A DNA stretch of 27,739 nt, taken from IMG/VR virus record IMGVR_UViG_2695420411_000008. One strand, written 5' to 3'. Source of the stretch: a virus. Its lineage: Duplodnaviria; Heunggongvirae; Uroviricota; Caudoviricetes. The notes beneath the pieces were generated by a model. That model did not search any database, was not told the origin of the DNA, and worked only from the letters and a program-made list of their open reading frames with translations. Positions 1-27,739 of this stretch are shown here, piece by piece. Both the position numbers and the translations under genes were made by a program. The number at the start of each line of letters is the position of its first letter. Within the stretch, counting starts at the first letter, position 1.

Positions 1-759
1 ATGAGCCAAATTTTACTGCAACCTGCTAACGCGATGATTACGCTGGAAAACGTCAATAAATGGTATGGACAATTCCATGTTTTGAAAAATATAAATTTAA
101 CCGTGCAACCGGGAGAACGGATCGTTCTGTGTGGCCCTTCAGGTTCCGGTAAATCGACAACCATTCGTTGTATTAATCATCTGGAAGAACATCAACAGGG
201 ACGGATCGTGGTAGATGGCATCGAACTTAATGAAGATATCCGCAATATTGAGCGCGTCAGGCAGGAAGTGGGAATGGTCTTTCAGCATTTCAATCTCTTC
301 CCTCATCTGACCGTTCTACAGAACTGTACCCTGGCACCGATTTGGGTACGCAAGATGCCTAAGAAAGAGGCTGAAGATCTGGCGGTGCATTACCTCGAGC
401 GGGTGAGAATTGCCGAACATGCGCATAAGTTTCCCGGACAGATTTCAGGTGGTCAGCAGCAACGCGTTGCCATTGCGCGTTCGCTGTGTATGAAGCCGAA
501 AATTATGTTGTTTGATGAGCCAACGTCGGCGCTCGATCCTGAGATGGTGAAAGAGGTGCTGGATACGATGATTGGGCTGGCGCAGTCGGGTATGACAATG
601 CTGTGTGTAACACATGAGATGGGGTTTGCACGAACCGTCGCTGACCGGGTGATTTTTATGGATCGTGGGGAGATAGTGGAACAAGCTGCACCTGATGAGT
701 TTTTTGCGCATCCTAAATCAGAGCGTACGAGGGCATTTTTATCGCAGGTAATCCATTAA
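1..759 (+). CDS. yhdZ: Polar amino-acid ABC transporter ATP-binding protein (YhdZ-like); chromosomal flank
   Basis: Walker [13 protein letters not shown] signature SGGQQQRV, Walker [11 protein letters not shown] in the 252-aa ORF; near-identity to E. coli YhdZ is from memory, not a search. Confidence 0.85.
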
Positions 760-785
760 TTGAATGTTAGTTCGAAAAGCAAAAA

Positions 786-813
786 GGCCATCCTTTCGGA
801 TGGCCTTTCGCTT
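786..813 (+). terminator. Rho-independent terminator after the ABC transporter gene
   Basis: GGCCATCC / TTTC loop / GGATGGCC perfect 8-bp stem followed by a T-rich tract. Confidence 0.7.
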
Positions 814-854
814 GATTTGATGTCTGGCAGTTTATGGCGGGCGTCCTGCCCGCC

Positions 855-864
855 NNNNNNNNNN
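855..864. other. Assembly gap (10 N)
   Basis: Run of 10 n characters; immediately preceded by a GC hairpin (GGCGGGC-GTCCT-GCCCGCC, 836-854). Confidence 0.95.
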
Positions 865-1140
865 AAAGCTGCGCGCGGTCGCGAATGTCAGGTTCGGATC
901 CCCGGCGTGTGCAACGGCAACCCAGACACAAGCGTGCTGGCGCATATTCGCCTGGCCGGGCTGTGCGGTACCGGAATTAAGCCGCCTGATCTGATTGCCA
1001 CCATTGCATGCAGCAGCTGTCACGACGAAATCGACCGCCGCACTCGCCTGGTCGACGCGGATTATGCAAAGGAGTGCGCGCTGGAGGGCATGGCCCGCAC
1101 GCAGGTTATCTGGCTGAAAGAGGGGAAGGTGAAAGCGTGA
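865..1140 (+). CDS. Lambdoid nin-region protein, DUF1364-like (Zn-binding, putative nuclease); 5' end lost in the gap
   Basis: Reading frame open straight from the N run; motif [24 protein letters not shown] and CSSCHDEID cysteine cluster; sits directly upstream of rusA as in lambdoid nin regions. Confidence 0.55.
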
Positions 1141-1499
1141 GCGAGTACAAAATCACATTGCCGTGGCCACCGAGTAATAACCGCTATTACCGACACAATC
1201 GCGGGCGTACGCACATCAGCACGGAAGGGCAGGCTTACCGCGACCGCGTGGCCCAAATCATCAAAGACCAGCTGCTGGATATCGGCATCTCCGGCCCGGT
1301 GAAGATTCGCATCGAGTGCCATATGCCTGCCCGCCGCCGCCGTGACCTGGACAACCTGCAGAAGGCCGCGTTCGACGCGCTTACTAAGGCCGGATTCTGG
1401 CAGGACGATCAGCTGGTGGACGACTACCGCGTTATACGGATGCCCGTCGTCAGGGGCGGCAGGCTGGAGCTGACCATCACCGAACTGGGGGACTTATGA
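1137..1499 (+). CDS. rusA: Holliday junction resolvase RusA
   Basis: GTG start overlapping upstream stop; 120 aa with [21 protein letters not shown] and [23 protein letters not shown] motifs typical of RusA. Confidence 0.9.
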
Positions 1500-1636
1500 C
1501 ATCAGAACTGATTGAGGTAATCCGCATGCGCTGGACACGCCTCCGCATTTATCGCCGCCCGGGTTCGGTGCTGGTGGACTACCGCATTCTTCGCAATTTT
1601 ATTCGCATTAACCAGTTGGCAGGAGCTGCTGCATGA
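1496..1636 (+). CDS. Small basic hypothetical protein (46 aa), translationally coupled between rusA and Q
   Basis: ATG overlaps rusA stop (ATGA) and its stop overlaps the Q start (ATGA); Arg-rich; below the ORF-track length cutoff. Confidence 0.3.
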
Positions 1637-2463
1637 ACCTCGAAAACACCGTGAAATACCACTTCGCCAAATCGACGCTGATTAGCGACTCTCCGCGCGC
1701 TACGGCCTCCGACTCGCTGACCGGAACGGACATCATGGCAGCCATGGGCATGACCCAGGAACGCGCCGCCATGGGCTACAGTGCCTTTCTCGGAAAGATG
1801 GGCATCAGCAACAACGATCGGGAGAGAGCGATCGAGCTGCTGGCCCAGTATGCGCTGACAAAATGCGATAGCGTGGCTGCCCTGCGCAAACTGGACGCTG
1901 GGGTTAAACCGCTGGTGATGCGCCAGCTTGCTACCTTCGCTTTTGAGGACTATTCCCGCAGCGCCGCCAGCGTCAAGAGGTGCGAATGTTGCGCAGGGCA
2001 GGGGTTCATTGAGGCTGACGTTTTTAGTATGAAAACCAGCATCTCTGGCTGCGCAAAAGACATCATTCAAAAATCAAAAAAATGGGGGCTGAAGGTTATC
2101 CCTTCGCAGCATCAGAATCGGCGTGAGGTGAAAGAGGTGGCCCGGGTGCTGTGCTCGGCCTGCAAAGGGAAGAAGGTCGTCAGCTGCGCATGTAATGACT
2201 GCCAGGGGCGCGGAAAAGCTGTCAGCAAGACGCTGACAGAAAAGCAGGGCGCGCCGGTGATGGCCGACTGCAAGCGCTGCGGCGGGCGCGGGTATGAGCG
2301 GATCCCCTCGACTGAGGCATATGCGGCTGTTTGCCTTATTACCGACGCCATTACTCTGGACACCTGGAAAAAGTCAGTGAAGCCGTTTTACGACCGGCTG
2401 ATCACCAAATTCGACATGGAAGAAGCGTGGGCCGAATCGCAACTGCGAGCAATAACTCGATAA
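1633..2463 (+). CDS. Q: Late-gene antitermination protein Q
   Basis: AGGAG RBS 7 nt upstream; position after rusA and before the lysis cassette; Cys-rich zinc-finger-like segment (CSACKGKKVVSCACNDCQGRGK, CKRCGGRG). Confidence 0.7.
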   Translation: MNLENTVKYHFAKSTLISDSPRATASDSLTGTDIMAAMGMTQERAAMGYSAFLGKMGISNNDRERAIELLAQYALTKCDSVAALRKLDAGVKPLVMRQLATFAFEDYSRSAASVKRCECCAGQGFIEADVFSMKTSISGCAKDIIQKSKKWGLKVIPSQHQNRREVKEVARVLCSACKGKKVVSCACNDCQGRGKAVSKTLTEKQGAPVMADCKRCGGRGYERIPSTEAYAAVCLITDAITLDTWKKSVKPFYDRLITKFDMEEAWAESQLRAITR

Positions 2464-2469
2464 AGCACC

Positions 2470-2545
2470 AATTAATCGCTGTCGATTTTATCGTGAGCTA
2501 TTTACTTTTCCCGAATCTGTGTTAATTTCTCTCCAACGATGGGTT
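2470..2545 (+). promoter_or_regulatory. Probable Q-dependent late promoter (PR'-like) and Q-utilisation region
   Basis: AT-rich segment directly downstream of Q and upstream of a strong hairpin; exact -35/-10 not assignable by eye. Confidence 0.35.
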
Positions 2546-2558
2546 ACTGCCTTCGTTT

Positions 2559-2588
2559 AAAGCCCTGCGGTTAACCCCGCGGGGCTTT
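2559..2588 (+). terminator. tR'-like hairpin terminator in the late leader
   Basis: 12-bp stem AAAGCCCTGCGG / CCGCGGGGCTTT (one G-U pair), 6-nt loop, followed by GCCGTTTCTGG. Confidence 0.5.
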
Positions 2589-2843
2589 GCCGTTTCTGGA
2601 GGGTATGAAAATGTAGAGTAGAACGGACACACCGTAGCCGAAAGGCAATGCAGCAGTCATGATGCTGCCCCGAGTCGCCATTGAGCGAGCCTGTGTAGTG
2701 ACGGGTCAGGGTTCATAGATTAAAAATAGCTCCGGTAAAGCAGCGCGAAAGCCAGACGCGCACCGGTGATAAGCGGCGATGATGCGACAGCAGCTCAAGG
2801 GCATGAGCGTGGCCACTCCGGGAAGTGGCAAAGAATTTATAGA

Positions 2844-2871
2844 GGCTCGCATACGCGGGCCTTTTCTTTTT
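2844..2871 (+). terminator. Second intrinsic terminator-like hairpin in the late leader
   Basis: GGCTCGC / ATAC / GCGGGCC (one mismatch) followed by TTTTCTTTTT. Confidence 0.4.
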
Positions 2872-2971
2872 CAGGCTCCGGGAAACCTCCTCAACAAGCC
2901 TTGTTGTTAATGCAGCCCGAGAGCCTGATCCCCATTACACATAGCACCCCGAAATAATCGGAGGTGAGAGC

Positions 2972-3187
2972 ATGTTACGCATGGAAAAACTAACCACTGG
3001 CATCGCCTATGGTGCATCAGCGACTAACGCTGGTTACTGGAGCCTGCAGTTGCTTGACCAGGTGTCACCATCGCAGTGGGCAGCCATTGGTGTGCTTGGC
3101 AGCCTGGTGTTCGGGCTGCTGACGTATCTGACAAACCTGTATTTCAAAATCAAAGAGGACCGGCGCAAAGCCGCCAGGGGGGAATAG
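2972..3187 (+). CDS. Holin, phage 21 S-like pinholin, with dual-start motif
   Basis: GGAGG RBS; N-terminus M-L-R-M-E-K (two in-frame Mets 3 codons apart flanking Arg); two TM segments; close resemblance to S21. Confidence 0.9.
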
Positions 3188-3723
3188 TGGCTGACAGATC
3201 AAAGCTTAGCGCTGCGGTATTAGGTCTTATCCTCGCCGGTGCGTCAGCGCCCGTTATTCTCGATCAGTTCCTGAATGAGAAGGAAGGCAACAGCCTGATT
3301 GCTTATCAGGACGGTGGCGGCGTCTGGACTATTTGCCGCGGCGCCACGCTGGTAGATGGTAAACCAGTTCGCCAGGGCATGAAGCTGACGCAGGCCAAAT
3401 GTGACCAGGTGAATGCCGTTGAGCGAAATAAAGCGCTGGCCTGGGTTGAACGCAATATCAGGGTGCCGCTGACCGAACCGCAAAAGGCCGGAATAGCTTC
3501 TTTCTGCCCGTATAACATCGGGCCCGGTAAGTGCTTCCCCTCGACGTTCTATAAGCGCATCAATGCCGGTGACCGTAAAGGGGCATGCGAAGCGATCCGC
3601 TGGTGGATAAAAGATGGCGGCCGGGATTGCCGGCTAACCAAGGGGCAGAAGAACGGATGCTTCGGTCAGGTGGAACGCCGCGACCAAGAAAGCGCGTTGG
3701 CATGCTGGGGGCTCGATAAATGA
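3187..3723 (+). CDS. SAR endolysin (T4-lysozyme-type muramidase with N-terminal signal-anchor-release domain)
   Basis: GTG start overlaps holin stop; Gly/Ala-rich weakly hydrophobic N-terminus; catalytic spacing E-x8-D-x5-T in EGNSLIAYQDGGGVWT. Confidence 0.85.
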   Translation: MADRSKLSAAVLGLILAGASAPVILDQFLNEKEGNSLIAYQDGGGVWTICRGATLVDGKPVRQGMKLTQAKCDQVNAVERNKALAWVERNIRVPLTEPQKAGIASFCPYNIGPGKCFPSTFYKRINAGDRKGACEAIRWWIKDGGRDCRLTKGQKNGCFGQVERRDQESALACWGLDK

Positions 3724-4112
3724 AAGCTCGTCACATCATTGCGATTGCCATATTCCTCCTTTGCCTGTTCGGCGGGGCGTGCTGGTCGGCATGGTATTAC
3801 AGCGACAAAGCCAGTAGCGAAAAGGAGCGGGCCGATAGCGCAGAACAGCAGGCTGAGACCGCGAATGCTGTCACCGCGAACGTGATTCGGGCCGTGAGTA
3901 TCATCAACGCCATTTCAGAGGCGAACCAGAATGCAAAGAACAAGATCGCACTGGAGTCACAGAGAGCCCAGGCAGATATCAAAGTGGCTGTTGCGGATGA
4001 TGATTGCGCTCGTCGGCCTGTGCCTGCTGCAGCTGCTAACCGGCTGCGGGAATACGCGGACAGTTTACGTGCAGGCGCCGGTGGTGCCCCTGCCGGCGAA
4101 CCTGACAGCTGA
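3720..4112 (+). CDS. Spanin inner-membrane subunit (Rz-like)
   Basis: ATGA overlap with endolysin stop; N-terminal TM helix then a coiled-coil-like periplasmic domain. Confidence 0.7.
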   Translation: MKARHIIAIAIFLLCLFGGACWSAWYYSDKASSEKERADSAEQQAETANAVTANVIRAVSIINAISEANQNAKNKIALESQRAQADIKVAVADDDCARRPVPAAAANRLREYADSLRAGAGGAPAGEPDS

Positions 4113-4260
4113 AACACCACAGCCTGCCATTCCCGAGCCGCTGACCTACGGGGACAGTCTGGATCTGAATGTCAGTCTGCTATCGGCGCTGGGGCAATGC
4201 AATCGGGATAAGGCTGATATATGGAAGGTTGAACTTTCACGCACATCTCATTTTAAATAA
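3997..4260 (+). CDS. Spanin outer-membrane lipoprotein subunit (Rz1-like), overlapping Rz in another frame
   Basis: Signal peptide with lipobox LLTGC, Pro-rich mature part; starts inside Rz and extends past its stop. Confidence 0.6.
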   Translation: MMIALVGLCLLQLLTGCGNTRTVYVQAPVVPLPANLTAETPQPAIPEPLTYGDSLDLNVSLLSALGQCNRDKADIWKVELSRTSHFK

Positions 4261-4266
4261 CAATAT

Positions 4267-4294
4267 TTGCGAAAGTTACCCGTTTCGCTATCAT
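4267..4294 (+). promoter_or_regulatory. Candidate sigma70 promoter
   Basis: TTGCGA - 16 nt - TATCAT immediately after Rz1. Confidence 0.3.
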
Positions 4295-4648
4295 AAAAAA
4301 TGTTAACCCACGGAAAGTTCAAGGAGGTCTTTTTGACCCAGTTTTTGGACTTCCCCTTAAGCAACCGTTGATCGTGACGTCAGGGTTCCTGAGCCAGGGG
4401 TAACAGAAATCGAGAGGATAGTGCGAAGGGAGAATTCCGAGATGGATGACCATCTTGAGATTTTTACCACCCGCGTCTGGGACGTTGGAGTCTCCCGCCT
4501 TTCAGGTCACGCTGTTGGGTCAATTCATGAAAAGCCAAGGGGCTCAGGTGACGCTGCTTGGTTTGGCCCCGAAATGTCCGTCGCGTCATTAGGGATAACT
4601 GAACCTTGTAGTAATTCGCATTAGCTTGGCCTTCCTTTCACCTACAAA

Positions 4649-4668
4649 CCGCCTACGGGCGGTTTTTT
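4649..4668 (+). terminator. Rho-independent terminator (possibly bidirectional)
   Basis: CCGCC-TACG-GGCGG hairpin followed by TTTTTT; reverse strand has hairpin then TTTGT. Confidence 0.6.
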
Positions 4669-4759
4669 AGTGTCAACGCTATGGACAAACTCATCTTTAT
4701 GGCTACATCCCCCGGAGGGGATGCGTAAAAGGCTTAAGAAAAATGATTTTGAAAAATGC

Positions 4760-5020
4760 TTATTGTGCTCTGCCTAGTAGAGCAGCGACTCTCTCGTTTA
4801 ATTTTTCTAGGTATCCATCTTTAGCGGGAATGTCGAATTCGATGGGGTCGGCCTTAGAAACCCCTTCTAAATAAACATCTCCGAGGTGAGTTTCTTTCCC
4901 CACAACTCCGTTTAAAGCCGTTGATAATACAGCAATAGCAACACGAGAAGCGTGGCTGTGTAACTGTAACTCTTCAACCAAATCCTCAAGATGGGCAATT
5001 CTTTTTTCTACATCTGACAT
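4760..5020 (-). CDS. Hypothetical 86-aa protein, antisense to the late operon
   Basis: Clean ORF on minus strand in a locally AT-rich segment between lysis and terminase genes; charged helical-looking sequence; no family recognised. Confidence 0.5.
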   Translation of the reverse strand: MSDVEKRIAHLEDLVEELQLHSHASRVAIAVLSTALNGVVGKETHLGDVYLEGVSKADPIEFDIPAKDGYLEKLNERVAALLGRAQ

Positions 5021-5156
5021 AGTCGTTCCTTTGCATCAAAGTTCTTAGGGTTGAAACATGACACTTGTATAGAAGCAAAATAATTTTTGCCGCTAATACT
5101 TCGTCATTTTCAATGGTTACTATCGCCTCGTTTATTGGAATATTCCAGAGAGTTTT

Positions 5157-5864
5157 ATGGCAAAACCGGACTGGGGAAGCCTCCAAAGACGGTTCCTCGC
5201 CGAGCATGCCAAAACAGGTATATCGCCGAAAGAATGGTGCGAAGCGCAGGGACTGAATTATACATCTGCGCGCAGGTACATCAAAAAGCCTGCTGCGCAA
5301 AAAACTGCGCAAAAGGATGTGCGCAAAACTGCGCAAAGCCAGATGCCGCATGTAGTAGTGGTTGAAGCCTCTACGCCAGTTGAGGGCGATACTGCGCAGG
5401 AAAACGCAGGCATCCTTAAACCACAGCATGAGCAGTTTGCGCAGAACATCGCGCGGGGCATGCCGCAGAAAGAGGCGGCGATATGCGCGGGCTATTCGCC
5501 TTCACGCGCTGATTCCCAGGCATCGATACTTTTCAAACGCCCGGATGTGCGCAGGCGCATCAGAGAGCTGCGTCAGGATGCCGCTCTGCTCGTATCATTC
5601 GACGCGAAAGACCTGGCTGAACTCTCCTACAAATCGGCGAAAGCCGCGCTGGACGCTGAGAAGTTTGGGCAGGTAGCCCCGAACATCAAAAACGCCGCGC
5701 AGCTCACCGGCATCGACATGAGCAACAAAACGGAAGTGAATGTCGATCTGGCTGGCCTGAGTTACGGAAAGGTCTGCATCGTCACGCCGTCGAACTGCCC
5801 GCCTGAAGCGTGGGCAGCGCACATGGATAAGCTGCGCGAGGGAAAGCAGACAGCCCAACAATAA
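5157..5864 (+). CDS. Terminase small subunit
   Basis: Directly upstream of terL; N-terminal HTH-like segment [25 protein letters not shown]. Confidence 0.75.
5294..5337 (+). repeat. Four spaced copies of TGCGCAAA inside terS
   Basis: TGCGCAAA at 5294, 5306, 5320 and 5330; encodes a repeated AQK(T/D) peptide. Confidence 0.6.
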
Positions 5865-5899
5865 TCGATGGTGTCCTGTACTCATTCAGTAGCGACTGG

Positions 5900-7105
5900 G
5901 TGCTCGGGACGCTGTACGACGCACCGATAGGCTCTGTCCGCTGGCGCTGGACGTATGGCGGTCGTGGTGGCGGCAAATCGGTAGAGATTGCCCGCGCGCT
6001 GGTATTGTTGGGCGCTATCGAGCCAATGATCATCCTGTGCGCTCGTGAGTTCCAGAACTCTATCAACGATTCGGTACTGGCACTGCTGGACGCTGAAATC
6101 CACTCGCTTGGCCTGGCGCACTTCTACAAGGTCAAGAACAACGAGATAGAGGGCAGCAACGGCACGCGGTTTACCTTCAAAGGTCTGCGCAACAACATCC
6201 AGAGCATTAAGTCGATGCACGGCATCAAAATATGCTGGGTAGAGGAAGCGCAAACCGTATCGCAGGATAGCTGGGACATCCTCGGTCCGACCGTTCGCGC
6301 CAATAAATCCGAAGTGTGGGTGTCGTTCAACCCGCGCGAAGCTACCGACCCGACCTACGCCATGATGGAGCGGCACCGCGCCGATCCCCCTGATGGCGGA
6401 GCGATTATTACCTGCGTCAACTACTGCGATAACGCATTCTTCCCTGACGTGCTCAGGCACGAGATGGAATACTGCAAGCGTATCGACTTCGAGGCTTACG
6501 AGCATATCTGGCTGGGGCTGCCGAAGGCGCTCAGTGAGGCCGTTATCTTCTCCGGCAAGTACCGGGTTGAGGCATTCTCTGACGACCTGTGGAAAGAAGC
6601 CGATCGCCTGTTTTATGGGGCTGACTTCGGTTTCGCCAACGACCCATCCACTCTGGTCCGTTGCTTCATTATCGGCACCCGATTGTACATCGAGTACGAA
6701 GCCTACGGCGTCGGCGTCGAGCTGGACGAAATGGCGCAGTTCTATGACTCCATCCCGGAATCCAGAAAATGGCCCATTCACGGCGACTGCAGCCGGCCGG
6801 AGACCATCAGTTATCTTTCGCGTCAGGGCTTCATCATCGACGGCGCTACCAAATGGCCGGGGAGCGTTGAGGACGGCATTACCTACCTGAAAGGGTTCGA
6901 AGAAATCATCATCCATGAGCGCTGTAAGCACATGGTCGATGAGGCGCGCCTTTACTCCTACAAAACCGACCGCATGACCGGCGAAGTGCTGCCGGTTGTC
7001 GTGGATAAGCATAACCACCTGTGGGATGCCGTGCGCTACTCGCTGGATGGATACATCACAAGCGTTGGCGATCTCGGTGTCTGGGCCGCCCTGGGCAAAC
7101 AATAA
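5900..7105 (+). CDS. Terminase large subunit
   Basis: Walker A GGRGGGKS near the N-terminus, C-terminal nuclease-like region; GTG start as in ORF track, true start uncertain. Confidence 0.9.
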
Positions 7106-7117
7106 TAGTGAGGGGAT

Positions 7118-8596
7118 ATGTCCCGAAAGAAACGCCAGAGCGGCGCACAAAAGCCCGTCCGGACTGGTGACGGGTACAACAACTTCGCGGCTAAGCTCGG
7201 CGGCTATACATCCAACATCCAGAGCGGTGGGAGCTATCAGCCTGGCTATATCTCGCGTAACCGCGTACAGCTGGAATTTGCGTATCGTTCATCGTTTTTG
7301 GTGGGCGCCGGTGTAGACGCTATGGCCGATGATATGACCCGCAAGGGCATAAACATCAGTTCCAAGCTCGAGCCCGGACAGAAGGGTAAATTTGAGATGT
7401 TCTGGGATGACATTGCCATCTGGGACGGACTGAACGACACCCTGAAGTGGTCCCGGCTGTACGGCGGCGCGCTGCTGGTGGTGCTGCTGGAAGGGCAGGA
7501 CATGTCCACTCCGCTGAAGCTCGACCGCATCAAAGAGGGTCAGTTCAAGGGGGTGATGTGCCTCGACCGCTGGCAGGTAACCCCGAGCTATTACGACCTG
7601 GTGACCGATTACGGCCCGGAGTTCGGCAAGCCGAAGTACTACAAGGTGGTGACCAACCAGCAGGGGATCCCCCCGTGGAAGATTCACCACAGCCGCATTA
7701 TCCGCATGGAAGGTGACACACTGCCATTCCAGCAGGCGCAGACCGAGAACGGCTGGGGAATGTCGGTAGTCGAGCGTATCTACGAGCGCATTCAGGCGTT
7801 CGATACCGCAACCGTCGGCACTACACAGCTGATTCACAAGGCGCACCTGCGTACCTACAGCATTGACGGATTGCGTAAGATTCTGGCCACTGGCGGCACG
7901 CTGGAAGATGGTCTGATGAAGCACATGGACATGATCCGTGAGTTCCAGACCATAGAAGGCATGACCATCATGGATAAGTCGGACGAGTTCCAGACCCACA
8001 GTTACTCGTTCGCCGGGATCGCTGATGTCATCCTGCGCTTTGCTGAGCAGGTATCCGGCGCAACTGGGATCCCGCTGGTGCGCCTGTTCGGGCAGTCACC
8101 ATCCGGATTCAGCACCGGCGACGGGGATCTGGAGAACTACTACAGCCGCGTTAACTCGCTGCAGGAGCGCCGCCTGCGCCGACACATCCGCTGGCTGCTG
8201 GATATCTCCTGGCGCTCCCTGTTCGGACAGCCCCTGCCGGAAGACTTCACCTTCGAGTTCAACAAGCTCTGGGAGATGTCGGACACTGACCGGGCGACAA
8301 TGGCCAGCAACGTGGCCACCGCCCTGGCGACTGCCGTGCGCGACATCGGTATGCCGCAGCATGCCGCGCTGAACGACCTGCGCAACCTGTCCGACATCAT
8401 CGGTATCGGCGGCTCTATCACCGACAAGGATATTGAAGATGCCAAAGCAGAATGGGAGGAGGCTGAATCTGAAACCGAACCTCCGCCGCAAATCGGAGCG
8501 CCAGTATCAGAAAAGTCTACAGGAGATAGCGCGTCAGTGCGGCGCGATAGTAACTGGCTCCTACGATGGTTCGGAAGCGAGCGCCGAGCAGGTTAG
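7118..8596 (+). CDS. Portal protein
   Basis: 492-aa ORF immediately after terL and before the head-morphogenesis gene; last ~50 aa overlap the next gene and look compositionally odd. Confidence 0.8.
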   Translation: MSRKKRQSGAQKPVRTGDGYNNFAAKLGGYTSNIQSGGSYQPGYISRNRVQLEFAYRSSFLVGAGVDAMADDMTRKGINISSKLEPGQKGKFEMFWDDIAIWDGLNDTLKWSRLYGGALLVVLLEGQDMSTPLKLDRIKEGQFKGVMCLDRWQVTPSYYDLVTDYGPEFGKPKYYKVVTNQQGIPPWKIHHSRIIRMEGDTLPFQQAQTENGWGMSVVERIYERIQAFDTATVGTTQLIHKAHLRTYSIDGLRKILATGGTLEDGLMKHMDMIREFQTIEGMTIMDKSDEFQTHSYSFAGIADVILRFAEQVSGATGIPLVRLFGQSPSGFSTGDGDLENYYSRVNSLQERRLRRHIRWLLDISWRSLFGQPLPEDFTFEFNKLWEMSDTDRATMASNVATALATAVRDIGMPQHAALNDLRNLSDIIGIGGSITDKDIEDAKAEWEEAESETEPPPQIGAPVSEKSTGDSASVRRDSNWLLRWFGSERRAG

Positions 8597-8798
8597 CGCC
8601 CGGCTGATAGATTACTCGCTGCTGATTGACGACTGGGCCGACCGGGTAGCCAAACGCATGTTCCTGCAGGTTGAGCAGGAGGAGTGGAACCAGTGGCGCT
8701 CTGTGTCGCAGGAAATCTCTGAGGGGCTGCGGGATGTTGTCGGCAATACGCCGGTGGGGTTCGTGGCTCAGGACATCGTATCCCGCAGGTGCAGCTGA
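8439..8798 (+). CDS. Head morphogenesis protein (SPP1 gp7 / Mu F-like), N-terminal fragment
   Basis: Frame-0 ORF with LIDYSLLIDDWADRVAKRMF segment; ends at TGA 8796-8798 just where the conserved domain continues in another frame. Confidence 0.55.
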   Translation: MPKQNGRRLNLKPNLRRKSERQYQKSLQEIARQCGAIVTGSYDGSEASAEQVSARLIDYSLLIDDWADRVAKRMFLQVEQEEWNQWRSVSQEISEGLRDVVGNTPVGFVAQDIVSRRCS

Positions 8799-9190
8799 TT
8801 AAATCTCTTCCGCTGGAAGCTGCCGACCGCGTTCGTGACATCCAGGAGCGCGCAATGGAAGCCGTCATAAACGGTGAGCGCCCCGACGCGCTCTATCGGA
8901 TGATTATGGAGTCCGGCGACGTGGCAGAGAGCCGCGCGAAGATGATCGCCCGCACCGAAATCGGCCGGGCCACGACAGCGCTCACCCAGGCGCGCGCTGA
9001 GTCGATTGGCTCTGAGGGCTACTGGTGGCGCATCGAAGGGGCCGGAACGCGCGATTCACATCGCTGGATGAAAGATAAGTTTGTGCGCTGGGATAACCCG
9101 CCGACGCTGGACGGTATGACCGGGCACGCCGGGTGCCTGCCGAACTGCAAATGCTGGCCGGAAGTGCAGGTGCCAAATCCCAGGAAATAA
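8789..9190 (+). CDS. Head morphogenesis protein (SPP1 gp7 / Mu F-like), C-terminal fragment
   Basis: QVQLIKSLP, ARTEIGRA, WDNPP, Cys-containing C-terminus characteristic of this family; frame is -1 relative to the N-terminal fragment. Confidence 0.7.
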   Translation: MQLIKSLPLEAADRVRDIQERAMEAVINGERPDALYRMIMESGDVAESRAKMIARTEIGRATTALTQARAESIGSEGYWWRIEGAGTRDSHRWMKDKFVRWDNPPTLDGMTGHAGCLPNCKCWPEVQVPNPRK

Positions 9191-9227
9191 AAAAGCCATC
9201 ACAAGGATGGCTGGGAGGGAGGCTTTC

Positions 9228-9425
9228 TCAATCTACATAAACCCTGAATTGAGCTGAATTACCCTCTACGGCATCAATGCGAGCGTTCACCCCGAGCGCT
9301 GCAAGTTGGTCTTTGATTTTGGTGTAACGCTCGCCCTCAACATAGTCATTGTTGAGGCCAGTGGTGCGTGACCACTCATCTGCCATGCGATCCATCTTCG
9401 CTAACAATTCTGCTTTAGTGCTCAT
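9228..9425 (-). CDS. Hypothetical 65-aa protein, antisense insertion inside the head module
   Basis: Minus-strand ATG at 9425 preceded by AAGGAG at 7-nt spacing; TTGACA -35-like hexamer further upstream (plus-strand 9485-9490); ORF track's upstream Met lacks an RBS. Confidence 0.55.
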   Translation of the reverse strand: MSTKAELLAKMDRMADEWSRTTGLNNDYVEGERYTKIKDQLAALGVNARIDAVEGNSAQFRVYVD

Positions 9426-9543
9426 TTCAAAACTCCTTTTGGTGGTGGGAATCAATGTTCATGTTTTCACTATCGAATTTAGAGTGTCAAGGCCGAAAAT
9501 TAGTGGTGAAGAGCTCGTGCTAAAGCATTAGATAAACCCCAGT

Positions 9544-9566
9544 GGCCGCTACTGCGCGGCCTTTTT
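9544..9566 (+). terminator. Intrinsic terminator-like hairpin just upstream of the DUF2213 gene
   Basis: GGCCGC / TACTGC / GCGGCC stem-loop followed by TTTTT. Confidence 0.5.
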
Positions 9567-9592
9567 ACTGCCCGCAATTCAGCAGGTAACCC

Positions 9593-10846
9593 ATGAAATA
9601 CTTCTTCATTACCCGCCTTGGCGAAACGCGCTACCAGCTGGCGGACGGCTCCCTGCTGTGCAAAGACGTCCCGATCGCCCGCACCGGCACGCAAACCTAT
9701 CTTCCCGAAGAAATCGGCCTTGAGCCTGGCGCAGATGGGCTGGTGGTCATCTATCGCACCGAGGACGAGGTTTTCTCTCCAGAGACTATGGCGAGCTTCG
9801 AGGGCATGGCGGTAACGCTGGATCACCCGGAAGACGGCGAAGGCAACATCGTTTTCGTTAACCCGGCGAACTTCGCGGAGCTGGCCCATGGCCATATCCA
9901 GAACGTCCGCCGCGGCACCGGCGATAAAACCGACCTGTTGATCGCTGATGTGCTGGTGAAGCGGCAGGAAGGCATCGATGCGGTCAACGCTGGTAAAAAC
10001 CAGGTCAGCTGTGGCTACGACGCCCAGTACGTGCAAATCGGCCCGGGCAAGGGCAAGCAAACAGAAATCACAGGAAACCATCTGGCCATCGTTGATAAGG
10101 GCCGGGCGGGCTCCCGCTGTGCAATCGGGGATTCGGCCCCATCAAAACCAAAGGAGAAGCCTGCAATGTCATGGCTGAAAAAACTGGCTCAGGCCATTAA
10201 GACGAAAGATGAGGACGCGCTGACGAAGCTCATCGATGAAGCGCCGGACATGCCATCTGACGGCATGGGTTCCATCCCCGGCGTAACCATCAACATGAAC
10301 GTGCCTTCACAGGCTACCGCGCTGCCAGCAGACCAGAAGACCACGGTCGATGAAGATACCGATCCGGAAAAGAAAACCGGTGATGAAGAGGCGCCCGCCT
10401 GGGCGCAGGCTCTGATTGCTCGACTCGATAAGCTGGAAGGCAAAACTGGCGATGCTGATCTGGACGACGAAACCAAAACCGGTGACGAAGACGCGAAAGA
10501 GGATGCGAAGGTAACCGGCGATGCGGCCTATAAGCGCAACATCATCGGCGACGCAGAGATCATCTGCCCGGGCTTCCAGCCTGCCGGCGACAAAGGCCTG
10601 AAGCGTCAGGTACTCAACCAGGCGCTGCGCACAGGCGACAGCCTGAAGGCGTTTGGCATTTCCGACTTCGCCAAAGCGCCGAAGGCCACTGTCGATGCGG
10701 TGTTTAAGGCTGCAGTCGAGATCAGTAAGGCAAAGAACCGCATCACCCCGCCTTCAGGCAAACCAACTGGCGACCGCGCCCGCGGCCCAATGTCCCCGGC
10801 TGAGTTGAACAAAATCAACGCCGAATTCTGGAAACGTAACAAATAA
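9593..10846 (+). CDS. Phage head protein, DUF2213 family (putative scaffold/head-processing protein)
   Basis: N-terminus MKYFFITRLGETRYQLADGSLLCKDVPIARTGTQTY typical of DUF2213; acidic central region with repeated KTGD(E/A) motifs. Confidence 0.7.
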   Translation: MKYFFITRLGETRYQLADGSLLCKDVPIARTGTQTYLPEEIGLEPGADGLVVIYRTEDEVFSPETMASFEGMAVTLDHPEDGEGNIVFVNPANFAELAHGHIQNVRRGTGDKTDLLIADVLVKRQEGIDAVNAGKNQVSCGYDAQYVQIGPGKGKQTEITGNHLAIVDKGRAGSRCAIGDSAPSKPKEKPAMSWLKKLAQAIKTKDEDALTKLIDEAPDMPSDGMGSIPGVTINMNVPSQATALPADQKTTVDEDTDPEKKTGDEEAPAWAQALIARLDKLEGKTGDADLDDETKTGDEDAKEDAKVTGDAAYKRNIIGDAEIICPGFQPAGDKGLKRQVLNQALRTGDSLKAFGISDFAKAPKATVDAVFKAAVEISKAKNRITPPSGKPTGDRARGPMSPAELNKINAEFWKRNK

Positions 10847-10857
10847 GGTAACCAACA

Positions 10858-11376
10858 ATGGCTGGTAAAGCTTATCTAACTCGCATGGGGCTGGGCTTCC
10901 CTGGTGCCGTAACTCGCCCGCAGGACCTCACCGCAGAGCCGGTGATTCTCGATGCCGCTAAGCCATTCCCTTCGTATGGTCTGGCTGGCAAAAACCTCAA
11001 CGGTAAATTTGTGCCGCTGGAAGCTGGTGATGATATCGACGATGTTGACGGTATCTTCATTCGCCCATACCCGACCACCAACCCGACCGACGCTCGCGCG
11101 CTGGGCATCACGAGCGGTTATACCGGCGATGCCCTCAAGCGCGGTTATATCGCCGTAGCGGTGCCAGCAGCACAGGCCGGTACCGCCAAGAAGGGCGACA
11201 AGGTTTATATCCGCGTTGCTGAGCCTACTGCCTCCAGTCCTCTTGGTTCAGTGGTGCTCAAGCCAGACGCTACCGCAGAAAACACCCCGGAGCTGACCAT
11301 CGCCAAAGTGATGGGGCCGGGGGACAGCAGCGCCACCACCACCCACGGCAACGTTGAAATCGCCTACAACATCTAA
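10858..11376 (+). CDS. Capsid accessory structural protein (possible decoration/cement protein)
   Basis: 172-aa ORF between the DUF2213 gene and the major capsid gene, as in this capsid module type. Confidence 0.55.
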   Translation: MAGKAYLTRMGLGFPGAVTRPQDLTAEPVILDAAKPFPSYGLAGKNLNGKFVPLEAGDDIDDVDGIFIRPYPTTNPTDARALGITSGYTGDALKRGYIAVAVPAAQAGTAKKGDKVYIRVAEPTASSPLGSVVLKPDATAENTPELTIAKVMGPGDSSATTTHGNVEIAYNI

Positions 11377-11387
11377 AGGAACGATGA

Positions 11388-12332
11388 ATGATTACCATTG
11401 ATAAGGCCACCGTAGACGCTGCTGGCGTATTCCTGGTCGGCGAACTTGAACGCCTCGACCAGACGCTCAACCTGCCGCTGGTTAGCTATAAGTGGTCGCG
11501 CGATATGCCTCTGCGTAGCGATGTTTCTATCGCCGACGAGCAGTCATCTTTCACCAACACCGATCTGGCAGCCGCTGGTGGTGTAAACCCGAACGGTAAA
11601 AACTGGATAGGCAAAAACTCCACCGCGCTTCCGCAGACCAATCTCTATATCGAGAAGACCGCACAGCCGCTTAGCCTGTGGGGTATGGAGCTGGGCTGGA
11701 CCTTGCCGGAACTGGCTTCAGCGCAGCAGGTTGGACGCCCAATCGACAGCCAAAAGTATGATGCCATGCAGCTGAAATGGAACATGGACATCGATGAGCA
11801 GGTTTATATCGGCGACAGCGACATGGGTATCACCGGCCTGTTGAACCTTTCCCAGGTAACGCCGATCAGCGCAGCCAAAGCGTGGGCCACCGCCAGCCCT
11901 GACGAAATCGTACAGGACTTTAACCTCATCCTCTCCCAGGCATGGGTGACTTCAGGTTACGCAATTTGCCCGAAAAAAGTCGGCCTGGCGCCGGAGTTAT
12001 TCGGCCTGCTGGCAAGCAAGAAGGTTTCTGATGCGGGCAATATCTCCGTGCTGGAGTACGTGAAAGTTAACTGTATCGCGTTCCAGGAAAACGGCGAACC
12101 GCTGGAAATCGTGTCCATGAAATGGGCATCCAAACGCGGCGCGGCTGGTGCACACCGCGTTGTAGCGTACACCCAGGATGAGAAATTCATTCGCTTCCCG
12201 CTGGTGCCGCTGCTGAATACCCCGCTGGAATACCGCGGCCTGTATCAGCTGACAACCTACTACGGCCGCCTGGGCCAGGTGGAAACCCCGTACGGCAACA
12301 CCATTGCCTACATGGACGTGCCTGCAGCTTAA
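11388..12332 (+). CDS. Major capsid protein (DUF2184-type)
   Basis: 314-aa ORF with AAGGA RBS, in the expected position after the DUF2213 and accessory genes. Confidence 0.8.
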   Translation: MITIDKATVDAAGVFLVGELERLDQTLNLPLVSYKWSRDMPLRSDVSIADEQSSFTNTDLAAAGGVNPNGKNWIGKNSTALPQTNLYIEKTAQPLSLWGMELGWTLPELASAQQVGRPIDSQKYDAMQLKWNMDIDEQVYIGDSDMGITGLLNLSQVTPISAAKAWATASPDEIVQDFNLILSQAWVTSGYAICPKKVGLAPELFGLLASKKVSDAGNISVLEYVKVNCIAFQENGEPLEIVSMKWASKRGAAGAHRVVAYTQDEKFIRFPLVPLLNTPLEYRGLYQLTTYYGRLGQVETPYGNTIAYMDVPAA

Positions 12333-12369
12333 CCCCTATGGCGGGGCAACCCGCCGTTCTGGAGAGAAC

Positions 12370-12735
12370 ATGAAATATCTCGTTAATACCGGGACCGTGC
12401 TGCGCTTTGCCGATGGTTCGCAGGTAGAACTTACCCCTGGCGTGCACAGCTTCGATAAGCGCGTTACCGAGCACTGGGCTTTTGGTGCGCATGCGCAGGC
12501 CATCAGTGAAGAAGATCTGAAGCAGAGCCAGGGAGGCGAAGACCTCTCGCTTAAGATCTCGGCGCTGGAATCCACCATCGCCGGCCTGCAGCAGCAGGTG
12601 ACGGATAAGGATGTCACTATCGCAGAGCAGTCAGACACCATCGCCGGCCTGCAGCAGCAGCTGGATGATCTGACTGAGAAGCTTGCATCACAGGAGGCTG
12701 GCAATGCCAAAAAACAGCCTTCTGCCAACAAGTGA
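12370..12735 (+). CDS. Hypothetical head-associated coiled-coil protein with an internal repeat
   Basis: GGAGA RBS; contains TIAGLQQQ twice, encoded by a perfect 24-bp direct repeat. Confidence 0.55.
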   Translation: MKYLVNTGTVLRFADGSQVELTPGVHSFDKRVTEHWAFGAHAQAISEEDLKQSQGGEDLSLKISALESTIAGLQQQVTDKDVTIAEQSDTIAGLQQQLDDLTEKLASQEAGNAKKQPSANK

Positions 12736-13111
12736 TCAATTCCGCACCGACTTTCCTGAGTTTGCCAACACCACCCGCTATCCAGACGCCGCGGTAAATT
12801 TTTACCTCTGCCAGGCTGACGCCATCCTCAATCAGGATGTGCACGGCGACCAGTTCGTTTACCTGGCGGAGCTGTTCACTGCGCATTACGTTGAGCTGCG
12901 TGGTCGCGCGCTGGCGGGCGCCTCTGGCGGCTTTGTCAGTAGCGGTGGCAGCGGCGTAGCGTCGTCGAAGTCTGTCGATAAGGTCAGCGTCAGCTATGAC
13001 AACTCGGGCACCATCAACCCTGACGCCGGATTCTGGAATAAAACCGGATACGGCCAGGAGTTCTTCTGGTGGTGGTTGATGTTCGGTGCTGGCGGGCGGC
13101 AACTGTTATGA
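12704..13111 (+). CDS. Head-tail connector/adaptor protein (DUF4054-like)
   Basis: GGAGG RBS, ATG at 12704 overlapping the previous gene's end; position after the capsid gene. Confidence 0.5.
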   Translation: MPKNSLLPTSDQFRTDFPEFANTTRYPDAAVNFYLCQADAILNQDVHGDQFVYLAELFTAHYVELRGRALAGASGGFVSSGGSGVASSKSVDKVSVSYDNSGTINPDAGFWNKTGYGQEFFWWWLMFGAGGRQLL

Positions 13112-13614
13112 GCGGCGTGAAGGTCAGGGCAGACAATGCCGCATCCGTGCTGGCCGGGCTGGACAGAGTGTCCCGCATGGATGTGCTGGTGGGCATCCCT
13201 GAATCCAACGCTGTGCGTGAGGATGGGGAAGATCTCAACAACGCTGAGATCGCCTATCTGCAATCCACCGGGGCGACGGTCCGGCTCGGTGGGCAGGAGG
13301 TGACCTTGCCGCCGCGCCCGTTCCTGGACATCGGTATTGAGGATTCGGCAAAGGTAACTGCTGAGCACCTCAAGGCGGCCGCAGGTCATGCGCTCGATGG
13401 CAATTTCTCTGGTGCTGAGCGCGAGCTTACCAGCGCAGGTCAGCTGGCATCGGATGCCGCGAAGCGCGTTATTACGGATGGTGATCGGCTGGCACCAATA
13501 TCCGATTTCACTATCCAGAAACGCAGAGAGCGCGGGTACGCAGGCATTAAGCCGCTGTATGACCATGGCTATCTGCTTCGCTCGATCACCTTCGTTGTGA
13601 GAGGTAAAAAATAA
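13108..13614 (+). CDS. Head-tail joining / virion morphogenesis protein
   Basis: ATG overlaps upstream stop (ATGA); position in connector module; family assignment uncertain. Confidence 0.45.
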   Translation: MSGVKVRADNAASVLAGLDRVSRMDVLVGIPESNAVREDGEDLNNAEIAYLQSTGATVRLGGQEVTLPPRPFLDIGIEDSAKVTAEHLKAAAGHALDGNFSGAERELTSAGQLASDAAKRVITDGDRLAPISDFTIQKRRERGYAGIKPLYDHGYLLRSITFVVRGKK

Positions 13615-14000
13615 TGCCTTTTCTCGATGTCACCGATGTGTTGTCGGATCCTGATTTTTGCGATTACACGCTGGTCTGCATCCGCAACCACCAGGCGAAG
13701 GATGCTGACGGCTTCGTGACCAATACGCCGGAGGATATTCCGTTTAACGGCGTGGTCACCGTCGACCGCTCGCTGGAAGCCCGGCGCATGGCGGCAGGGC
13801 AGGTTATTGGCGGCGCAATCCTGGTGGTTACCACCTTCCGCTTAACGCAGGGCCTGCCCGGTCAGGATGCTGACGTGGTGCTCTACAACGGGCGGCATTA
13901 CCGCGTAACGTTTGTGGATCCGTACACCTCATATGGTGCCGGGTTCGTTCAGGCCCACTGTGAGCTGGTGGAGTTTAACGGAGGTACGCCAGTTGAATGA
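13614..14000 (+). CDS. Phage structural protein (connector / tail completion region)
   Basis: ATG overlaps upstream stop; 128-aa ORF in the operon. Confidence 0.5.
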   Translation: MPFLDVTDVLSDPDFCDYTLVCIRNHQAKDADGFVTNTPEDIPFNGVVTVDRSLEARRMAAGQVIGGAILVVTTFRLTQGLPGQDADVVLYNGRHYRVTFVDPYTSYGAGFVQAHCELVEFNGGTPVE

Positions 14001-14535
14001 CACCACACATCCCGGATACCTGACGCCTACCAGCCAGCCGCCGCAGTACGACCAGGCGCTTGAGCGCGAGCTCAGCCGGTGGATTCGCGGTGTTTCTGGC
14101 CTGCCGGATGGCATGGCCATACCACGCTTTACTGACCCTCAGCCAGCGATCCCGGTGCTGGGCACCAACTGGTGCGGGTTTGGTATCACAGACTTCCAGG
14201 ACACAGCCAACCCGGCATCGGTCACCAGGGACGACGACACCGACTACCAGTGGCAATTCGAATCGCTGGTGGTGCTCTGCTGTTTCTACGGCCCTGCAGG
14301 CCAGGCTTACGCCAAAACGTTTCGTAACGGTCTGTTCGTGTCCCAGAACAACGCTGAGCTAAATCGCGTCGGCCTCACGCTCGGCGAGGTGGGCCGAATC
14401 ATCCCGGCGCCCGAGCTCGTTAACAACCAGTGGCAGCGTCGCTACGACCTGTCTGTGACGCTACGCCGCAAAACGGTACGCGAGTACGGCATCAAATCCA
14501 TCCTCTCTGCTCCAGTACAATTTTTCGGAGATTAA
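13993..14535 (+). CDS. Phage structural protein (tail completion / sheath-associated)
   Basis: Probable TTG start with GGAGG RBS 8 nt upstream; ORF-track start at 13912 would overlap the previous gene by ~90 nt. Confidence 0.45.
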   Translation: MNDTTHPGYLTPTSQPPQYDQALERELSRWIRGVSGLPDGMAIPRFTDPQPAIPVLGTNWCGFGITDFQDTANPASVTRDDDTDYQWQFESLVVLCCFYGPAGQAYAKTFRNGLFVSQNNAELNRVGLTLGEVGRIIPAPELVNNQWQRRYDLSVTLRRKTVREYGIKSILSAPVQFFGD

Positions 14536-14538
14536 ATC

Positions 14539-16029
14539 ATGCCTAACGGCTTATCTGTATCACGCGTCGTTCGCGTGCAGGTCGCGCTCGCCGTTCGCGC
14601 GGCGGCCGGGCGTAACTTCGGCGCGCTGCTGGTTCTCGGCACCGCCGACGTAATCACTGCCCCGGAAGTGATGCGCCTTTACCAGGATATCGAAAGTGTC
14701 GCCACCGACTTTGGCACTACCGCTGAAGAGTACAAGGCGGCAAACCTTTACTTCCAGCAGTCGCCGCAGCCCCGCGATCTTTATATCGGAAAACTGGAAC
14801 GCGCCTCCAGCCCGGCAACGGCCGGCAAGCTCACTGGTGCTGTACTGACCTCTGCAGAGCAGGCAATCGCAAACTTCACCGCGGTTGACGATGGCGCGAT
14901 TAAGATCTCGGTGGACGGCACTGTTAAAACCGTAACGGGTATCGACCTGTCAGCGGTGACCGATCTGGCCGGAGTAGCGACGGCCATCACTGCGAAACTT
15001 ACCGGCACCGCCGTTTCCTACGTGGCCGGCTCGAATCAGTTTGTGGTGACGTCTTCCACTACCGGGGCCACCTCAGCAATTGGTATTCCTGTTGCTGCCG
15101 GCACTGGCACTGACCTGGCGCCGCTGCTGGGCATTGACTCAGCGCATAACCCAACCGTGTCAAACGGCCAGGATGCTTCATCTTCAGTGCTGCCGTCGGT
15201 GAACACAGCGCTGAACTACTCAGCCGACTGGTACGGCCTGGTTATCGCCGATACTGCAATGACGGACCAGGACCATATCGATGTTTCTGCCCTGATCGGC
15301 TCTGCGAGCGATTCCCGGGTGTACGGTGTGACGACTGCGGCGGCCGAGGTCCTGGACTCAACCAGCACCACGGATATTGCCTACAGGCTGAAAGCCGCCG
15401 GTTATGGCCGCACGTTCTGCCAGTACAGCCAGGTGCCTTATGCCGCAGCCTCTGCCTTTGGTCGCGCGTTCACAGTAAATTTCCTGGGTAACAACACCAC
15501 CATTACCCTGAAATTCAAGCAGGAACCGGGCATTACTGCCGAGACGATCACCGCGCAGCAGGCCGATACGCTCAAGGCAAAAAACTGCAACGTATTTGTG
15601 CGCTACGCCAACGATACCGCCATCATCCAGGAAGGCGTGATGTCCAACGGCGATTTCTTCGACGAGCGCCACGGCCTCGACTGGCTGCAGAATTACGTCC
15701 AGAACAACCTCTGGAACCTGCTTTACACCTCAACCACCAAAATCCCGCAGACCGAAGCGGGCGTGACGCGCCTGGTGACCAATGTCGAACAGTCGATGGA
15801 CCAGTCTGTAAACAACGGTCTGGTGGCACCGGGAATCTGGAACGGCGGTGACGTCGGACAGCTGACATCAGGCGATATGCTGACCAAAGGCTATTACGTT
15901 TACGCGAACCCGCTCAACGCCCAGGCGCAGGCAGATCGTGAAGCGCGTAAGGCGCCGGTGATTCAGGTAGCAACCAAACTGGCGGGGGCTATCCACTTCG
16001 CTGATGTATTAATCGACGTGGTGCGCTAA
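14539..16029 (+). CDS. Tail sheath protein (DUF3383-type)
   Basis: 496-aa ORF followed by tube, chaperone and tape-measure genes; Thr/Ser/Ala-rich central insertion. Confidence 0.8.
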
Positions 16030-16040
16030 GGGGGCACTGA

Positions 16041-16481
16041 ATGAGCACTTATTCTTTTCTGGATATCACGGGGTCAATGACTGGCCCCACCGGGGTGATT
16101 GACCTCGGCGCCGGTTCTGCCAACTCCGAAGAGGGCATTACCATCGCCATGGTCGAAAACAAAAACACCATGACGATCGGCGCTGACGGCGAGGGCATGC
16201 ACTCCCTGCACGCCGGCAAGGCTGGAACGGTAACCGTTAACCTTCTGAAAACCTCGCCGGTGAACAAAAAGCTGTCTCTGGCCTACAACGCGCAAAGCCA
16301 GTCCTCAGCGCTGTGGGGTAATAACGTCTTTGTGTTCCGCAACACTGCATCTGGCGACATCATGACCGCGCGCGGCGGCGCCTTCCAGAAGCACCCCGAC
16401 TGGCAGAACGCCAAAGAGGGCGGGACGGTGGCCTGGGTGTTCGACTGCATCAAAATTGACCCGTTCCTGGGGGAGTATTAA
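16041..16481 (+). CDS. Tail tube protein
   Basis: 146-aa ORF between sheath and tail assembly chaperone. Confidence 0.7.
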   Translation: MSTYSFLDITGSMTGPTGVIDLGAGSANSEEGITIAMVENKNTMTIGADGEGMHSLHAGKAGTVTVNLLKTSPVNKKLSLAYNAQSQSSALWGNNVFVFRNTASGDIMTARGGAFQKHPDWQNAKEGGTVAWVFDCIKIDPFLGEY

Positions 16482-16484
16482 TTC

Positions 16485-16910
16485 ATGGAAATTACTATCA
16501 AGTATCAGCAGTACCGTATCGCTAAGTTAAGCGTTTTCGAACAGCTGAAGGTATCCCGCAAGCTGCTGCCGGTTCTGGCGGGTCTGGTTTCTGACTTCCG
16601 TAACATCCAGACGAAGCTGAATGCCAAAGACACCGAAGGCGCGATGGAAAGTATTCTTCCGAAGATCGCTGGCGCCGTTTCCGGCCTCAGTGATGATGAT
16701 GTGAATGCGATCCTTTTTCCCTGCCTGCAGGTGGTGGCGCGCAAACACTTGAGCGCCTGGGTGCCGGTGTGCCAGCAGGGCACCATGGCCTTTGACGATA
16801 TCGACCTGTTCGTGATGCTGCAGCTTGTGGCGCGGGTGGTCGCCGATTCGCTGGGAAATTTTTTGCAAGGACTTCCTACCAGCGAGACGAACACCCAGCC
16901 TGCGGAATAA
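16485..16910 (+). CDS. Tail assembly chaperone (G-like, short form)
   Basis: 141-aa ORF immediately upstream of the tape measure gene; slippery sequence near its 3' end. Confidence 0.7.
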   Translation: MEITIKYQQYRIAKLSVFEQLKVSRKLLPVLAGLVSDFRNIQTKLNAKDTEGAMESILPKIAGAVSGLSDDDVNAILFPCLQVVARKHLSAWVPVCQQGTMAFDDIDLFVMLQLVARVVADSLGNFLQGLPTSETNTQPAE

Positions 16911-17098
16911 CCTTTAACACCCTGCCGGGCGGTGAGGATTACATCCTTCGCCCGGCGCTCGCCTTCAACCTCGATCAGAAAGACCTCGACAGCGGTGCAG
17001 TGGACCTGTGCCGCATCGCGCTGCTTAACGATTACCTCGATATGCGTGACGATAACGACGCGCGCGTAGCCAAATGGAGAGCCCAGAACAATGGCTGA
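16485..17098 (+). CDS. Tail assembly chaperone, -1 frameshift fusion product (GT-like long form)
   Basis: GGGAAATTTTTTG at 16853-16865; the -1 frame is open from 16796 to TGA 17096-17098, has no start codon of its own and reads as plausible protein. Confidence 0.55.
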
Positions 17099-19070
17099 TA
17101 CTATCCGTGATTACCTGGTCTCTCTGGGGTTCGATATCGACGGCGCGGGCCAGGCGAAGTTTGAAGCCACGCTCAAAGGTGTGGCCGCGAACGTCGTAAA
17201 ACTGGGGGCCATAGTTGAGTCGACGGGGCTGGCCATTGTGGGCTTCACCGCCTCGATCGCCAGCGGCCTTGATAAACTCTACTGGGCCGCGGAACGCACC
17301 GGGGCATCGGTCAACGGCATCAAGGCGCTTGGCTATGCTGCCTCACAAACCGGCTCCAGCGCCGAGGCTGCCCAGAACTCACTGGAGAGCCTGGCGCGCT
17401 TCATGCGCAGCAATCCCGGCGCCGAAGGCTTCCTGAACCGCCTGGGGGTGCAGACCCGGGACGCTTCCGGACAGATGCGCGACATGTCGGCTATCTTCAC
17501 CGGCGTCGGCCAGCGCCTCAGCAGCATGCCCTATTATCGAGCCAATCAGTTCGCGCAGATGCTGGGCATTGACGAAAACACGCTGATGGCAATGCGGCGA
17601 GGAATGTCCGGCTTCACGGCTGAATACCAGTCGATGATGCAGAAGACAGGCTTCGATGCTGACAGGGCCGCGCAGCAGTCCAACAAGTTCATGACCTCAA
17701 TGCGCAACTTCGTTTCGCTACTGGGGATCTTGCGCGATAAGGTTGGCTCGAATCTGGCCGGCGGCCTGAGCGGCACGCTGAACAATCTCAGCAAGCAGAT
17801 GCTGGAGAACTGGCCGAAGATAGAGGGCGTGGTCACGAAGATAGTGAAGGGGGTGCTCTTTGCTGCTGATGTCATTACCCAGATGGCGTGGCGCGTCTCG
17901 CAGGCGGTAGGCGGCCTGATTGAGTGGTTTAAAAAGCTGCCGCCGGATATACAGCAGCTAATCATGCTGGTGTCCGGGCTGGTTTCGGCGTGGCAGCTGC
18001 TTAACGCTGAGTTCCTCAAATCGCCGATAGGTATCGTAATCGCGCTAGGCTCGGCGCTGTTCGCGCTTTACGACGACTACAAAACCTGGAAAGAAGGCGG
18101 TCAAAGCCTGCTGCCCTGGGATAAATGGGAGCCAGAAATAGAGGCTGCCCTGAAATCGCTTGGCGAGCTGCGGGATTCTGTGAAGGCGATAGGGGTTGAA
18201 ATCGCAAAGCTGCTCAATATCAACCTCAAAAACTGGACCCTTAAAGGCGACATCGACAACCTCACTAAGCAGTTCGGTGAGTTTGGCAAGATGATTAAGA
18301 TGATTGGCGACCTGATAAACGCCATCAACGAGGGGCGTTGGAAAGATGCTTATGCGATCGGCAAGAACCTGCTGGCACAAGGGCAAGGCCAGGATGCTCT
18401 ACCTGCAGTATCTGACAGCGCTAACAATACTGCTGACTGGATAGAGGGCAAGACGGGGTTCGACCCGCGAAGCATCGGGAAAACAATAAACGGGTGGATT
18501 TTCGGCAAAGAAGAGGGCGGCTCAGACCAGCAGGAGAGCGGCCCGGGCAAGACGCTGGCCGACCGTAACAACAATCCTGGCAACCTGCGCCCCGTCGGCG
18601 GCACCGGTTTTACCTCTCATCAGACGCCGCTTGATGGTTGGATGGCAATGGCCAGGCAGATCCGTCTTTATTTCACCGGAAAAAGCGCGGCCGCCGGGTA
18701 TGAAAAACTCCAGTCAATATGGGACATCATCCACAAATACGCACCTGCCAGCGACAACAACGACCCCGAGGCCTATTCGAACTTCGTAGCCAATATGATG
18801 GGCGTGGGCGCTAAGGACACGCTGAACCTGAGCGACCCGCAGCAGTTCAGCAACCTTCTGCAGGCCATGTCCAGGAAGGAAGGTTACGGTCAGTGGAATT
18901 CCCCATTGGCCAGCGTTGCCGCTACGCAGGCAGCCGCGCAGATCAGCCAGGAAACGAACATCAATATTTACGGCGCGAGCGACCCGGCATCCACTGGCCG
19001 GGAGGTTGCCGATCGTCAATCCGGCGTTAATTCCCGTCTTACTCAGCAGCTACAACCGAGGGTCTACTGA
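17091..19070 (+). CDS. Tail tape measure protein
   Basis: 659-aa largely helical protein directly after the chaperone pair; distinct C-terminal globular region with NNNPGNLR motif. Confidence 0.85.
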   Translation: MADTIRDYLVSLGFDIDGAGQAKFEATLKGVAANVVKLGAIVESTGLAIVGFTASIASGLDKLYWAAERTGASVNGIKALGYAASQTGSSAEAAQNSLESLARFMRSNPGAEGFLNRLGVQTRDASGQMRDMSAIFTGVGQRLSSMPYYRANQFAQMLGIDENTLMAMRRGMSGFTAEYQSMMQKTGFDADRAAQQSNKFMTSMRNFVSLLGILRDKVGSNLAGGLSGTLNNLSKQMLENWPKIEGVVTKIVKGVLFAADVITQMAWRVSQAVGGLIEWFKKLPPDIQQLIMLVSGLVSAWQLLNAEFLKSPIGIVIALGSALFALYDDYKTWKEGGQSLLPWDKWEPEIEAALKSLGELRDSVKAIGVEIAKLLNINLKNWTLKGDIDNLTKQFGEFGKMIKMIGDLINAINEGRWKDAYAIGKNLLAQGQGQDALPAVSDSANNTADWIEGKTGFDPRSIGKTINGWIFGKEEGGSDQQESGPGKTLADRNNNPGNLRPVGGTGFTSHQTPLDGWMAMARQIRLYFTGKSAAAGYEKLQSIWDIIHKYAPASDNNDPEAYSNFVANMMGVGAKDTLNLSDPQQFSNLLQAMSRKEGYGQWNSPLASVAATQAAAQISQETNINIYGASDPASTGREVADRQSGVNSRLTQQLQPRVY

Positions 19071-19645
19071 TGGATATTTTATCGGTCATCTTCCGGCTGC
19101 AGTCTCGGAAAATAGGTATTTTTGTACCTGACGTGGTGGTGTCGGAGAAGCATGTTGATGCCCTGGAAATCACTGAACATCCGGTGGAGTTTGGCGCCGC
19201 CATAAACGACCACGCCTATAAGCGCGCCAGCGAGGTCACTATGGAGTGCGGGTTTGCCGGCGGCGGGTCGGTACTCGACCTGGTAAATCTGTCCAGCATA
19301 GGCTTGCGGGTTGGCGAGAGCCCAAGGGAGATTTATCAGCAGTTGCTGGATCTGCAGAAATCCCGGGTGCCGTTTGATGTTGTTACCGGCAAGCGCACCT
19401 ACAGCAATATGCTGATACGCGCTATCGAGGCCACGACGGACCGAACCAGCGAAAATGTGCTGTCATGCGTTCTGACGCTGCGGGAAGTGATCATGTCGGA
19501 TACGCAGAGCATCACTGTTACGGATAAGGCCAACATGCAGGAGGGAGTCAGCACCGCGCCAGTACAGAATACAGGGATGAAATCTCTGGTGCCGACCAGC
19601 AGCTCATCTGTAATTCAAAAGATAGCCGATTTTGCGAGGGGATAA
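19070..19645 (+). CDS. Tail/baseplate assembly protein (distal tail region)
   Basis: ATG overlaps tape-measure stop (TGATG); position only. Confidence 0.5.
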   Translation: MDILSVIFRLQSRKIGIFVPDVVVSEKHVDALEITEHPVEFGAAINDHAYKRASEVTMECGFAGGGSVLDLVNLSSIGLRVGESPREIYQQLLDLQKSRVPFDVVTGKRTYSNMLIRAIEATTDRTSENVLSCVLTLREVIMSDTQSITVTDKANMQEGVSTAPVQNTGMKSLVPTSSSSVIQKIADFARG

Positions 19646-19950
19646 TGAGCGTTAATGAGATTCCGATGATCCCTGATAACCAGGAGTTTCGCATCACCCT
19701 GGGCGACATAAGCTACACGCTCCGCGTGCTATGGCGCGACGATGCTGGCTGGATAATGGACGTTATGGATAGCGGCGCGCAGCCTCTGTTAATGGGCGTC
19801 CCCCTGGTGCCGGGGGTTAACCTTTTGGCTCAGTATCCGGATCTGGGGATATCTGGCGCACTGGTGGTCATGACAGACAACGGAGCCCCTGAATACCCGA
19901 CGAAAACAAACCTTGGTGCCTCGAGCCATCTTTATTTTGTTCAGGAATAG
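19645..19950 (+). CDS. Small baseplate-associated protein
   Basis: ATGA overlap with upstream stop; 101 aa; position only. Confidence 0.45.
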   Translation: MSVNEIPMIPDNQEFRITLGDISYTLRVLWRDDAGWIMDVMDSGAQPLLMGVPLVPGVNLLAQYPDLGISGALVVMTDNGAPEYPTKTNLGASSHLYFVQE

Positions 19951-19953
19951 CCC

Positions 19954-21024
19954 ATGACTATTAACTGGAATCGCCATTTTGAACTGCGGCTTCTGAACGA
20001 CAAGGGGAATGGCATATCCCTGTCGGACTTTAAAGTTACCTTCGCAATCGACTGGTTTAACTCGATGTGGCCACGTGTGGCGACGCTTAAAATTTACAAC
20101 CTCAAGCGTGACACAATCACCCGGATTACGGGGGATGAGTTTTCTCGCATTACCATCATAGCCGGTTATAACGGCCTGGCGCCGACGGTTACTGAAAGCG
20201 AGGTTGGGCAGGTTACCGAGATTTCATCTGAGCAAACCGGCCAGACGCGCGGGCAAAATTACGGAGTCATTTTTGATGGGGAGATTCGTTTTACGATAAC
20301 CGGGCGCGATAATCCTACCGATATTTTTACGCTAATTCAGTCGGTAGATGGTCATAAGGCGTTCAACGAAGCCGTATCGTCCGGCAGCCTGGCGGCAGGA
20401 TATAAGCTTGCCGACGTGCATACACTTCTGATGAAGGACTTTTCGCCTTACGGCATCACCCAGGGCATCACCGGGCAGTTCCCTGACAGGGTGATGCCAC
20501 GCGGTCGCGTCTTCTTCGGCGCAACGCGCGACTACATGAGCAACCTAGCGGCGCAGTGCGAGGCTAACTGGCAATTTGTCGACGGCCAGCTGCAAATGGT
20601 GCCTGAGAATAAATATCTCCATGAAGCGATCGTGCTTAACACCAAAACTGGCCTGGTCGGTATGCCTCAGCAAACCATGGGGGCAGGCGTTAATGTGCGC
20701 TGTCTCATTAATCCAAACATTCGGGTTAACGGGCTTATTCAGTTGAACCAGGACTCGGTGTATCGCTCGCAATTACCGAACGATGAGATCCAAAGATCAC
20801 AGGCAAGGATTACTGAGGCAAATGATAATGGTAATCTTAGTACAGGCAGCGCGACGCTTGCGCAGCCCGCCAGTGTGGCAACTGATGGCGTTTACATAGT
20901 TCAGTCAATCAGCTACACCGGCGATACGAGAGGGAATCCGTGGTATATGGATCTCATGTGTATGGCCAGAGGGGCGCGTGATTTACAATCGAATACGGCC
21001 CTACAGCGAACGGCTCCACAATGA
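19954..21024 (+). CDS. Baseplate hub protein (Mu gp44 / P2 gpD-like)
   Basis: 356-aa ORF preceding the spike, W-like and J-like baseplate genes. Confidence 0.6.
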   Translation: MTINWNRHFELRLLNDKGNGISLSDFKVTFAIDWFNSMWPRVATLKIYNLKRDTITRITGDEFSRITIIAGYNGLAPTVTESEVGQVTEISSEQTGQTRGQNYGVIFDGEIRFTITGRDNPTDIFTLIQSVDGHKAFNEAVSSGSLAAGYKLADVHTLLMKDFSPYGITQGITGQFPDRVMPRGRVFFGATRDYMSNLAAQCEANWQFVDGQLQMVPENKYLHEAIVLNTKTGLVGMPQQTMGAGVNVRCLINPNIRVNGLIQLNQDSVYRSQLPNDEIQRSQARITEANDNGNLSTGSATLAQPASVATDGVYIVQSISYTGDTRGNPWYMDLMCMARGARDLQSNTALQRTAPQ

Positions 21025-21377
21025 AAAAAATACTTTTTTTGGTTTCTTTAGCATTCGTCAGTTTTTCTTCTACAGCGGCAAACACCGCTTATATGAAGTG
21101 TGGTCCCTTTACTTTCTCAACCTCATCAAGCAACGACGGATATCCGAGGATAAACGGAGCAAAGCCTGATAGTCAGAAGGTGACATTCCTCAAAAAAGAG
21201 GGAGATTATGACAATATTAAAATGCAATGGATTGTCATGAATGAGAATTCTGGGCAGCGCTATGGTCTTGATTATATAAAACGCAATGGGAGAGGGATAC
21301 TCAATGCCGAGGCCATCAGAATGAACATGAATGAACCTCGAGTGTTTGGAACTTACGACTGCGTGAAGGCTAAGTAA
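21021..21377 (+). CDS. Secreted hypothetical protein (118 aa) in an AT-rich insertion
   Basis: ATGA overlap with hub stop; signal peptide MKKILFLVSLAFVSFSSTAA; two Cys (27 and 114); AT-rich relative to flanking tail genes. Confidence 0.6.
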   Translation: MKKILFLVSLAFVSFSSTAANTAYMKCGPFTFSTSSSNDGYPRINGAKPDSQKVTFLKKEGDYDNIKMQWIVMNENSGQRYGLDYIKRNGRGILNAEAIRMNMNEPRVFGTYDCVKAK

Positions 21378-21387
21378 TTTAATAAAG

Positions 21388-21408
21388 GCGCCGGAACTAC
21401 CGGCGCTC
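21388..21408. terminator. Hairpin shared by the convergent inserted genes
   Basis: GGCGCCGG / AACTA / CCGGCGC(T) stem-loop between convergent stops; T-rich tract on the minus-strand side. Confidence 0.5.
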
Positions 21409-21410
21409 AG

Positions 21411-21761
21411 TTACTCGTCTTTAAAACTTATAATTTTGTACTGCTCCAGTACTTCTGAAAGCTCCTTTGATGTCAGATTTTGTATTTCGATCGTACCTTT
21501 TTCAGTGGTTACCGTTATTTTTTTTGATGATCTGGTCTGTAACCATTTTCTCGCTATCGATGCAATGGCGATACAAGCTGGTGATGATGTGATAACGGTA
21601 ATAGATATTTCGAGAATTGTGCCAATAGCGCCAGGAGAATCACCCGTTCTGACTCTTTTACTTACTACATAGTCATTAGCGGGTATGTTATCCTGGATTA
21701 CAGGAAGTAACTCTTTCCAAATAGCTGGAGTAAATTTTATGGTTGTTTCTGATTTTGGCAT
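21411..21761 (-). CDS. Hypothetical membrane protein (116 aa), convergent partner in the insertion
   Basis: Minus-strand ORF with a central hydrophobic segment AIGTILEISITVITSSPACIAIASIA; weak RBS; AT-rich. Confidence 0.45.
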   Translation of the reverse strand: MPKSETTIKFTPAIWKELLPVIQDNIPANDYVVSKRVRTGDSPGAIGTILEISITVITSSPACIAIASIARKWLQTRSSKKITVTTEKGTIEIQNLTSKELSEVLEQYKIISFKDE

Positions 21762-21941
21762 AAAGGTTTCAGGCCCCTATCGAGAGAAGCTAAAAATTGC
21801 CTACCGGCTTTTCCTTAGCAGCCTGTATCTTGCTACAAATCACGACGTTACCGTGGTTCTAAGCAAAACCTATATTAAGAGCTGCAATGAAGATAAATAG
21901 CACGCATTAACTCACCCTCAAATCCTGACATTTGATCAGTA

Positions 21942-21962
21942 ACCCGCCTCGGCGGGTTTTTT
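21942..21962 (+). terminator. Intrinsic terminator upstream of the baseplate spike gene
   Basis: ACCCGCC-TC-GGCGGGT hairpin followed by TTTTTT, 18 nt before the ATG at 21980. Confidence 0.6.
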
Positions 21963-21979
21963 ATTACCTGGAGAAAGCT

Positions 21980-22633
21980 ATGCCAGTATCAGCCCGCGCG
22001 CAGGACGGCAACGAATCGCAGACTCTTGAGGCGCACCGCCACGCCATTTTCGGCAGCCTGCGCGTGGCTTTGCCGGGGATCATCCAGTCCTTTGACCCTG
22101 AAACAGTGACATGCACCGTGCAGCCAGCCATCTACGGTCAGCGGCTCAGCGACGATGGCGCTCTGGTTTCTGAGGAGATACCGATTTTGCCAGACGTTCC
22201 AGTGGTGTTCCCCCGCGGCGGTGGCTGCACGTTAACCTTCCCGGTAAAGGCCGGTGACGAGTGCCTCCTGGTCTTCTCCGATCGCTGCATCGACTTCTGG
22301 TGGCAGAGCGGCGGGGGGCAGGAACCGGTTGACCCGCGCCAGCATGACCTGAGTGATGCGTTTGCCATTGTGGGTCCGCAGTCGCAGGCGCAGAAAATCA
22401 GCAGCATCAGTACCAGTGCGGTTGAACTGCGCAGTGACGACGGTGGAACAAAACTGAGCCTTAACCCTTCATCCGGAGCGATAACGGGAACCGCGCCGGG
22501 AGGCTTCAACCTTAACGGTCTGAAAATTCTGCCTGACGGCCGCCTGCAGCTGGTGGATGGCTCCATGGTTGATAAGCATACGCATGGCGGCGTGGAAGTC
22601 GGCGGCAGCAATACGAAACCACTGGGAGGGTAA
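21980..22633 (+). CDS. Baseplate spike / assembly protein V-like
   Basis: GGAGA RBS then ATG at 21980; the ORF-track start at 21932 would run through the terminator hairpin; position before the W- and J-like genes. Confidence 0.7.
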   Translation: MPVSARAQDGNESQTLEAHRHAIFGSLRVALPGIIQSFDPETVTCTVQPAIYGQRLSDDGALVSEEIPILPDVPVVFPRGGGCTLTFPVKAGDECLLVFSDRCIDFWWQSGGGQEPVDPRQHDLSDAFAIVGPQSQAQKISSISTSAVELRSDDGGTKLSLNPSSGAITGTAPGGFNLNGLKILPDGRLQLVDGSMVDKHTHGGVEVGGSNTKPLGG

Positions 22634-22635
22634 TT

Positions 22636-22989
22636 ATGCGATACCGACGCGAAGACGACGACGGGGACTACACCTTCGGCCAGGGCGATGACACCTTTCT
22701 GGTCAACTCACCCGAGTGCGTGGCCCAGGCCGTTAAAACGCGCTTTGAACTGTGGAAGGGGCAATGGTTTCTGGACACAACCGAGGGCACACCCTATATC
22801 CAGTCGGTTCTGGGAAAGCAAAGGCCTGAGGTTTATAACCTTGCGATCAGGGATCGCATCAGCACCACACCTGGCGTTCTGTCCATACTGGCCTTTGATA
22901 CCGTGAATGAAAGCACGACACGCCGGGTAACGTTCACAGCCACCATAAACACTATCTACGGACAAACCACCCTTACCAGCGAGGCATAA
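22636..22989 (+). CDS. Baseplate protein W-like (GPW/gp25 family)
   Basis: 117-aa ORF between the V-like and J-like genes. Confidence 0.7.
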   Translation: MRYRREDDDGDYTFGQGDDTFLVNSPECVAQAVKTRFELWKGQWFLDTTEGTPYIQSVLGKQRPEVYNLAIRDRISTTPGVLSILAFDTVNESTTRRVTFTATINTIYGQTTLTSEA

Positions 22990-24189
22990 ATGGCCCTCAA
23001 TTTGGACACGCTCGGCTTATCGGCAACGGTAACCGCTGAGGGGATCAGCGCGCCTGATTACCAGACAATACTGGACACCCTGACCAACTACTTTAAGCAG
23101 ATATATGGCAGCGATGCTTATCTGGATCCTGACAGCAAAGACGGGCAGATGGTGGCGCTGGTGGCCCTGGCTATTCACGATGCTAACAACACGGCCATTG
23201 CTGTTTACAACAGCTTTTCGCCTGCCACCGCTTATGGCGCAGGGCTGAGCAAGAACGTGAAAATAAACGGTATTAAAAGGAGAACGGCTACCAACTCAAC
23301 GGTTGATTTGCTGCTTACCGGCGCGGCCGGTACGACCATTTCGAATGGCTCCGTCAGGGATAAGAATGGCCTGGTCTGGAGCATGCCGGCTTCCGTGGTA
23401 ATTGGTTTAGACGGGACGGCGACGGTCACTGCCACCTGCTCAAATAGCGGCGCAGTGGCCGCGCTGTCCGGAACGGTCACGACCATTAACACACCGACCC
23501 GCGGCTGGACTTCGGTAACTAACCCCGCGGCGGCCACCGTCGGATCCCCGGCGGAAACCGACGCAGAGCTGCGCATCCGGCAGGGGCAGAGTGTCGCGCT
23601 ACCCTCCATCACGCCGTTTGAAGGGGTGGACGGCGCGATAGTGAACGTTGCAGGGGTTACACGTCACAAGCTCTACGAGAATGATACCGGCACGACCGAC
23701 AGTAATGGGCTGCCGCCACACTCTATCTCTGCCATCGTGGATGGCGGCGATCTGACTGAAATCGCCCAGGCCATCCGGGGCAATAAGGGGCAGGGGGTGT
23801 CAACGTATGGTGCGACAGCCGTCACGGTGCCGGATAAATACGGTAATCCCCATGTGATTCGCTTCTCCCGGTCAACGGATGTTCCTATTTATGGACATAT
23901 AACGCTGAAAGCTTTCGCGGGTTACACATCACAAATAGGTAAGGAGATTCAGCAGGCCGTTGCGGATTACATCAACGACCTGACGATCGGTGATTCGGTG
24001 CTGCTGAGCCGCATTTATTCACCTGCCAACCTCGGGGTGGTCAGCGGCGGTAGCGCGCGTTATTACGACATCCAGGAATTACTCATCGGTAAATCAGCAG
24101 GATCCGTAGCATCGGCAAACATAACCATAGCCTACGACGAATCAGCTTCATGTAAACCGGCAAACATCGTTATCACGGTGACGTCATGA
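22990..24189 (+). CDS. Baseplate J-like protein
   Basis: 399-aa ORF following the W-like gene and preceding the I-like gene. Confidence 0.8.
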   Translation: MALNLDTLGLSATVTAEGISAPDYQTILDTLTNYFKQIYGSDAYLDPDSKDGQMVALVALAIHDANNTAIAVYNSFSPATAYGAGLSKNVKINGIKRRTATNSTVDLLLTGAAGTTISNGSVRDKNGLVWSMPASVVIGLDGTATVTATCSNSGAVAALSGTVTTINTPTRGWTSVTNPAAATVGSPAETDAELRIRQGQSVALPSITPFEGVDGAIVNVAGVTRHKLYENDTGTTDSNGLPPHSISAIVDGGDLTEIAQAIRGNKGQGVSTYGATAVTVPDKYGNPHVIRFSRSTDVPIYGHITLKAFAGYTSQIGKEIQQAVADYINDLTIGDSVLLSRIYSPANLGVVSGGSARYYDIQELLIGKSAGSVASANITIAYDESASCKPANIVITVTS

Positions 24190-24866
24190 GTAGGTACACG
24201 GATCTAATCACTAACTACCACGCCACTAAGCCGAAATACCTCGATCACATCGATCTTAGTACCCGTCCCCTGATTGATATCACGTCAGCCACAAGGGGCC
24301 TGGTGAGTGCGTTTGACATTGATACGGCTGTTGGCGTGCAACTCGATATTCTCGGACTCTGGATTGGACGTAGCCGTATAGTCAGCCAGCCCATTAGTGG
24401 CGTTTATTTCAGTTGGGACACGGAGGGGCTCGGATATGACCAGGGCGTATGGCAGGGGCCATATGATCCTGACTCCGGCTATACGACGCTTAGCGATGAT
24501 ACCTATCGCACTATTCTGAAAGCAAAAATCGCTATTAACAACTGGGACGGGCGTAACGACTCGCTTCCGGACATTCTTGACACTGCCACAGTGGGTTCGG
24601 GCCTGAAGATGCAGATCGTCGACAATCAGGACATGACGATATCGGTCTGGGTATTTCCCGAGACTGATATTTCTGATGTGTCTCTCGAACTGATCGCCGC
24701 TATCAAACAGGGCTATCTCACCGTTAAAGCCGCTGGCGTCTGGGCCGGTGATGTTGAAATGCCTTCGGTTGAAACACCGTCCGAAGGAACAAAATTCTTT
24801 GGATTTGACATGGATAACGAATACATCGCCGGTTTTGATGACGGCGCATGGGGGAGATTACTTTAA
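24186..24866 (+). CDS. Tail protein I-like (baseplate wedge)
   Basis: 226-aa ORF overlapping J stop and tail-fibre start. Confidence 0.6.
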   Translation: MSRYTDLITNYHATKPKYLDHIDLSTRPLIDITSATRGLVSAFDIDTAVGVQLDILGLWIGRSRIVSQPISGVYFSWDTEGLGYDQGVWQGPYDPDSGYTTLSDDTYRTILKAKIAINNWDGRNDSLPDILDTATVGSGLKMQIVDNQDMTISVWVFPETDISDVSLELIAAIKQGYLTVKAAGVWAGDVEMPSVETPSEGTKFFGFDMDNEYIAGFDDGAWGRLL

Positions 24867-25645
24867 TGGCTGGAACTAATGATTTTAAAGCGTTTGCGAC
24901 AGATGCTAATGCAAATGTTACCTCGCAGGAGGAATGGGAGACGCTAACCGCACTGAAGAAAGGATTCTCCTCGGGTAAAGCATCCAGCGCACAGGTCAGT
25001 AAAGCGCTGCGCCAACCGTCGACGATGGCGGCTGTACTGGGGCAGTTTATCGCGAACGCCGAACTGGACGCGCTCGATGATGGTGACGTTGATGGACTGG
25101 TGGCAAAGCTGGCGACAGCGATTACCACAAACCTTGGTTTGGGAGAAGGCTCAGCATTACCCGTTGGCGTACCTGTTCCGTGGCCTTCAGCCACACCGCC
25201 GACAGGCTGGCTGAAATGCAACGGTGCCGCTTTTTCTGCTGAAGAATACCCGGAACTGGCAAAGGCTTACCCGACAAATAAATTGCCTGATTTACGTGGT
25301 GAGTTTATTCGTGGCTGGGATGACGGGCGTGGAGTGGATAGCGGTCGTACTTTATTAACGAATCAAGAGCATGCAGTAATTTCTCATAATCATGGAATAC
25401 CTACAAAAGTGGGGTCAGTTACTAATATCCCGTATGGAATAGAACAGGTTATATCTGATGAAACCATTTTTTCATCAGCAAAAACAGTTGGTGTGGATTA
25501 CTGGTCTAACAGTGAAAGAGTTTTTACTTATACCTCTGGTGGAAGAAATGGTGCTGAATCAGTGAGTTCACCTGATGCCTCCTCTTTAATTAAAGAAACC
25601 AGACCACGGAACCTAGCATTTGCGTATATCGTGAGGGCTGCATAA
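24866..25645 (+). CDS. Tail fibre protein: constant N-terminal part fused to the currently expressed variable C-terminal domain
   Basis: GGGGGAG RBS 9 nt before ATG 24866 (ATG overlaps upstream stop); C-terminal PWP...GWLKCNG...LPDLRGEFIRGWDDGRG collar-type receptor-binding domain; crossover site inside the gene. Confidence 0.75.
   Translation: MAGTNDFKAFATDANANVTSQEEWETLTALKKGFSSGKASSAQVSKALRQPSTMAAVLGQFIANAELDALDDGDVDGLVAKLATAITTNLGLGEGSALPVGVPVPWPSATPPTGWLKCNGAAFSAEEYPELAKAYPTNKLPDLRGEFIRGWDDGRGVDSGRTLLTNQEHAVISHNHGIPTKVGSVTNIPYGIEQVISDETIFSSAKTVGVDYWSNSERVFTYTSGGRNGAESVSSPDASSLIKETRPRNLAFAYIVRAA
25122..25147. promoter_or_regulatory. Left inversion crossover site (hix/gix-like, 26 bp)
   Basis: TTACCACAAACC-TT-GGTTTGGGAGAA; the 14-bp core TTGGTTTGGGAGAA (25134-25147) is a perfect inverted copy of 27106-27119. 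Confidence 0.6.
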
Positions 25646-26247
25646 TGGTGAAAGCAAAATTAAACAGTGCGTTTATTGCCACCGTGGCAGGTGAAATCAC
25701 TGTGTACAACTACCGGGGCGACACCCGCGAATACATATCCTCATCGGTTGAGTATCTGCCTGTGGGGGTGGGTATTCCTGCCAATTCCTGTACCGATGCG
25801 CCCGGCACACATAAAGCTGGTTATGCAATCTGCCGTTCTGCAGATTTTAACTCATGGGAATATGTGCCAGACCATCGCGGTGAAACGGTATATAGCACTG
25901 AAACAGGAGAATCAAAAGAAATCACAGCTCCGGGTGATTACTCTGAAAATACAACTACTATCGCCCCGTTAACGCCATTCGATAAATGGGATGGTGAGAA
26001 ATGGGTGACCGATACTGAGGCACAGCATAGCGCCGCAGTAGACGTGGCAGAAGCACAGCGCCAGTCGCTGATTGATGCTGCTATGGCTTCCATCAGTCTG
26101 ATTCAGCTGAAATTGCAGGCCGGGCGGCAACTGACGCAAGCAGAAATCACTCGCCTTAACGCTGTGCTGGATTACATTGACACGGTGACGGCAACAGATA
26201 CCAGCACCGCGCCGGATGTCATCTGGCCTGAACTGCCGGAGGCGTAG
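25645..26247 (+). CDS. Tail fibre assembly protein (Tfa, active orientation)
   Basis: ATG overlaps tail-fibre stop; conserved C-terminal DTSTAPDVIWPELPEA motif shared with the minus-strand paralogue. Confidence 0.75.
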   Translation: MVKAKLNSAFIATVAGEITVYNYRGDTREYISSSVEYLPVGVGIPANSCTDAPGTHKAGYAICRSADFNSWEYVPDHRGETVYSTETGESKEITAPGDYSENTTTIAPLTPFDKWDGEKWVTDTEAQHSAAVDVAEAQRQSLIDAAMASISLIQLKLQAGRQLTQAEITRLNAVLDYIDTVTATDTSTAPDVIWPELPEA

Positions 26248-26662
26248 GCCATTCAATATCTGGAGCACTGGAGGTATCAACCAGTTCCAGTGCGTCCAGA
26301 TAATCCAGCCACAAATTATATTGCGCCAGTTCCTCACTTTTCAGACGACCAATCGCCGCTTTGCCAGGCCACTGATGAGTATTGATGTAGGTATTGACTT
26401 CAGAAACCAAAGATATTTTTTTCATTTCAGCCGTCAACACCTCATCCTCTTTTGAAGGGGGTGGGGAATTAATCCATACTGGCCGTCCTGAACTGTCAGC
26501 GCCAATTTCTTTCCCTTCTGGATGCAGCCCAAGAAATTGCTCATATGTTTCTCTGGTAATTTCAATAACATCATCAGGAAGCGTTCCCGCATCCTCATAT
26601 TCTGGAAACAATTCTTGCAGATAAAAACTTTTACTTCCGGGTGAAAAGAATACTGAGTTCAT
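26219..26662 (-). CDS. Tail fibre assembly protein (Tfa', alternative orientation)
   Basis: Convergent with tfa, overlapping by 29 nt; C-terminal DTSSAPDIEWPTPP motif parallels Tfa. Confidence 0.7.
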   Translation of the reverse strand: MNSVFFSPGSKSFYLQELFPEYEDAGTLPDDVIEITRETYEQFLGLHPEGKEIGADSSGRPVWINSPPPSKEDEVLTAEMKKISLVSEVNTYINTHQWPGKAAIGRLKSEELAQYNLWLDYLDALELVDTSSAPDIEWPTPPAVQAR

Positions 26663-26664
26663 TC

Positions 26665-27119
26665 TTACCGTCCAATGATTAATGCTGAGACGCTGGTATC
26701 TGAAGGAAAGGCTGCATTCAGTGGTTTGTCGACTTTGAACACAATCGTATTATTCCCCCTGACAGCGGCAAAAGAACAAACCGCAGTCGCGTATGAACCT
26801 GTAATATTACTGGATACACCACCATAAGCTGTTGTTGATACCAGAGGGATAACGCCCAGCACCTTATTAGGAAATACAAAGGGCAATGTGGCTGTGGCAA
26901 TATAAGACTTATTAGAACCTGTAATGGCATAAGCATTATCAGTCATTCCATTCATCGCCACCGGGCCGCTTATACTTACAGTAACCATCTGAATGATTAG
27001 CCCGTCAGGTTGACGAATCACAAAATTTCCATTGCCACCAGTAACCGTCCAGAAAGACATATCAGGGATTTGGTTTTCCCCGTTGCCCACATTCCGTTTT
27101 GCCGCTTCTCCCAAACCAA
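26665..27119 (-). CDS. Alternative tail-fibre C-terminal cassette (Sv'), currently lacking its own start
   Basis: Minus-strand frame open from the right crossover site; reads KVGLGEAAK across the core, matching NLGLGEGS at the left site, so inversion would fuse it in frame to the constant part. Confidence 0.65.
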
Positions 27120-27131
27120 CCTTTTTTATAA
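27106..27131. promoter_or_regulatory. Right inversion crossover site (hix/gix-like, 26 bp)
   Basis: TTCTCCCAAACC-AA-CCTTTTTTATAA; closely resembles hixL TTCTTGAAAACCAAGGTTTTTGATAA. Confidence 0.6.
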
Positions 27132-27190
27132 CCATCAAAAATCTGGTGATGCTTCGCCGTTTCTCCTGTTTTCATAACAGGAGAAATCCC

Positions 27191-27739
27191 ATGATTTACG
27201 GTTATGCCCGAGTATCAACAAACCACCAGGACACTGAATTGCAACTAACGGCGCTCAAGTCAGCGGGTTGTGAGAAAATTTTTGAAGAGCATGCCAGCGG
27301 GAGGAAATCGAATCGGCCGGTTCTAAAACGGCTGATCGCCACTATGCAGCCGGGGGATGAACTGGTGGTCTGGAAGCTGGACAGGATAGGCCGCAACGTT
27401 CTGCATGCGCTGTTGATGTTCCAGCAGTTACAGGAAAAGGGTATCAACTTCCGCAGTATTACCGATGGCGTGGATCTCAAAACAGCCAGCGGCCGCTATA
27501 ACTTTCGTAACATCCTTTCCGCAGCACAATATGAATCTGATCTTAATAGCGAACGTACCTTAGCAGGGCTGGCCGTAGCCAGGGCAAAAGGGCGAGTTGG
27601 TGGTCGCAGGCCTAAGTTCACGGATGAGCAATGGCGGGAAATGGGGGAGCGGATGGCAACCGGTGAATCACGACAAAGCGTATCAAAAACGTATGGAGTA
27701 GGGCTCTCAACTCTGTATAAAAAGTTTCCAGCTAGCTGA
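27191..27739 (+). CDS. Serine recombinase, DNA invertase (Hin/Gin/Cin/Pin family)
   Basis: AGGAGA RBS; N-terminal YARVSTNHQD with catalytic Ser, VVWKLDRIGR motif, C-terminal HTH GVGLSTLYKKFPAS; 182 aa, stop at the window end. Confidence 0.9.
   Translation: MIYGYARVSTNHQDTELQLTALKSAGCEKIFEEHASGRKSNRPVLKRLIATMQPGDELVVWKLDRIGRNVLHALLMFQQLQEKGINFRSITDGVDLKTASGRYNFRNILSAAQYESDLNSERTLAGLAVARAKGRVGGRRPKFTDEQWREMGERMATGESRQSVSKTYGVGLSTLYKKFPAS

Follow-up and report, generated by a model that had tools for sequence, protein, structure and literature searches.

The closest described counterparts of the DNA considered here are the gaps that repeat-induced contig breaks leave at rRNA operons, the region distal to the rrnB operon of Escherichia coli K-12, and the prophages found between kch and yciI in the genomes NCTC11023, ES7 and COL60J. 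The stretch we analyzed (27,739 bases, hereafter the window) resembles an rRNA-operon gap in its left end, in its run of N and in its origin from a draft made with 100-bp paired reads. It departs from the usual case in that the contig past the N run is a prophage fragment from 2.1 Mb away and not yrdA/aroE, and since this contig is not the other side of rrnD the join points to mis-ordering and not merely to an unfilled gap. We conclude that the adjacency of yhdZ and ybcO in the window is very probably a scaffolding artefact of the short-read draft of strain RU1 MA12. On this reading the left contig would stop in the rrnD-distal part, where the sequence equals that of other rrn operons and could not be resolved by 100-bp reads, and an unrelated contig beginning at codon 6 of the prophage gene ybcO would have been placed beside it with a 10-N placeholder between the two. 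In the real chromosome yhdZ would be followed by rrnD, and the prophage would lie about 2.1 Mb off in the 3' end of yciI, the integrase being next to kch and ybcO being preceded by a full early region.

The window is identical to JRRU01000154.1 (GCA_001413535.1) over the 7,499 bases compared, the 10 N included; that record is a short-read whole-genome shotgun scaffold of 2,851,180 bases. GCA_001413535.1 is tabulated as E. coli RU1 MA12 (PMC9638481). RU1 is a human stool isolate, and MA1–MA12 are mutation-accumulation clones obtained from it by 200 daily single-colony transfers and sequenced as Illumina HiSeq 100-bp paired reads (PMC4263409, which names no assembler for the deposited scaffolds). 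Because 100-bp reads cannot bridge an rRNA operon of about 5 kb, a scaffold of megabase size must rest on some ordering step.

The yhdZ gene, the terminator-like hairpin, the GC hairpin and the 10 N that the initial annotation had described are all present, at the following positions:

1–759, plus strand: yhdZ, amino-acid ABC transporter ATP-binding subunit, intact, an ordinary E. coli chromosomal gene
782–809, minus strand: terminal hairpin terminator of rrnD, 12-bp stem, homologous to the last hairpin downstream of rrfB
836–854, no strand: GC hairpin GGCGGGC-GTCCT-GCCCGCC, perfect 7-bp stem, at the left contig end
855–864, no strand: scaffold gap of 10 N, joining two contigs judged not to be neighbours in the genome

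The left flank (bases 1–854) is 100% identical to many complete E. coli chromosomes and is made up of E. coli yhdZ and the distal end of rrnD. In both ATCC 8739 and K-12, rrnD is transcribed towards yhdZ, so that the two are convergent, and rrfF begins 230 nt past the yhdZ stop, with thrV, rrfD, the 23S gene, two tRNA genes and the 16S gene following in that order. The earlier suggestion that yhdZ stands next to an rRNA operon is therefore borne out. Window positions 776–854 align with the K-12 region downstream of the rrnB 5S gene (rrfB), a stretch that we take to be the T1–T2 terminator region, its last hairpin presumably being terminator T2. The window shares with the K-12 rrnB distal region both this final hairpin and the GGCGGGC...GCCCGCC hairpin, and is distinguished from it by a few substitutions in and around the terminator loop, which mark it as rrnD-distal, and by its convergent orientation relative to yhdZ. 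The GC hairpin has the same sequence in the rrnD-distal region of ATCC 8739 and the rrnB-distal region of K-12 and lies in a conserved spacer downstream of the 5S gene that is common to rrnD and rrnB. Given this alignment, what had been read as a yhdZ terminator forms, together with the GC hairpin, the conserved tail of an rRNA operon. The hairpin at 782–809 exists as first reported, with the refinement that both hairpins belong to the distal end of rrnD on the opposite strand. The 782–809 hairpin has a terminator-like score on either strand, the T-run being better on the minus strand, and given the two-strand score it may also terminate yhdZ transcription.

The left contig ends where this shared sequence begins to defeat short reads. 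T823 is the final base that separates the rrnD copy from the K-12 rrnB copy, and the contig end at 854 lies 31 nt further on; such a 31-nt run into the repeat would fit a de Bruijn assembler with k near 31, though it is no more than suggestive. The 5S gene lies 135 nt past the contig end, and these next 135 nt, taken from closed genomes, are repeated within genomes, with a median of 2 places and a maximum of 9. The proposal that an rRNA operon caused the contig break thus agrees with what we find: the left contig ends in rrn-shared sequence, the sequence beyond it is multi-copy, and the rrn repeat accounts for the left break. An rrn-distal repeat leading into the approximately 5-kb rrnD, read with 100-bp reads, is present on the left flank, and no repeat was found on the right flank. 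No RNA genes were detected in the window by Rfam and tRNA scans. The G+C content differs across the gap, at 48% on its left and 55% on its right side.

The run at 855–864 is the only N run in the 27,739 bases, is exactly 10 N long, and separates the two flanks within a whole-genome shotgun scaffold record. Beyond it the features are as follows:

865–1140, plus strand: ybcO (DUF1364, Pfam PF07102), lambdoid, without its first 5 codons; a 91-codon frame with its stop at 1138–1140
1137–1499, plus strand: rusA, 100% identical to closed-genome copies; Pfam RusA
1496–1636, plus strand: ylcG, 100% identical to closed-genome copies; Pfam Phage_YlcG
1633–2463, plus strand: Q-type antiterminator, 100% identical to closed-genome copies; Pfam Antiterm
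2464–27739, plus strand: rest of the same prophage, comprising lysis, terminase, head, contractile tail and baseplate genes, an invertible tail-fibre segment and an invertase

The source record carries a precomputed PF07102 match on the 91-aa ybcO product, and the closed-genome counterpart is annotated as a DUF1364 domain-containing protein, with the same order ybcO-rusA-ylcG-Q. In closed genomes the protein has 96 aa and base 865 corresponds to codon 6; both there and in sister assemblies ATGGCGGATTTACGC, which encodes MADLR, stands directly before this base. The frame lacks these codons because the contig starts at base 865, and the initial annotation was right that the first phage gene is open from 865 and short of only a few N-terminal codons, namely five (MADLR) of the 96. 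It was equally right that integrase, repressor and replication genes are absent between yhdZ and ybcO. The rusA-ylcG-Q order corresponds to the late end of a phage nin region, so the contig starts in the middle of a phage genome.

We looked for a repeat that might explain the break on this side. Two queries, the 1 kb preceding base 865 (closed-genome sequence) and the first 146 nt of the phage contig, were run against the 5,426 complete E. coli genomes and were each single-copy wherever present, and in an alignment the 31-mer at the contig start was not shared by divergent ybcO alleles. A fixed repeat as the cause of the phage-side break is therefore not supported, and one in the RU1 background is also unlikely at 865, because sister lines from the same ancestor assemble through this point. 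The phage-side break is either stochastic or due to a structural change specific to the MA12 line, such as a new IS copy.

The phage part of the window is 99.9% identical over 24.3 kb to the prophages in NCTC11023, ES7 and COL60J, and its genes, from ybcO through the baseplate, are arranged in the same order. In those genomes a full-length ybcO is preceded by recE, a repressor-like HTH gene, a cro-like regulator, ydaT, replication gene O, dinI, a DUF1367 gene and a 68-aa ORF, and in full-length prophage copies the early genes ahead of ybcO span more than 12 kb. The copy in the window, unlike these, is truncated by the contig end at ybcO codon 6; it also carries a different tail-fibre tip cassette beyond the invertase crossover site at 25122–25148. 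Shortened versions of the prophage exist as well. The closed genome 2017.04.02CC has a copy of about 10 kb at the same site (locus extract L002, 17476–27000) that keeps the integrase beside kch, a recT fragment, the 68-aa ORF, ybcO through the terminase genes and a truncated portal-region gene; most early genes between the recT fragment and the 68-aa ORF are missing. In eleven other complete genomes the match is confined to the first 6.7 kb of the phage part (query 1–6692, 99.9%); these probably carry a remnant like that of 2017.04.02CC, the sole copy inspected. Partial cover is all that 12 of the 16 complete genomes with matches of at least 99% to the 1 kb upstream of ybcO display. The element appears to decay through internal deletions.

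The place where this prophage integrates emerged when the empty K-12 site was compared with two occupied ones, the junction beside kch in a lysogen and the junction beside yciI in RU1. The attachment core is about 19 bp long and reads TCAGAACACTTTCTTAAAT at the empty K-12 site and attL and TTAGAACGCTTTCTTAAAT at attR; its positions in our locus extracts are:

L014, 12096–12232: stretch with the att core
L002, approximately 17270–17290: att core
L024, approximately 3070–3088: att core

Within the intergenic regions alone the longest common substring was an 8-mer, and the core became evident once the yciI 3' end was included. The core comprises the last codons of yciI, and integration into the 3' end of that gene restores the gene end. 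The phage-borne version carries two substitutions, including TTA for the TCA stop-codon complement. In the RU1 lines the right end of the prophage is the invertase, followed by yciI and tonB, the same right-hand neighbours as in NCTC11023, ES7 and COL60J. The attR core begins 119 nt past the right end of the window, and neither att site lies within it. On the K-12 map 2.1 Mb separate yhdZ, at 3.42 Mb, from the empty kch/yciI site, at 1.31 Mb, and in finished genomes the two flanks of the N run continue into distant sequence, the left into rrnD and the right into early phage genes at kch/yciI.

None of the marks of an attachment junction was found at 786–1140. Neither an integrase nor a phage genome end stands beside the junction, where the phage sequence starts at ybcO codon 6; the core is absent from this interval, and its copies are at the yciI 3' end and beside kch; and the junction occurs in none of the independent genomes searched, the sister assemblies having other neighbours at this point. 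The warning of the initial annotation that the adjacency should not be read as an attachment site was well placed, the real site being the 3' end of yciI.

The junction itself was sought in three collections. With an 810-nt spanning query, whose halves were merged if within about 900 nt of each other, none of the 5,426 complete E. coli genomes had one place covering both halves. A junction pattern allowing 0–30 bases at the N position gave no matches in GTDB representative genomes (genome_contigs) and none in JGI metagenome contigs (metagenome_contigs). A closed genome with this exact junction had been named as the observation that would overturn the assembly-gap reading; no such genome was found among the 5,426, nor was the junction found in the two contig collections, and that reading has not been refuted.

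Sister assemblies of the RU1 series provide a direct comparison. The RusA protein of the window occurs in four distinct gene contexts, and 20 of the 24 contigs read share the intact one. RU1 MA10, LB9 and BHI3 match the phage part without a single mismatch over 3,185 to 6,635 bases, and all three are contiguous across base 865, with ...GTGAGCATGGCGGATTTACGC directly before it, the full ybcO start and early genes upstream. One sister scaffold that is contiguous at this point is JRSD01000246.1, at about 2,069,892–2,082,254. From these lines we infer that MA12 still has the early region on another contig. The earlier statement that the early region is absent stands for this scaffold position only and should read "not on this contig". 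A search with the DUF1367 protein among 90% cluster representatives gave a best match of 92% identity.

The series also contains other 10-N joins:

L009, 8914–8923: 10-N join in the RU1 series
L012, 4162–4171: 10-N join in the RU1 series
L017, 12847–12856: 10-N join in the RU1 series

In BHI3 a contig that ends in rrn-leader sequence beside purH is linked by 10 N to phage sequence starting 100 nt before dinI; in MA10 a gap joins the Rz region to an IS1 end beside ybhO, the contig retaining 63 nt of IS1; and in LB5 one joins tonB to a nor/hyp gene region. The two halves of the prophage lie 2.6 Mb apart within a single MA10 scaffold. Since these gaps join non-adjacent loci, the 10-N joins of the series do not record chromosome order. 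In two assemblies, MA12 and BHI3, an rrn-flanking contig is joined to the early side of the phage.

Other readings are less likely. The adjacency could be artificial and the contig start at 865 nonetheless mark a structural mutation specific to MA12 at ybcO, for example a new IS copy that broke the assembly, which we regard as rather unlikely. Mutation-accumulation lines gain IS insertions, and in MA10 an IS1 end borders a gap in this prophage; every complete genome that carries the site has it as a single copy, and the sister lines of the same ancestor assemble through 865, which makes a fixed RU1 repeat there unlikely. The contig, however, begins as pure phage with no IS-end bases, against the 63 nt of IS1 kept in MA10, and the sister assemblies break at scattered phage positions, as stochastic coverage breaks would. 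A genuine event at the ybcO start in MA12, that is, an IS insertion or rearrangement within the 200 days, in the extreme case with the late half of the prophage relocated beside rrnD, is doubtful to a similar degree.

Loss of the early region from MA12 by a deletion running from the integrase to ybcO, leaving a defective prophage, is highly improbable. Naturally shortened copies do occur, as in 2017.04.02CC and the 12 of 16 genomes with partial upstream cover, but the 2017.04.02CC endpoint lies about 224 nt upstream of base 865 and so is a different break. A simple deletion would moreover give a unique junction that assembles through, not a contig end, and the early region is present in sister lines of the same ancestor. 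We give still less credence, close to none, to the junction being real, with an MA12 rearrangement having fused the rrnD-distal region to mid-prophage and some 10 bases left unread. At face value only a short N run intervenes, and BHI3 gives a second case in the series of an rrn-flanking contig placed against the early side of the phage. Yet the two ends have no homology to drive recombination, the left end coincides with a repeat boundary, the junction is in none of the collections searched, and other 10-N joins are plainly non-colinear, including the one scaffold in which the prophage is split 2.6 Mb apart.

Scaffolding of unrelated contigs being the favoured explanation, the junction is without biological novelty and is uninformative about where the phage integrates. 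Taken at face value, the record would give a truncated prophage beside yhdZ/rrnD, without integrase, repressor or replication genes, from which a reader could wrongly deduce a defective element or a novel site of attachment. The prophage family itself looks complete and is integrated at the yciI 3' end. The same caution extends to the whole RU1 assembly series, as the other 10-N joins are also non-colinear.

The prophage has several features of its own. It combines a lambdoid nin/Q/lysis module with a contractile-tail structural module (865–27739), and no close full-length relative was found in 50,697 deposited phage genomes, the best match having 18% coverage and 78% identity. Near its right end a 27-nt inverted repeat (25122–25148 and 27105–27131) flanks opposed tail-fibre-tip and tail-fibre-assembly genes, and a resolvase-family invertase gene (27191–27739) adjoins the segment. 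Inverted repeats, opposed tail genes and an invertase together form what we take to be the layout of a Gin/Pin-type invertible host-range segment. Identity to the closed-genome prophages ends exactly at the left repeat (25148), and the assembly-protein cassette of the invertible segment is also found in P2-like prophages. Finally, window position 22317 is G, as opposed to T in three sister RU1 assemblies and two closed genomes, and the tail spike protein (gene 21980–22633) thereby has Gly in place of Val113. The substitution (GGGGTG to GGGGGG) lengthens a G run and may be either a true MA12 mutation or a base-calling or assembly error.

Follow-up and report, generated by a model that had tools for sequence, protein, structure and literature searches.

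A putative mobile RNA cassette with a minimal open reading frame in the late-control leader of a lambdoid prophage

The 508-nt gap between the antiterminator gene Q and the holin gene of a lambdoid Escherichia coli prophage holds, beside the elements of ordinary late control, what sequence comparison identifies as a horizontally mobile cassette. Positions 2598-2831, about 235 of the 508 nt, comprise a Shine-Dalgarno sequence, a mini-ORF of one to three codons and a 211-nt RNA. The window, by which we mean the whole 27,739-nt stretch analysed (IMG/VR record IMGVR_UViG_2695420411_000008), is the right arm of the prophage, and many RefSeq genomes carry identical copies of the stretch. A first-pass annotation had merged two components of this gap that can now be annotated separately: late-gene control, which is ordinary, and an inserted RNA gene, which is new. 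The reading we favour, with a little more confidence than doubt, is that a mobile RNA cassette entered a late-control leader of the lambda type, and that its RNA acts as a stand-alone molecule with a ribosome at its 5' edge.

Late control between Q and the lysis genes

The genes around the leader run in the order RusA, a small ORF, Q (276 aa), the 508-nt gap (2464-2971), a class II holin, lysozyme and spanin (Table 1). Q belongs to the lambda-Q family, matching PF03589 (Antiterm) in Pfam with 147.8 bits (E = 1e-43) and PHROG 127 (anti-termination protein Q-like) with E = 1.8e-100. The first-pass annotation had proposed a PR'-type promoter upstream of the first hairpin, and the comparison with lambda agrees: positions 2500-2557 align base for base with the pR' region at 44.5 kb of lambda (TTGACT / TAAATT / AACGATGGGTTAA), the block CAACGATGGGTTA being invariant. 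HK225 also aligns with the promoter region, including the invariant block, and a 40-nt block of this region is present in phage mEp237 and in two other loci (L007 and L018). In lambda both the start of transcription and the sigma70-dependent pause where Q loads fall within this block; by analogy, transcription would begin near 2535 and AACGAT may serve as the pause element. A simple sigma70 consensus scan of the window did not call this promoter because its weak -10 hexamer matches the consensus at 3 of 6 positions. No Q-binding element was identifiable in the promoter region from the alignment with lambda. According to PMC7547250, the pR' promoters of such phages are constitutive, and in lysogens their transcripts end a short way downstream as a short RNA.

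A hairpin with a 12-bp stem had been noted about 100 nt after Q, at the position of lambda tR', and both its existence and its placement held up. It lies 96 nt past the Q stop codon at 2463, with 12-nt arms (2559-2570 and 2577-2588) that are 92% complementary around a 6-nt loop; as RNA it forms a 13-bp stem (2558-2570 with 2577-2589). Its folding energy of -23.3 kcal/mol (z = -4.7) was equalled by none of 200 shuffles. Hairpin 1 did not pass the U-run rule of a simple terminator scan because its U-tract, UUUGCCGUUUCU, is interrupted. The annotated rho-independent terminator of HK225 nevertheless aligns with it, and among 46 distinct homologous leaders the hairpin sequence differs while the tail UUUGYCGUUUCUGGAG is constant. 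Varied stems with a constant tail are the pattern expected of a working terminator, and homology supports the reading of Q, pR' and tR' as a late-control unit. Without Q, transcripts from about 2535 would mostly stop near 2592-2597, giving an RNA of about 60 nt, and Q-modified polymerase would read through.

This arrangement resembles the Q/pR'/6S RNA/tR' system of lambda and StxS of the Stx phages, with which it shares a lambda-Q protein, an alignable pR' and a terminator within about 60 nt. Here too one would expect a short constitutive transcript, made ahead of the lysis genes and lengthened by Q alone. The lambda pR' leader RNA is 194 nt long, in contrast to the approximately 60 nt expected here. 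The window also differs from lambda in its interrupted U-tract, in a second terminator 280 nt further on, and in the RNA cassette between the two terminators.

Table 1. Positions in the window of the leader elements, the helices of the structured RNA and the neighbouring genes
Feature	Positions	Strand	Basis
Q antiterminator gene, 276 aa	1633-2463	+	PF03589 Antiterm; PHROG 127
pR'-like late promoter and initial transcribed region	2497-2557	+	alignment to lambda pR' and HK225
Promoter -35, TTTACT	2501-2506	+	aligned with lambda TTGACT
TGn of extended -10	2520-2521	+	read from sequence
Promoter -10, TAATTT	2523-2528	+	aligned with lambda TAAATT
Probable +1	near 2535	+	analogy with lambda
AACGAT, match to lambda sigma70 pause element	2535-2540	+	putative pause role, from lambda
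Hairpin 1, putative tR'-type intrinsic terminator with interrupted U-tract	2558-2597	+	folding, HK225 homology, covarying homologues
Shine-Dalgarno GGAGGG (2598-2603) and mini-ORF ATG AAA ATG TAG (2605-2616)	2598-2616	+	family comparison
Structured RNA, 211 nt	2621-2831	+	model R1, covariation
Helix P1	2632-2635 with 2773-2776	+	hand-built structure
Helix P2, GAAA loop	2637-2639 with 2644-2646	+	hand-built structure
Helix P3	2650-2655 with 2663-2668	+	hand-built structure
Candidate pseudoknot PK2, CCC with GGG	2669-2671 with 2799-2801	+	one-sided changes only
Helix P4	2675-2678 with 2685-2688	+	hand-built structure
Helix P5	2690-2693 with 2702-2705	+	hand-built structure
Pseudoknot PK1	2697-2699 with 2729-2731	+	matched changes
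Helix P6	2732-2735 with 2763-2766	+	hand-built structure
Helix P7	2743-2747 with 2757-2761	+	hand-built structure
Helix P8a	2784-2786 with 2808-2810	+	hand-built structure
Helix P8	2794-2797 with 2804-2807	+	covaries in metagenome set
Helix P9	2812-2816 with 2825-2829	+	hand-built structure
Hairpin 2, putative intrinsic terminator t2, then UUUUCUUUUUC	2841-2873	+	terminator scan, folding, comparison
Rest of untranslated leader and holin Shine-Dalgarno GGAGG (2960-2964)	2874-2971	+	read from sequence
Class II (phage 21 S-type) holin	2972-3187	+	PF04971, E = 6.6e-34
Lysozyme, next after holin	3187-3723	+	PF00959, E = 1.5e-24

A structured RNA behind a start-stop site

The gap had been described as a leader of about 500 nt without a credible ORF. 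A conserved long ORF is indeed absent from it, but it does hold a Shine-Dalgarno sequence and a mini-ORF, and the idea that the remainder is plain leader fails, given that nearly half of it is a mobile cassette whose RNA is supported by covariation. By sequence and predicted fold, positions 2621-2831 are a member of a structured RNA family that we define here by the covariance model R1. The window copy is intact and scores 240.7 bits (E = 7.6e-79) over the full 211 positions of the model. The fold comprises about ten helices and at least one pseudoknot.

Two sets of sequences were used to assess covariation. In the first, 52 representatives were compared with a hand-built structure of 48 pairs: 97.1% of cells were paired, as against 28-37% when the 3' partners were slid, changes on both sides were seen in 22 of the 48 pairs, and no measure was reached by any of 500 shuffles. 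The second set consisted of 88 distinct metagenome sequences gathered separately by a pattern from the 5' half only; 97.0% of cells were paired and 24 of 42 pairs were compensatory. Helix P8, which was no longer part of the bait in the second set, covaries there (CUCA/UGAG to CCCA/UGGG or CUCG/CGAG). Pseudoknot PK1, which joins the P5 loop to the bases preceding P6, shows matched changes (AGCA/UGCU, AACU/AGUU and CAUACC/GGUAUG) and exceeded all 500 partner permutations. A distal GCGAC was considered as the partner of GUCGC and dropped, since P4 covaries locally instead (UCGC/GCGA, UCCC/GGGA, UAGC/GCUA and UCUC/GAGA). Because G-U pairs are frequent on the + strand only, the RNA sense is that of transcription from Q to S. 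P1 and a competing local hairpin (CGG 2624-2626 with CCG 2632-2634) are both invariant, so that covariation cannot choose between them.

Searches of the window, a long variant and 14 related loci against Rfam 15 gave no match, whether at gathering thresholds or, over the RNA core, at E <= 10. The families covered included riboswitches, ribozymes, group I and II introns, GOLLD, ROOL, C4, STnc100, tRNA and tmRNA. ARAGORN predicted neither a tRNA nor a tmRNA there, and no rRNA or tRNA similarity was found in the RNA itself. A protein-coding reading of the element was rejected on three counts: variability by codon position was 0.152, 0.140 and 0.150, without periodicity; gap lengths modulo 3 were distributed 46 : 334 : 163, most not being multiples of three; and any frame was open across the element in just 13 of 52 members.

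The start-stop site immediately upstream is a regular companion of the fold. Nearly every copy has a good Shine-Dalgarno sequence followed after 5-8 nt by an ATG, up to five more codons and a stop that lies 0-8 nt ahead of the first helix. In the window the family-aligned start is the ATG at 2611, which leaves the start-stop ATG TAG. A Shine-Dalgarno sequence, a mini-ORF of one to six codons and a stop were present in approximately 75 of 87 unique 5' flanks from viral contigs and in 59 of 85 from metagenomes. The commonest mini-ORF has three codons, the peptide sequence is free (MKQ, MKH, MVH, MHK and others) and the last sense codon shows no conservation. A Shine-Dalgarno sequence and ATG TGA persist in the two most divergent relatives, which score 68-72 bits. 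When mEp213 is compared with HK620, the Shine-Dalgarno sequence, mini-ORF and RNA appear as a single insertion between nutL boxB and the N leader. At 11 loci the reading frame of an o-spanin gene extends into the cassette and ends on the stop codon of the mini-ORF, the ATG there being replaced by TTG or ATC, and the mini-ORF is dispensable for initiation where an upstream gene delivers ribosomes. We would say that it is the ribosome rather than the mini-ORF peptide that matters, because the elements insert as one block, the spanin-fed loci have lost the ATG and a start-stop is kept in the divergent relatives.

Distribution of the cassette and the second terminator

BLAST searches with the leader showed its middle to be 75-90% identical to unannotated DNA at unrelated places in other phages. 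In mEp213 and Hafnia phage yong1 the RNA lies between nutL and N, in vB_EcoS-733R5 after the lysis genes and in Klebsiella phage RothC after Q; Stx2c phages and a Providencia phage carry it as well. Altogether it was found in at least 250 phage, prophage and metagenome loci, with pattern scans contributing at least 120 viral and at least 120 metagenome contigs. Among 5426 complete E. coli genomes 115 (about 2%) carry the RNA, always on the chromosome, and the RefSeq annotation at its position is empty. The pattern used for genome contigs was loose, so that only 26 of 120 model-scored matches passed, most of the others being chance, and members were kept after model filtering. All 26 model-filtered matches in species-representative genomes exceeded 100 bits, and those named are all Enterobacterales (Kluyvera, Citrobacter, Enterobacter, Yokenella, Ewingella, Chimaeribacter, Morganella, Xenorhabdus and others).

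The neighbours of the cassette vary. Proteins flanking about 115 loci fell into 51 upstream and 59 downstream clusters, among them Q, Rz-like spanins, N, holins and a TerB-like moron. The cassette is found after pR'-tR', between nutL and N, or after a spanin gene, always co-oriented with the operon, and its spacing from the start codon that follows varies between -4 and 466 nt. These insertion sites are typical moron positions of lambdoid genomes. A promoter scan of the window found no promoter belonging to the cassette itself. A flank duplication at 733R5-type loci was considered as a target-site repeat and rejected, being absent from the other contexts. Cargo at sister loci resembles translation RNAs: tRNA, tRNA-like stems with NCCA, and 16S helix 11.

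The first-pass annotation had placed a second hairpin with a T-tract at 2844-2871. The hairpin is real, and its coordinates needed shifting by a few bases: the stem pairs 2841-2850 with 2855-2864 around the loop AUAC, and the T-rich run covers 2862-2873. Its folding energy is -16.0 kcal/mol (z = -4.4), again reached by none of 200 shuffles, and of the two hairpins it alone passed the simple terminator scan. A hairpin with a U-run lies within 80 nt after P9 in 26 of 207 unique loci (about 13%), leaving about 87% of cassette copies without a terminator in that interval. The terminators at the t2 position comprise 24 distinct hairpin and U-run sequences with at least ten different stems. Comparison thus identifies t2 as a real terminator, linked to one cassette subgroup. 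At the same position, other cassette subgroups carry a different conserved hairpin.

Hairpin 2 stays with the cassette across at least three different downstream contexts, and the DNA beyond it varies between loci, the stretch directly after t2 in the window being common to four of them (L008, L091, L038 and L070). For this reason t2 looks at least as much like the 3' end of the RNA unit as like a second safety terminator for lysis. HK225 has pR'-tR' and lacks both the RNA and t2; mEp237 has pR'-tR' with a divergent RNA and lacks t2.

Possible roles of the RNA and its ribosome site

Comparison shows the cassette, which in the window directly follows the tail of hairpin 1, to move from one phage operon to another as a unit, here with its own terminator. 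In the favoured reading the RNA would be a functional stand-alone molecule that binds a protein, a ligand or the ribosome, and not a leader of the holin gene. Antiterminated transcripts would supply it in bulk during lytic growth. In the lysogen it may also be made at low levels: polymerases leaking through tR' with its weak, interrupted U-tract would stop at t2, and the resulting RNA, from 2535 to about 2870, would measure about 336 nt. A ribosome held at the Shine-Dalgarno and start-stop site could act as a 5' cap, shielding the RNA from 5'-end-dependent decay arriving from upstream. The held ribosome might also melt the stop-adjacent local hairpin and so free CCGU (2632-2635) for the long-range helix P1; this folding-switch detail is weakened by the divergent relatives, in which the CCGC strand is not kept. 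Lastly, t2 may form a second barrier for the late genes, passed by Q-modified polymerase only. Promoter activity, leakiness of tR', the RNA ends and translation of the mini-ORF are all inferred here from sequence features. A defined 3' end of the RNA would require processing, because about 87% of copies have no nearby terminator. A cis-acting role on the transcribing polymerase or the translating ribosome fits the strict co-orientation equally well.

A bolder version, which we regard as possible though doubtful, is that the family represents a new class of ribosome-coupled functional phage RNA, catalytic or ligand- or protein-binding, that together with the tRNA-like and 16S helix-11 cargo forms an 'RNA island' manipulating host translation or defence in lytic growth. 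Such an RNA might, for example, soak up a signal or factor of host defence, or dock on the ribosome brought in by its own start-stop site.

Several known systems share parts of this design. GOLLD and ROOL are large orphan structured RNAs of phages and prophages, often near tRNA genes. Like them, the window RNA is phage-borne, complex, supported by covariation, without an assigned function and sometimes upstream of tRNA genes or tRNA-like RNAs. In contrast to GOLLD and ROOL, with which it has no sequence or structure match, it is far smaller (211 nt), so far confined to Enterobacterales, and equipped with a ribosome start-stop site at its 5' edge. The CaMV 35S leader shunt, ribosomes on the ermC leader and STAB-SD 5' stabilisers are further comparisons. 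The CaMV leader also has an arbitrary short ORF whose end lies only a few nucleotides from the foot of a large structure; the window system differs in being bacterial and in lacking a conserved landing site or downstream start codon. STnc100, PasD, AgvB and AsxR are prophage sRNAs of the same Q-to-holin niche in lambdoid prophages (bioRxiv 10.64898/2026.05.13.724894), but these are short Hfq-type sRNAs with Rfam models, none of which matches the window RNA. Further background on GOLLD and ROOL is found in bioRxiv 10.1101/2024.12.08.627333.

Topic and conserved-string searches of the literature returned no description of the RNA; it may be listed among the 8495 unnamed phage candidates of PMC10690425. 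Neither the family nor the link between its fold and a start-stop site thus appears to have been described, in contrast to the ordinary late-control part. Fixing a ribosome start-stop site to the base of a large RNA fold is an uncommon arrangement. The leader from Q to holin is familiar from textbooks and E. coli prophages are heavily studied; that about 2% of complete E. coli genomes carry a pseudoknotted 211-nt RNA missing from Rfam and from RefSeq annotation indicates that phage 'leaders' still hide functional RNAs. If expressed in lysogens from the constitutive pR', the RNA could affect host physiology, as StxS does.

Of the competing explanations, those that invoke a cis sensor, a minigene-like element, a put-like element or a ribozyme or intron have no positive evidence beyond architecture. 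The cis sensor, riboswitch-like or translation-sensing, would gate the downstream genes through the fold or the occupancy of the mini-ORF, acting via t2 here and via Rho or RNases elsewhere. We consider it unlikely. The fold is aptamer-like: P1 closes a large junction, the joining regions are invariant, and there are pseudoknots and a GNRA loop. In addition, CCGC (2632-2635) has two possible partners, GCGG and CGG; and the cassette is always co-oriented and upstream of genes, so that between nutL and N it would gate the whole lytic cascade. However, there is no conserved expression platform, the next start codon lying at distances of -4 to 466 nt, a nearby terminator accompanies just 13% of copies, polymerase modified by N or Q ignores terminators and Rho, and Rfam returned no riboswitch match. 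An antiterminator could in principle form between the left arm of t2, AGGCTCGC (2843-2850), and the conserved GCGAGCCT (2686-2693), which are complementary in the window; the idea was rejected because other terminator variants have lost the complementarity. Assignment to the riboswitches was likewise set aside: despite the aptamer-like fold, the 59 downstream clusters, the variable distances and the scarcity of terminators do not fit that class.

A plain late leader along the lines of the first-pass annotation is quite unlikely. In that model pR', tR' and a back-up terminator would be the sole functional parts, the DNA between the two terminators would be spacer, and their succession would leave lysis and morphogenesis wholly dependent on Q. 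Both terminators are real and comparatively supported, and the interrupted U-tract of hairpin 1 would make a back-up terminator useful. The supposed spacer, however, is an RNA family with 22-24 compensatory base pairs, and the same family occurs in pL operons and after spanin genes, places that have no pR'. The parts also separate, HK225 showing pR'-tR' without RNA or t2 and mEp237 the RNA without t2. As a complete account the plain leader is already contradicted.

We give a similarly low probability to an element directed at the ribosome, either a bar-like minigene that traps ribosomes or promotes peptidyl-tRNA drop-off, or a ribosome loader for a docking RNA, in both cases altering host translation in the lytic phase. 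The Shine-Dalgarno, start and stop are the most context-independent feature of the cassette, persisting in the 68-72-bit relatives, and cargo elsewhere mimics translation RNAs (tRNA, NCCA stems and 16S helix 11). The lambda bar minigenes also lie in pL transcripts, and with them and with bacterial start-stop elements the cassette shares a strong Shine-Dalgarno sequence and an ORF of one to three codons, on pL or late transcripts, whose peptide is unimportant. In contrast to bar minigenes, the mini-ORF stands in fixed register with a large conserved RNA fold, and a conserved, pseudoknotted fold of 211 nt is unneeded for a roadblock or minigene. The lack of conservation in the last sense codon and of rRNA or tRNA similarity in the RNA also weighs against this explanation.

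Processive antitermination of the put type, by which the nascent RNA would bind its own polymerase and aid passage of downstream terminators or structured cargo, is very unlikely. The put RNAs are about 70 nt long with two stem-loops. Like those of HK022, the phage with putL and putR, the window RNA is cis-encoded in phage operons after early or late promoters, many loci lying just downstream of pL/nutL or pR'/tR' in co-orientation, and the identity of the downstream genes is irrelevant. It is, however, three times larger, it coexists with N and Q, which these phages already encode, and other copies lie far from promoters, after spanin genes. The mini-ORF has no role in an antitermination mechanism, and model R1 run on the whole HK022 genome gave a best hit of 5.4 bits (E = 0.58), which is no match.

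A self-splicing intron or a self-cleaving or processing ribozyme that releases itself or neighbouring tRNAs is hardly probable at all: size and complexity would fit, and a stop codon on the 5' border is reminiscent of group I introns in phages, but Rfam returned no intron or ribozyme match, the helix order differs from group I, the 5' flank shows no covariation with an internal guide, no ORF continues across the element or is restored by its removal (in the window, mEp213 and HK620-type loci), and tRNAs are near 6.5% of copies only. The tRNA genes lie on one side: of 200 loci, 13 have one downstream at a distance of up to 600 nt, as against none upstream among 208, an association that is real in direction and weak.

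Hairpins at the t2 position

There is perfect complementarity between the left arm of the intrinsic terminator t2 (AGGCTCGC) and GCGAGCCT, a conserved stretch where helices P4 and P5 of the structured RNA meet. On this complementarity, pairing of the arm with GCGAGCCT as an alternative structure is possible; the complementarity is not kept in other terminator variants. In other cassette subgroups the site occupied by t2 in the window carries an extra 3' hairpin, which follows the last helix, P9, and has a covarying stem and a conserved loop, AUUC-NNN-GAG, often with GAUAAUG directly 3' of it.

Stem-enclosed cargo and nearby tRNA genes

At 38 of the 207 cassette loci a long stem, CUUUGG...CCAAAG, lies 3' of the RNA. 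It encloses a variable cargo bearing an acceptor-like stem and NCCA; this cargo is variously a genuine tRNA, a copy of helix 11 from 16S rRNA (positions 237-283 of the SSU model, 31.3 bits, E 7.8e-8) or another RNA. The same stem forms the N leader of HK620-type phages, directly after nutL. At 13 of 200 loci tRNA genes lie no more than 600 nt 3' of the cassette; on the upstream side they occur at none of 208.

Settings and divergent forms of the cassette

In phage mEp213 the pL operon contains two different N genes, and the cassette is placed 3' of a second nutL-type boxB (CCCUCCGAAAUGCGGG) and 5' of the HK620-type N. Phage mEp237 shares with the window the pR'-tR' module, the late promoter and first terminator after Q, which in mEp237 is followed by a divergent long-variant cassette. 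Here the usually invariant blocks GGUAAAGCAGC and AGCGGC are altered, and t2 is absent after the cassette. This cassette may be a decaying copy or a distinct subtype. In the two more distant relatives, L304 and L293, P2 is missing and the 3' domain differs; both retain the core junction, the SD and the ATG TGA start-stop. The L304 copy sits beside a cI-like repressor and an exonuclease in an early operon.

Coordinates of the features described (bits, score against covariance model R1; L-numbers, other cassette loci)
Feature	Location	Strand	Score or position
t2 left arm	window 2843-2850
GCGAGCCT, P4/P5 boundary	window 2686-2693
Extra 3' hairpin	L002, L012, L024, L021, L106, L067		~12 nt after P9
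CUUUGG...CCAAAG stem with cargo	L040:7667-7713 (also L098, L104, L114, L080); L059, L141; L001:3203-3300
Related loci with tRNA genes downstream (examples)	L005:3304-3463; L016:8974-9208; L044:4732-4807
mEp213 pL operon	L001:1823-3580
mEp237 divergent long-variant cassette	L371:1722-1958		122 bits
Divergent relative	L304:5404-5602	(-)	72 bits
Divergent relative	L293:1372-1590	(-)	68 bits
Host-type ATPase gene	window 1-759
ATPase gene and adjoining nin-region ORF	window 1-1140		junction at 760

Left end of the window

The window opens with an amino-acid ABC transporter ATPase gene that is complete and of host type. Because this gene directly abuts phage nin-region genes, the left arm and the immunity region are missing from the prophage. 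Within the ORF at 760-1140 there is a short run of N near 850-862, which appears as XXXX in translation.

Follow-up and report, generated by a model that had tools for sequence, protein, structure and literature searches.

Large, intricately folded non-coding RNAs are, to our knowledge, rare, and nearly all of the classes that have been studied are ribozymes, cores of ribonucleoproteins or self-assembling particles. Among phage-borne examples, the ROOL and GOLLD RNAs are roughly twice as long as the RNA of about 368 nt considered here, occur in other bacterial phyla and are usually found near tRNA genes. The pRNA of the phi29 family measures about 120-174 nt, forms intermolecular loop pairs of 4 nt and belongs to phages with protein-primed DNA and a dedicated ATPase. 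The c4 antisense RNA of P1 and P7 (immI) is a 77-nt product processed from an mRNA, whose targets overlap the ribosome-binding site of the downstream gene and whose sequence variation with kept complementarity gives specificity. Lambda bor occupies the slot directly after Rz/Rz1, and the morons known to us encode proteins. For ROOL and GOLLD, described as large ornate RNAs of phages and prophages, covarying kissing loops that had been taken as tertiary contacts proved to be intermolecular bridges (PMC12286853). The cabRNA of staphylococcal phages, a structured RNA of about 400 nt, is transcribed from within the terminase genes and sensed by the host CBASS cyclase, and nothing indicates that it is a dedicated gene (PMC10686824).

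The window (the whole 27,739-nt stretch of viral DNA that was analysed, an E. coli prophage) harbors a candidate RNA gene that shares traits with each of these systems and departs from all of them (Table 1). Like ROOL and GOLLD, the putative RNA is phage-borne and has no associated protein, and the likeness extends to a complex multi-helix fold with pseudoknots, kissing loops and covariation support, so by analogy the segments 4373-4378 and 4506-4511 could likewise form a bridge between molecules. However, Rfam revealed no sequence or structure match between them, and the window RNA, at about 368 nt, is confined to Enterobacterales and has a fixed place after the lysis genes. With c4 it has in common short complementary segments that vary in sequence while keeping their complementarity, but neither loop overlaps a ribosome-binding site, no regulated gene follows and there is no Rfam match. 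It resembles cabRNA in being a structured phage RNA, but differs in that strong purifying selection acts on it and that it sits outside any gene, between a promoter and a terminator of its own.

Table 1. Predicted features of the RNA locus (positions in the window)
Feature	Position	Strand	Details and basis
Sigma-70 promoter	4267-4294	+	-35 TTGCGA 4267-4272, spacer 16 nt, -10 TATCAT 4289-4294; consensus scan
Putative non-coding RNA body	4301-4668	+	about 368 nt, two domains and terminator; 28 distinct homologues aligned
Ultra-conserved 5' domain	4301-4402	+	P1, P2, short hairpin; RNAalifold and pair counts
Shine-Dalgarno and 12-codon ORF	4321-4371	+	Shine-Dalgarno AAGGAGGU 4321-4328; UUG 4333 to UGA 4371
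Kissing loop 1, CGUGAC	4373-4378	+	pairs with 4506-4511; all-against-all covariation scan
Candidate long-range helix, 5' strand, CCUGAGCC	4388-4395	+	alternative: local pairing with UCAGG 4380-4384
3' domain	4412-4639	+	helices each 88-100% paired, 2-11 pairs with double changes per helix
3'-domain outer helix	4412-4417 with 4634-4639	+	
3'-domain helix	4428-4433 with 4491-4496	+	encloses hairpins 4438-4457 and 4470-4488
3'-domain hairpin	4497-4520	+	double changes at 4/7 pairs; carries kissing loop 2
Kissing loop 2, GUCACG	4506-4511	+	apical loop of hairpin 4497-4520; covariation scan
3'-domain helix	4534-4539 with 4625-4630	+	encloses variable long arm 4553-4612
Candidate long-range helix, 3' strand, GGCUCAGG	4541-4548	+	complement of 4388-4395
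Intrinsic terminator	4646-4668	+	8-bp stem, UACG loop, U6 tail; terminator scan
Two hairpins past the terminator	4678-4685 with 4696-4703; 4706-4712 with 4717-4723	+	folding, comparison by eye

Compared across homologues, positions 4267-4668 behave as an autonomous transcription unit, in which a sigma-70 promoter precedes a predicted RNA of about 368 nt that ends at an intrinsic terminator. The promoter-like hexamers pointed out in an earlier note on this DNA are present, and a -35 element (TTGnnn or ATGACA) and a -10 element (TAnnnT), 16-18 nt apart, are found in all 27 distinct upstream flanks of the homologues. Homology between copies sets in at the -35 hexamer, the spacer and flanks are divergent, and 5-6 nt lie between the end of the -10 element and a conserved UGUUAACCC; transcription is predicted to start at 4301 ± 1. 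The GC hairpin with a T6 run named in the same note likewise holds: the terminator hairpin reads AAACCGCC-TACG-GGCGGTTT at 4646-4665, with the T6 run reaching 4668, and a terminator is carried by 26 of the 28 aligned copies, with one double change, the two others being L023, which stops at a contig end, and L002, in which it is lost. It is this comparison that is decisive for promoter and terminator, and from which both the 5' and the 3' end of the RNA are predicted, as the signals in the single sequence were not above chance (two promoter-like sites against 1.6 expected, three terminator-like sites against 1.4). Because the promoter is conserved, the locus is unlikely to be only a structured 3' UTR, one of the readings put forward earlier. 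The first of the two hairpins past the terminator (4678-4703) resembles, by eye, a GCCAUYAC...GUAAUGG hairpin that follows the terminator in most copies (24 downstream flanks folded), and it is uncertain whether the hairpins at 4678-4723 are part of the RNA.

The RNA family is small and taxonomically narrow. Its 28 distinct copies all reside in lambdoid prophages of Enterobacterales, with E. coli, Citrobacter, Pseudescherichia, Serratia and Rahnella as hosts, and a search of plasmids added a single copy, within a prophage carried by a Rahnella megaplasmid. One E. coli copy is that of strain NCTC11023 (NZ_LS483297.1, 2634020-2634439, minus strand). Chance matches made up 10 of the 13 hits in genomes and 3 of the 12 in metagenomes, and scans of viral contigs with two other conserved blocks, checked by nhmmer, yielded no further true members. 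In every copy the element immediately follows the final lysis gene on its 3' side, irrespective of which lysis or terminase module is present, and the upstream lysis cassettes are of several unrelated types. The downstream genes differ in identity and orientation and fall into many unrelated clusters; here the next gene (4760-5020) is on the minus strand, and opposite-strand neighbours recur in several loci. No neighbouring protein is conserved among the homologue loci, and none of the 20 E. coli matches has an annotated feature under the element. Related Rz/Rz1 cassettes were matched in 512 E. coli genomes, with a near-full-length match in only 18, and two inspected Rz/Rz1 cassettes without the element run directly into HNH/terminase genes. 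Since related lysis cassettes lacking the element continue straight into packaging genes, the unit behaves like a moron. As with the lambda morons bor and lom, it has its own promoter and terminator, lies between late-operon modules, and occurs in some phages but not in others closely related to them; unlike the known morons, its cargo appears to be a large structured RNA. By sequence comparison, it represents a presence/absence cassette, that is, a putative moron with RNA cargo, at the junction of the lysis and packaging modules of lambdoid prophages.

The proposal that a structured RNA of about 370 nt lies between the spanin genes and the terminase is borne out by the homologues, in which the compensatory changes that the earlier note suggested looking for are abundant. 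In the alignment of 28 distinct copies (A4, comprising a first alignment of 22 and six added later), a 97-pair model is 96.1% paired, compared with 89.0% in shuffles and 34-50% with slid partners. Compensatory double changes affect 41 of the 97 pairs (20.1 ± 2.1 in shuffles), a number that none of 500 shuffles reached. Read on the minus strand, the same pairs are only 84.1% paired, the plus strand being favoured by 337 G-U cells. The single-sequence minimum free energy gives a z-score of only -1.97, and 6 of 100 shuffles fold equally well.

The RNA comprises a near-invariant 5' domain and a more variable 3' domain. Most columns of the 5' domain are invariant in the 28 copies; its closing helix P1 (4306-4309 with 4398-4401) is 100% paired, the long hairpin P2 (4312-4355) is 96% paired with an A-U to U-G compensation at one pair, and the short hairpin that presents kissing loop 1 (4368-4371 with 4380-4383) reaches 99%, a single double change (G-C to A-U) occurring in L007. 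Within the 3' domain, the variable arm 4553-4612 forms, in each copy folded singly, a long hairpin with a conserved GGGAUAAC internal loop. A pairing of AGGUGA (4546-4551) with UCACCU (4638-4643) was rejected, its variants being uncompensated in the alignment. The 6-bp helix between the two kissing loops occurs in nine different complementary versions among the 28 copies, is 99.4% paired and shows double changes at five of its six pairs; it may be intramolecular or may connect separate molecules. In one decayed copy, L002, the loops are mismatched, the long-range helix is broken and the terminator is lost.

Long-range complementarity had also been suggested near 4392 and 4543. A perfect 8-nt complement does exist there (CCTGAGCC at 4388-4395 against GGCTCAGG at 4541-4548); by an arithmetic estimate, a random stretch of 470 bases would hold about 1.6 perfect inverted repeats of 8 nt. 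Neither strand of this complement varies in 27 of 28 copies, and L002 alone disrupts it, at two positions. The CCUGAGCC/GGCUCAGG pairing is therefore plausible, and shows no covariation. A second invariant long-range helix (4333-4338 with 4518-4523) is likewise devoid of covariation support. Each of the two helices competes with a local pairing, and the RNA contains mutually exclusive conserved pairings. Taken as a whole, the pairing data point to a compact pseudoknotted fold or a domain-swapped oligomer, whose domains would be joined by the loop-loop helix and probably also by the 8-bp helix. The comparative evidence supports 4301-4668 as a structured non-coding RNA of a family absent from Rfam.

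Two mutually complementary, covarying loops encoded near packaging functions are also a trait that the window RNA shares with phi29-family pRNA, here as nine loop pairs with double changes at five of six base pairs, and the element lies just upstream of packaging genes. These likenesses would fit a packaging-related role, either in a pRNA-like ring with terminase and portal or as a pac/cos or other DNA-level site. However, the loops of the window RNA pair over 6-7 nt, the RNA is twice as long as pRNA and without an Rfam match, and the neighbouring terminases are of several classical types needing no RNA, lambdoid and P22-like phages being known to package DNA without one. At least three unrelated terminase/portal types adjoin the copies (a PBSX-type, a different small/large pair, and a third set of a DUF1441 protein, large terminase and portal), other genes often intervene, and the physical linkage of the element is to the lysis module, at whose end it lies. 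In addition, the G-U-dependent strand asymmetry and the compensatory changes favour an RNA over a DNA site. A role in packaging is accordingly very improbable, and the packaging-site region of the earlier note is unlikely, given that terminases of at least three different types accompany the element.

The interval had been said to contain no convincing ORF, and this holds for its longer frames. Only a 67-aa ORF (4421-4624) and a 48-aa ORF (4446-4592) are present and neither is conserved in homologues; a 23-codon ORF from ATG 4300 was rejected, as its start varies (ATG/TTG/CTG/GTG/ACG) and an in-frame TAG occurs in L006 and L010. Beyond a length of 12 codons, ORFs agree in neither frame nor extent from one aligned copy to another, none being conserved, and indels of 1-2 nt are scattered along the alignment. 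A 12-codon ORF embedded in the 5' domain, encoding MTQFLDFPLSNR, is different in that all 28 copies (22 of the first alignment and the six later ones) retain its start, its stop and an uninterrupted frame, and a perfect Shine-Dalgarno sequence (AAGGAGGU) ends 4 nt before its UUG. Translation could therefore matter at this locus in a way that a purely structural RNA model leaves unexplained.

The conserved frame and its ribosome-binding site are what would be expected of a micro-protein or dual-function RNA, with the 12-residue MTQFLDFPLSNR as the product and the remainder as a stabilising 3' UTR. However, the homologues do not display the coding pattern that the earlier note had named as a refutation of the structured RNA: apart from the lack of any conserved long ORF, the variable sites of the mini-ORF number seven, four and two at codon positions 1, 2 and 3, respectively, and L-to-E, N-to-I and P-to-L are among the replacements. 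The third positions hardly vary, indicating constraint at the RNA level, and for at least one change in the ORF, a U-to-G that replaces Phe by Val, the compensating change lies in the part of helix P2 outside the ORF. The codon-position pattern and the P2 compensation together indicate that the peptide itself is not the selected feature, and 300 nt of covarying structure downstream are hard to reconcile with a UTR, which makes a micro-protein highly unlikely.

The same ORF could instead serve a cis-acting leader or attenuator, in which its translation, or the binding of a ligand or protein, would refold the RNA and thereby decide between termination at 4646-4668 and read-through into terminase. 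As the UGA stop is part of the kissing-hairpin stem, a ribosome terminating there would open the hairpin, and the mutually exclusive conserved pairings hint at alternative conformers; a small-terminase gene begins shortly past the terminator in L003/L011, L007 and L008. Nevertheless, the element does not hold a constant 5'-UTR place on the strand of its neighbours, as a leader or riboswitch would, since the genes after it are unrelated and sometimes, as here, on the opposite strand. Moreover, the terminator is strong and lies about 275 nt past the ORF stop, no conserved antiterminator pairing was seen in the RNA family, and Q antitermination already serves the late genes. Attenuation is thus unlikely.

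Searches for a known identity gave consistently empty results. The Rfam scan proposed in the earlier note (Rfam 15, 4227 covariance models, whole window) returned no match at gathering score, indicating that the RNA does not belong to a known family. At E-values up to 10, the region 4100-5200 gave only terminator-shaped fragments of STnc130, RNAI and rli54, together with a weak STnc240 fragment at 4734-4778, downstream of the RNA, and four divergent copies gave nothing on the RNA. ARAGORN detected no tRNA or tmRNA gene in the window, blastn against 50,697 phage GenBank records produced zero matches, and literature searches by keyword and sequence found no description of the RNA, five diagnostic 17-20-mers occurring in no paper. 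A CsrA sponge had been considered given the CsrB-like size and several GGA motifs, and was dropped because the hairpin-loop GGA at 4446-4448 reads GGG in most copies. Comparison by eye of GGGUUCCUGAGCCAGGGGUAAC with the E. coli type I-E repeat and a type I-F repeat required three gaps and did not reproduce the repeat hairpin, and the resemblance to CRISPR repeats was set aside. A type III toxin-antitoxin RNA of the ToxI kind was also discarded, since repeats, whether tandem or direct, are lacking and no toxin gene adjoins the element.

The earlier labels of sRNA or RNA antitoxin are neither supported nor contradicted by these data. An RNA that pairs with host or phage mRNAs, the fold being only a scaffold for the seed, would be in line with an independent promoter-terminator unit in a prophage, as in known prophage sRNAs, with the long invariant unpaired stretches and with a 3' end formed by a terminator hairpin and U6 tail. 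However, complementarity to the other 27 kb of the window is at chance level (19 complementary 10-mers against 18.5 ± 6.3 expected), the window offers neither tandem repeats nor an adjacent toxin gene, and the size and two-domain pseudoknotted architecture far exceed those of known seed-type sRNAs. Such a base-pairing regulator is rather unlikely.

Collectively, the best explanation, to which we assign a probability of roughly 0.55, is an autonomous prophage non-coding RNA cassette that acts in trans through its fold. The RNA would be made from its own promoter, in the lysogen as well as in lytic growth, and would act through its three-dimensional structure and not through a peptide or simple antisense pairing. 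It may serve as a ribonucleoprotein scaffold or decoy that binds a conserved host or phage factor, or it may self-assemble via its complementary loops, with the junction nucleotides and the GGAGG stretch, which is invariant and only wobble-paired, as the likeliest contact surface. The process served may be lysis or assembly timing, exclusion or counter-defence, or host physiology. Q-modified RNA polymerase would read through the element in lytic growth, and a cis role within the late transcript is consequently conceivable.

A bolder and tentative extension of the fold-mediated reading is that it founds a new class of phage RNAs, compact, doubly pseudoknotted and working without a dedicated protein, that take part in phage-host or phage-phage conflict, either self-assembling or acting as a ribozyme or ribosome-binding RNA. 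In the self-assembling form, allele-specific kissing loops would keep the RNAs of co-resident prophages from mixing, in a manner similar to ROOL and GOLLD, whereas in the alternative form a ribozyme or ribosome-binding RNA would use the invariant GGAGG-containing 5' domain. One would not expect the prophages of E. coli and related species to hold an undescribed large RNA, since no other bacteria and phages are as well studied. The system is also convenient for experiments, with lysogens in culture collections, easy genetics and nine natural compensatory versions of the kissing loops that amount to a mutational series. For the biology of lambdoid phages, the finding would mean that moron slots can carry RNA cargo that gene callers never annotate.

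The RNA lies in a lambdoid E. coli prophage, where the gene order runs from the Q antiterminator through holin, lysozyme, Rz and Rz1/LysC to a 420-nt interval, followed by an 86-aa ORF, the small and large terminases and a DUF1073 portal. Among 5,426 complete E. coli genomes, 17 contain the interval at 100% identity, and none of the 17 carries any annotation over it. The 86-aa ORF represents an insertion between the RNA and the small-terminase gene; at loci L003 and L011, the small terminase instead begins about 50 nt or less past the RNA. The signals listed in the earlier note are present in the sequence, including a promoter-like TTGCGA-16-TATCAT at 4267-4294, a hairpin with a T6 run at 4646-4668, and a perfect 8-nt complement (4388-4395 with 4541-4548). 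In the single sequence, however, none of them stands out from chance: shuffled sequences contain promoter-like and terminator-like sites about as often, and their folding energies are undercut by only 2 SD (plus strand) or 0.6 SD (minus strand). It is thus the comparison with relatives that carries the case.

Coordinates of the RNA, its neighbouring genes and a divergent copy
Feature	Position	Strand	Remarks
P21-type holin	2972-3187		
Lysozyme	3184-3723		
Rz	3720-4112		
Rz1/LysC	ends 4260		
5' domain	4301-4402	+	almost invariant; helix P1, long hairpin P2, kissing hairpin
Perfect Shine-Dalgarno	4321-4328	+	AAGGAGGU
12-codon ORF	UUG 4333 to UGA 4371	+	MTQFLDFPLSNR
3' domain	4412-4639	+	outer helix, two-hairpin sub-domain, second kissing hairpin, helix around variable long arm
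Post-terminator hairpin 1	4678-4685 with 4696-4703		
Post-terminator hairpin 2	4706-4723		CAUCCCC-CGGA-GGGGAUG
86-aa ORF	4760-5020	minus	phrog_16546, no Pfam hit; function unassigned
Small terminase	5157-5864		
Large terminase	5900-7105		PBSX-type
L002 copy	L002:6021-6365		E. coli strain 53, NZ_CP048359.1; in three E. coli genomes

Relatives were collected by exact-pattern scans of public collections followed by an nhmmer check. A 78%-identical copy (L002) in three further E. coli genomes sits behind an entirely different lysis cassette, comprising two holins, a GH108 endolysin and small spanin-like ORFs. Viral contigs yielded about 25 loci by pattern scan and nhmmer, 185,579 genomes yielded three species representatives (Serratia sp. 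H1w, Citrobacter portucalensis and a Pseudescherichia MAG), a Rahnella aceris megaplasmid carried one prophage with the RNA, and metagenomes supplied five new copies, whereas GenBank phage records contained none. The resulting family comprises 28 distinct sequences (alignment A4), restricted to Enterobacterales. Two scans with other conserved blocks added no further members, and the sampled family thus looks close to saturated. The prophage on R. aceris plasmid p2 (L053) also contains a strong match to Rfam rydB (RF00118; L053:4383-4443, 79.7 bits against a gathering score of 50), located between its DNA methyltransferase and holin genes.

All 27 distinct upstream flanks contain a -35 element (TTGnnn or ATGACA) and a -10 element (TAnnnT) 16-18 nt apart, and in the homologue flanks the end of the -10 lies 5-6 nt upstream of the conserved UGUUAACCC. 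The promoter spacer and all sequence further upstream diverge between copies, and the -35 overlaps the final Rz codons in some of them, so that homology between copies begins exactly at the promoter. The terminator was found in 26 of the 28 aligned copies; in L023 it is cut off by the contig end, and in L002 it has been lost. In the window, the spacer (4269-4288) forms an inverted repeat (GCGAAAGTTACCCGTTTCGC) that scored as terminator-like on the minus strand, and roughly half of the copies share a CCGYTTCG motif just upstream of the -10; these spacer features are possibly an operator. Two more hairpins follow the terminator within 4669-4723. At the first of these positions, a hairpin with a conserved base (GCCAUYAC...GUAAUGG) and a variable yet self-complementary top recurs in most of the family, and in L003 and L007 a U-run comes after it. 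These hairpins may serve as a second terminator or belong to a longer form of the RNA.

From 22 copies, RNAalifold derived a fold of 89 pairs, and compensatory double changes occur at 31 of these. An all-against-all covariation scan uncovered adjacent antiparallel long-range pairs that form a loop-loop helix of 6 bp. In the window, one strand is CGUGAC at 4373-4378, within the loop of a short 5'-domain hairpin, and the other is GUCACG at 4506-4511, the apical loop of hairpin 4497-4520. This kissing helix occurs in nine complementary versions across the family (CGUGAC/GUCACG, CUCGAC/GUCGAG, GGGCGAC/GUCGCCC, CGCUAC/GUAGCG, CUAGAC/GUCUAG, CGUUAU/AUAACG, CACGAC/GUCGUG, CGCGAC/GUCGCG and CAUAAC/GUUAUG). 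The variable long arm of the 3' domain adopts one common fold in all copies, built on a conserved GGGAUAAC internal loop. Scored on 28 sequences, the full model of 97 pairs, pseudoknots included, has 96.1% of cells paired, compared with 89.0 +/- 0.3% in shuffles and 34-50% when partners were slid. Changes on both sides affect 41 of the modelled pairs versus 20.1 +/- 2.1 in shuffles, and none of 500 shuffles reached the observed value on any of five measures, bearing out the structured RNA that the earlier note had preferred. Read as the minus strand, the paired fraction drops to 84.1% because 337 G-U cells turn into A-C, which places the RNA on the plus strand, that of the late genes. We put the probability that this is a real structured RNA gene at about 95%. 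The near-identical pairs L029/L032 and L013/L023 carry different kissing alleles despite only 17-22 other differing positions. These alleles, the first two versions listed, differ by four to five coordinated changes and recur in unrelated backgrounds, which suggests recombination or selection for switching loop specificity.

Two further long-range helices were considered. The 8-nt complement proposed earlier (CCUGAGCC/GGCUCAGG) would be a candidate second bridge between the domains in the model. Because neither strand varies in 27 of 28 copies, covariation neither proves nor disproves the pairing, and its CCUGA has an alternative local partner, UCAGG. A third perfect 8-nt complement, 4333-4340 (UUGACCCA) with 4516-4523 (UGGGUCAA), takes in the start codon of the mini-ORF. 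Every one of the 28 copies can pair its 6-bp core. As covariation is absent and the helix clashes with better-supported ones (at the P2 apex and at the base of hairpin 4497-4520), this complement may reflect an alternative conformer or have no meaning. In L002, the kissing loops are mismatched, the invariant bridge carries two mismatches and the terminator is absent. Judged from these changes, L002 looks like a decaying copy, which fits a joint need for all three elements.

ORFs longer than 12 codons vary in frame and extent from copy to copy, in agreement with the earlier view that the interval holds no convincing ORF, and indels of 1-2 nt are dispersed across the alignment. The Shine-Dalgarno and the 12-codon ORF lie in the most conserved part of the RNA, and the frame is open with its stop kept in 28/28 copies. 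A cis-acting attenuator would use this mini-ORF and ranks first among the rival explanations; a micro-protein mRNA, which would be translated from it, ranks third. The variable sites number 7, 4 and 2 at codon positions 1, 2 and 3, an anti-coding pattern and the opposite of the third-position variation named in the earlier note as a sign of coding. Replacements include L-to-E, N-to-I and P-to-L, and at least one change (U-to-G, Phe-to-Val) is compensated on the opposite P2 strand, outside the ORF. Selection thus does not act to preserve the 12-residue peptide. The shifting ORFs, the short indels and the anti-coding pattern rule out the region as a protein gene.

Wherever a locus has sufficient flank, the RNA immediately follows the last lysis gene, on the same strand. 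The upstream lysis genes belong to several unrelated clusters, and small ORFs on either strand followed by terminases of at least three types lie downstream; among the loci with flank, no protein family is a constant neighbour. Among the rivals, a packaging RNA or DNA site ranks last. Related Rz/Rz1 cassettes were matched in 512 E. coli genomes, only 18 of which gave a near-full-length match, and in the two RNA-less examples inspected, HNH/terminase or a single small ORF comes immediately after Rz1. Given these RNA-less relatives, the unit shows the behaviour of a moron, an optional and mobile cassette at the junction between modules; lambda bor fills the same slot.

Collectively, the comparisons show that the compactly folded RNA has an autonomous gene under strong constraint, one that is not tied to any single neighbouring gene. 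In the lysogen, its own sigma-70 promoter would drive transcription, and in lytic growth every genome copy would serve as a template. The RNA may act in trans via its shape; we lean slightly towards such a trans-acting, structure-based mode. A seed-pairing sRNA, the second-ranked rival, would act through base pairing with a target, and no antisense complementarity was detectable against the 27 kb of phage sequence in the window. Both strands of the 5' domain are extremely conserved without covariation, and two of its G-U pairs never turn into G-C or A-U, which suggests that another macromolecule recognises this surface. Because the RNA contains GGAGG, that partner could be the ribosome; a host protein or a second RNA molecule of the same kind is equally possible.

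The Rfam scan suggested in the earlier note was run, and no Rfam 15 family matches the RNA; neither a tRNA nor a tmRNA was found. Its sequence did not appear in the literature searched, and keyword searches that included recent large surveys of structured RNAs in phages and bacteria returned no similar RNA, although it may be among the 10,000 unnamed motifs of an IMG/VR candidate survey (PMC10690425). The RNA resembles ROOL and GOLLD in kind, as orphan large phage RNAs, phi29 pRNA and the P1/P7 c4 system in a single feature, covarying complementary loops, and morons in genomic behaviour. In ROOL and GOLLD, kissing loops first taken as covarying 'tertiary' contacts proved to be intermolecular bridges in a cage (PMC12286853), and by analogy the same ambiguity between intra- and intermolecular pairing would apply to the kissing helix here. 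The element fails the defining tests of every named RNA family and was therefore filed as a new one. As far as the resources searched show, it is undescribed, and it represents a moron with RNA cargo, a new RNA family in lambdoid prophages of Enterobacterales.

Follow-up and report, generated by a model that had tools for sequence, protein, structure and literature searches.

A reverse-oriented gene in the late operon

What is the small gene that opposes the late genes of this prophage between its lysis and packaging modules, and what might it do for the phage or its host? The window, by which we mean the whole 27,739-nt stretch of DNA that was analysed, derives from an E. coli prophage. Two of its stretches (4200-5200 and 5157-7105) were compared with 5,426 complete E. 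coli genomes; NZ_CP062811.1 (strain Res13-Sevr-PER07-33) was 100% identical over both, and 16 further complete genomes were at least 99.8% identical. The window contains no tRNA or tmRNA gene. The features around the gene, in window positions, are:

2972-3187, P21-type holin
ending at 3723, lysozyme
3720-4112, Rz
3931-4260, Rz1/LysC
between Rz1/LysC and the terminator hairpin at 4646-4665, an unannotated stretch of about 400 nt
4669-5156, low-GC cassette (moron) of 488 bp, between the terminator of the upstream RNA and terS
4760-5020, minus strand, pid homologue of 86 aa with an ATG start (stop codon included), from the ORF list and homology
5157-5864, terS
5900-7105, terL

A preliminary description, made from the sequence of the window, had placed an AT-rich island from 4681 onwards, with one clean minus-strand ORF at 4760-5020, and had taken this ORF for an accessory gene inserted in reverse at the junction of the lysis and packaging modules. 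We found the ORF exactly as described, with homologues that conserve both the protein and its position, and the flanks were also as stated, with the lysis genes up to Rz1/LysC on one side and terS and terL on the other. The GC content of 4669-5156 is 0.406 (0.429 in the pid ORF, 0.353 in 5021-5156), compared with about 0.56 in the flanks (0.559 in the lysis genes, 0.566 in terS-terL) and 0.546 in the entire window. In the related prophage L030, 57 nt separate the homologous terminator from a terS of the same type (MAKPDWGALQ...), and pid is absent; similar pid-less junctions are found in L022 and L036. Because L030 has this junction without pid, we regard the 488-bp segment as an insertion and a genuine moron. 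Its limits, 4669-5156, were deduced from the L030 comparison, and the left edge given earlier falls within 12 bp of ours. Judged by this empty site, the segment is a pid-type moron, that is, a small self-contained cassette that lies antisense to the late operon between the last terminator of the lysis region and terS.

We dismissed the one other minus-strand ORF in this interval (4986-5429, 147 aa), which runs antisense to terS and is unsupported. Elsewhere in the late operon there is a second small reverse gene (9228-9426, minus strand, 65 aa from its ATG), whose neighbours are a head-morphogenesis gene and a DUF2213 gene. RefSeq calls its product a hypothetical protein, and the product has no match among the PHROGs.

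The 86-aa protein belongs to the Pid family

The product of 4760-5020 is present in RefSeq as WP_053271624.1, labelled hypothetical protein, and the preliminary description had recognised no family for it, proposing HMM and structure-based searches and a comparison of the Rz1-terS junction. That first impression has to be replaced, since the protein falls in the experimentally characterised Pid family of phage P22. BLASTP aligned it with P22 Pid over 86 of 86 residues and gap-free, with 62% identity (53/86), 83% similarity (71/86) and an E value of 8e-41. The HMM search gave phrog_16546 (86 positions, function unassigned in PHROGs), which matched residues 1-86 of the 86 at E 4.9e-36. Using tblastn against phage genomes, we retrieved 30 records of P22-like Salmonella phages with 62% identity over 86 residues; BTP1 and phage P6 are among them, and their records label the gene 'Pid regulatory protein'. 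At the nucleotide level, megablast with the region had no match among 50,697 phage genomes, and P22 surfaced only in the protein-level search. From these alignments we are practically certain that the 86-aa gene is a member of the Pid family and an orthologue-level relative of P22 pid. The gene itself is thus an ordinary homologue of a characterised gene: by homology, a known family of accessory genes clearly gains an E. coli prophage member, and no novel kind of gene is involved.

General family databases added little. The sole Pfam match was SlyX (PF04102; residues 2-44, E 0.01), and membership was rejected, since its 16.9 bits fall under the 30-bit gathering threshold and the match reflects common coiled-coil character. 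NCBIfam returned just a spurious 13-bit match, PADLOC-DB, which covers known anti-phage defence, had no family at E up to 1, and sequence searches of the PDB, whether started from the one sequence or from a profile of 22, yielded coiled-coil noise alone (E of at least 0.18).

We then turned to structure prediction. AlphaFold2 given 4 sequences reached a pLDDT of 58, too poor for use; with 21 sequences the pLDDT was 80, and helices were placed at residues 3-40, 46-56 and 70-83. The protein is acidic and is predicted to be all-helical, consisting of one 38-residue helix and two short ones. In the structure-based search, Foldseek of the model against the PDB and BFVD returned nothing at E <1. The only solved structures that align with nearly the whole model (77/86 residues) have the AroQ-class chorismate mutase fold (e.g. 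1ecm), and in both a long first helix is followed by two shorter ones. The AroQ arrangement of helices forms intertwined dimers. Going by the model, the 86-aa protein probably oligomerises via its long helix.

Pairwise Nei-Gojobori dN/dS values were 0.18 for the window gene and P22 pid, 0.17 for the window gene and its relative in L005, and 0.26 for P22 and L005. Such ratios indicate that the pid protein is under purifying selection.

Relatives of pid occupy one antisense slot

No more than three full-length clusters came from a word-indexed search of 5.8 billion proteins; their identities were 99%, 69% and 59%. The family became visible when 1.84 billion representatives were searched exhaustively with a profile, which retrieved 21 clusters (at the 50%-identity level) with E up to 1e-3. 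The full-length members are 80-104 aa long, mostly 82-89, and share the core LxLxxHAxRVAI.VLS...GY.EKL...V.ALL; the name, wherever the sources give one, is always 'hypothetical protein'. The genera represented are Enterobacter, Klebsiella/Raoultella, Erwinia, Trabulsiella, Serratia, Brenneria, Pantoea and Buttiauxella, and full-length homologues occur in at least 10 genera. A single Klebsiella/Raoultella member is present on 438 contigs, and a scan of GTDB species representatives gave one locus, in Buttiauxella. A paper of 2022 still termed Pid an ORFan; given these enterobacterial relatives, it is one no longer.

At every locus that we examined (P22, BTP1, L005-L015, L049 and L050/L051), pid is antisense, with spanin genes on one side and the small terminase gene on the other. 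This includes the 69% relative (L005-L009) and the Pantoea-type 59% relative (L010-L015). The Klebsiella relative (45% identity) adjoins a Terminase_2 terS and the Serratia relative (35% identity) a lambda Nu1-type terS, so that the antisense slot is constant whatever the terminase type. The comparison of the Rz1-terS junction that had been proposed thus finds the gene present in related loci and absent from L030, L022 and L036.

Two further reverse-oriented loci were noted in these prophages. In L007, which carries the 69% relative, an 86-aa reverse ORF between terL and the portal gene (2348-2608) was considered as a Pid paralogue and rejected at 18% identity. In the Serratia prophage with a distant Pid relative (L050/L051, 5956-8023), a reverse gene pair encoding NA37 (PF04245) and RelA_SpoT (PF04607) lies between the Q antiterminator and the holin; by its domains, this pair may be an accessory or defence module of the alarmone-synthetase type.

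The window and P22/BTP1 loci are alike in several respects: in each, an antisense moron encoding an 86-aa Pid lies between the lysis module and the small terminase gene, the Shine-Dalgarno sequence and some 80 nt of the leader next to the gene are common to the two, and a hairpin lies 3' of both genes. They differ in that orf80 and orf59c lie between pid and the terminase gene in P22, whereas the window cassette directly adjoins terS. The host is E. coli here, with one host strain that lacks dgo, whereas the function is known for P22 in Salmonella.

Leader, candidate promoter and 3' end

We compared the surroundings of the gene with those of P22 pid. DNA homology between the two begins about 80-100 nt before the ATG, crosses the ORF, and ends about 12 nt beyond the stop codon. 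The elements located on either side of the gene are:

5027-5031, minus strand, Shine-Dalgarno AAGGA, 6 nt before the pid ATG, read from the sequence
5021-5100, minus strand, proximal 5' leader with the P22-homologous box TTTCAACC-N-AAGAA, from pairwise alignment
5257-5284, minus strand, best candidate pid promoter TTGATG-N16-TATAAT, inside terS codons 34-43, matching 10 of 12 consensus positions
4705-4724, minus strand, GC-rich hairpin without a U-tract, 36 nt past the pid stop codon
4646-4665, both strands, shared hairpin of 8 bp (5 GC), from terminator scan and fold

The AAGGA aligns with the AAGGAG of P22 pid (PMC3573128). The conserved part of the leader matches the segment from TSS+110 to +162 of the P22 UTR, which is needed for a shorter pid transcript (PMC8835761). 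P22 pid is transcribed from a promoter whose -10 element, AATCCT, lies at -186 to -181, with the TSS at -174 and hence a long 5' UTR (PMC8835761); pairwise alignment gave no counterpart of this mapped promoter in the window, where the pid-terS gap is only 136 nt. The best candidate, at 5257-5284, would imply a 5' UTR of about 230 nt; sites like it are expected by chance about 1.5 times in the 1.3 kb scanned. At the same terS codons the pid-less L030 reads TTTATG...TGTAAT, and the differences are all synonymous for terS, which is suggestive, although it is one comparison.

At the other end, the P22-type Rho-independent terminator (AAGCCGCTAAGTAAGCGGCTTTTTT), on which the stability of the P22 transcript depends, is absent from the corresponding place in the window. 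The RNA of 4630-4765 (minus strand) folds at -41.6 kcal/mol (z = -3.7), and the hairpin at 4705-4724 is likely to stabilise the pid mRNA at its 3' end or to halt its processing there. The hairpin at 4646-4665 had been described as a bidirectional terminator. The hairpin is real and is followed by TTTTTT on the plus strand, and 18 loci retain it at the place where the upstream RNA element ends; because the minus-strand tail is only TTTGT, 'bidirectional' is generous. We consider it a strong intrinsic terminator for the plus-strand RNA and a weaker one for the pid transcript, with its UUUGU tail.

A terS remnant in the pid leader

The Pantoea-type loci gave a clue to the origin of the leader. 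In L011, a spacer of 42 nt lies between the pid start and that of an intact Terminase_2-type terS encoded on the opposite strand. When we compared this terS with the region upstream of pid in P22, its residues 1-86 were found on the opposite strand, frameshifted and with stop codons, as two matches, one of 51 bits and one of 36 (joint E 4e-16 in a small search). The tblastn search with L011 terS also matched the window, and the two remnants are:

728-981 of L004 (P22, BK000583), terS fossil, equal to -291 to -38 relative to the pid ATG
5058-5114 of the window, plus strand, 19-codon remnant of a terS start, MTLV*KQNNFCR*YFVIFN

The window remnant has 9 of 19 identities with the intact terS (MALTDKQEMFCREYLIDLN) and two in-frame stops, and it is much shorter than the P22 fossil (19 codons compared with about 86). 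Because the P22 fossil contains the mapped -10 element and TSS, the long 5' UTR and weak promoter of P22 pid can be equated with a decayed terS fragment. As the alignments read, this fragment is one that has travelled together with the P22 pid cassette, an origin of the leader that the consulted papers do not mention. Inside its intact terS, L011 carries a promoter-like TTGAGA-N17-AATATT whose -10 lies at about -183 to -178, near the P22 position. From these loci we infer that the ancestral pid promoter lay antisense within the 5' end of terS and that the cassette moves with that stub.

What P22 Pid does and how the E. coli gene may work

Very few phage proteins are known to activate a particular metabolic operon of the host, and Pid is one of these. 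Expression of pid alone induces dgoT::lacZ, a reporter of the host dgoRKAT operon (Cenens et al.; PMC3573128), and frameshifted P22 pid yields neither protein nor dgo response (PMC3573128). Deletion of dgoR makes the dgo operon constitutive, and overexpression of dgoR blocks the effect of Pid (PMC3573128); direct binding of Pid to DgoR is not reported in the consulted papers on P22. The P22 locus was described as a moron opposing the late genes with a Rho-independent terminator at its end, and deletion of pid left the lytic and lysogenic phenotypes unaltered (PMC3573128).

Pid is also a molecular marker of the P22 carrier state (pseudolysogeny). The protein is abundant after carrier-state infection and very low in obligately lytic infection; P22 lysogens show neither detectable protein nor a detectable dgo response, Pid being typical of the unintegrated 'carrier state' (PMC3573128). 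Wolput et al. (2022) explained expression in the carrier state by gene dosage, the promoter being weak and constitutive. The preliminary description held that genes in this orientation are typically expressed in lysogens. Judged for the family, this stands for RNA, pid being one of the top five transcribed prophage genes in BTP1 lysogens (TPM >100; PMC7067206), and fails for the protein in P22 lysogens (PMC3573128).

By homology with P22 pid, the E. coli pid would have its own weak sigma-70 promoter and a long 5' leader beginning inside or beside the 5' end of terS. Pid would accumulate chiefly from unintegrated or multicopy phage genomes, as in the carrier state, with some transcription in lysogens, and convergent late transcription would silence pid during lytic growth. 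The protein would counteract the GntR-family repressor DgoR and so derepress the D-galactonate operon dgoRKADT. We think it reasonably probable that the window gene works like P22 Pid in these two respects, dgo derepression via DgoR and expression biased to the carrier state. The whole explanation, a pid-type moron with a P22-like promoter, expression and DgoR target, seems to us to have somewhat better than even prospects.

Two observations on the protein bear on this. Against a P22-like function, 38% of the residues differ from P22 Pid. The sole known loss-of-function substitution in the P22 protein, the attenuating T84M (PMC8835761), affects a position that is R in the window protein and variable across the family. 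The lack of counterparts of the P22 promoter and terminator in the window counts on the same side.

We next asked whether the carrier hosts contain the proposed target. In E. coli the orthologous operon is annotated dgoR-dgoK-dgoA-dgoD-dgoT. Among four carrier genomes inspected, three (NZ_AP027960.1, NZ_LS483297.1 and NZ_CP092244.1) have dgoRKADT intact, and in the fourth, NZ_CP062811.1, the operon is missing and pid is intact. There (L017, 7621-9587) yidX is followed by a 114-nt remnant of the dgoT 3' end and then by cbrA, and the same contiguous junction is found in 414 of the 5,426 complete E. coli genomes. Hosts of the prophage, with pid intact, thus include both dgo-positive and dgo-negative strains. 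Because one carrier strain is without the operon, we treat the dgo target in E. coli as a prediction from homology; the promoter and the pattern of expression are likewise predictions. The DgoR model survives a dgo-negative host, since prophages also bring genes of no use to some hosts. The Pid family may nonetheless have another target.

Other readings of the locus

The strongest alternative is that the Pid-family protein mainly acts on something other than DgoR, either another host regulator or a phage process of the carrier state, and that dgo is a host-specific read-out. The intact pid in the dgo-less NZ_CP062811.1 fits this, as does the spread of the family over many genera of Enterobacterales at just about 30-60% identity, and the P22 deletion leaves lysis and lysogeny unchanged (PMC3573128). 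Specific dgo derepression is, however, the sole experimental phenotype in the family, dgoR is present in three of the four carriers, and a recently acquired prophage can retain a gene that is useless in a given host. We hold a main target other than DgoR to be rather unlikely. If a broader target were true, it would explain why pid persists in dgo-less E. coli.

A wider scheme would make the Pid family a position-locked regulatory module, in which a promoter lying ancestrally antisense in the 5' end of terS drives a transcript that covers the terS start and converges on the late operon and the protein has a host or phage target broader than DgoR, the two jointly holding packaging off and reprogramming the host in the carrier state. 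We offer this scheme as speculative and give it a low probability.

Lower still we place the reading in which the antisense transcript, running from inside terS over its start and on into the late-operon terminator, is the main product, acting as an insulator or a brake on leaky packaging genes in lysogens or carrier cells, with the protein secondary. It draws on the position between lysis genes and terS, kept at all examined loci including those with unrelated terminases, and on where promoters fall: the mapped P22 promoter is within the terS fossil, L011, with its intact terS and 42-nt spacer, has a promoter-like site in terS at about -180, and the best candidate of the window is also in terS. 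Since that candidate lies inside terS, a leader starting there would run antisense across the ribosome-binding site of terS. Yet the P22 leader is antisense to a dead terS fragment and not to gene 3, and a dN/dS of about 0.18 points to selection on the protein. Because the pid frameshift abolishes the only known phenotype, Pid protein is the effector in P22.

A functionless chance ORF in an AT-rich spacer, which the shortness of the gene, its RefSeq label and the lack of a Pfam, NCBIfam or PADLOC family might suggest, is very improbable: a characterised homologue was detected as protein (PMC3573128), and homologues are full-length in at least 10 genera, with dN/dS well under 1 and a conserved Shine-Dalgarno sequence. 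This conservation rules it out.

Lambda bor is a reverse-oriented moron downstream of Rz/Rz1 that is expressed in lysogens, and Bor is an outer-membrane lipoprotein. The window gene resembles it in slot, orientation and probable logic, as an accessory gene that would be transcribed independently within the late operon, and the two are without similarity in sequence or domains. A Bor-like or other surface or secreted factor of lysogenic conversion, though it would agree with the place and orientation, is ruled out by the sequence and has the least chance of all: there is no match to Lambda_Bor (PF06291) or to any lipoprotein or signal-peptide family of Pfam at E up to 0.1, the acidic, helical N-terminus MSDVEKRIAHLEDL contains neither signal sequence nor lipobox, the protein is predicted to be soluble, and its homology to the cytoplasmic Pid is clear.

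Returning to a P22-like Pid, its relatives, their fixed antisense slot and the dgo-less host offer a comparative handle on its role, through conserved residues, the universality of DgoR and position. The E. coli homologue also lets the question of Pid move into E. coli genetics.

A structured RNA candidate upstream of the insert

The unannotated stretch between Rz1/LysC and the insert contains a second element:

4267-4294, plus strand, promoter-like site TTGCGA-N16-TATCAT, candidate promoter of the element below
4299-4668, plus strand, noncoding element of about 370 nt, directly upstream of the pid insert and ending at the 4646-4665 terminator

This element occurs in 20 complete E. coli genomes and on 27 IMG/VR contigs, and in none of the 50,697 phage genomes. 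Rfam 15 had no family for it at the gathering threshold or at E up to 10, returning terminator look-alikes only. The 'Pas' prophage sRNAs of a 2026 preprint, which are located upstream of holin genes, were considered and are unrelated. Wherever the flanking genes could be identified, the element lies on the late strand directly after the last gene of the lysis region; the lysis cassettes before it are otherwise unrelated, the genes downstream vary, and pid follows only in phages of the window type. Nearly all relatives have a -10 hexamer at the same distance, in surrounding sequence that differs.

The fold was analysed in 18 distinct copies with 69-97% pairwise identity, in which no long ORF is conserved. 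In a multi-helix fold, 96% of the cells were canonical pairs, compared with 37-54% when the partners were shifted by 1-3 columns, and two-sided (compensatory) changes were seen in 33 of 89 pairs, compared with 11-20 in the shifted controls. A 12-codon mini-ORF with a TTG start behind a perfect AAGGAGG is kept in 18 of 18 copies; both sit in a nearly invariant 5' domain of 110 nt. On this covariation, 4299-4668 is a candidate for an undescribed structured RNA, and it looks more novel than the pid homologue beside it.

What the first reader, a model, noticed from the sequence alone, without database searches (positions are those of the whole stretch)
8433..9190. Head morphogenesis gene split by a -1 frameshift and overlapping the portal 3' end by ~160 nt
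The Mu F / SPP1 gp7-like protein is in two frames: the N-terminal part (to TGA 8796-8798) and the conserved C-terminal domain (open from before 8789) differ by one nucleotide around GTATCCCGCAGGTGCAGCTGA. The N-terminal fragment also begins well inside the portal ORF, whose last ~50 codons look like out-of-frame translation. Possible explanations are a sequencing indel, a true inactivating mutation (defective prophage) or recoding. A second indel near 8430 affecting the portal terminus is also possible.
Basis: seen in the sequence. Interest (0 to 1): 0.5.

Follow-up and report, generated by a model that had tools for sequence, protein, structure and literature searches.

The report
Frameshifted prophage head gene overlapping portal
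An E. coli prophage's Mu F-like head gene is broken by a genuine, lineage-specific one-base deletion (an ordinary pseudogene, not recoding), while its ~158-base overlap with the portal gene is the normal, conserved layout of this phage family.

Summary
The Mu F/SPP1 gp7-like gene lies in two frames: ATG 8439 to TGA 8796-8798, then Q117 onward at 8786-9190. The cause is a single missing C (relatives TCCCGCCAGGTG, window TCCCGCAGGTG, at 8785/8786). Adding it back restores one 250-aa protein.

Five 99.9%-identical E. coli prophages, a 91% relative and more than 25 relatives across Enterobacterales and their phages all have the single ORF. There is no slippery heptamer or homopolymer at the site, so this is not recoding.

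The same deletion occurs in at least 24 other public contigs, including a de novo Logan assembly of SRR1631198. They are 100% identical to the window but have different contig breaks. This points to a real allele of one clonal lineage rather than a random sequencing error. All 33 other late genes are intact.

No second indel exists near 8430. The out-of-frame portal/MuF overlap is present in every relative examined but one (74-158 nt; phage YP3 has secondarily removed it). It has a conserved ATG and Shine-Dalgarno sequence and shows purifying selection on both frames: strong on the MuF N-terminus, moderate on the portal tail.

Overall this is an ordinary prophage pseudogene, with a mildly interesting conserved dual-coding overlap.

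The parts
7118..8596 (+). Portal gene (492 aa, Phage_portal_3/DUF1073). The Pfam domain covers residues 51-403. The last 52 codons are overlapped by the MuF gene.
   Evidence: 344.5 bits. The length is the same in the relatives annotated.
8426..8430 (+). Shine-Dalgarno-like AAGGA, 8 nt upstream of the MuF start and inside the portal ORF.
   Evidence: GAGGA/AAGGA is conserved at this position in relatives.
8439..8798 (+). MuF-like gene, N-terminal fragment in frame 0. It has 116 native residues, then the aberrant residues RCS, then the premature stop TGA 8796-8798.
   Evidence: PHROG 324 matches residues 2-116.
8439..8596 (+). 158-nt out-of-frame overlap between the portal 3' end (frame 2) and the MuF 5' end (frame 0). 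It is conserved and dual-coding.
   Evidence: overlaps of 74-158 nt in relatives. (selection on both frames).
8785..8786 (+). Site of the 1-nt deletion: CC in relatives, a single C here. The ancestral context is CGCCAGG.
   Evidence: It is the only window-unique indel in about 24.3 kb.
8786..9190 (+). MuF-like gene, C-terminal part in the -1 frame (native residues Q117-K250, stop TAA 9188-9190). It contains the whole Phage_Mu_F domain. The frame is open from 8723.
8855..9190 (+). Possible internal restart ORF (111 aa, ATG 8855) with AGGAG at 8844-8848. This is the product that gene callers report for the deleted allele (P0002).
   Evidence: Expression is not shown.
9194..9212 (-). Terminator-like hairpin between MuF and the convergent small minus-strand gene (9228..9425).
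   Evidence: This is a consensus match only.

Best explanation
The window carries the late region of a myovirus-type E. coli prophage with a PBSX-type terminase, a DUF1073 portal, a MuF gene and XM1/Pa193-like head and tail genes. Its Mu F/SPP1 gp7-like minor head gene has lost one C from a CC dinucleotide at 8785/8786.

Translation from the native start (ATG 8439, inside the portal ORF) therefore reads 116 correct residues, then Arg-Cys-Ser, and stops at 8796-8798. This separates the N-terminal region from the entire Phage_Mu_F domain. The change is a genuine mutation fixed in one clonal lineage, that is a frameshift pseudogene. It is not programmed frameshifting and not a random assembly error.

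The functional consequence is inferred. By analogy with SPP1 gp7, which binds the portal, enters the procapsid in a few copies and is dispensable (about 25% of virions lacking it are infectious), the prophage probably still assembles particles, but with reduced infectivity.

The 158-nt overlap with the portal gene is unrelated to the mutation. It is the ancestral gene layout. MuF initiates at a conserved SD+ATG in the +1 frame of the portal's C-terminal tail, and both frames are maintained by selection.
For: Deletion and restoration:
- The alignment shows a single-base gap, and the intact relatives encode one 250-aa protein.
- Five 99.9% relatives and one 91% relative carry the extra base.
- In a genome-contig scan across Enterobacterales, 18 of 23 loci match residues 1-250 in a single frame. 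Phage relatives also have one frame.

No recoding signal:
- No X_XXY_YYZ heptamer and no homopolymer of 5 or more lies in the 75-nt window where a shift would have to occur.

Reality of the allele:
- It is the only window-unique indel across 865-25140, and all 33 other late CDS are intact.
- The 111-aa product that is only called when the gene is broken is on 33 contigs / 59 index blocks.
- Four NCBI assemblies (plus 20 similar places not shown), an IMG/VR contig and a Logan de novo assembly of SRR1631198 are 100% identical to the window, deletion included, yet have different contig breaks.

Overlap is native:
- ATG plus SD are conserved.
- PHROG 324 covers residues 2-248.
- The overlap is present down to 38% identity.
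- In 12 phylogenetically independent pairs, MuF-synonymous/portal-nonsynonymous changes run at 0.225 per site in the overlap against 0.432 in the control (p=3e-10). MuF-nonsynonymous/portal-synonymous changes run at 0.051 against 0.51 (p=3e-56).

Function of gp7: PMC6316719 and PMC5576092.
Against: Raw reads were not inspected directly. The supporting assemblies appear to come from one project and one clone (accessions JRRN-JRSG). They prove reproducibility of the base call, not independent occurrence of the mutation. If they had been built by reference-guided consensus, an error could in principle propagate, although the Logan de novo assembly argues against this.

No expression or virion data exist, so loss of function is inferred. 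An SD-preceded internal ATG (8855) could still yield a domain-only protein.

The ancestral site is a Dcm motif (CCAGG), a known trouble spot for some long-read basecallers. However, only 1 of 98 CCWGG sites is affected, and the N10-gapped draft looks like a short-read assembly.
Confidence: 0.85

Rival explanations
1. Sequencing or assembly error: the genome really has CC, and the gene is intact.
For: The change is a single-base indel. The ancestral context CCAGG is a Dcm methylation site (that some long-read basecallers err at such sites is my own background knowledge). The source is a gapped draft, with an N10 run at 855-864.
Against: It is the only window-unique indel in 24 kb, and it is not in a homopolymer. 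The other 97 CCWGG sites are unaffected. The identical deletion is present in at least 24 separately assembled contigs with different break points and in a Logan de novo assembly of SRR1631198.
Confidence: 0.06
2. Programmed -1 ribosomal frameshifting or another form of recoding joins the two frames to make full-length MuF.
For: The two ORFs overlap by 10 nt (8789-8798), and the -1 frame is open from 8723.
Against: No slippery heptamer and no homopolymer are present. A correct protein would require a shift exactly at CGC/CAG, where re-pairing is poor. All homologues, including 99.9%-identical ones, encode a single frame. The two-frame state is therefore derived, not conserved.
Confidence: 0.01
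3. The mutation is real but functionally tolerated. The N-terminal fragment (119 aa) and a restart product from ATG 8855 (111 aa, the whole Mu_F domain) work as two pieces, or MuF is simply dispensable, so the prophage remains productive.
For: AGGAG at 8844-8848 lies 6 nt before ATG 8855. The break falls at residue 116, upstream of the Pfam domain at 134-239. All other late genes are intact. SPP1 gp7 is dispensable (PMC6316719). Phage YP3 is viable without the first 26 MuF residues.
Against: There is no evidence of expression or complementation. Residues 117-139 would be missing from both fragments. MuF is under strong purifying selection along its whole length in relatives.
Confidence: 0.2

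Closest known systems
Phage Mu gpF / Bacillus phage SPP1 gp7 (MuF1, Pfam PF04233) minor head proteins
   Same: The PF04233 domain scores above the gathering cut-off. The gene sits immediately downstream of the portal gene in the packaging module, as described for the MuF superfamily. It is a mono-domain 'short' MuF with no toxin extension.
   Different: In this window the gene is interrupted by a 1-nt deletion. In this phage family the gene starts 74-158 nt inside the portal ORF, out of frame. I found no description of that layout, although I did not search the literature specifically for it. Sequence similarity to SPP1 gp7 or Mu gpF themselves was not measured here.
Frameshift pseudogenes in resident (decaying) prophages
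   Same: There is a single inactivating indel relative to otherwise near-identical intact prophages, and it is fixed in one host lineage.
   Different: Only one gene is hit. The other 33 late genes are intact, and in sister assemblies the genes upstream of the window's contig start (DinI, DUF1367, YbcO) are present. The element is therefore at most at the very start of decay.
Programmed -1 frameshifting in phage structural genes (for example lambda G/GT tail assembly chaperones)
   Same: Two consecutive ORFs in 0 and -1 frames within a phage late operon.
   Different: There is no slippery site, no conservation of the two-frame arrangement, and the ancestral state is one ORF.
Long out-of-frame overlapping gene pairs in phages (for example Rz/Rz1)
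   Same: Two proteins are read from the same DNA in different frames, both ORFs are conserved, and both are under purifying selection.
   Different: This is a terminal overlap between the portal C-terminal tail and the MuF N-terminus, not an embedded gene. The constraint on the portal frame is only moderate. One viable phage (YP3) has eliminated the overlap.

Membership tests
MuF1 / Phage_Mu_F (Mu gpF, SPP1 gp7-like) | PF04233 domain above Pfam's gathering score | tested here: met
   The window's C-terminal piece scores 51.9 bits and the restored 250-aa protein 50.2 bits, against a cut-off of 29.6.
MuF1 / Phage_Mu_F (Mu gpF, SPP1 gp7-like) | Gene located immediately downstream of the portal gene in the packaging module | tested here: met
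   The criterion is taken from PMC5576092.
MuF1 / Phage_Mu_F (Mu gpF, SPP1 gp7-like) | One continuous ORF encoding the N-terminal region plus the MuF domain | tested here: not met
   The window is split at 8785/8786. The feature is met in all relatives examined, so the window holds a disrupted member.
MuF1 / Phage_Mu_F (Mu gpF, SPP1 gp7-like) | Binds the portal and is packaged in a few copies inside the procapsid | not testable with these tools
   Known for SPP1 gp7 only (PMC6316719).
Programmed -1 ribosomal frameshift | Slippery heptamer X_XXY_YYZ (or a slippery run) in the zone where both frames are open | tested here: not met
   none in 8700-8798, and no homopolymer of 5 or more.
Programmed -1 ribosomal frameshift | Two-frame arrangement conserved among homologues | tested here: not met
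   homologues have a single frame.
Programmed -1 ribosomal frameshift | Downstream stimulatory RNA structure | not tested
   Moot without a slippery site.
Frameshift pseudogene of a prophage gene | An intact orthologue exists, and a single indel accounts for the disruption | tested here: met
Frameshift pseudogene of a prophage gene | The allele is reproducible in independent read sets or assemblies (not an error) | tested here: met
   Raw reads themselves were not inspected.
Dual-coding out-of-frame gene overlap | Both ORFs stay open across diverged relatives | tested here: met
   overlaps of 74-158 nt with the same +1 frame relation, down to 38% MuF identity. The exception is YP3.
Dual-coding out-of-frame gene overlap | Purifying selection detectable on each frame separately | tested here: met
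   The MuF frame is strongly constrained (0.051 against 0.51). The portal tail is moderately constrained (0.225 against 0.432, p=3e-10).
Dual-coding out-of-frame gene overlap | Both products are made with these termini | not testable with these tools
   Needs N- and C-terminal proteomics of virions or procapsids.

The most novel reading that the evidence does not exclude
The conserved 74-158-nt out-of-frame portal/MuF overlap is a functional dual-coding module. It encodes both a portal C-terminal tail (KP[TV]GDS...LRWF) and the basic MuF N-terminus. Placing the MuF start site inside the translated portal ORF would also set the low MuF:portal stoichiometry. RefSeq's 177-aa MuF models would then be mis-started by 73 residues.
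Probability: 0.4. Interest if true: 0.35.

Novelty: new member of a known kind. Interest (0 to 1): 0.2.

Why it matters
For the flagged feature itself, very little. It is a routine single-gene frameshift in a resident prophage, and it is useful mainly as a lineage marker and as a caution for annotation.

Two practical points follow:
- Automated annotation of this phage family (PGAP: 177 aa starting at the ATG equivalent to window 8658) probably truncates the MuF protein by 73 residues. It does so because it avoids the long overlap with the portal gene.
- The portal/MuF overlap offers a compact natural example of a terminal dual-coding region with measurable selection on both frames. Phage YP3 is a natural 'de-overlapped' variant that could be used to test what the overlapped segments do.

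Tried and rejected
- Nanopore/Dcm artefact. The deleted C lies in an ancestral CCAGG. I rejected this as the main explanation because only 1 of 98 CCWGG sites is affected, no homopolymer indels are unique to the window, the draft is N-gapped in the short-read style, and the allele recurs in many assemblies.
- Truncated defective prophage. Window 1-854 is the host gene yhdZ, directly abutting phage genes. I rejected this because 855-864 is an N10 scaffold gap, and sister assemblies carry the DinI/DUF1367/YbcO genes immediately upstream of the window's contig start.
- +1 frameshift fusing portal to MuF. I considered this because MuF is in the portal's +1 frame and PHROG 2662 suggests portal-MuF fusions exist elsewhere. 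A conserved SD+ATG explains MuF initiation, I saw no shift-prone site by eye, and I did not pursue it further.
- Whole-locus MAFFT alignment. It was uninformative at the mosaic ends, so I restricted it to 870-25600.
- Literature search for the assembly and run accessions returned nothing.
- PDB sequence search with a MuF profile found no solved homologue.
- The XM1 structure paper mentions 'gp7' only as the tail tube protein or T4 gp7, which is not relevant to MuF.
- Structure prediction was not run. The intact protein is not a window sequence, and the result would not change the verdict.

Full report
**What is in the sequence.** The ORF list and raw sequence show three relevant ORFs.
- The portal gene lies at 7118..8596 (492 aa), in the frame where position mod 3 = 2.
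- An ORF at 8433..8798 lies in frame 0 and ends at TGA 8796-8798.
- An ORF at 8789..9190 is again in frame 2.

Pfam assigns Phage_portal_3 (PF06381, 344 bits, residues 51-403) to the first ORF. It assigns Phage_Mu_F (PF04233, 51.9 bits against a cut-off of 29.6) to the third only. The middle ORF has no Pfam hit, but it matches PHROG 324 'head morphogenesis' over residues 2-116. Frame 2 is open only from 8723.

**The frame break is a one-base deletion.** Megablast against complete E. coli genomes found five prophages 99.9% identical over 8300-9250. Each spans 952 bases where the window has 951. A sixth relative is 91% identical. The alignment shows a single gap: the window reads TCCCG-CAGGTG and the relatives read TCCCGCCAGGTG, at window 8785/8786.

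With that C restored, the relatives encode one protein of 250 aa running from the ATG equivalent to window 8439. The Mu_F domain occupies residues 134-239. The break falls after residue 116. The window therefore encodes 116 native residues plus Arg-Cys-Ser-stop, and the whole conserved domain is left in the -1 frame.

**Not the norm, and not recoding.**
- A pattern scan of one genome per species returned 23 loci from Escherichia, Enterobacter, Citrobacter, Phytobacter, Raoultella, Trabulsiella, Serratia, Rahnella, Pantoea, Morganella and others. In 18 of them tblastn matched residues 1-250 in one segment.
- My ORF analysis gave single ORFs of 250 or 258 aa starting at the conserved ATG in 23 of the 29 loci examined. 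The rest had a later match start, lay at a contig end, or were YP3 or the partial plasmid copy L032.
- Phage relatives (Klebsiella phage Mulock, EKP1, Providencia PSTCR3) behave the same way.
- Within the 75 nt where a shift would have to occur there is no X_XXY_YYZ heptamer and no homopolymer of 5 or more.
- Only a shift exactly at CGC|CAG would give the native sequence.

The two-frame state is therefore derived and unique to this allele. Programmed frameshifting is excluded for practical purposes.

**Error or mutation?** I aligned the window to three near-identical prophages (ES7, COL60J, NCTC11023) over 865-25140. The missing C is the only window-unique indel, and there are five window-unique SNPs. 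All 33 other late-region CDS translate intact.

The ancestral site is a Dcm motif (CCAGG), but only 1 of the 98 CCWGG sites differs. The window contains an N10 run at 855-864 that joins host yhdZ to the phage. It therefore comes from a scaffolded draft.

An exact-sequence look-up was the decisive test. It showed that the 111-aa ORF starting at ATG 8855 is present on 33 contigs from NCBI, Logan and ENA. A gene caller reports that ORF only when the upstream part of the gene is broken. The index lists it in 59 blocks, and 24 contigs were read. For comparison, the intact 177-aa form is on 331 contigs and the 250-aa form on 19.

The following records all carry the deleted form and are 100% identical to the window wherever they overlap, yet have different contig break points:
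- a Logan de novo assembly of SRR1631198;
- an IMG/VR contig;
- four NCBI assemblies (GCA_001413485, 001412995, 001413685, 001413425), with 20 further similar places not shown.

The base call is therefore reproducible across separately sequenced and assembled members of what looks like one clonal series. I conclude that it is a real, lineage-specific frameshift. Raw reads were not inspected, and the assemblies are not phylogenetically independent.

**The overlap with the portal gene is native, with no second indel.**
- The portal ORF is 1479 nt in the 99.9% and 91% relatives, the same as in the window.
- Across 27 relatives the MuF frame is +1 relative to the portal frame, and the overlap is 122-158 nt.
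- In more distant phages (vB_EcoM-683R1, Acinetobacter AbTJ, Edwardsiella ZHS; 53-38% MuF identity) the same arrangement persists, with overlaps of roughly 74-149 nt.
- The MuF ATG and a GAGGA/AAGGA motif 8 nt upstream are conserved at this position in 26 of the 27 relatives examined.
- The N-terminal sequence M..SGRR[LM]NLKP.LRRRSE.QY.KSL is conserved.
- PHROG 324 aligns from residue 2.

The PGAP start used in RefSeq (the ATG equivalent to window 8658, giving 177 aa) is thus probably 73 codons too short. The portal tail encoded in the other frame also shows a recurring pattern...KP[TV]GDS.P[DN]......[LF]LRWF[TP]G[KQ]R*.

**Selection on both frames.** I classified substitutions by their effect in each frame. 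As controls I used the same frame offset in the flanking single-gene regions.

Results for 12 phylogenetically independent pairs:

| Class of change | Rate in overlap (per site) | Control region | Control rate | Statistics |
|---|---|---|---|---|
| Synonymous in MuF, nonsynonymous in portal | 0.225 | MuF-only | 0.432 | odds ratio 0.38, Fisher p=3e-10 |
| Nonsynonymous in MuF, synonymous in portal | 0.051 | portal-only | 0.51 | p=3e-56 |

All-pairs and close-pairs summaries agree. The MuF N-terminus is therefore strongly constrained. The portal tail is moderately constrained, at roughly 0.35-0.5 of the neutral proxy.

They are nevertheless the conserved natural C-terminus.

**A natural counter-example.** Yersinia phage YP3 carries a 1-nt deletion plus two substitutions that turn GAAAAAGCCTG into GAAATAG-ATG. 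This creates an abutting TAG-ATG junction. It removes both the portal tail and the first 26 MuF residues. Those segments are therefore dispensable in at least one propagating phage.

**Likely consequences (inferred).** MuF proteins sit next to portal genes. The best-studied member, SPP1 gp7, binds the portal, enters the procapsid in a few copies and is dispensable for assembly, and only about 25% of virions lacking it are infectious (PMC6316719; PMC5576092).

By analogy, the frameshift probably lowers infectivity rather than abolishing particle formation. An AGGAG at 8844-8848 precedes ATG 8855, so a 111-aa domain-only product could be made. Whether it is made, or whether it works, is unknown. 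The rest of the late operon is intact, so the element is at most at the first step of decay.

**Comparison with known systems, and novelty.** The gene is a disrupted member of the MuF1/PF04233 family, and the disruption is an ordinary frameshift pseudogene. It fails two of the three defining tests for programmed frameshifting: no slippery site and no conservation. The third, a downstream stimulatory structure, was not tested.

The long conserved out-of-frame portal/MuF overlap is a modest new variant of the known phenomenon of overlapping phage genes. I found no description of it among the papers I read, but I did not search the literature specifically for it.

**Verdict.**
- Observation: confirmed.
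- Interpretation: partly supported. A real inactivating mutation is supported. Recoding and a second indel are not supported. A sequencing error is unlikely.
- Interest: low (0.2).

Noticed in passing
window 1-864: Positions 1-854 are the host gene yhdZ (an amino-acid ABC transporter ATPase) plus its downstream spacer, 100% identical to E. coli ATCC 8739, C and B strains. Positions 855-864 are ten Ns. The window is a scaffolded draft, and the yhdZ-prophage junction is an artificial contig join. In complete genomes yhdZ is followed by an rRNA operon.
   Followed up: yes
L007 (Yersinia phage YP3, PV092592.1) 1990-2030: YP3 has eliminated the portal/MuF overlap. One deleted base plus two substitutions create a TAG-ATG junction. 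The portal loses its KPxGDS...LRWF tail and MuF loses its first 26 residues, yet the phage is propagated lytically. The upstream ATG would now give only a 29-aa peptide.
   Followed up: partly
relatives L001-L005 (RefSeq PGAP annotation), equivalent to window 8439-8657: RefSeq annotates the head morphogenesis protein as 177 aa, starting from an internal ATG (window equivalent 8658). Conservation of the upstream ATG and SD, the N-terminal sequence and the PHROG 324 alignment all indicate a 250-aa protein. Phage records pick varying starts (182-224 aa).
   Followed up: yes
window 21510-21518: A T-run length polymorphism exists among near-identical prophages; ES7 and NCTC11023 have one T fewer than the window and COL60J. 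It coincides with different annotated lengths of a minus-strand gene: 351 nt 'effector-associated constant component EACC1' against a 246-nt hypothetical protein.
   Followed up: partly
window 1330, 16503, 22317, 4233, 21376: There are five window-unique SNPs relative to three 99.9% relatives: rusA D65A, tail assembly chaperone D7Y, spike protein V113G, one synonymous change in the Rz1-like lysC gene, and a TGA-to-TAA stop change.
   Followed up: partly
window 25140-27739: The tail-fibre, tail-fibre-assembly and recombinase (invertase) region is mosaic. Identity to the otherwise 99.9% relatives collapses after about 25140, and the best matches come from other E. coli prophages. This is consistent with an invertible or exchangeable host-range cassette.
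   Followed up: no
PHROG 2662 versus MuF residues 46-239: A PHROG annotated 'portal protein' matches the MuF protein at the C-terminal end of its profile (positions 515-705 of 717). This suggests that portal-MuF fusion proteins exist in other phages.
   Followed up: no
L032 (Klebsiella sp. WOUb02 plasmid unnamed4): This is a partial copy of the portal/MuF pair on a plasmid. The MuF match starts at residue 56 and the portal-frame ORF is only 876 nt. It may be a degraded phage remnant or a phage-plasmid.
   Followed up: no
window 9194-9212 and 9228-9425 (minus strand): A small conserved minus-strand gene (65 aa, hypothetical) is convergent with MuF in the middle of the plus-strand late operon. 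A terminator-like hairpin with a T-run on the minus strand lies between the two genes.
   Followed up: no

Follow-up and report, generated by a model that had tools for sequence, protein, structure and literature searches.

A small antisense gene between two head genes of a lambdoid-regulated Escherichia coli prophage: a probable moron cassette at a recurrent cargo slot

What is a small gene with strong translation signals doing on the minus strand between two head genes of a phage late operon, and why does a terminator-like hairpin stand beside it on the plus strand, where no plus-strand gene ends? The stretch that raises these questions, called the window here, is 27,739 nucleotides of viral DNA (IMGVR_UViG_2695420411_000008), and it is the late region of a prophage, with 99.9% identity to chromosomal segments in five complete E. 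coli genomes; the copy in NZ_CP062811 belongs to an element near tonB/yciI that carries lambdoid replication and immunity genes. The plus strand of the window codes for a Q-type antiterminator, a lysozyme, and a head block made up of the small and large terminase, the portal, a Mu-F-like head morphogenesis protein, a DUF2213 protein, a cement protein, and the major capsid protein (Table 1). By the names of its Pfam families, the structural module belongs to the E217/XM1/Pa193 type, and families related to the DUF2213 protein are labeled head maturation protease in PHROGs. The Mu-F-like gene, which forms the left flank of the locus, is frameshifted in this copy by a 1-bp deletion near position 8786 relative to the intact 534-bp coding sequence of NZ_CP062811, and its Pfam and PHROG matches are split across two frames, so that this prophage copy may be defective and selection on it is uncertain. 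The original prediction had called the head-gene block otherwise unidirectional, which is not strictly the case, since the late operon holds two further antisense genes, at 4760-5020 and 21411-21761.

Table 1. Positions of the features discussed, counted from the first nucleotide of the window.
Feature	Position	Strand	Basis or detail
Q-type antiterminator gene	1633-2463	+	Pfam Antiterm, 1e-43
Strong terminator, resembling tR'	2841-2864	+	Terminator scan; ~380 nt after Q
Strong terminator-like hairpin, late strand	4646-4665	+	Terminator scan
Portal gene	7118-8596	+	
Mu-F-like head morphogenesis gene, left flank	8658-9190	+	Phage_Mu_F match, 8789-9190 part, 1.5e-13
Putative intrinsic terminator of the 65-aa gene	9182-9212	-	Stem-loop 9212-9194, U-tract 9193-9182
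Inserted cassette (353 bp)	9191-9543	-	Between the Mu-F stop codon and the backbone hairpin
65-aa protein gene, MSTKAELLAK...FRVYVD	9228-9425	-	Translation
Shine-Dalgarno sequence AAGGAG	9438-9433	-	7 nt before the ATG
Putative sigma-70 promoter	9461-9490	-	-35 TTGACA 9490-9485, 18-nt spacer, TG 9469-9468, AAACAT 9466-9461
Backbone terminator-like hairpin, GGCCGC-TACTGC-GCGGCC + T5	9544-9566	+	Stem-loop 9544-9561, T5 9562-9566
DUF2213 leader, ACTGCCCGCAATTCAGCAGGTAACCC, 26 nt	9567-9592	+	Small predicted stem pairs AGG of the ribosome-binding site
DUF2213 (Pa193_gp24-like) head protein gene, right flank	9593-10846	+	2.1e-42
Strong terminator-like hairpin, late strand	21941-21958	+	Terminator scan

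The 65-codon minus-strand reading frame that drew attention to this locus is present at 9228-9425, where it had been placed, with its ATG at 9425-9423, and its product is held in RefSeq as the hypothetical protein WP_053271619.1, an accession for which a literature search found no paper. When 5.8 billion proteins were searched, its orthologues formed seven clusters at 71-100% identity, each member being exactly 65 aa; the named ones come from E. coli, Enterobacter, and Kluyvera and are all annotated as hypothetical, and the annotated start is confirmed by a TAA that stands in frame two codons before the ATG in two of the orthologous loci (L005 and L006). In the four independent contig types that were recovered, the gene is always antisense and always lies between the Phage_Mu_F and DUF2213/Pa193_gp24 genes, although the upstream terminase genes differ. 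Pairwise Nei-Gojobori comparison with orthologues of 71-92% identity gives dN/dS values of 0.07-0.20, with dS ranging from 0.2 to above 1. Motif counts are not significant by themselves (three terminator-like sites, compared with 1.3 ± 1.2 in shuffled sequences), and it is the comparative evidence that is decisive. Far from being unconserved and disrupted in close relatives, the outcome that the original prediction had named as speaking against it, the frame is intact, always 65 aa in length, and under purifying selection, and on this comparison it is a real gene. The encoded protein has diverged in parallel with the flanking head proteins (92/83/71% for the 65-aa protein and 92/82/74% for the DUF2213 protein), which points to a single ancient acquisition and vertical inheritance since then, the gene having been replaced or lost in sister lineages. 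An identical cassette is present in the culture-collection strain NCTC11023 and in E. coli Res13-Sevr-PER07-33 and PSJ-22; tblastn with the 65-aa protein gave no match in 50,697 phage records or 72,556 plasmids, a scan of GTDB species gave only two weak loci, and a scan of IMG/VR gave only three identical copies.

The comparison with relatives that lack the gene indicates where the additional DNA begins and ends. Megablast searches against isolated phages and E. coli genomes returned matches in two pieces, at query positions 1 to ~490 and 845-979, that span only ~565-630 bp in the subject, and therefore window positions ~9191-9543 are missing from those genomes. In four cargo-less genomes, those of the Klebsiella phages ST11-VIM1phi8.3 and Mulock (the latter an isolated phage) and of E. 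coli ST361 and ECONIH4, the flanks are contiguous, and the distance from Mu-F to DUF2213 is 51 bp compared with 402 bp in the window. The GC content of the cassette is 0.462, falling to 0.398 in its noncoding part, compared with 0.595 and 0.574 in the flanks. Homology to the cargo-less phages picks up again precisely at 9544 (query position 845), the opening base of the plus-strand hairpin, and in the cargo-less genomes the next element behind the Mu-F stop codon, at a distance of 1-3 nt, is (A)GGCCGC(C)-loop-(G)GCGGCC(T)-T4, with (A)TGCCCGCAATTCAGCAGGTAACCCATG, the start of DUF2213, coming after it. Because homology resumes at this base and the same hairpin is present in the cargo-less genomes, we regard the hairpin as a conserved intercistronic backbone element of the phage group.

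The hairpin itself is as originally described, with its T5 run and with 27 nt between that run and the start of the DUF2213 gene. It has six G-C pairs and a 6-nt loop and is stable in the predicted fold, and its stem is retained in every relative examined, with T4-T6 always behind it and with loops of TACTGC, CAATGA, CATTGA, CACTGA, AC, or TCCG. Its designation as an orphan terminator is apt for the window, in which the closest plus-strand gene ends 354 nt before it, but not for the cargo-less relatives, in which it directly follows the Mu-F stop codon; by this comparison, it is the insertion that displaced the backbone hairpin 354 nt from the Mu-F gene. The DUF2213 leader that follows is 92-96% identical in all loci, compared with 71-89% for the start of the coding sequence, and the right-hand anchor of the insertion site is conserved as GCGGCCTTTT-N(2-6)-GCCCGCAATTCAGCAGGTAAC. 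Two other candidate features of the region were considered and set aside. An 11-nt direct repeat, TACATAAACCC/TAGATAAACCC (9234-9244 and 9529-9539), could have been an insertion scar or a duplicated gene end, and by our own estimate chance alone would yield ~0.7 such pairs in 421 nt; a search of 9100-9700 on both strands for a known small RNA or riboswitch (Rfam, E up to 1) returned only a chance-level asX2 match (E 0.15; 20 bits compared with a gathering value of 70).

Close relatives carry other cargo at this same position. In the case of E. coli GZ2408P (L004), whose portal and Mu-F proteins are 95-96% identical to those of the window, an unrelated sense gene encoding a 139-aa protein of no family lies between the stop codon and the hairpin, and the hairpin directly follows this sense-oriented gene. 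In E. coli 25-06685 and its relatives (L015), the position is taken by ~200 bp of unrelated DNA of 38% GC with no convincing ORF, and the hairpin is again placed after the cargo. The idea that the L004 and L015 cargos are diverged versions of the 65-aa cassette was rejected, as the three cargos share no sequence similarity. Among relatives that are 82-96% identical in portal and Mu-F, the position is found in four states, namely empty, or holding the antisense 65-aa gene, the sense 139-aa gene, or the ~200 bp of noncoding DNA, and on these alignments the stop-codon/hairpin junction serves repeatedly as a slot for cargo. PADLOC matched neither the 65-aa family nor the 139-aa protein of GZ2408P, nor the window's remaining antisense genes.

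The independent insertion envisaged in the original prediction stands, in that there is extra, lower-GC DNA with its own Shine-Dalgarno sequence, a conserved -35 element, and its own predicted terminator, but its boundary has to be redrawn to leave the plus-strand hairpin outside the inserted unit. The AAGGAG had been correctly read as ideally spaced from the ATG, and its purine-rich core is retained in the orthologous loci as AAAGGAG or AAAAGGG. The TTGACA hexamer reported upstream is also in place on the minus strand, and both it and the downstream TGAAAACAT, which begins 15 nt after TTGACA, are invariant across five orthologous loci, whereas the two deepest lineages of the five share only 44-68% identity over the rest of the intergenic DNA. 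Read as a promoter, these elements give a perfect -35 and an extended -10 TG; the -10-like AAACAT has the A at position 2 and the T at position 6 and matches the consensus at only three of six positions, which is why a consensus scan made no promoter call here and found no canonical sigma-70 promoter. We consider an evolutionarily constrained promoter of the 65-aa gene to be plausible at this site, and we infer its activity. An alternative -10 element (GATAGT in the window, TTTAAT in L005) was dropped, as it is only 10 nt from the -35, and an inverted repeat flanking the -35 (TTCAC..ACTA / TAGTGAA) was rejected as an operator, its arms being too short and imperfect.

At its other end, the cassette has a candidate intrinsic terminator that went unmentioned in the original prediction. 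It begins 15 nt past the stop codon of the ORF (AGCCATC-CTTGT-GATGGCT-T6, 7-bp stem, -11.4 kcal/mol, z -2.4), and the complement of the Mu-F stop codon (9188-9190) falls within its U-tract. The closing pair of the stem is A-U in the window and in L009, G.U in L010, and G-C in L005 and L006, a compensatory change, and since the plus-strand reading has no T-run the terminator would be unidirectional. The predicted leftward mRNA would end at the Mu-F stop codon and therefore would not overlap head-gene coding sequence.

An important consideration for the plus-strand hairpin is how the genes behind it would be expressed. Strong terminators or terminator-like hairpins occur elsewhere on the late strand of the window, one of them shortly after the Q gene (Table 1). 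In lambdoid phages, Q-modified polymerase reads through such terminators, and unmodified polymerase stops at them. Given the presence of the Q gene and the known activity of Q in antitermination, the hairpin at 9544 would not be expected to limit late expression, and an insertion between the stop codon and the hairpin would be tolerated because Q read-through leaves late expression unhindered. By analogy, then, the Q antiterminator plausibly explains read-through at the hairpin, which could also, or instead, act as an mRNA 3'-stabilizer or a processing site between the Mu-F and DUF2213 cistrons.

The 65-aa product is predicted to be a soluble cytoplasmic protein (pI 4.99, GRAVY -0.57) without a signal peptide or hydrophobic segment. 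A profile made from the orthologues found only 12 proteins at E < 1e-3 among 1.84 billion cluster representatives, and a profile search of the 5.8-billion-protein set found 20 clusters. Family members are 64-75 aa in length, with a few fused to longer C-terminal regions, and are spread through the Proteobacteria and beyond; they share L7, W18, E30, and L41 together with the loop motif LSNDYSEGxRY, and the remote homologues, at 25-43% identity, carry the W/LSNDYSEGxRY motif. The AlphaFold2 model obtained from a 20-sequence alignment (pLDDT 92.6, pTM 0.76), which supersedes an earlier and poor run with seven close orthologues (pLDDT 65.8), places a helix at residues 3-20, the conserved loop, a second helix at 28-43, and a C-terminal β-hairpin at 48-53/56-64. 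Searches of Pfam, PHROGs, NCBIfam, and PADLOC with the 65-aa protein and 16-20 family members gave nothing common or significant, and the model has no significant fold relative or solved-structure match, with Foldseek matches being weak. The homology and structure searches that had been proposed for this protein produced a rare family and a confident model, but no known family or fold.

The genomic contexts of the distant members are varied. One adjoins TraG/MobC, a Phd antitoxin, and a type I R-M/AAA ATPase cluster; another lies in an integrase/Vsr/Dcm island, with an S41 peptidase directly downstream of it; others are located close to an nSTAND/Mrr gene in a Marinomonas prophage remnant, after a HigB/HigA pair, between umuC and an SRAP gene, and on a contig of a ~3.2-kb repeated unit, which is probably a small circular element. 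All-against-all blastp of the ORFs within 3 kb of nine distant homologues found no common neighbor gene. Judged by its distribution, the family behaves as a rare, unannotated, portable, stand-alone accessory gene of mobile elements. The elements involved are prophages, islands, conjugative elements, and what is probably a small plasmid, and since the gene lies in their variable regions, a binding role related to conflict is favored, and our best guess, to which we would give somewhat less than even odds, is that the 65-aa protein acts alone by binding a protein of the host or of a rival element in inter-element conflict, for example in superinfection exclusion or anti-defense.

Taken as a whole, we consider that 9191-9543 is a moron, with a probability of roughly 0.72: a horizontally acquired, self-contained cassette lying antisense among the late head genes of an E. 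coli prophage with lambdoid regulation, at a recurrent slot, with a role in conflict as the best guess for its product. In a lysogen, the host sigma-70 RNA polymerase would start at the conserved TTGACA-18-(TG)AAACAT and produce a leftward mRNA of ~270 nt, from which the strong Shine-Dalgarno sequence would direct synthesis of the soluble 65-aa protein. To go by the sequence and covariation of its own terminator, transcription of the cassette would stop at the Mu-F stop codon, and therefore no long antisense RNA to the head genes would be made. On the other side, the hairpin at 9544-9566 would stop unmodified polymerase leaving the cassette region toward the capsid genes and may in this way shield those genes from uncontrolled rightward transcription that begins in the slot or upstream of it. 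Late transcription modified by Q would pass the hairpin, just as it would have to pass the operon's other plus-strand terminators, which is what the presence of Q and established knowledge of its action suggest, and during lytic growth the convergent late transcript would override and silence the cassette.

Other explanations of the locus can be weighed against this one. That the 65-aa ORF is a chance frame in junk or remnant DNA, with coincidental signals, might be supposed from the shortness of the protein, the lack of a known family, and motif scans that are not significant alone, but it is effectively refuted by dN/dS values of 0.07-0.20 with dS above 1, by the invariant length of 65 aa across 71-100% identity, and by 25-43%-identity homologues that share the W/LSNDYSEGxRY motif, together with the confident AlphaFold2 model. 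It might also be proposed that the plus-strand terminator belongs to a small RNA or small ORF on the plus strand of the cassette, given that the window has a terminator without a nearby plus-strand gene end and that a 60-aa plus-strand ORF runs from 9349 to 9531. This ORF, however, is no more than the reading frame opposite a gene on which purifying selection acts, a consensus scan found no plus-strand promoter-like site, Rfam gave no match beyond chance level, and the hairpin predates the insertion, being present directly after Mu-F in the cargo-less genomes, all of which leaves such a transcript very improbable.

The two remaining alternatives concern what the 65-aa protein does. It could be an accessory head-morphogenesis factor, or a regulator of head-gene dosage, peculiar to this phage sub-lineage, with either antisense transcription or the protein itself tuning the Mu-F/DUF2213 junction; the gene is locked to that junction in every close orthologue, the parallel divergence from the head proteins and the strict synteny would fit, and the adjoining DUF2213 leader is unusually conserved. 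Nevertheless, most relatives that have this head module lack the gene, isolated plaque-forming Klebsiella phages among them, near-identical head modules hold unrelated cargo at its position, distant homologues reside in non-phage elements that have no head genes, and the cassette terminator would prevent antisense overlap with the Mu-F coding sequence, so that a head role appears improbable. We also give little credence to the idea that the protein is a small DNA-binding transcription regulator of a helix-helix-wing-like type, expressed from the prophage and controlling phage or host genes, for which it can be said that the topology of two helices and a β-hairpin loosely recalls part of a winged helix, and that some of the weak Foldseek matches are MarR- or PadR-type regulators or a phage "putative transcriptional regulator."

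If the moron reading is correct, the locus provides a compact and cleanly delimited case of a temperate phage adding cargo inside an essential late operon without disturbance: the cassette would have entered between the stop codon and the backbone terminator, backwards and with its own terminator, and Q antitermination would preserve late expression. A more far-reaching proposal is that the proteins form a new family of stand-alone conflict effectors of mobile elements, and that the slot is a dedicated cargo-exchange hotspot in head modules of the E217/XM1 type, with the backbone terminator insulating the capsid genes from cargo transcription; we put this forward tentatively, as it is on balance unlikely. 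The profile of the 65-aa family is that of many recently found anti-defense and exclusion proteins, and such a protein is cheap to synthesize and screen. The practical value would lie in an orphan family of 65-aa proteins, predicted with confidence to fold, as a screening candidate, and the slot could serve in searches for more small cargo genes.

The kind of element described here is well known, and current understanding is not overturned by it. Lambda bor is a late-region accessory gene, located downstream of the lysis genes, that runs counter to the late transcript and is expressed in lysogens, and its product is an outer-membrane lipoprotein with a signal peptide. The cassette is similar to bor in anatomy, each being a small autonomous gene that runs against the Q-dependent late transcript of a lambdoid-regulated prophage, but the 65-aa protein is unrelated in sequence and has no signal peptide, and its gene lies in the head module instead of downstream of the lysis genes. 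The Q-antiterminated late operons of lambda, P22, and 82 provide another likeness, with a GC-rich hairpin and T-run downstream of a Q gene and of a tR'-like terminator.

Morons have been defined as extra DNA with deviating GC content and with their own promoter and terminator (Cumby et al. 2012, PMC3594210), and HK97 gene 15 is a moron in the tail operon whose product, gp15, is described as a superinfection-exclusion protein (PMC3594210). Among these published features, the cassette has the extra DNA, the deviating GC content, and, at sequence level, its own terminator, with a candidate promoter seen at the level of sequence conservation. In common with the morons of HK97 and HK022, it consists of extra DNA of deviating GC content between structural genes that are adjacent in relatives, and the one small gene on it, placed in a late operon, is accompanied by promoter-like and terminator elements of its own. 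Unlike HK97 gene 15, it is antisense to the late operon and encodes a soluble, acidic 65-aa product of an unannotated family, and no homology was found between the 65-aa protein and gp15. Finally, P2-like prophages and P4-like satellites have variable cargo hotspots, where unrelated low-GC cargo alternates at fixed intergenic positions (Rousset et al. 2022, PMC9122126). The slot described here belongs to another phage lineage, lies in the head operon, and holds cargo of 0.2-0.5 kb that matches no known-defense model, and it shares with the P2 and P4 hotspots the alternation of unrelated low-GC cargo at one fixed position among close relatives.

The slot between the stop codon of the Mu-F-like gene and the hairpin ahead of the DUF2213 gene holds other cargo in related prophages, and the 65-aa gene is one of three small antisense genes in the window. 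These and the other features of the region are collected in the table, in which L004 and L015 denote the slot-bearing loci of E. coli strains GZ2408P and 25-06685. The 139-aa protein encoded in the slot of GZ2408P is without a match in Pfam, PHROGs, or PADLOC. The product of the antisense gene in the baseplate region is named "effector-associated constant component EACC1" in RefSeq, and the bracketing of this gene by one minus-strand and one plus-strand terminator matches that of the 65-aa gene; an EACC1 protein standing alone within a phage tail module is unusual. The remaining antisense gene, which encodes 86 aa, has the lysis genes on one side and the small terminase gene on the other.

Features of the window and of two compared loci (window coordinates unless a locus is named)
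Feature	Position	Strand	Remarks
ABC-transporter ATPase gene	1-759		PF00005, 1.4e-39
Hairpin flanked by A-run/T-run	4646-4665	apparently bidirectional	adjoins 86-aa antisense gene
Third antisense small gene, 86 aa	4760-5020	minus	phrog_16546, function unknown; RefSeq: hypothetical
Second antisense cassette	21388-21958		baseplate region
Terminator, one side of 116-aa gene	21406-21388	minus	
116-aa gene	21411-21761	minus	Pfam EACC1 domain, 1.1e-6
Terminator, other side of 116-aa gene	21941-21958	plus	
Genes for tail-fibre C terminus and tail-fibre assembly	26219-26662 and 26665-27138	minus	
Other slot cargo: 139-aa protein gene	L004 3031-3450	sense-oriented	
Other slot cargo: ~200-bp unannotated stretch	L015 2969-3180		38% GC

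A direct repeat of 11 nt, its copies differing at one position (TACATAAACCC at 9234-9244 and TAGATAAACCC at 9529-9539), encloses most of the cassette with the 65-aa gene, and in L010, one of the loci with an orthologous 65-aa gene, the upstream copy runs on and resembles the last codons of that gene. The repeat could be the scar of a duplication or insertion, though by our estimate ~0.7 such 11-nt pairs are expected by chance, so that it may be without meaning. On a 6551-bp contig (L014, JGI 3300003838), built from ~3.17-kb units repeated head to tail, every unit encodes a protein distantly homologous to the 65-aa protein and has, in addition, 62-, 105-, and 124-aa genes; the contig probably represents a small circular replicon, plasmid or phage-like, that was assembled as a concatemer.

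Downstream of the slot, the DUF2213 gene has a 26-nt leader (9567-9592, TGCCCGCAATTCAGCAGGTAACCC) that is 92-96% conserved in the same stretch of L002-L006, L009, L010, and L015-L017, and this conservation persists in phages with as little as 53% identity in the DUF2213 protein, making the leader more conserved than the coding DNA. It is predicted to be foldable with the AGG of the ribosome-binding site paired and may be a translational control element. Upstream of the slot, the Mu-F-like head morphogenesis gene (8658-9190) carries a 1-bp deletion (CCCGCC to CCCGC) at ~8786 relative to the intact 534-bp CDS of E. coli genome NZ_CP062811. As a result, the gene is spread across two reading frames, 8433-8798 and 8789-9190, and either this copy of the prophage has a pseudogene or a sequencing error accounts for the deletion.

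The prophage of NZ_CP062811, elsewhere 99.9% identical, has ylcG, rusA, and ybcO-type genes ahead of the antiterminator gene Q instead of the ABC-transporter ATPase gene found ~0.9 kb upstream of Q in the window; judged by this difference in gene content, the region left of Q appears to be mosaic, or the window copy rearranged. At the other end, the minus-strand tail-fibre C-terminal and assembly genes oppose plus-strand tail-fibre genes (window 25645-27739; 7592-9686 in compared locus L019), and a recombinase gene adjoins the tail-fibre segment in NZ_CP062811. The segment at 25645-27739 is probably an invertible host-range segment.

Follow-up and report, generated by a model that had tools for sequence, protein, structure and literature searches.

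A frameshifted tail assembly chaperone arrangement is general in long-tailed phages, and in lambda, where it takes the form of gpG/gpGT, G binds the tape measure protein and T binds the tube protein (PMC5009743, summarising Levin, Hendrix and Casjens 1993 and Xu, Hendrix and Duda 2004, 2013 and 2014). In phage P2, the shift from E to E+E′ takes place at TTTTTTG without downstream structure (Christie et al. 2002, as described in PMC3091744). The Pakpunavirus/Vandenendeviridae, e.g., Pseudomonas phage Adele, encode the pair TAC-N/TAC-NC; a poly-T motif (GTTTTT) lies at the TAC-N 3′ end of the Adele-type locus, and its downstream 'hypothetical protein' has been reinterpreted, by the same comparative logic as applied herein, as the C-terminal domain added by the frameshift (PMC12846349). 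Like the locus described below, dnaX and IS3/IS911 carry X_XXZ_ZZN heptamers decoded by E. coli ribosomes, and H_HHU_UUY motifs, of which A_AAU_UUU and C_CCU_UUU are examples, belong to the classes that shift efficiently in E. coli when stimulated (PMC4066793).

The present locus is part of an E. coli myovirus-type prophage and, judging from comparative sequence analysis, in all likelihood contains a programmed −1 ribosomal frameshift in its tail assembly chaperone, of the lambda G/GT and P2 E/E+E′ kind. Within the window (the whole 27,739-nt stretch of DNA that was analysed), the features of interest all lie on the plus strand in the order sheath, tube, chaperone and tape measure, with two overlapping ORFs between the tube and tape measure genes. 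The tail sheath gene (14539–16029) matches Pfam DUF3383/E217_gp31_N (E = 3e-140) and bears the tail sheath label in SEN34 and Magia, and the tail tube gene (16041–16481; KPP10_Orf10/Phage_Tube_PhiTE, E = 9.5e-58) lies directly 5′ of the chaperone gene. The latter, at 16485–16910, encodes a short zero-frame product of 141 aa whose residues 8–128 match Phage_TAC_15 (PF21822) with 109.4 bits against a cut-off of 22 (E = 2.3e-31). The same product matches PHROG 1688 'tail assembly chaperone' (E = 5e-53), is named 'phage tail assembly chaperone' in RefSeq, and is the counterpart of gpG, gpE and TAC-N. The tape measure protein gene follows at 17091–19070 (PHROG 2276 'tail length tape measure protein', E = 9e-222). 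The initial annotation had already recognised a tail assembly chaperone gene here, and the Pfam and PHROG matches and the position between tube and tape measure genes agree with it. No sequence match was found among PDB chains and no model in NCBIfam, and neither promoter nor terminator patterns turned up when the region from the chaperone stop codon to the beginning of the tape measure gene was searched.

The slippery run, GGGAAATTTTTTG, is located at 16853–16865, 55 nt ahead of the zero-frame stop. It occurs as a single copy in the window, where 0.05 chance matches with at most one mismatch are expected. As the chaperone ORF starts at 16485, the zero-frame codons are fixed as CTG (16851), GGA (16854), AAT (16857), TTT (16860) and TTG (16863), and thus three overlapping heptamers stand in X_XXY_YYZ register, i.e., G_GGA_AAT (16853–16859), A_AAT_TTT (16856–16862) and T_TTT_TTG (16859–16865). 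The second and third had been proposed earlier, from 16856 and 16859, and the zero-frame codons agree with that register; the first, at 16853, was absent from the initial annotation. The lambda slip sequence is G_GGA_AAG, from which G_GGA_AAT differs only in the last base. Unlike lambda, the site described here is a 13-mer of three heptamers, and the comparative data point to its UUU core rather than to an AAG/Lys codon.

According to the proposed mechanism, most ribosomes would read 16485–16910 and release the 141-aa chaperone, while a minority would slip by one base into the −1 frame at GGGAAATTTTTTG and terminate only at the TGA of that frame (17096–17098), giving a protein of 204 aa. The slip would most likely occur with tRNA-Phe on the invariant UUU codon (16860–16862), which would occupy either the A site, with A_AAU_UUU as the heptamer, or the P site, with U_UUU_UUG as in P2 E/E+E′; G_GGA_AAU may contribute. 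The predicted junction reads SLGNFFART for a slip on G_GGA_AAT or A_AAT_TTT and SLGNFLART for T_TTT_TTG, with the predicted tryptic junction peptides VVADSLGNFFAR and VVADSLGNFLAR, respectively. Literature searches did not find proteomic data for the present phage group. If the lambda gpG/gpGT pair is a guide to function, coating of the tape measure protein would fall to the N-domain that the two forms share, and recruitment of the tube protein to the extension; the short and the long form would both be required, at a fixed ratio, and would be absent from the virion.

The −1 frame extension (16862–17098) comprises 78 codons and the TGA, and the predicted fusion consists of chaperone residues 1–126 followed by these 78 codons, so that 16862–16910 is a dual-coding stretch. 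Its assignment draws on the translation, on protein conservation in 143 homologues and on a match to PHROG 4364 (E = 1e-17), an entry of 'unknown function'; it is the counterpart of gpT, E′ and TAC-C. As first described, no stop interrupts the −1 frame between 16796 and the TGA at 17096–17098, and the translation is identical. The +1 frame is closed at 16915. The extension had been said to end where the tape measure gene begins. The two do adjoin, but the ORFs overlap instead of abutting: the TGA overlaps the tape measure ATG (17091–17093) by 8 nt (ATGGCTGA), and the same overlap pattern between extension stop and tape measure start is found throughout the homologues. Likewise, the statement that the frame has no start codon is correct for 16796–16999, which is free of ATG, GTG and TTG, but not further downstream, where a GTG at 17000 and an ATG at 17042 stand 32 and 18 codons from the extension end, respectively. 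Among the 143 homologues, 49 have their first ATG, GTG or TTG at extension codon 61 of 78, and in 139 there is no start upstream of the slip site. The extension evidently has no usable or conserved start codon.

Past the zero-frame stop, the entropies at the three codon positions of the extension are 0.65/0.55/1.31 in the 143 homologues. In the overlap stretch they are 0.79/0.60/1.01, the greatest variability falling on the −1 frame wobble position, which is position 2 of the zero frame. This pattern indicates that the −1 frame is under protein-coding selection from the slip site onward, and conservation of the extension as a protein in related phages, on which the initial annotation had staked its reading, is seen across these 143 homologues. 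Further downstream, Pfam DUF6889 (PF21829) matches at 16976–17089, i.e., residues 37–74 of the 16868–17098 translation, with 47.6 bits against a cut-off of 23.9 (E = 1.4e-12). The C-terminal part of the fusion is predicted to consist of a disordered linker and then a small helical domain (DUF6889); the structural model was that of a 57%-identical relative.

Codon use was compared at 58 conserved degenerate codons across 144 distinct homologous loci. Near-zero codon entropy is found only at Asn125 (AAT in 100%), Phe126 (TTT in 100%) and Leu127 (TTG in 99%), and Gly124 is encoded by the otherwise unfavoured GGA in 94% of the loci; the other conserved codons are 45–85% uniform, including 64–65% for the gene's two other Phe codons. 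These frequencies show that the slip site is under purifying selection at synonymous sites. Of 149 distinct homologous loci, 127 have the complete 13-mer, and six divergent relatives (L149, L163, L165, L168, L140 and L154) retain at least T_TTT_TTN. In Burkholderia phage Magia, C_CCT_TTT, with four Ts only, is aligned with A_AAT_TTT. One Salmonella locus (L142) counts against the frameshift reading, since its T run is interrupted (GGGAAATATTTTG). Overall, the lambda G/GT arrangement initially suggested is supported by the gene context, the in-register heptamers, the startless conserved extension, the frozen synonymous sites and the annotated homologues.

Several other explanations were considered. 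In transcriptional slippage, RNA polymerase would add an extra U on the T6 run, and a single frame of some mRNAs would then specify the fusion, without any shift by ribosomes. Transcriptional slippage is known to take place at homopolymer runs (PMC5009743; PMC4066793). The site does hold a homopolymeric run of six Ts, which is extended to T7 in the divergent relatives L140, L153, L154, L159 and L167, and a DNA-level 7T variant encodes exactly the predicted fusion. However, the Magia site is a canonical in-register heptamer despite its four Ts, and selection reaches GGA and AAT, which complete the heptamers and are irrelevant to a polymerase. Productive bacterial transcriptional slippage usually requires about 8–9 or more identical bases, and six Ts make a short run. 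This explanation is thus very unlikely, and the slipping is presumably done by ribosomes and not by RNA polymerase.

Alternatively, the −1 region might be an independent small gene, translated from an internal start (GTG 17000, 32 aa) without any fusion. This is how RefSeq/PGAP presents the locus, with a CDS for a 32-aa 'DUF6889 family protein' at 17000–17098 (positions 5001–5099 of the E. coli locus L010, NZ_CP062811). A separate DUF6889 call is also found in 10 other individually examined E. coli genomes, with varying start and length, and phage records contain similar small ORFs (58 aa in yong1, 50 aa in ST16-OXA48phi5.2). In 13 of the 143 homologues, an ATG at extension codons 17–21 gives standalone calls such as MLDTLPGGED…. 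Nevertheless, the GTG at 17000 falls within the DUF6889 match, which it would truncate; this GTG is present at the aligned position in only 37 of the 143 homologues, in only 21 of which it is the first available start, and in the 49 homologues mentioned above the earliest possible start is at codon 61 of 78. No Shine–Dalgarno (SD) sequence is evident before 17000. Moreover, codons 1–46, 5′ of this GTG, evolve as coding sequence (0.74/0.67/1.29 for codons 17–40), and both this pattern and the frozen slip site would be left unaccounted for. An independent gene is accordingly hardly credible, and what RefSeq lists as a 32-aa DUF6889 protein very probably represents a piece of the 204-aa fusion. 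The idea that there is no recoding at all, with the slippery run as a by-product of the LGNFL peptide and the open −1 frame as a relic or compositional accident, can draw on the amino-acid conservation of LGNFL, which constrains most of the 13 bases, and on the abundance of long spurious ORFs in high-GC phage DNA (e.g., antisense ORFs at 16505–16894), but deserves next to no credence given that the preference for AAT over AAC, TTT over TTC, TTG among six Leu codons and GGA goes beyond amino-acid conservation, that the −1 frame scores above the Pfam cut-off and, in 143 loci, has substitutions biased towards third positions along its 78 codons, and that its end always overlaps the tape measure start.

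In-frame fusions were also sought in databases. With the 204-aa fusion as the query, two proteins with both Pfam domains were retrieved (P0002 and P0017). The first was rejected as a natural fusion, the genes of its contig all being broken by indels, and P0017 and its cluster, which includes CDL28562.1 of E. coli ISC7, were rejected because they have seven Ts instead of six. No 7T allele occurs in 5,426 complete E. coli genomes, where the best matches all had 99.4% identity, corresponding to one gap. Since the 7T form is found in draft or error-prone assemblies and in none of the complete genomes, these entries are taken as homopolymer sequencing errors or rare mutants and not as support. When the 78-aa extension served as the query of an exhaustive HMMER search, 23 matches but no genuine fusion were obtained; the matches were mainly fragments of 43–79 aa with differing start positions, and the others, i.e., one chimera whose N-terminus resembles siroheme synthase (P0146), repeat proteins and two read-throughs riddled with indels, were rejected.

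Returning to the programmed ribosomal frameshift, it is instructive to consider what might stimulate it. No conserved stem-loop or pseudoknot was found downstream of the slip site, where stimulator-dependent signals would have one 5–9 nt past the heptamer: RNAalifold on 36 diverse homologues returned 2 pairs (−0.24 kcal/mol), and single-sequence folding gave z-scores from +0.87 to −1.10. This differs from dnaX and IS3/IS911, which need a hairpin or pseudoknot 3′ of the heptamer, an SD-like element 5′ of it, or both (PMC4066793); at the present locus, an upstream SD-like element is a weak suggestion. The candidate, GGGTGGTC (16834–16841), lies 11, 14 and 17 nt 5′ of the three heptamers and is a speculative stimulator which might pair with the 16S 3′ end. 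Of the codons in it, CGG, which is rare for Arg, is used in 85% and GTG in 94%, and they are less variable than the other Arg and Val codons of the gene. In E. coli reporters without a stimulator, UUUUUUG gave 0.118% and AAAUUUU 0.070% against a background of 0.055%, and a further row, taken to be GGGAAAU from the U, C, A, G row order of the table, gave 0.069% (PMC4066793 supplement). All three heptamers are therefore near background in unstimulated E. coli reporters, which counts against the frameshift reading. It is possible, though doubtful, that GGGAAATTTTTTG is a selected composite site, in which the re-pairing of three heptamers, assisted by GGGUGGUC, would reach a useful level without downstream structure. 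Up to four tRNAs (Gly, Asn, Phe and Leu) would then re-pair in the −1 frame. The freezing of codons beyond T_TTT_TTG (GGA and AAT, at the frequencies given above) and the near-background values of the single heptamers fit such a composite site.

The described systems resemble this locus to different degrees. As in lambda, two overlapping ORFs lie between the major tail or tube gene and the tape measure gene, and the second ORF is startless; in contrast, sequence similarity to gpG/gpGT is undetectable, and lambda is a siphovirus whereas the present prophage is of the contractile-tailed myovirus type. P2 is an E. coli myovirus with the same sheath–tube–chaperone–tape measure order, the T_TTT_TTG heptamer and no downstream RNA structure. 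In P2 (NC_001895), the extension stop and the tape measure ATG likewise share an 8-nt overlap (ATGAGTAA, compared with ATGGCTGA here), and GGTGGTC precedes both slip sites, at a distance of 2 nt in P2 and of 17 nt at the present locus. However, P2 has a single heptamer only (GGT TTT TTG), and its E and E+E′ products have 91 and 142 aa, the latter reproduced from the P2 sequence, compared with 141 and 204 aa here. The alignment of the fused product with GT-type chaperones, earlier put forward as a check, was not significant for P2 E+E′: hhalign with a 41-sequence fusion alignment gave a probability of 0.4% and an E-value of 0.16, with 15 columns aligned in the last helix only. The tube and sheath proteins of the Adele-type phages are of the same KPP10/E217-type families as here; these phages belong to a different family with large virulent genomes, and the motif reported for them is shorter (PMC12846349).

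True homologues are found in Klebsiella phage Mulock (CPT_Mulock_014/015), with 57% identity in the N-domain, the identical 13-mer and a DUF6889-type extension, and in Magia (CPT_Magia_015/016), with 34% identity in the N-domain and a DUF6889-type extension but C_CCT_TTT in place of the 13-mer. The GenBank records of both phages already annotate the frameshift product, in each case as a prediction, in contrast to the approximately 337 related E. coli prophage loci, which are not so annotated in RefSeq. Among 5,426 complete E. coli genomes, 337 contain this type of locus, and many other Enterobacterales have it as well; the exact prophage is carried by E. coli NCTC11023 and Res13-Sevr-PER07-33, for example. 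In the best 40 RefSeq matches and the two loci examined, the chaperone is accompanied by a separate 'DUF6889 family protein', replaced by a 'hypothetical protein' in one of the 40.

Frameshifting is already known for phage tail chaperones, and public annotation has missed it at the present locus. The main value of the finding lies in a correct annotation and the removal of a spurious mini-gene; no concept is changed. With its overlapping heptamers, frozen synonymous sites and lack of a detectable RNA stimulator, the slip site is an unusually clean natural case, and it may serve as a test case for the way in which phage chaperone frameshifts attain percent-level efficiency in E. coli. Once the frameshift is recognised, DUF6889 and PHROG 4364 would gain a role, forming the C-terminal domain of the long isoform of the chaperone, and by analogy with lambda T the DUF6889 domain is probably the tube-recruiting part.

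Close to its 3′ end, the tail assembly chaperone gene (16485-16910) carries the 13-nt run GGGAAATTTTTTG (16853-16865), read from the ATG at 16485 as CTG GGA AAT TTT TTG. Tandem -1 slippage requires an X_XXY_YYZ register, and the codon phase set by this ATG places three overlapping heptamers in it: G_GGA_AAT (16853), A_AAT_TTT (16856), and T_TTT_TTG (16859). The last two had been named in the initial annotation and are confirmed here, while the first is an addition to it. The -1 frame indeed stays open between 16796 and its TGA (17096-17098), with a translation identical to the one proposed, and the +1 frame is closed at 16915. That the -1 frame has no start codon is true of 16796-16999 and incorrect 3′ of it, where an in-frame GTG (17000) and ATG (17042) lie 32 and 18 codons before its end. 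The TGA overlaps the ATG of the tape measure gene by 8 nt (ATGGCTGA). The 13-mer occurs once in the window, with 0.05 matches (at most one mismatch) expected by chance.

The chaperone gene belongs to the tail module of a temperate prophage of myovirus type. Four complete E. coli genomes, one of them the chromosome of Res13-Sevr-PER07-33, match positions 12000-24000 with 100% identity; relatives at 65-75% DNA identity are Citrobacter phage Omnitron, Hafnia phage yong1, Yersinia phage YP3, Salmonella phage SEN34, and Klebsiella phage Mulock. The genes for the sheath (14539-16029; Pfam DUF3383, E 3e-140) and the tube (16041-16481; KPP10_Orf10, E 1e-57) are followed by the 141-aa chaperone ORF, which matches Pfam Phage_TAC_15 (E 2e-31) and PHROG 1688, "tail assembly chaperone" (E 5e-53), and by the gene of the 659-aa tape measure protein (17091-19070; PHROG 2276, E 9e-222), with the baseplate genes 3′ of it. 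Toward its C terminus (residues about 475-635), the tape measure protein matches endolysin and transglycosylase PHROGs (phrog_873, E 4e-32; phrog_7182); as its homologues are annotated as "transglycosylase SLT domain protein", it probably contains a peptidoglycan-degrading domain. Within the baseplate module, a 116-aa gene on the minus strand (21411-21761) matches Pfam EACC1, "Effector Associated Constant Component 1" (E 1e-6), and bears this name in RefSeq as well; it looks like an accessory gene insertion (moron), possibly linked to conflict or defense systems. Two minus-strand ORFs run antisense over the chaperone gene (16505-16894, 129 aa; 16527-16868, 113 aa). Since comparable ones also overlap the sheath and tape measure genes, they are probably compositional artifacts and not genes. 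Enterobacterial-type tail modules were also found in Elizabethkingia phage EKP1 (L006; identical slip motif, 66% DNA identity to the window), Chryseobacterium sp. 18061 (L129; slip motif GGAAATTTTTTG, chaperone 60% identical in protein), and a 395-bp contig of Bacillus sp. AFS073361 (L173; chaperone 78% identical in protein). For these records with Bacteroidota or Bacillus hosts, a doubtful host attribution or contamination deserves a check.

The -1 frame had been said to read as a sensible protein, and once translated it scores above the gathering cut-off of Pfam DUF6889 (E 1.4e-12) and also matches PHROG 4364 (E 1e-17), whose function is unknown. Homologous loci were drawn from annotated phages, IMG/VR viral contigs, and GTDB genomes; the chaperone-to-stop region yielded 149 distinct sequences, 144 with intact proportions and 143 alignable over the extension (16862-17098). 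Conservation as protein, on which the initial annotation had made its claim depend, begins at the first post-slip codon in the 143 homologues, with the 80% consensus FARTP..RD..P..G...LP.GE....RP....L..G.VDL..IA..ND.L....DN..R...WR..N. Column entropy by -1 codon position is 0.65/0.55/1.31 past the zero-frame stop in the same homologues, 0.74/0.67/1.29 in extension codons 17-40, which precede every start codon in the window's extension, and 0.79/0.60/1.01 in the 49-nt dual-coding overlap. Judged from the alignment, this is a classic coding signature across the extension. The most variable position of the overlap is the -1 wobble, i.e., zero-frame position 2, and the -1 frame is thus the dominant constraint there.

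A scan of the 143 homologues for ATG, GTG, and TTG found no conserved independent start for the extension. In 49 loci the first such codon is number 61 of the 78, in 15 it is number 55, and in 21 number 47; only 41 homologues have one before codon 30. From its opening stop to the slip site, the -1 frame lacks a start codon in 139 of the 143 loci. In the same genome, a 32-aa CDS beginning with the GTG at 17000 (17000-17098; 5001-5099 of L010, a stretch of NZ_CP062811) is listed by RefSeq/PGAP as a "DUF6889 family protein". This GTG sits within the Pfam DUF6889 match (16976-17089), and only 37 of the 143 homologues share it; the most plausible view of the CDS is that of a fragment of the predicted frameshift product. 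Among 5,426 complete E. coli genomes, 337 have the locus type, ETEC H10407 and O103:H2 12009 being two of them. The split annotation is present in the best 40 matches (H51-H90), one of them with "hypothetical protein" instead, and in two loci examined; the other E. coli genomes examined share it, with DUF6889 pieces of differing length. Phage records have small "hypothetical protein" or mis-named ORFs at this position, and in PHROGs the same piece is phrog_4364, "unknown function".

Codon choice at the slip site was assessed by top-codon usage and codon entropy in a codon alignment of 144 distinct homologues, 58 columns of which are degenerate and at least 85% conserved in amino acid. Typically, the top codon of these columns accounts for 45-85%, with an entropy of 0.7-1.8 bits. 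At the slip site, the top codons are AAT for Asn125 and TTT for Phe126 (both 100%, 0 bits), TTG for the six-fold degenerate Leu127 (99%, 0.06 bits), and GGA for Gly124 (94%, 0.37 bits). The remaining Phe codons of the gene, used as comparison, reach 65% (Phe18, TTC, 0.93 bits) and 64% (Phe103, TTT, 0.94 bits). Just 5′ of the slip site, Asp121 (GAC, 53%, 1.00 bits) and Ser122 (TCG, 60%, 1.74 bits) are free to vary, so the low entropy is not a regional effect. Measured against this internal control within the same sequences, the slippery run is under nucleotide-level purifying selection. One of the two peptide patterns of the GTDB scan (RVV[AV]D[SN]LGN) spans the slip site and biases the set toward Gly-Asn, not toward a synonymous choice; the IMG/VR patterns come from other parts of the protein.

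The complete 13-mer is found in 127 of the 149 distinct loci. Four loci with CTC or CTT before GGA lack G_GGA_AAT and keep the other two heptamers; only T_TTT_TTN is kept in L149, L163, L165, and L168 (GGC GGT, GGC AGT, or GGT GAT before TTT TTG) and in L140 and L154 (TTT TTT). In Burkholderia phage Magia, GGC CCT TTT ATC aligns C_CCT_TTT, with only four Ts, with A_AAT_TTT. A UUU Phe codon with a preceding U is common to all loci except L142 (Salmonella enterica strain s1, CP191473.1, 1893-1905), whose T run is interrupted (GGA AAT ATT TTG, GGGAAATATTTTG). There, G_GGA_AAT is the sole canonical heptamer left and the -1 extension is intact; either this prophage is decaying or the first heptamer is able to work alone. 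In E. coli reporters, H_HHU_UUY heptamers (including A_AAU_UUU, C_CCU_UUU, and U_UUU_UUU) are reported among the efficient classes because the A-site tRNA re-pairs cognately (PMC4066793). The supplement of that paper lists frameshifting of 0.070% for AAAUUUU with no stimulator, 0.355% with IS911 stimulators, and 11.4% with the IS3 pseudoknot. The respective values are 0.21, 3.0, and 11.7% for CCCUUUU, 0.118, 0.247, and 0.77% for UUUUUUG, and 0.069, 0.112, and 1.05% for GGGAAAU, a row label inferred from the U, C, A, G row order of the table. A role for A_AAT_TTT is favored by the frozen GGA codon, and the divergent loci argue that T_TTT_TTG suffices; the shift is therefore not assignable to a single heptamer. 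The predicted junctions are distinguishable (...SLGNFFART... for A_AAT_TTT, ...SLGNFLART... for T_TTT_TTG).

The T6 run also invites an explanation by transcriptional slippage, in which RNA polymerase would add a U and thereby give the fusion. This is very improbable, since six Ts are short for productive slippage of this kind, the canonical heptamer of Magia has only four, and selection extends beyond the T run to GGA and AAT. Ribosomal frameshifting is the preferred reading.

Searching with the predicted 204-aa fusion returned two proteins bearing both Pfam domains, one of which was rejected as a natural fusion, its source contig being indel-ridden. P0017 and its cluster mates (P0121-P0133; E. 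coli ISC7 CDL28562.1 and several Logan assemblies) have T7 instead of T6, which brings the extension in frame; there are about ten such "pre-shifted" fusions of 212-213 aa (2475-2490 of the locus L012). The 7T allele is absent from the 5,426 complete E. coli genomes, where no match to the 7T sequence exceeds 99.4%, i.e., one gap, so that these fusions probably stem from homopolymer errors or are rare mutants. With the extension as query, an exhaustive HMMER search turned up nothing but short fragments, a single chimera, and read-throughs full of errors. For these reasons (indels, 7T, no complete-genome allele), the database fusions were rejected as independent evidence of frameshifting; what they show is that the -1 continuation is a sensible, Pfam-recognizable protein. 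A structure was predicted for the 7T relative P0017, which shares 57% identity with the predicted fusion. Its N-domain (residues 1-136) is confident (pLDDT about 73-97), and the final helix of this domain stops precisely where the slip site lies. The modeled linker (138-161) is of low confidence, and the C-terminal helical element (166-211) has a pLDDT of 54-85.

With regard to stimulators, RNAalifold found essentially no conserved downstream RNA structure from the slip site to +110 nt in 36 diverse homologues (two invariant pairs, -0.24 kcal/mol), and the window RNA folds no better than shuffled controls (z +0.87 to -1.10). Likewise, gpE/gpE+E′ of P2, the best-studied E. coli myovirus chaperone, is described as shifting at TTTTTTG without downstream structure (PMC3091744), with an efficiency reported to be 2-3-fold above that of lambda (PMC5009743). 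In the P2 record, the TTTTTTG site was confirmed and the 142-aa E+E′ product reproduced. The codons of GGGTGGTC (16834-16841), 5′ of the slip site, vary less than the Arg and Val codons elsewhere in the gene, with the rare CGG at Arg117 in 85% and GTG at Val118 in 94%. This stretch might base-pair with the 16S rRNA 3′ end, and GGTGGTC precedes the slip site by 2 nt in P2 (L175, 870-876) and by 17 nt in the window. It is a weak lead: the stretch may act as a Shine-Dalgarno-like stimulator, or two adjacent Val codons may have produced it by coincidence.

The conserved tail-chaperone frameshift was described for lambda and generalized by Xu et al. in 2004 (PMC5009743), and a paper of 2025 argues likewise for the Pakpunavirus group, which is structurally related and has a GTTTTT motif (PMC12846349). 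In Mulock and Magia, which are true homologues, the frameshift product is already annotated. By these comparisons the arrangement is a known one, of which the present locus would be a further case. The lambda G/GT arrangement proposed for it is borne out computationally by the gene order, the in-register slip site, and the conserved -1 extension; the 204-aa product and the roles of its two domains are predicted only. Together, the homologues provide clean comparative data for a slip site made of three heptamers. Furthermore, the annotation correction touches about 6% of complete E. coli genomes, and DUF6889 and PHROG 4364 would gain a functional placement.

Follow-up and report, generated by a model that had tools for sequence, protein, structure and literature searches.

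A probable two-state invertible tail-fibre switch beside a PinL-clade DNA invertase in a temperate myophage at the phi80 attachment site

The DNA analyzed here, a stretch of 27,739 nucleotides of viral origin (the window), very probably carries a two-state invertible host-range switch of the type represented by the G segment of Mu, the C segment of P1 and the P segment of e14, in a temperate myophage located at the phi80 attachment site. The switch appears to be working, or to have been working recently, because both of its exact fusion proteins are present in public assemblies and relatives in the opposite orientation have their breakpoints inside the shared core. A preliminary description of this DNA had proposed an invertible tail-fibre switch, and gene content, the in-frame flip, the existence of both products and the presence of both orientations among relatives all agree with that proposal, although the term "programmable" that it used overstates what would be a two-state stochastic switch. 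The mechanism of such switches is textbook biology and the clade to which the putative catalyst belongs (PinL) is a little-studied branch of the invertases.

Table 1. Features of the predicted switch (positions are those of the window)
Feature	Position	Strand	Sequence or basis
Left crossover site, 26 bp	25122-25147		TTACCACAAACC / TT / GGTTTGGGAGAA; 2-bp core 25134-25135
Right crossover site, 26 bp	27106-27131		TTCTCCCAAACC / AA / CCTTTTTTATAA; core 27118-27119
Invertible segment, 1,986 bp core to core	25134..27119		Breakpoints of reverse-orientation relatives at 25134 and 27119
Sc, constant N-terminal part (~89 aa) of tail-fibre gene S	24866..25133	+	ORF list, start in relatives, PHROG 11303
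Sv, variable C-terminus now fused to Sc, collar-type	25136..25645	+	Pfam Collar, PHROGs 3100 and 523
tfa, tail-fibre assembly chaperone for Sv, expressed orientation	25645..26247	+	Pfam Caudo_TAP
tfa', alternative tail-fibre assembly chaperone, silent orientation	26219..26662	-	Pfam Caudo_TAP
Sv', alternative variable C-terminus, 150 aa, silent orientation	26665..27117	-	ORF extends to 27138
Stem-loop (12 bp) pairing the invertase Shine-Dalgarno (AGGAGA)	27159..27186	+	RNA fold and conservation
Serine DNA invertase, PinL clade, 182 aa, intact	27191..27739	+	Pfam Resolvase and HTH_7; last gene before prophage end
Putative counterpart of the annotated P1 cin enhancer (gene nt 19-90)	27209..27280		P1 record

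The constant part of the fibre gene (Sc) lies outside the segment, which contains two opposed sets, each composed of a variable 3' part and a chaperone gene, both fusions being in frame (Table 1). The tail-fibre ORF (24848-25645, or 24866-25645 with the start that RefSeq uses in relatives, which overlaps the stop codon of an upstream DUF2612/wedge gene) contains the left crossover site, as had been described, and residues 3-88 of Sc match PHROG 11303 ("tail fiber protein"). The two variable parts show no sequence relationship: Sv contains a Collar domain (PF07484, E 1.6e-15) and matches PHROGs 3100 and 523, annotated as tail (collar) fiber, and Sv' is gp53-like, with a match to PHROG 12714 and a Gp53-like_C score of 24.4 bits, just under the cut-off of 24.9. 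In hundreds of Enterobacteriaceae contigs, proteins of 247 aa end in the same Sv' module, at 99-100% identity. The products of tfa and tfa', which overlap tail to tail by 29 bp, both belong to the Caudo_TAP family (E 5.5e-32 and 2.7e-28, respectively). Both sites, both tips, both chaperones and the invertase are intact, and a complete set of head, tail and baseplate genes lies upstream of the switch in the prophage. The minus-strand Sv' ORF had been called startless; strictly, it has in-frame TTG and ATG codons at 27138 and 27135, but these are not preceded by a Shine-Dalgarno sequence. In relatives, RefSeq annotates Sv' as a separate, free-standing "hypothetical / gp53-like" CDS and the two forms of the fibre as unrelated proteins. 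With the switch recognized, the annotation of about 130 complete E. coli genomes can be corrected and assembly breaks at this locus are accounted for. Scans for promoters and terminators over 24600-27739 gave none above shuffle expectation.

Each crossover site is composed of two 12-bp half-sites around a 2-bp core (TT/AA). The preliminary description had placed these two hix/gix-like sites correctly, including the perfect 14-bp inverted core that they share (TTGGTTTGGGAGAA), which is present in exactly two copies in the 27.7-kb window, one per strand, and which did not occur in 100 dinucleotide-preserving shuffles of the window, even when one mismatch was allowed. A half-site comparison with the K-12, P1 and Mu records identified a pix/cix/gix-type architecture: the left site agrees with e14 pixL (CTCTCGAAAACCTTGGTTTGGGAGAA), P1 cix and Mu gix, and e14 pixL and pixR have an identical inner half-site, TTCTCCCAAACC, and an identical AA/TT core. 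The left site is kept in all the related loci, and the right one is identical in five relatives (L001-L003, L007 and L008), differs by one base in two others (L004 and L009) and is the only site retained in phi80 and mEp237, as TTCTCCCAAACCAACCTTTCAAATAT. One feature counts against the switch, namely that the right outer half-site, read outward (TTATAAAAAAGG), deviates from the AAACC motif of the remaining half-sites. Both strands read (V/L)GLGE across the core, as had been noticed (plus strand, ...TNLGLGEGS...; minus strand, ...KKVGLGEAAK...). A multi-cassette system similar to Min was considered and ruled out, as a search of the whole window, segment included, gave no further crossover sites.

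Inversion had been predicted to swap the C-terminus in frame and to bring tfa' into the expressed orientation, and this was borne out by an in-silico flip between the core dinucleotides (25134-5 and 27118-9), which generates an unbroken Sc-Sv' fusion ORF of 240 aa followed by an expressed tfa'. Both proteins are found exactly in public assemblies, the native 259-aa fusion as WP_057688093.1 (32 contigs) and the flipped 240-aa fusion as WP_244473369.1 (16 contigs); for the latter, DNA was compared in P0001 (98% identical to the exact protein, P0121; locus L010) and in the metagenome contigs L016 and L017. Three relatives (L002-L004) have the orientation of the window and three others (L007-L009) have the opposite one, with flanks that are 99-100% identical and reversed homology that stops at the core; the opposite orientation is seen in E. 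coli prophages that are relatives and occupy the phi80 attachment site (yciI/tonB). Metagenome contig L017 matches the window at 100% identity in both flanks (24787-25148 and 27105-27739) and has the interior reversed, and the Sc stretch is 100% identical, through 25148, in relatives of either orientation. The breakpoints always fall inside the shared core, with a resolution limited to 14-15 bp, which is comparative support for the earlier proposal that the cores are the recombination junctions. Among complete E. coli genomes with this Sc, the collar tip was found fused to it in four and a gp53-like tip in at least five to seven. These counts rest on junction-specific searches; counts based on how the neighbour of the invertase gene is annotated were abandoned because the label "hypothetical protein" is ambiguous.

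The evidence for both orientations comes from comparison among relatives and not from one culture, and the exact copies of the window that were retrieved (L011 and L012) all have its orientation, as a consequence of the mode of retrieval. The interiors of the opposite-orientation relatives are only 85-96% identical to the window, so these relatives are not single-step inversion products of its exact sequence. A search of complete E. coli genomes with the flipped locus found related cassettes only, neither the exact flipped junction with this Sv' nor a single-step inversion partner with the exact cassette pair flipped beside this Sc, and a 41-mer of the exact flipped junction had 0 matches in the GTDB species representatives. 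Homology to cassettes in unrelated prophages begins and ends at the crossover sites, indicating that cassettes move between unrelated phages with these sites as boundaries.

The gene next to the segment, which in relatives is directly followed by yciI/tonB, encodes a small serine recombinase of the resolvase/invertase group, with the catalytic N-terminus and C-terminal helix-turn-helix that had been recognized before (Pfam Resolvase, 134.6 bits, E 3.6e-39; HTH_7, 38.3 bits, E 1.5e-9) and a size within the usual range of about 180-190 aa. Its alignment to the Gin structures 3uj3 and 4m6f (E 1e-56; 1.4e-56 for the match to 3uj3) covers the full length, and it keeps the catalytic Ser9, Arg7, the equivalents of Arg42, Arg65 and Arg68, the GGRxPK arm and the STLYKKFPAS recognition helix. 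Its identity is 52% to Gin, 52% to Cin, 55% to PinE and 45% to Hin (with the Hin numbering verified on about 20 residues that PMC4513852 and PMC3798978 name), well outside the high mutual identity of the Hin/Gin/Cin/Pin ("Din") group (75-82% among Gin, Cin and PinE; 65-82% with Hin included). The divergence in the middle of the protein that had been pointed out corresponds to the helix-E block (GRYNFRNILSAAQYESDLNSE in the window, GRFFFHVMGALAEMERELI in Gin, Cin and PinE), and the suggestion of a distinct lineage was right, although this lineage is not new, as its members have already been deposited or named (phi80 pinL and the "DNA invertase" of mEp237, HK225 and SKA5). The PinL clade is widespread, with >118 clusters at 90% identity across Enterobacterales, and its DNA-binding domains are mosaic.

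The arrangement of the locus suggests that Sc would be transcribed with the late tail operon, at the end of which the switch would be situated. The PinL-clade invertase, which is presumably the catalyst, would occupy both 26-bp sites as dimers and bring them into synapsis; cleavage at the 2-bp core (TT/AA) would then be followed by a 180-degree rotation of half the tetramer. The product in the window's orientation would be Sc-Sv (collar-type tip, 259 aa) with the chaperone Tfa, and in the inverted one Sc-Sv' (gp53-like tip, 240 aa) with Tfa'. The two tips would bind different receptors and, with inversion presumably taking place in this particular lysogen, its population would release particles with two receptor specificities. 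The locus would thus be one more case of temperate phages hedging their host range by flipping the tail-fibre tip.

Gin, Cin, Pin and Hin cross-complement one another, and the segment might therefore be inverted in trans by the Pin-type invertase of another prophage (PinE, PinQ/PinR or similar), the adjacent PinL being inactive or irrelevant. The inner half-sites, identical to those of the e14 P segment, would fit this possibility, as would the whole cassette, which is 93-99.8% identical to cassettes beside other invertases. Moreover, inversion of the e14 P segment in trans has been reported for PinQ (PMC12529663), which is just 36-40% identical to the classical invertases. Nevertheless, a catalyst in trans seems unlikely, since the window has an intact pinL gene with a strongly conserved catalytic domain (dN = 0 and dS = 0.03 against Citrobacter phage Omnitron), the outer half-site and the leader hairpin are conserved together with this gene, and it accompanies a complete cassette on three or more distinct tail backbones (the myophage of the window, locus L009, which is of siphovirus type, and the Mu/e14-like phage SKA5).

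The e14 P segment of E. coli K-12 is organized like the window (Sc, Sv-tfa, tfa'-Sv', invertase), and its TfaE, StfE and TfaP are 88.5%, 57% and 55% identical to Tfa, Sv and Tfa', respectively. On the other hand, PinE is only 55% identical to the invertase of the window, the outer half-sites differ and Sv' does not have an e14 counterpart. A chimeric Stf protein that arises when the P segment inverts was reported to block adsorption of T2, and StfE2 to mask the receptor against superinfecting phages (PMC12529663). Together with the similarity of Tfa to TfaE and of Sv to StfE, this raises the possibility that the main selected role of the inversion in the lysogen is host defence and not phage host range, one orientation yielding a fibre-derived protein that masks a surface receptor. 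This role is considered very unlikely here: e14 is a defective remnant, whereas the element in the window is an apparently complete myophage, whose set of head, tail and baseplate genes leads to the expectation that the fibre is on the virions, and the promoter and terminator scans found no signal for expression of the fibre gene in the lysogenic state.

The Mu G/Gin and P1 C/Cin systems share with the window the split S gene with alternative Sv/U and Sv'/U' sets, the 26-bp sites with a 2-bp core and an invertase gene just outside the segment and transcribed away from it, and differ in segment length (Mu, 3.0 kb; P1, 4.2 kb; window, 2.0 kb); the fibre of the window is very short compared with theirs. 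Hin, from the H segment of Salmonella, shares the enzyme family and the site architecture, but it flips a promoter, whereas the invertase of the window would flip coding cassettes. Escherichia phage SKA5 (OR670062) has a PinL-clade invertase (79% identical) beside a complete Sv-tfa / tfa'-Sv' cassette, on another backbone (with Mu/e14-like baseplate genes) and with a different integrase, attachment site and constant part. The closest invertases are those of the siphoviruses phi80, mEp237 and HK225 (99.5-100% identical at the protein level, with 99.5% for phi80 PinL and 100% for mEp237), which are also found beside a phi80-type attachment site with the right-hand site and the leader hairpin. 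In these phages the segment is reduced to remnants (one site and a fragment of a tail-collar pseudogene), unlike the complete two-cassette switch that the window has on a contractile-tail phage. The premature stop in phi80 pinL and the decay of the phi80 segment indicate that members of the PinL clade can be relics. That the sites and the invertase of the window are likewise the relics of a frozen switch, its orientations reflecting old events or homologous cassette replacement, is the least probable reading, since the remnants in phi80 and mEp237 (pinL, one site and fibre fragments) and the mosaic cassettes swapped between prophages, with homology stopping at the sites, are outweighed by an intact locus, by exact fusion proteins of both kinds in many independent assemblies, by flanks 100% identical despite differing orientation and by breakpoints that never leave the 14-15-bp core.

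In its regulatory helix E and its enhancer-contact residues, the PinL clade shows systematic differences from Hin, Gin and Cin, which makes this clade a natural test of how serine invertases are restrained. Three features related to Fis/enhancer dependence (the basic clamp of helix B, the Fis-contact patch and the Phe switch) were compared, and the window departs from Hin in all of them: Hin residues Phe105, Met109, Leu112, Lys51, Gln151, Arg154 and Leu155 (PMC4513852, PMC3798978) are not conserved. [quoted passage not shown] The Fis-contact patch of Hin (Gln151, Arg154 and Leu155, in helix 1 of the DNA-binding domain; PMC3798978) is replaced by Glu150, Glu153 and Arg154, positions that vary within the clade. 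In Hin, Phe105 locks the inactive dimer and Phe106 stabilizes the tetramer, both through the Phe88 pocket (PMC4513852). The equivalents of Phe88 and Phe106 are kept (Phe87 and Phe105), and that of Hin Phe105 is Asn104 in the window and Asn in all 118 members of the clade, in which Met109, Leu112 and His107 are replaced by Ile, Ala and Arg, respectively.

As for the enhancer itself, invertases that depend on Fis have it in cis, with two Fis sites spaced by about 48 bp, and the P1 record annotates it at nt 19-90 of cin. Within the corresponding region of the window, nt 22-36 of the invertase gene (GTATCAACAAACCAC) are similar to gin and cin, and at nt 71-85 (CAGCGGGTTGTGAGA) the outer G and C retained by gin and cin are missing. 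At the latter position a loose, highly degenerate Fis pattern is matched by gin and cin and not by the window, phi80, SKA5 or KpGz_1; in contrast to Mu and P1, a recognizable pair of Fis sites was not seen in the window with such degenerate patterns, and three loose consensus scans were set aside as too degenerate to discriminate. Synonymous-site constraint over the putative enhancer gave no signal, in a comparison confounded by the chimeric mEpX1 gene and a near-identical closest pair. Tentatively, and with considerable doubt, the PinL clade could be a natural branch of enteric invertases with lost or much reduced dependence on Fis and the enhancer. This would be consistent with the invariant Asn at the Hin-Phe105 position, as Hin F105N inverts faster and independently of Fis in vivo, with SOS induction (PMC4513852), with the changes at Met109, Leu112 and His107, with the loss of the third basic residue of the helix-B clamp, with the absence of the Fis-contact patch in the allele of the window and with a second Fis site devoid of the G...C signature.

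The activity of PinL-clade invertases might instead be restrained by a conserved hairpin that buries the ribosome-binding site. RNA folding of 27132-27215 gave -25.5 kcal/mol (z -4.07), and the stem is likely a brake on translation of the invertase, which would keep its expression, and hence the inversion rate, low. It is kept upstream of the PinL-clade genes of the window, Omnitron, phi80, mEp237 and SKA5, with one compensatory change from a T-A to a C-G pair, and is annotated in the phi80 record as IR3.

The locus is a real invertible tail-fibre switch that belongs to a well-known class and, on comparative sequence grounds, is almost certainly functional; it would be driven by members of the PinL clade (the branch of serine invertases that includes the window gene and phi80 pinL), which are known but uncharacterised enzymes. 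The two 26-bp sites proposed in the preliminary description share a perfect 14-bp inverted core, which occurs twice in the whole window and nowhere else, and which was found 0 times in 100 shuffles of the window with 1 mismatch tolerated. The left site is contained in the tail-fibre ORF, the right site lies at the 5' end of the minus-strand ORF, and GLGE is encoded across the core at both, in agreement with the reading first given. When the 1,986 bp between the central dinucleotides (25134-25135 and 27118-27119) are reversed in silico, an uninterrupted 240-aa fusion (RefSeq-style start) is obtained with the second chaperone gene in sense orientation downstream, as expected if inversion exchanges the C-terminus in frame and brings tfa' into the expressed orientation. 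In the window, the two chaperone genes, tfa and tfa', are convergent.

Coordinates of the switch and its invertase in the window (Sv', alternative C-terminal tip)
Feature	Position	Strand	Sequence or domain
Left crossover site	25122-25147		TTACCACAAACC TT GGTTTGGGAGAA
Right crossover site	27106-27131		TTCTCCCAAACC AA CCTTTTTTATAA
S (tail fibre)	24866-25645	+	Collar domain
tfa (tail-fibre assembly protein)	25645-26247	+	Caudo_TAP
tfa' (tail-fibre assembly protein)	26219-26662	-	Caudo_TAP
Sv' (silent)	within ORF 26665-27138	-	Gp53-like_C match slightly below Pfam cut-off
Smaller hairpin	27144-27159		
Conserved 12-bp hairpin	27159-27186		perfect stem
Invertase gene	27191-27739	+	Resolvase + HTH_7

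Cassettes similar to the segment (at least 80% identity) occur in about half of all complete E. coli genomes; the best-matching ones reach 93-99.8% identity across the whole segment, and the match extends over window positions 25126-27126, nearly exactly from site to site. Phages pro483, HK97 and HK106, P2-like phages and Klebsiella phages gave matches too. The homology to cassettes in unrelated prophages (P2-like, lambdoid and e14-like) starts and stops no more than a few bases from the two crossover sites, and these sites are therefore boundaries of horizontally exchanged tail-fibre modules. The P segment of e14, inverted by PinE, is organised alike and has an identical inner half-site. Because half-sites are common to the window and the e14 segment, and PinQ has been reported to flip the latter (PMC12529663), it is plausible that another Pin enzyme catalyses the inversion in trans.

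Both products of the proposed inversion exist in public collections, where the exact native protein (WP_057688093.1) is found in 32 contigs and the exact in-silico flipped protein (WP_244473369.1) in 16. Strains Res13, CH468 and TOK-001 carry the window orientation at the same locus, and strains G3/10 and COL60J the opposite state, with the gp53-like tip on Sc (the constant N-terminal part of the fibre, 24866..25133) and the collar tip towards the invertase. Pairwise BLAST against opposite-orientation relatives gave 99-100% identity in the flanks and a reversed alignment of the interior, with alignment ends at site position 13; the reversed interiors are 85-96% identical to the window, below 100%. 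A metagenome contig (L017) matches the window at 100% identity in both flanks (24787-25148 and 27105-27739), its interior is reversed with breakpoints at 25134 and 27119, and a more distant prophage (L010) has the same junction. A junction-specific search of complete E. coli genomes recovered Sc joined to the collar tip (n=4) and to the gp53-like tip (at least 5-7). The presence of both exact products in public assemblies, and of both orientations between 99-100% identical flanks, bears out the switch originally proposed, and by this comparison the junctions in the oppositely oriented relatives fall at the 14-bp cores, at a resolution set by the 14-15 bp identical in both sites. That the switch is a frozen relic is unlikely, since its genes are intact and both exact products occur in many assemblies. 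A role of inversion in lysogen defence, with a receptor masked in the way described for e14 StfE2 (PMC12529663), is unlikely to be the main one selected, and it would not conflict with the inversion mechanism proposed here. Among the listed members of the flipped-fusion protein cluster, 6 of 15 are partials of 102-139 aa at contig ends, in contigs that stop shortly past the crossover site, which is the behaviour expected of short-read assembly when both orientations coexist in the sequenced culture.

The invertase is 100% identical to the mEp237 'DNA invertase', 99.5% to phi80 PinL, 92% to its homolog in Citrobacter phage Omnitron, 86% to that of mEpX1 and 79% to that of SKA5, but only 52% to Gin, 52% to Cin and 55% to PinE, which share 75-82% identity among themselves; identity to PinR and PinQ is 36%. 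As judged from these values the lineage is distinct, as had been suspected, yet it is already deposited and named; the Resolvase and HTH_7 matches agree with the catalytic N-terminus and C-terminal HTH noted earlier. The clade comprises more than 118 clusters at 90% identity, from Escherichia, Citrobacter, Klebsiella, Enterobacter, Salmonella, Serratia, Morganella and other genera, and its helix-E block, GRYNFRNILSAAQYESDLNSERTLAGL, is invariant across 7 aligned sequences except for single substitutions in two. In SKA5, a member of the clade lies beside a full cassette in a backbone different from that of the window. A decayed form of the switch survives in phi80 (L005 5916-6549) and mEp237 (L006): of the crossover sites only the right-hand one is left, together with pinL and a tail-collar pseudogene fragment, and in phi80 pinL is interrupted by a premature stop within the recognition helix. 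The mEpX1 invertase (L020 4001-4549) is a chimera, with its first ~60 residues Gin/Pin-like and the remainder identical to the window protein, and both gin-type G...C elements are present in the DNA of that 5' portion; the enhancer-bearing 5' region of such genes can therefore be exchanged as a module.

Mutagenesis of Hin showed Phe105 and Met109 to hold the dimer in its inactive form, and the F105N mutant inverts faster than the wild type and needs no Fis in vivo (PMC4513852). Lys47, Arg48 and Lys51 clamp the enhancer and Gln151, Arg154 and Leu155 contact Fis, residues described as uniquely conserved among Fis-dependent invertases (PMC3798978). In the PinL clade, including the window protein, Phe105 is replaced by Asn (invariant, 118/118 sequences), Met109 by Ile, Leu112 by Ala and His107 by Arg; Lys51 is Ala in the window and non-basic in 115/118 sequences, and Gln151, Arg154 and Leu155 are Glu, Glu and Arg in the window. 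In the stretch that corresponds to the annotated cin enhancer, one gin-like element is preserved, and the G...C signature was not found at the second position. The stem of the 12-bp hairpin, annotated in the phi80 record merely as 'IR3', pairs the Shine-Dalgarno (ribosome-binding) site of the invertase; apart from one compensatory base-pair change it is kept upstream of PinL-clade genes in 5 phages or prophages, and gin, cin and pinE have no such stem in front of them. Taken together, the residue changes, the enhancer stretch and the hairpin suggest that the control logic of the clade may differ; changes in other parts of the protein could well compensate.

Comparison with the records of phi80 and mEp237 places the prophage at the phi80 attachment locus. 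In E. coli relatives, as in two assemblies with 99.99% identity to window 16866-27739, no prophage gene lies beyond the invertase; next come yciI and then tonB or other chromosomal genes. The window's locus is present unchanged in SRR1631198 and in the strain of assembly GCA_001412975.1. COL60J carries a second 'recombinase family protein' gene of equal length (L008 7073-7621) ~1 kb past yciI, beside a DNA adenine methyltransferase gene, a hint of a tandem or adjacent prophage at this locus that carries an invertase of its own. Upstream in the window lie genes for a Q-type antiterminator, lysozyme, terminase, portal, major capsid protein, tape-measure protein and a set of spike, sheath-initiator, Baseplate_J and wedge proteins, with a DUF3383 protein and a KPP10-type structural protein in the sheath/tube gene positions of contractile-tail phages; this gene content identifies a temperate contractile-tail phage. 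The first ORF (1-759), shortly upstream of the YbcO nuclease and Q antiterminator genes, codes for an ABC-transporter-type ATPase (ABC_tran, E 1.4e-39), a gene not usually carried in a lambdoid nin/late-control region. Between the baseplate genes, and antisense to them, a 116-aa minus-strand ORF (21414-21761) matches Pfam EACC1 (Effector Associated Constant Component 1; 29.1 bits, cut-off 23.6) and may be a moron or conflict-system gene within the tail module.
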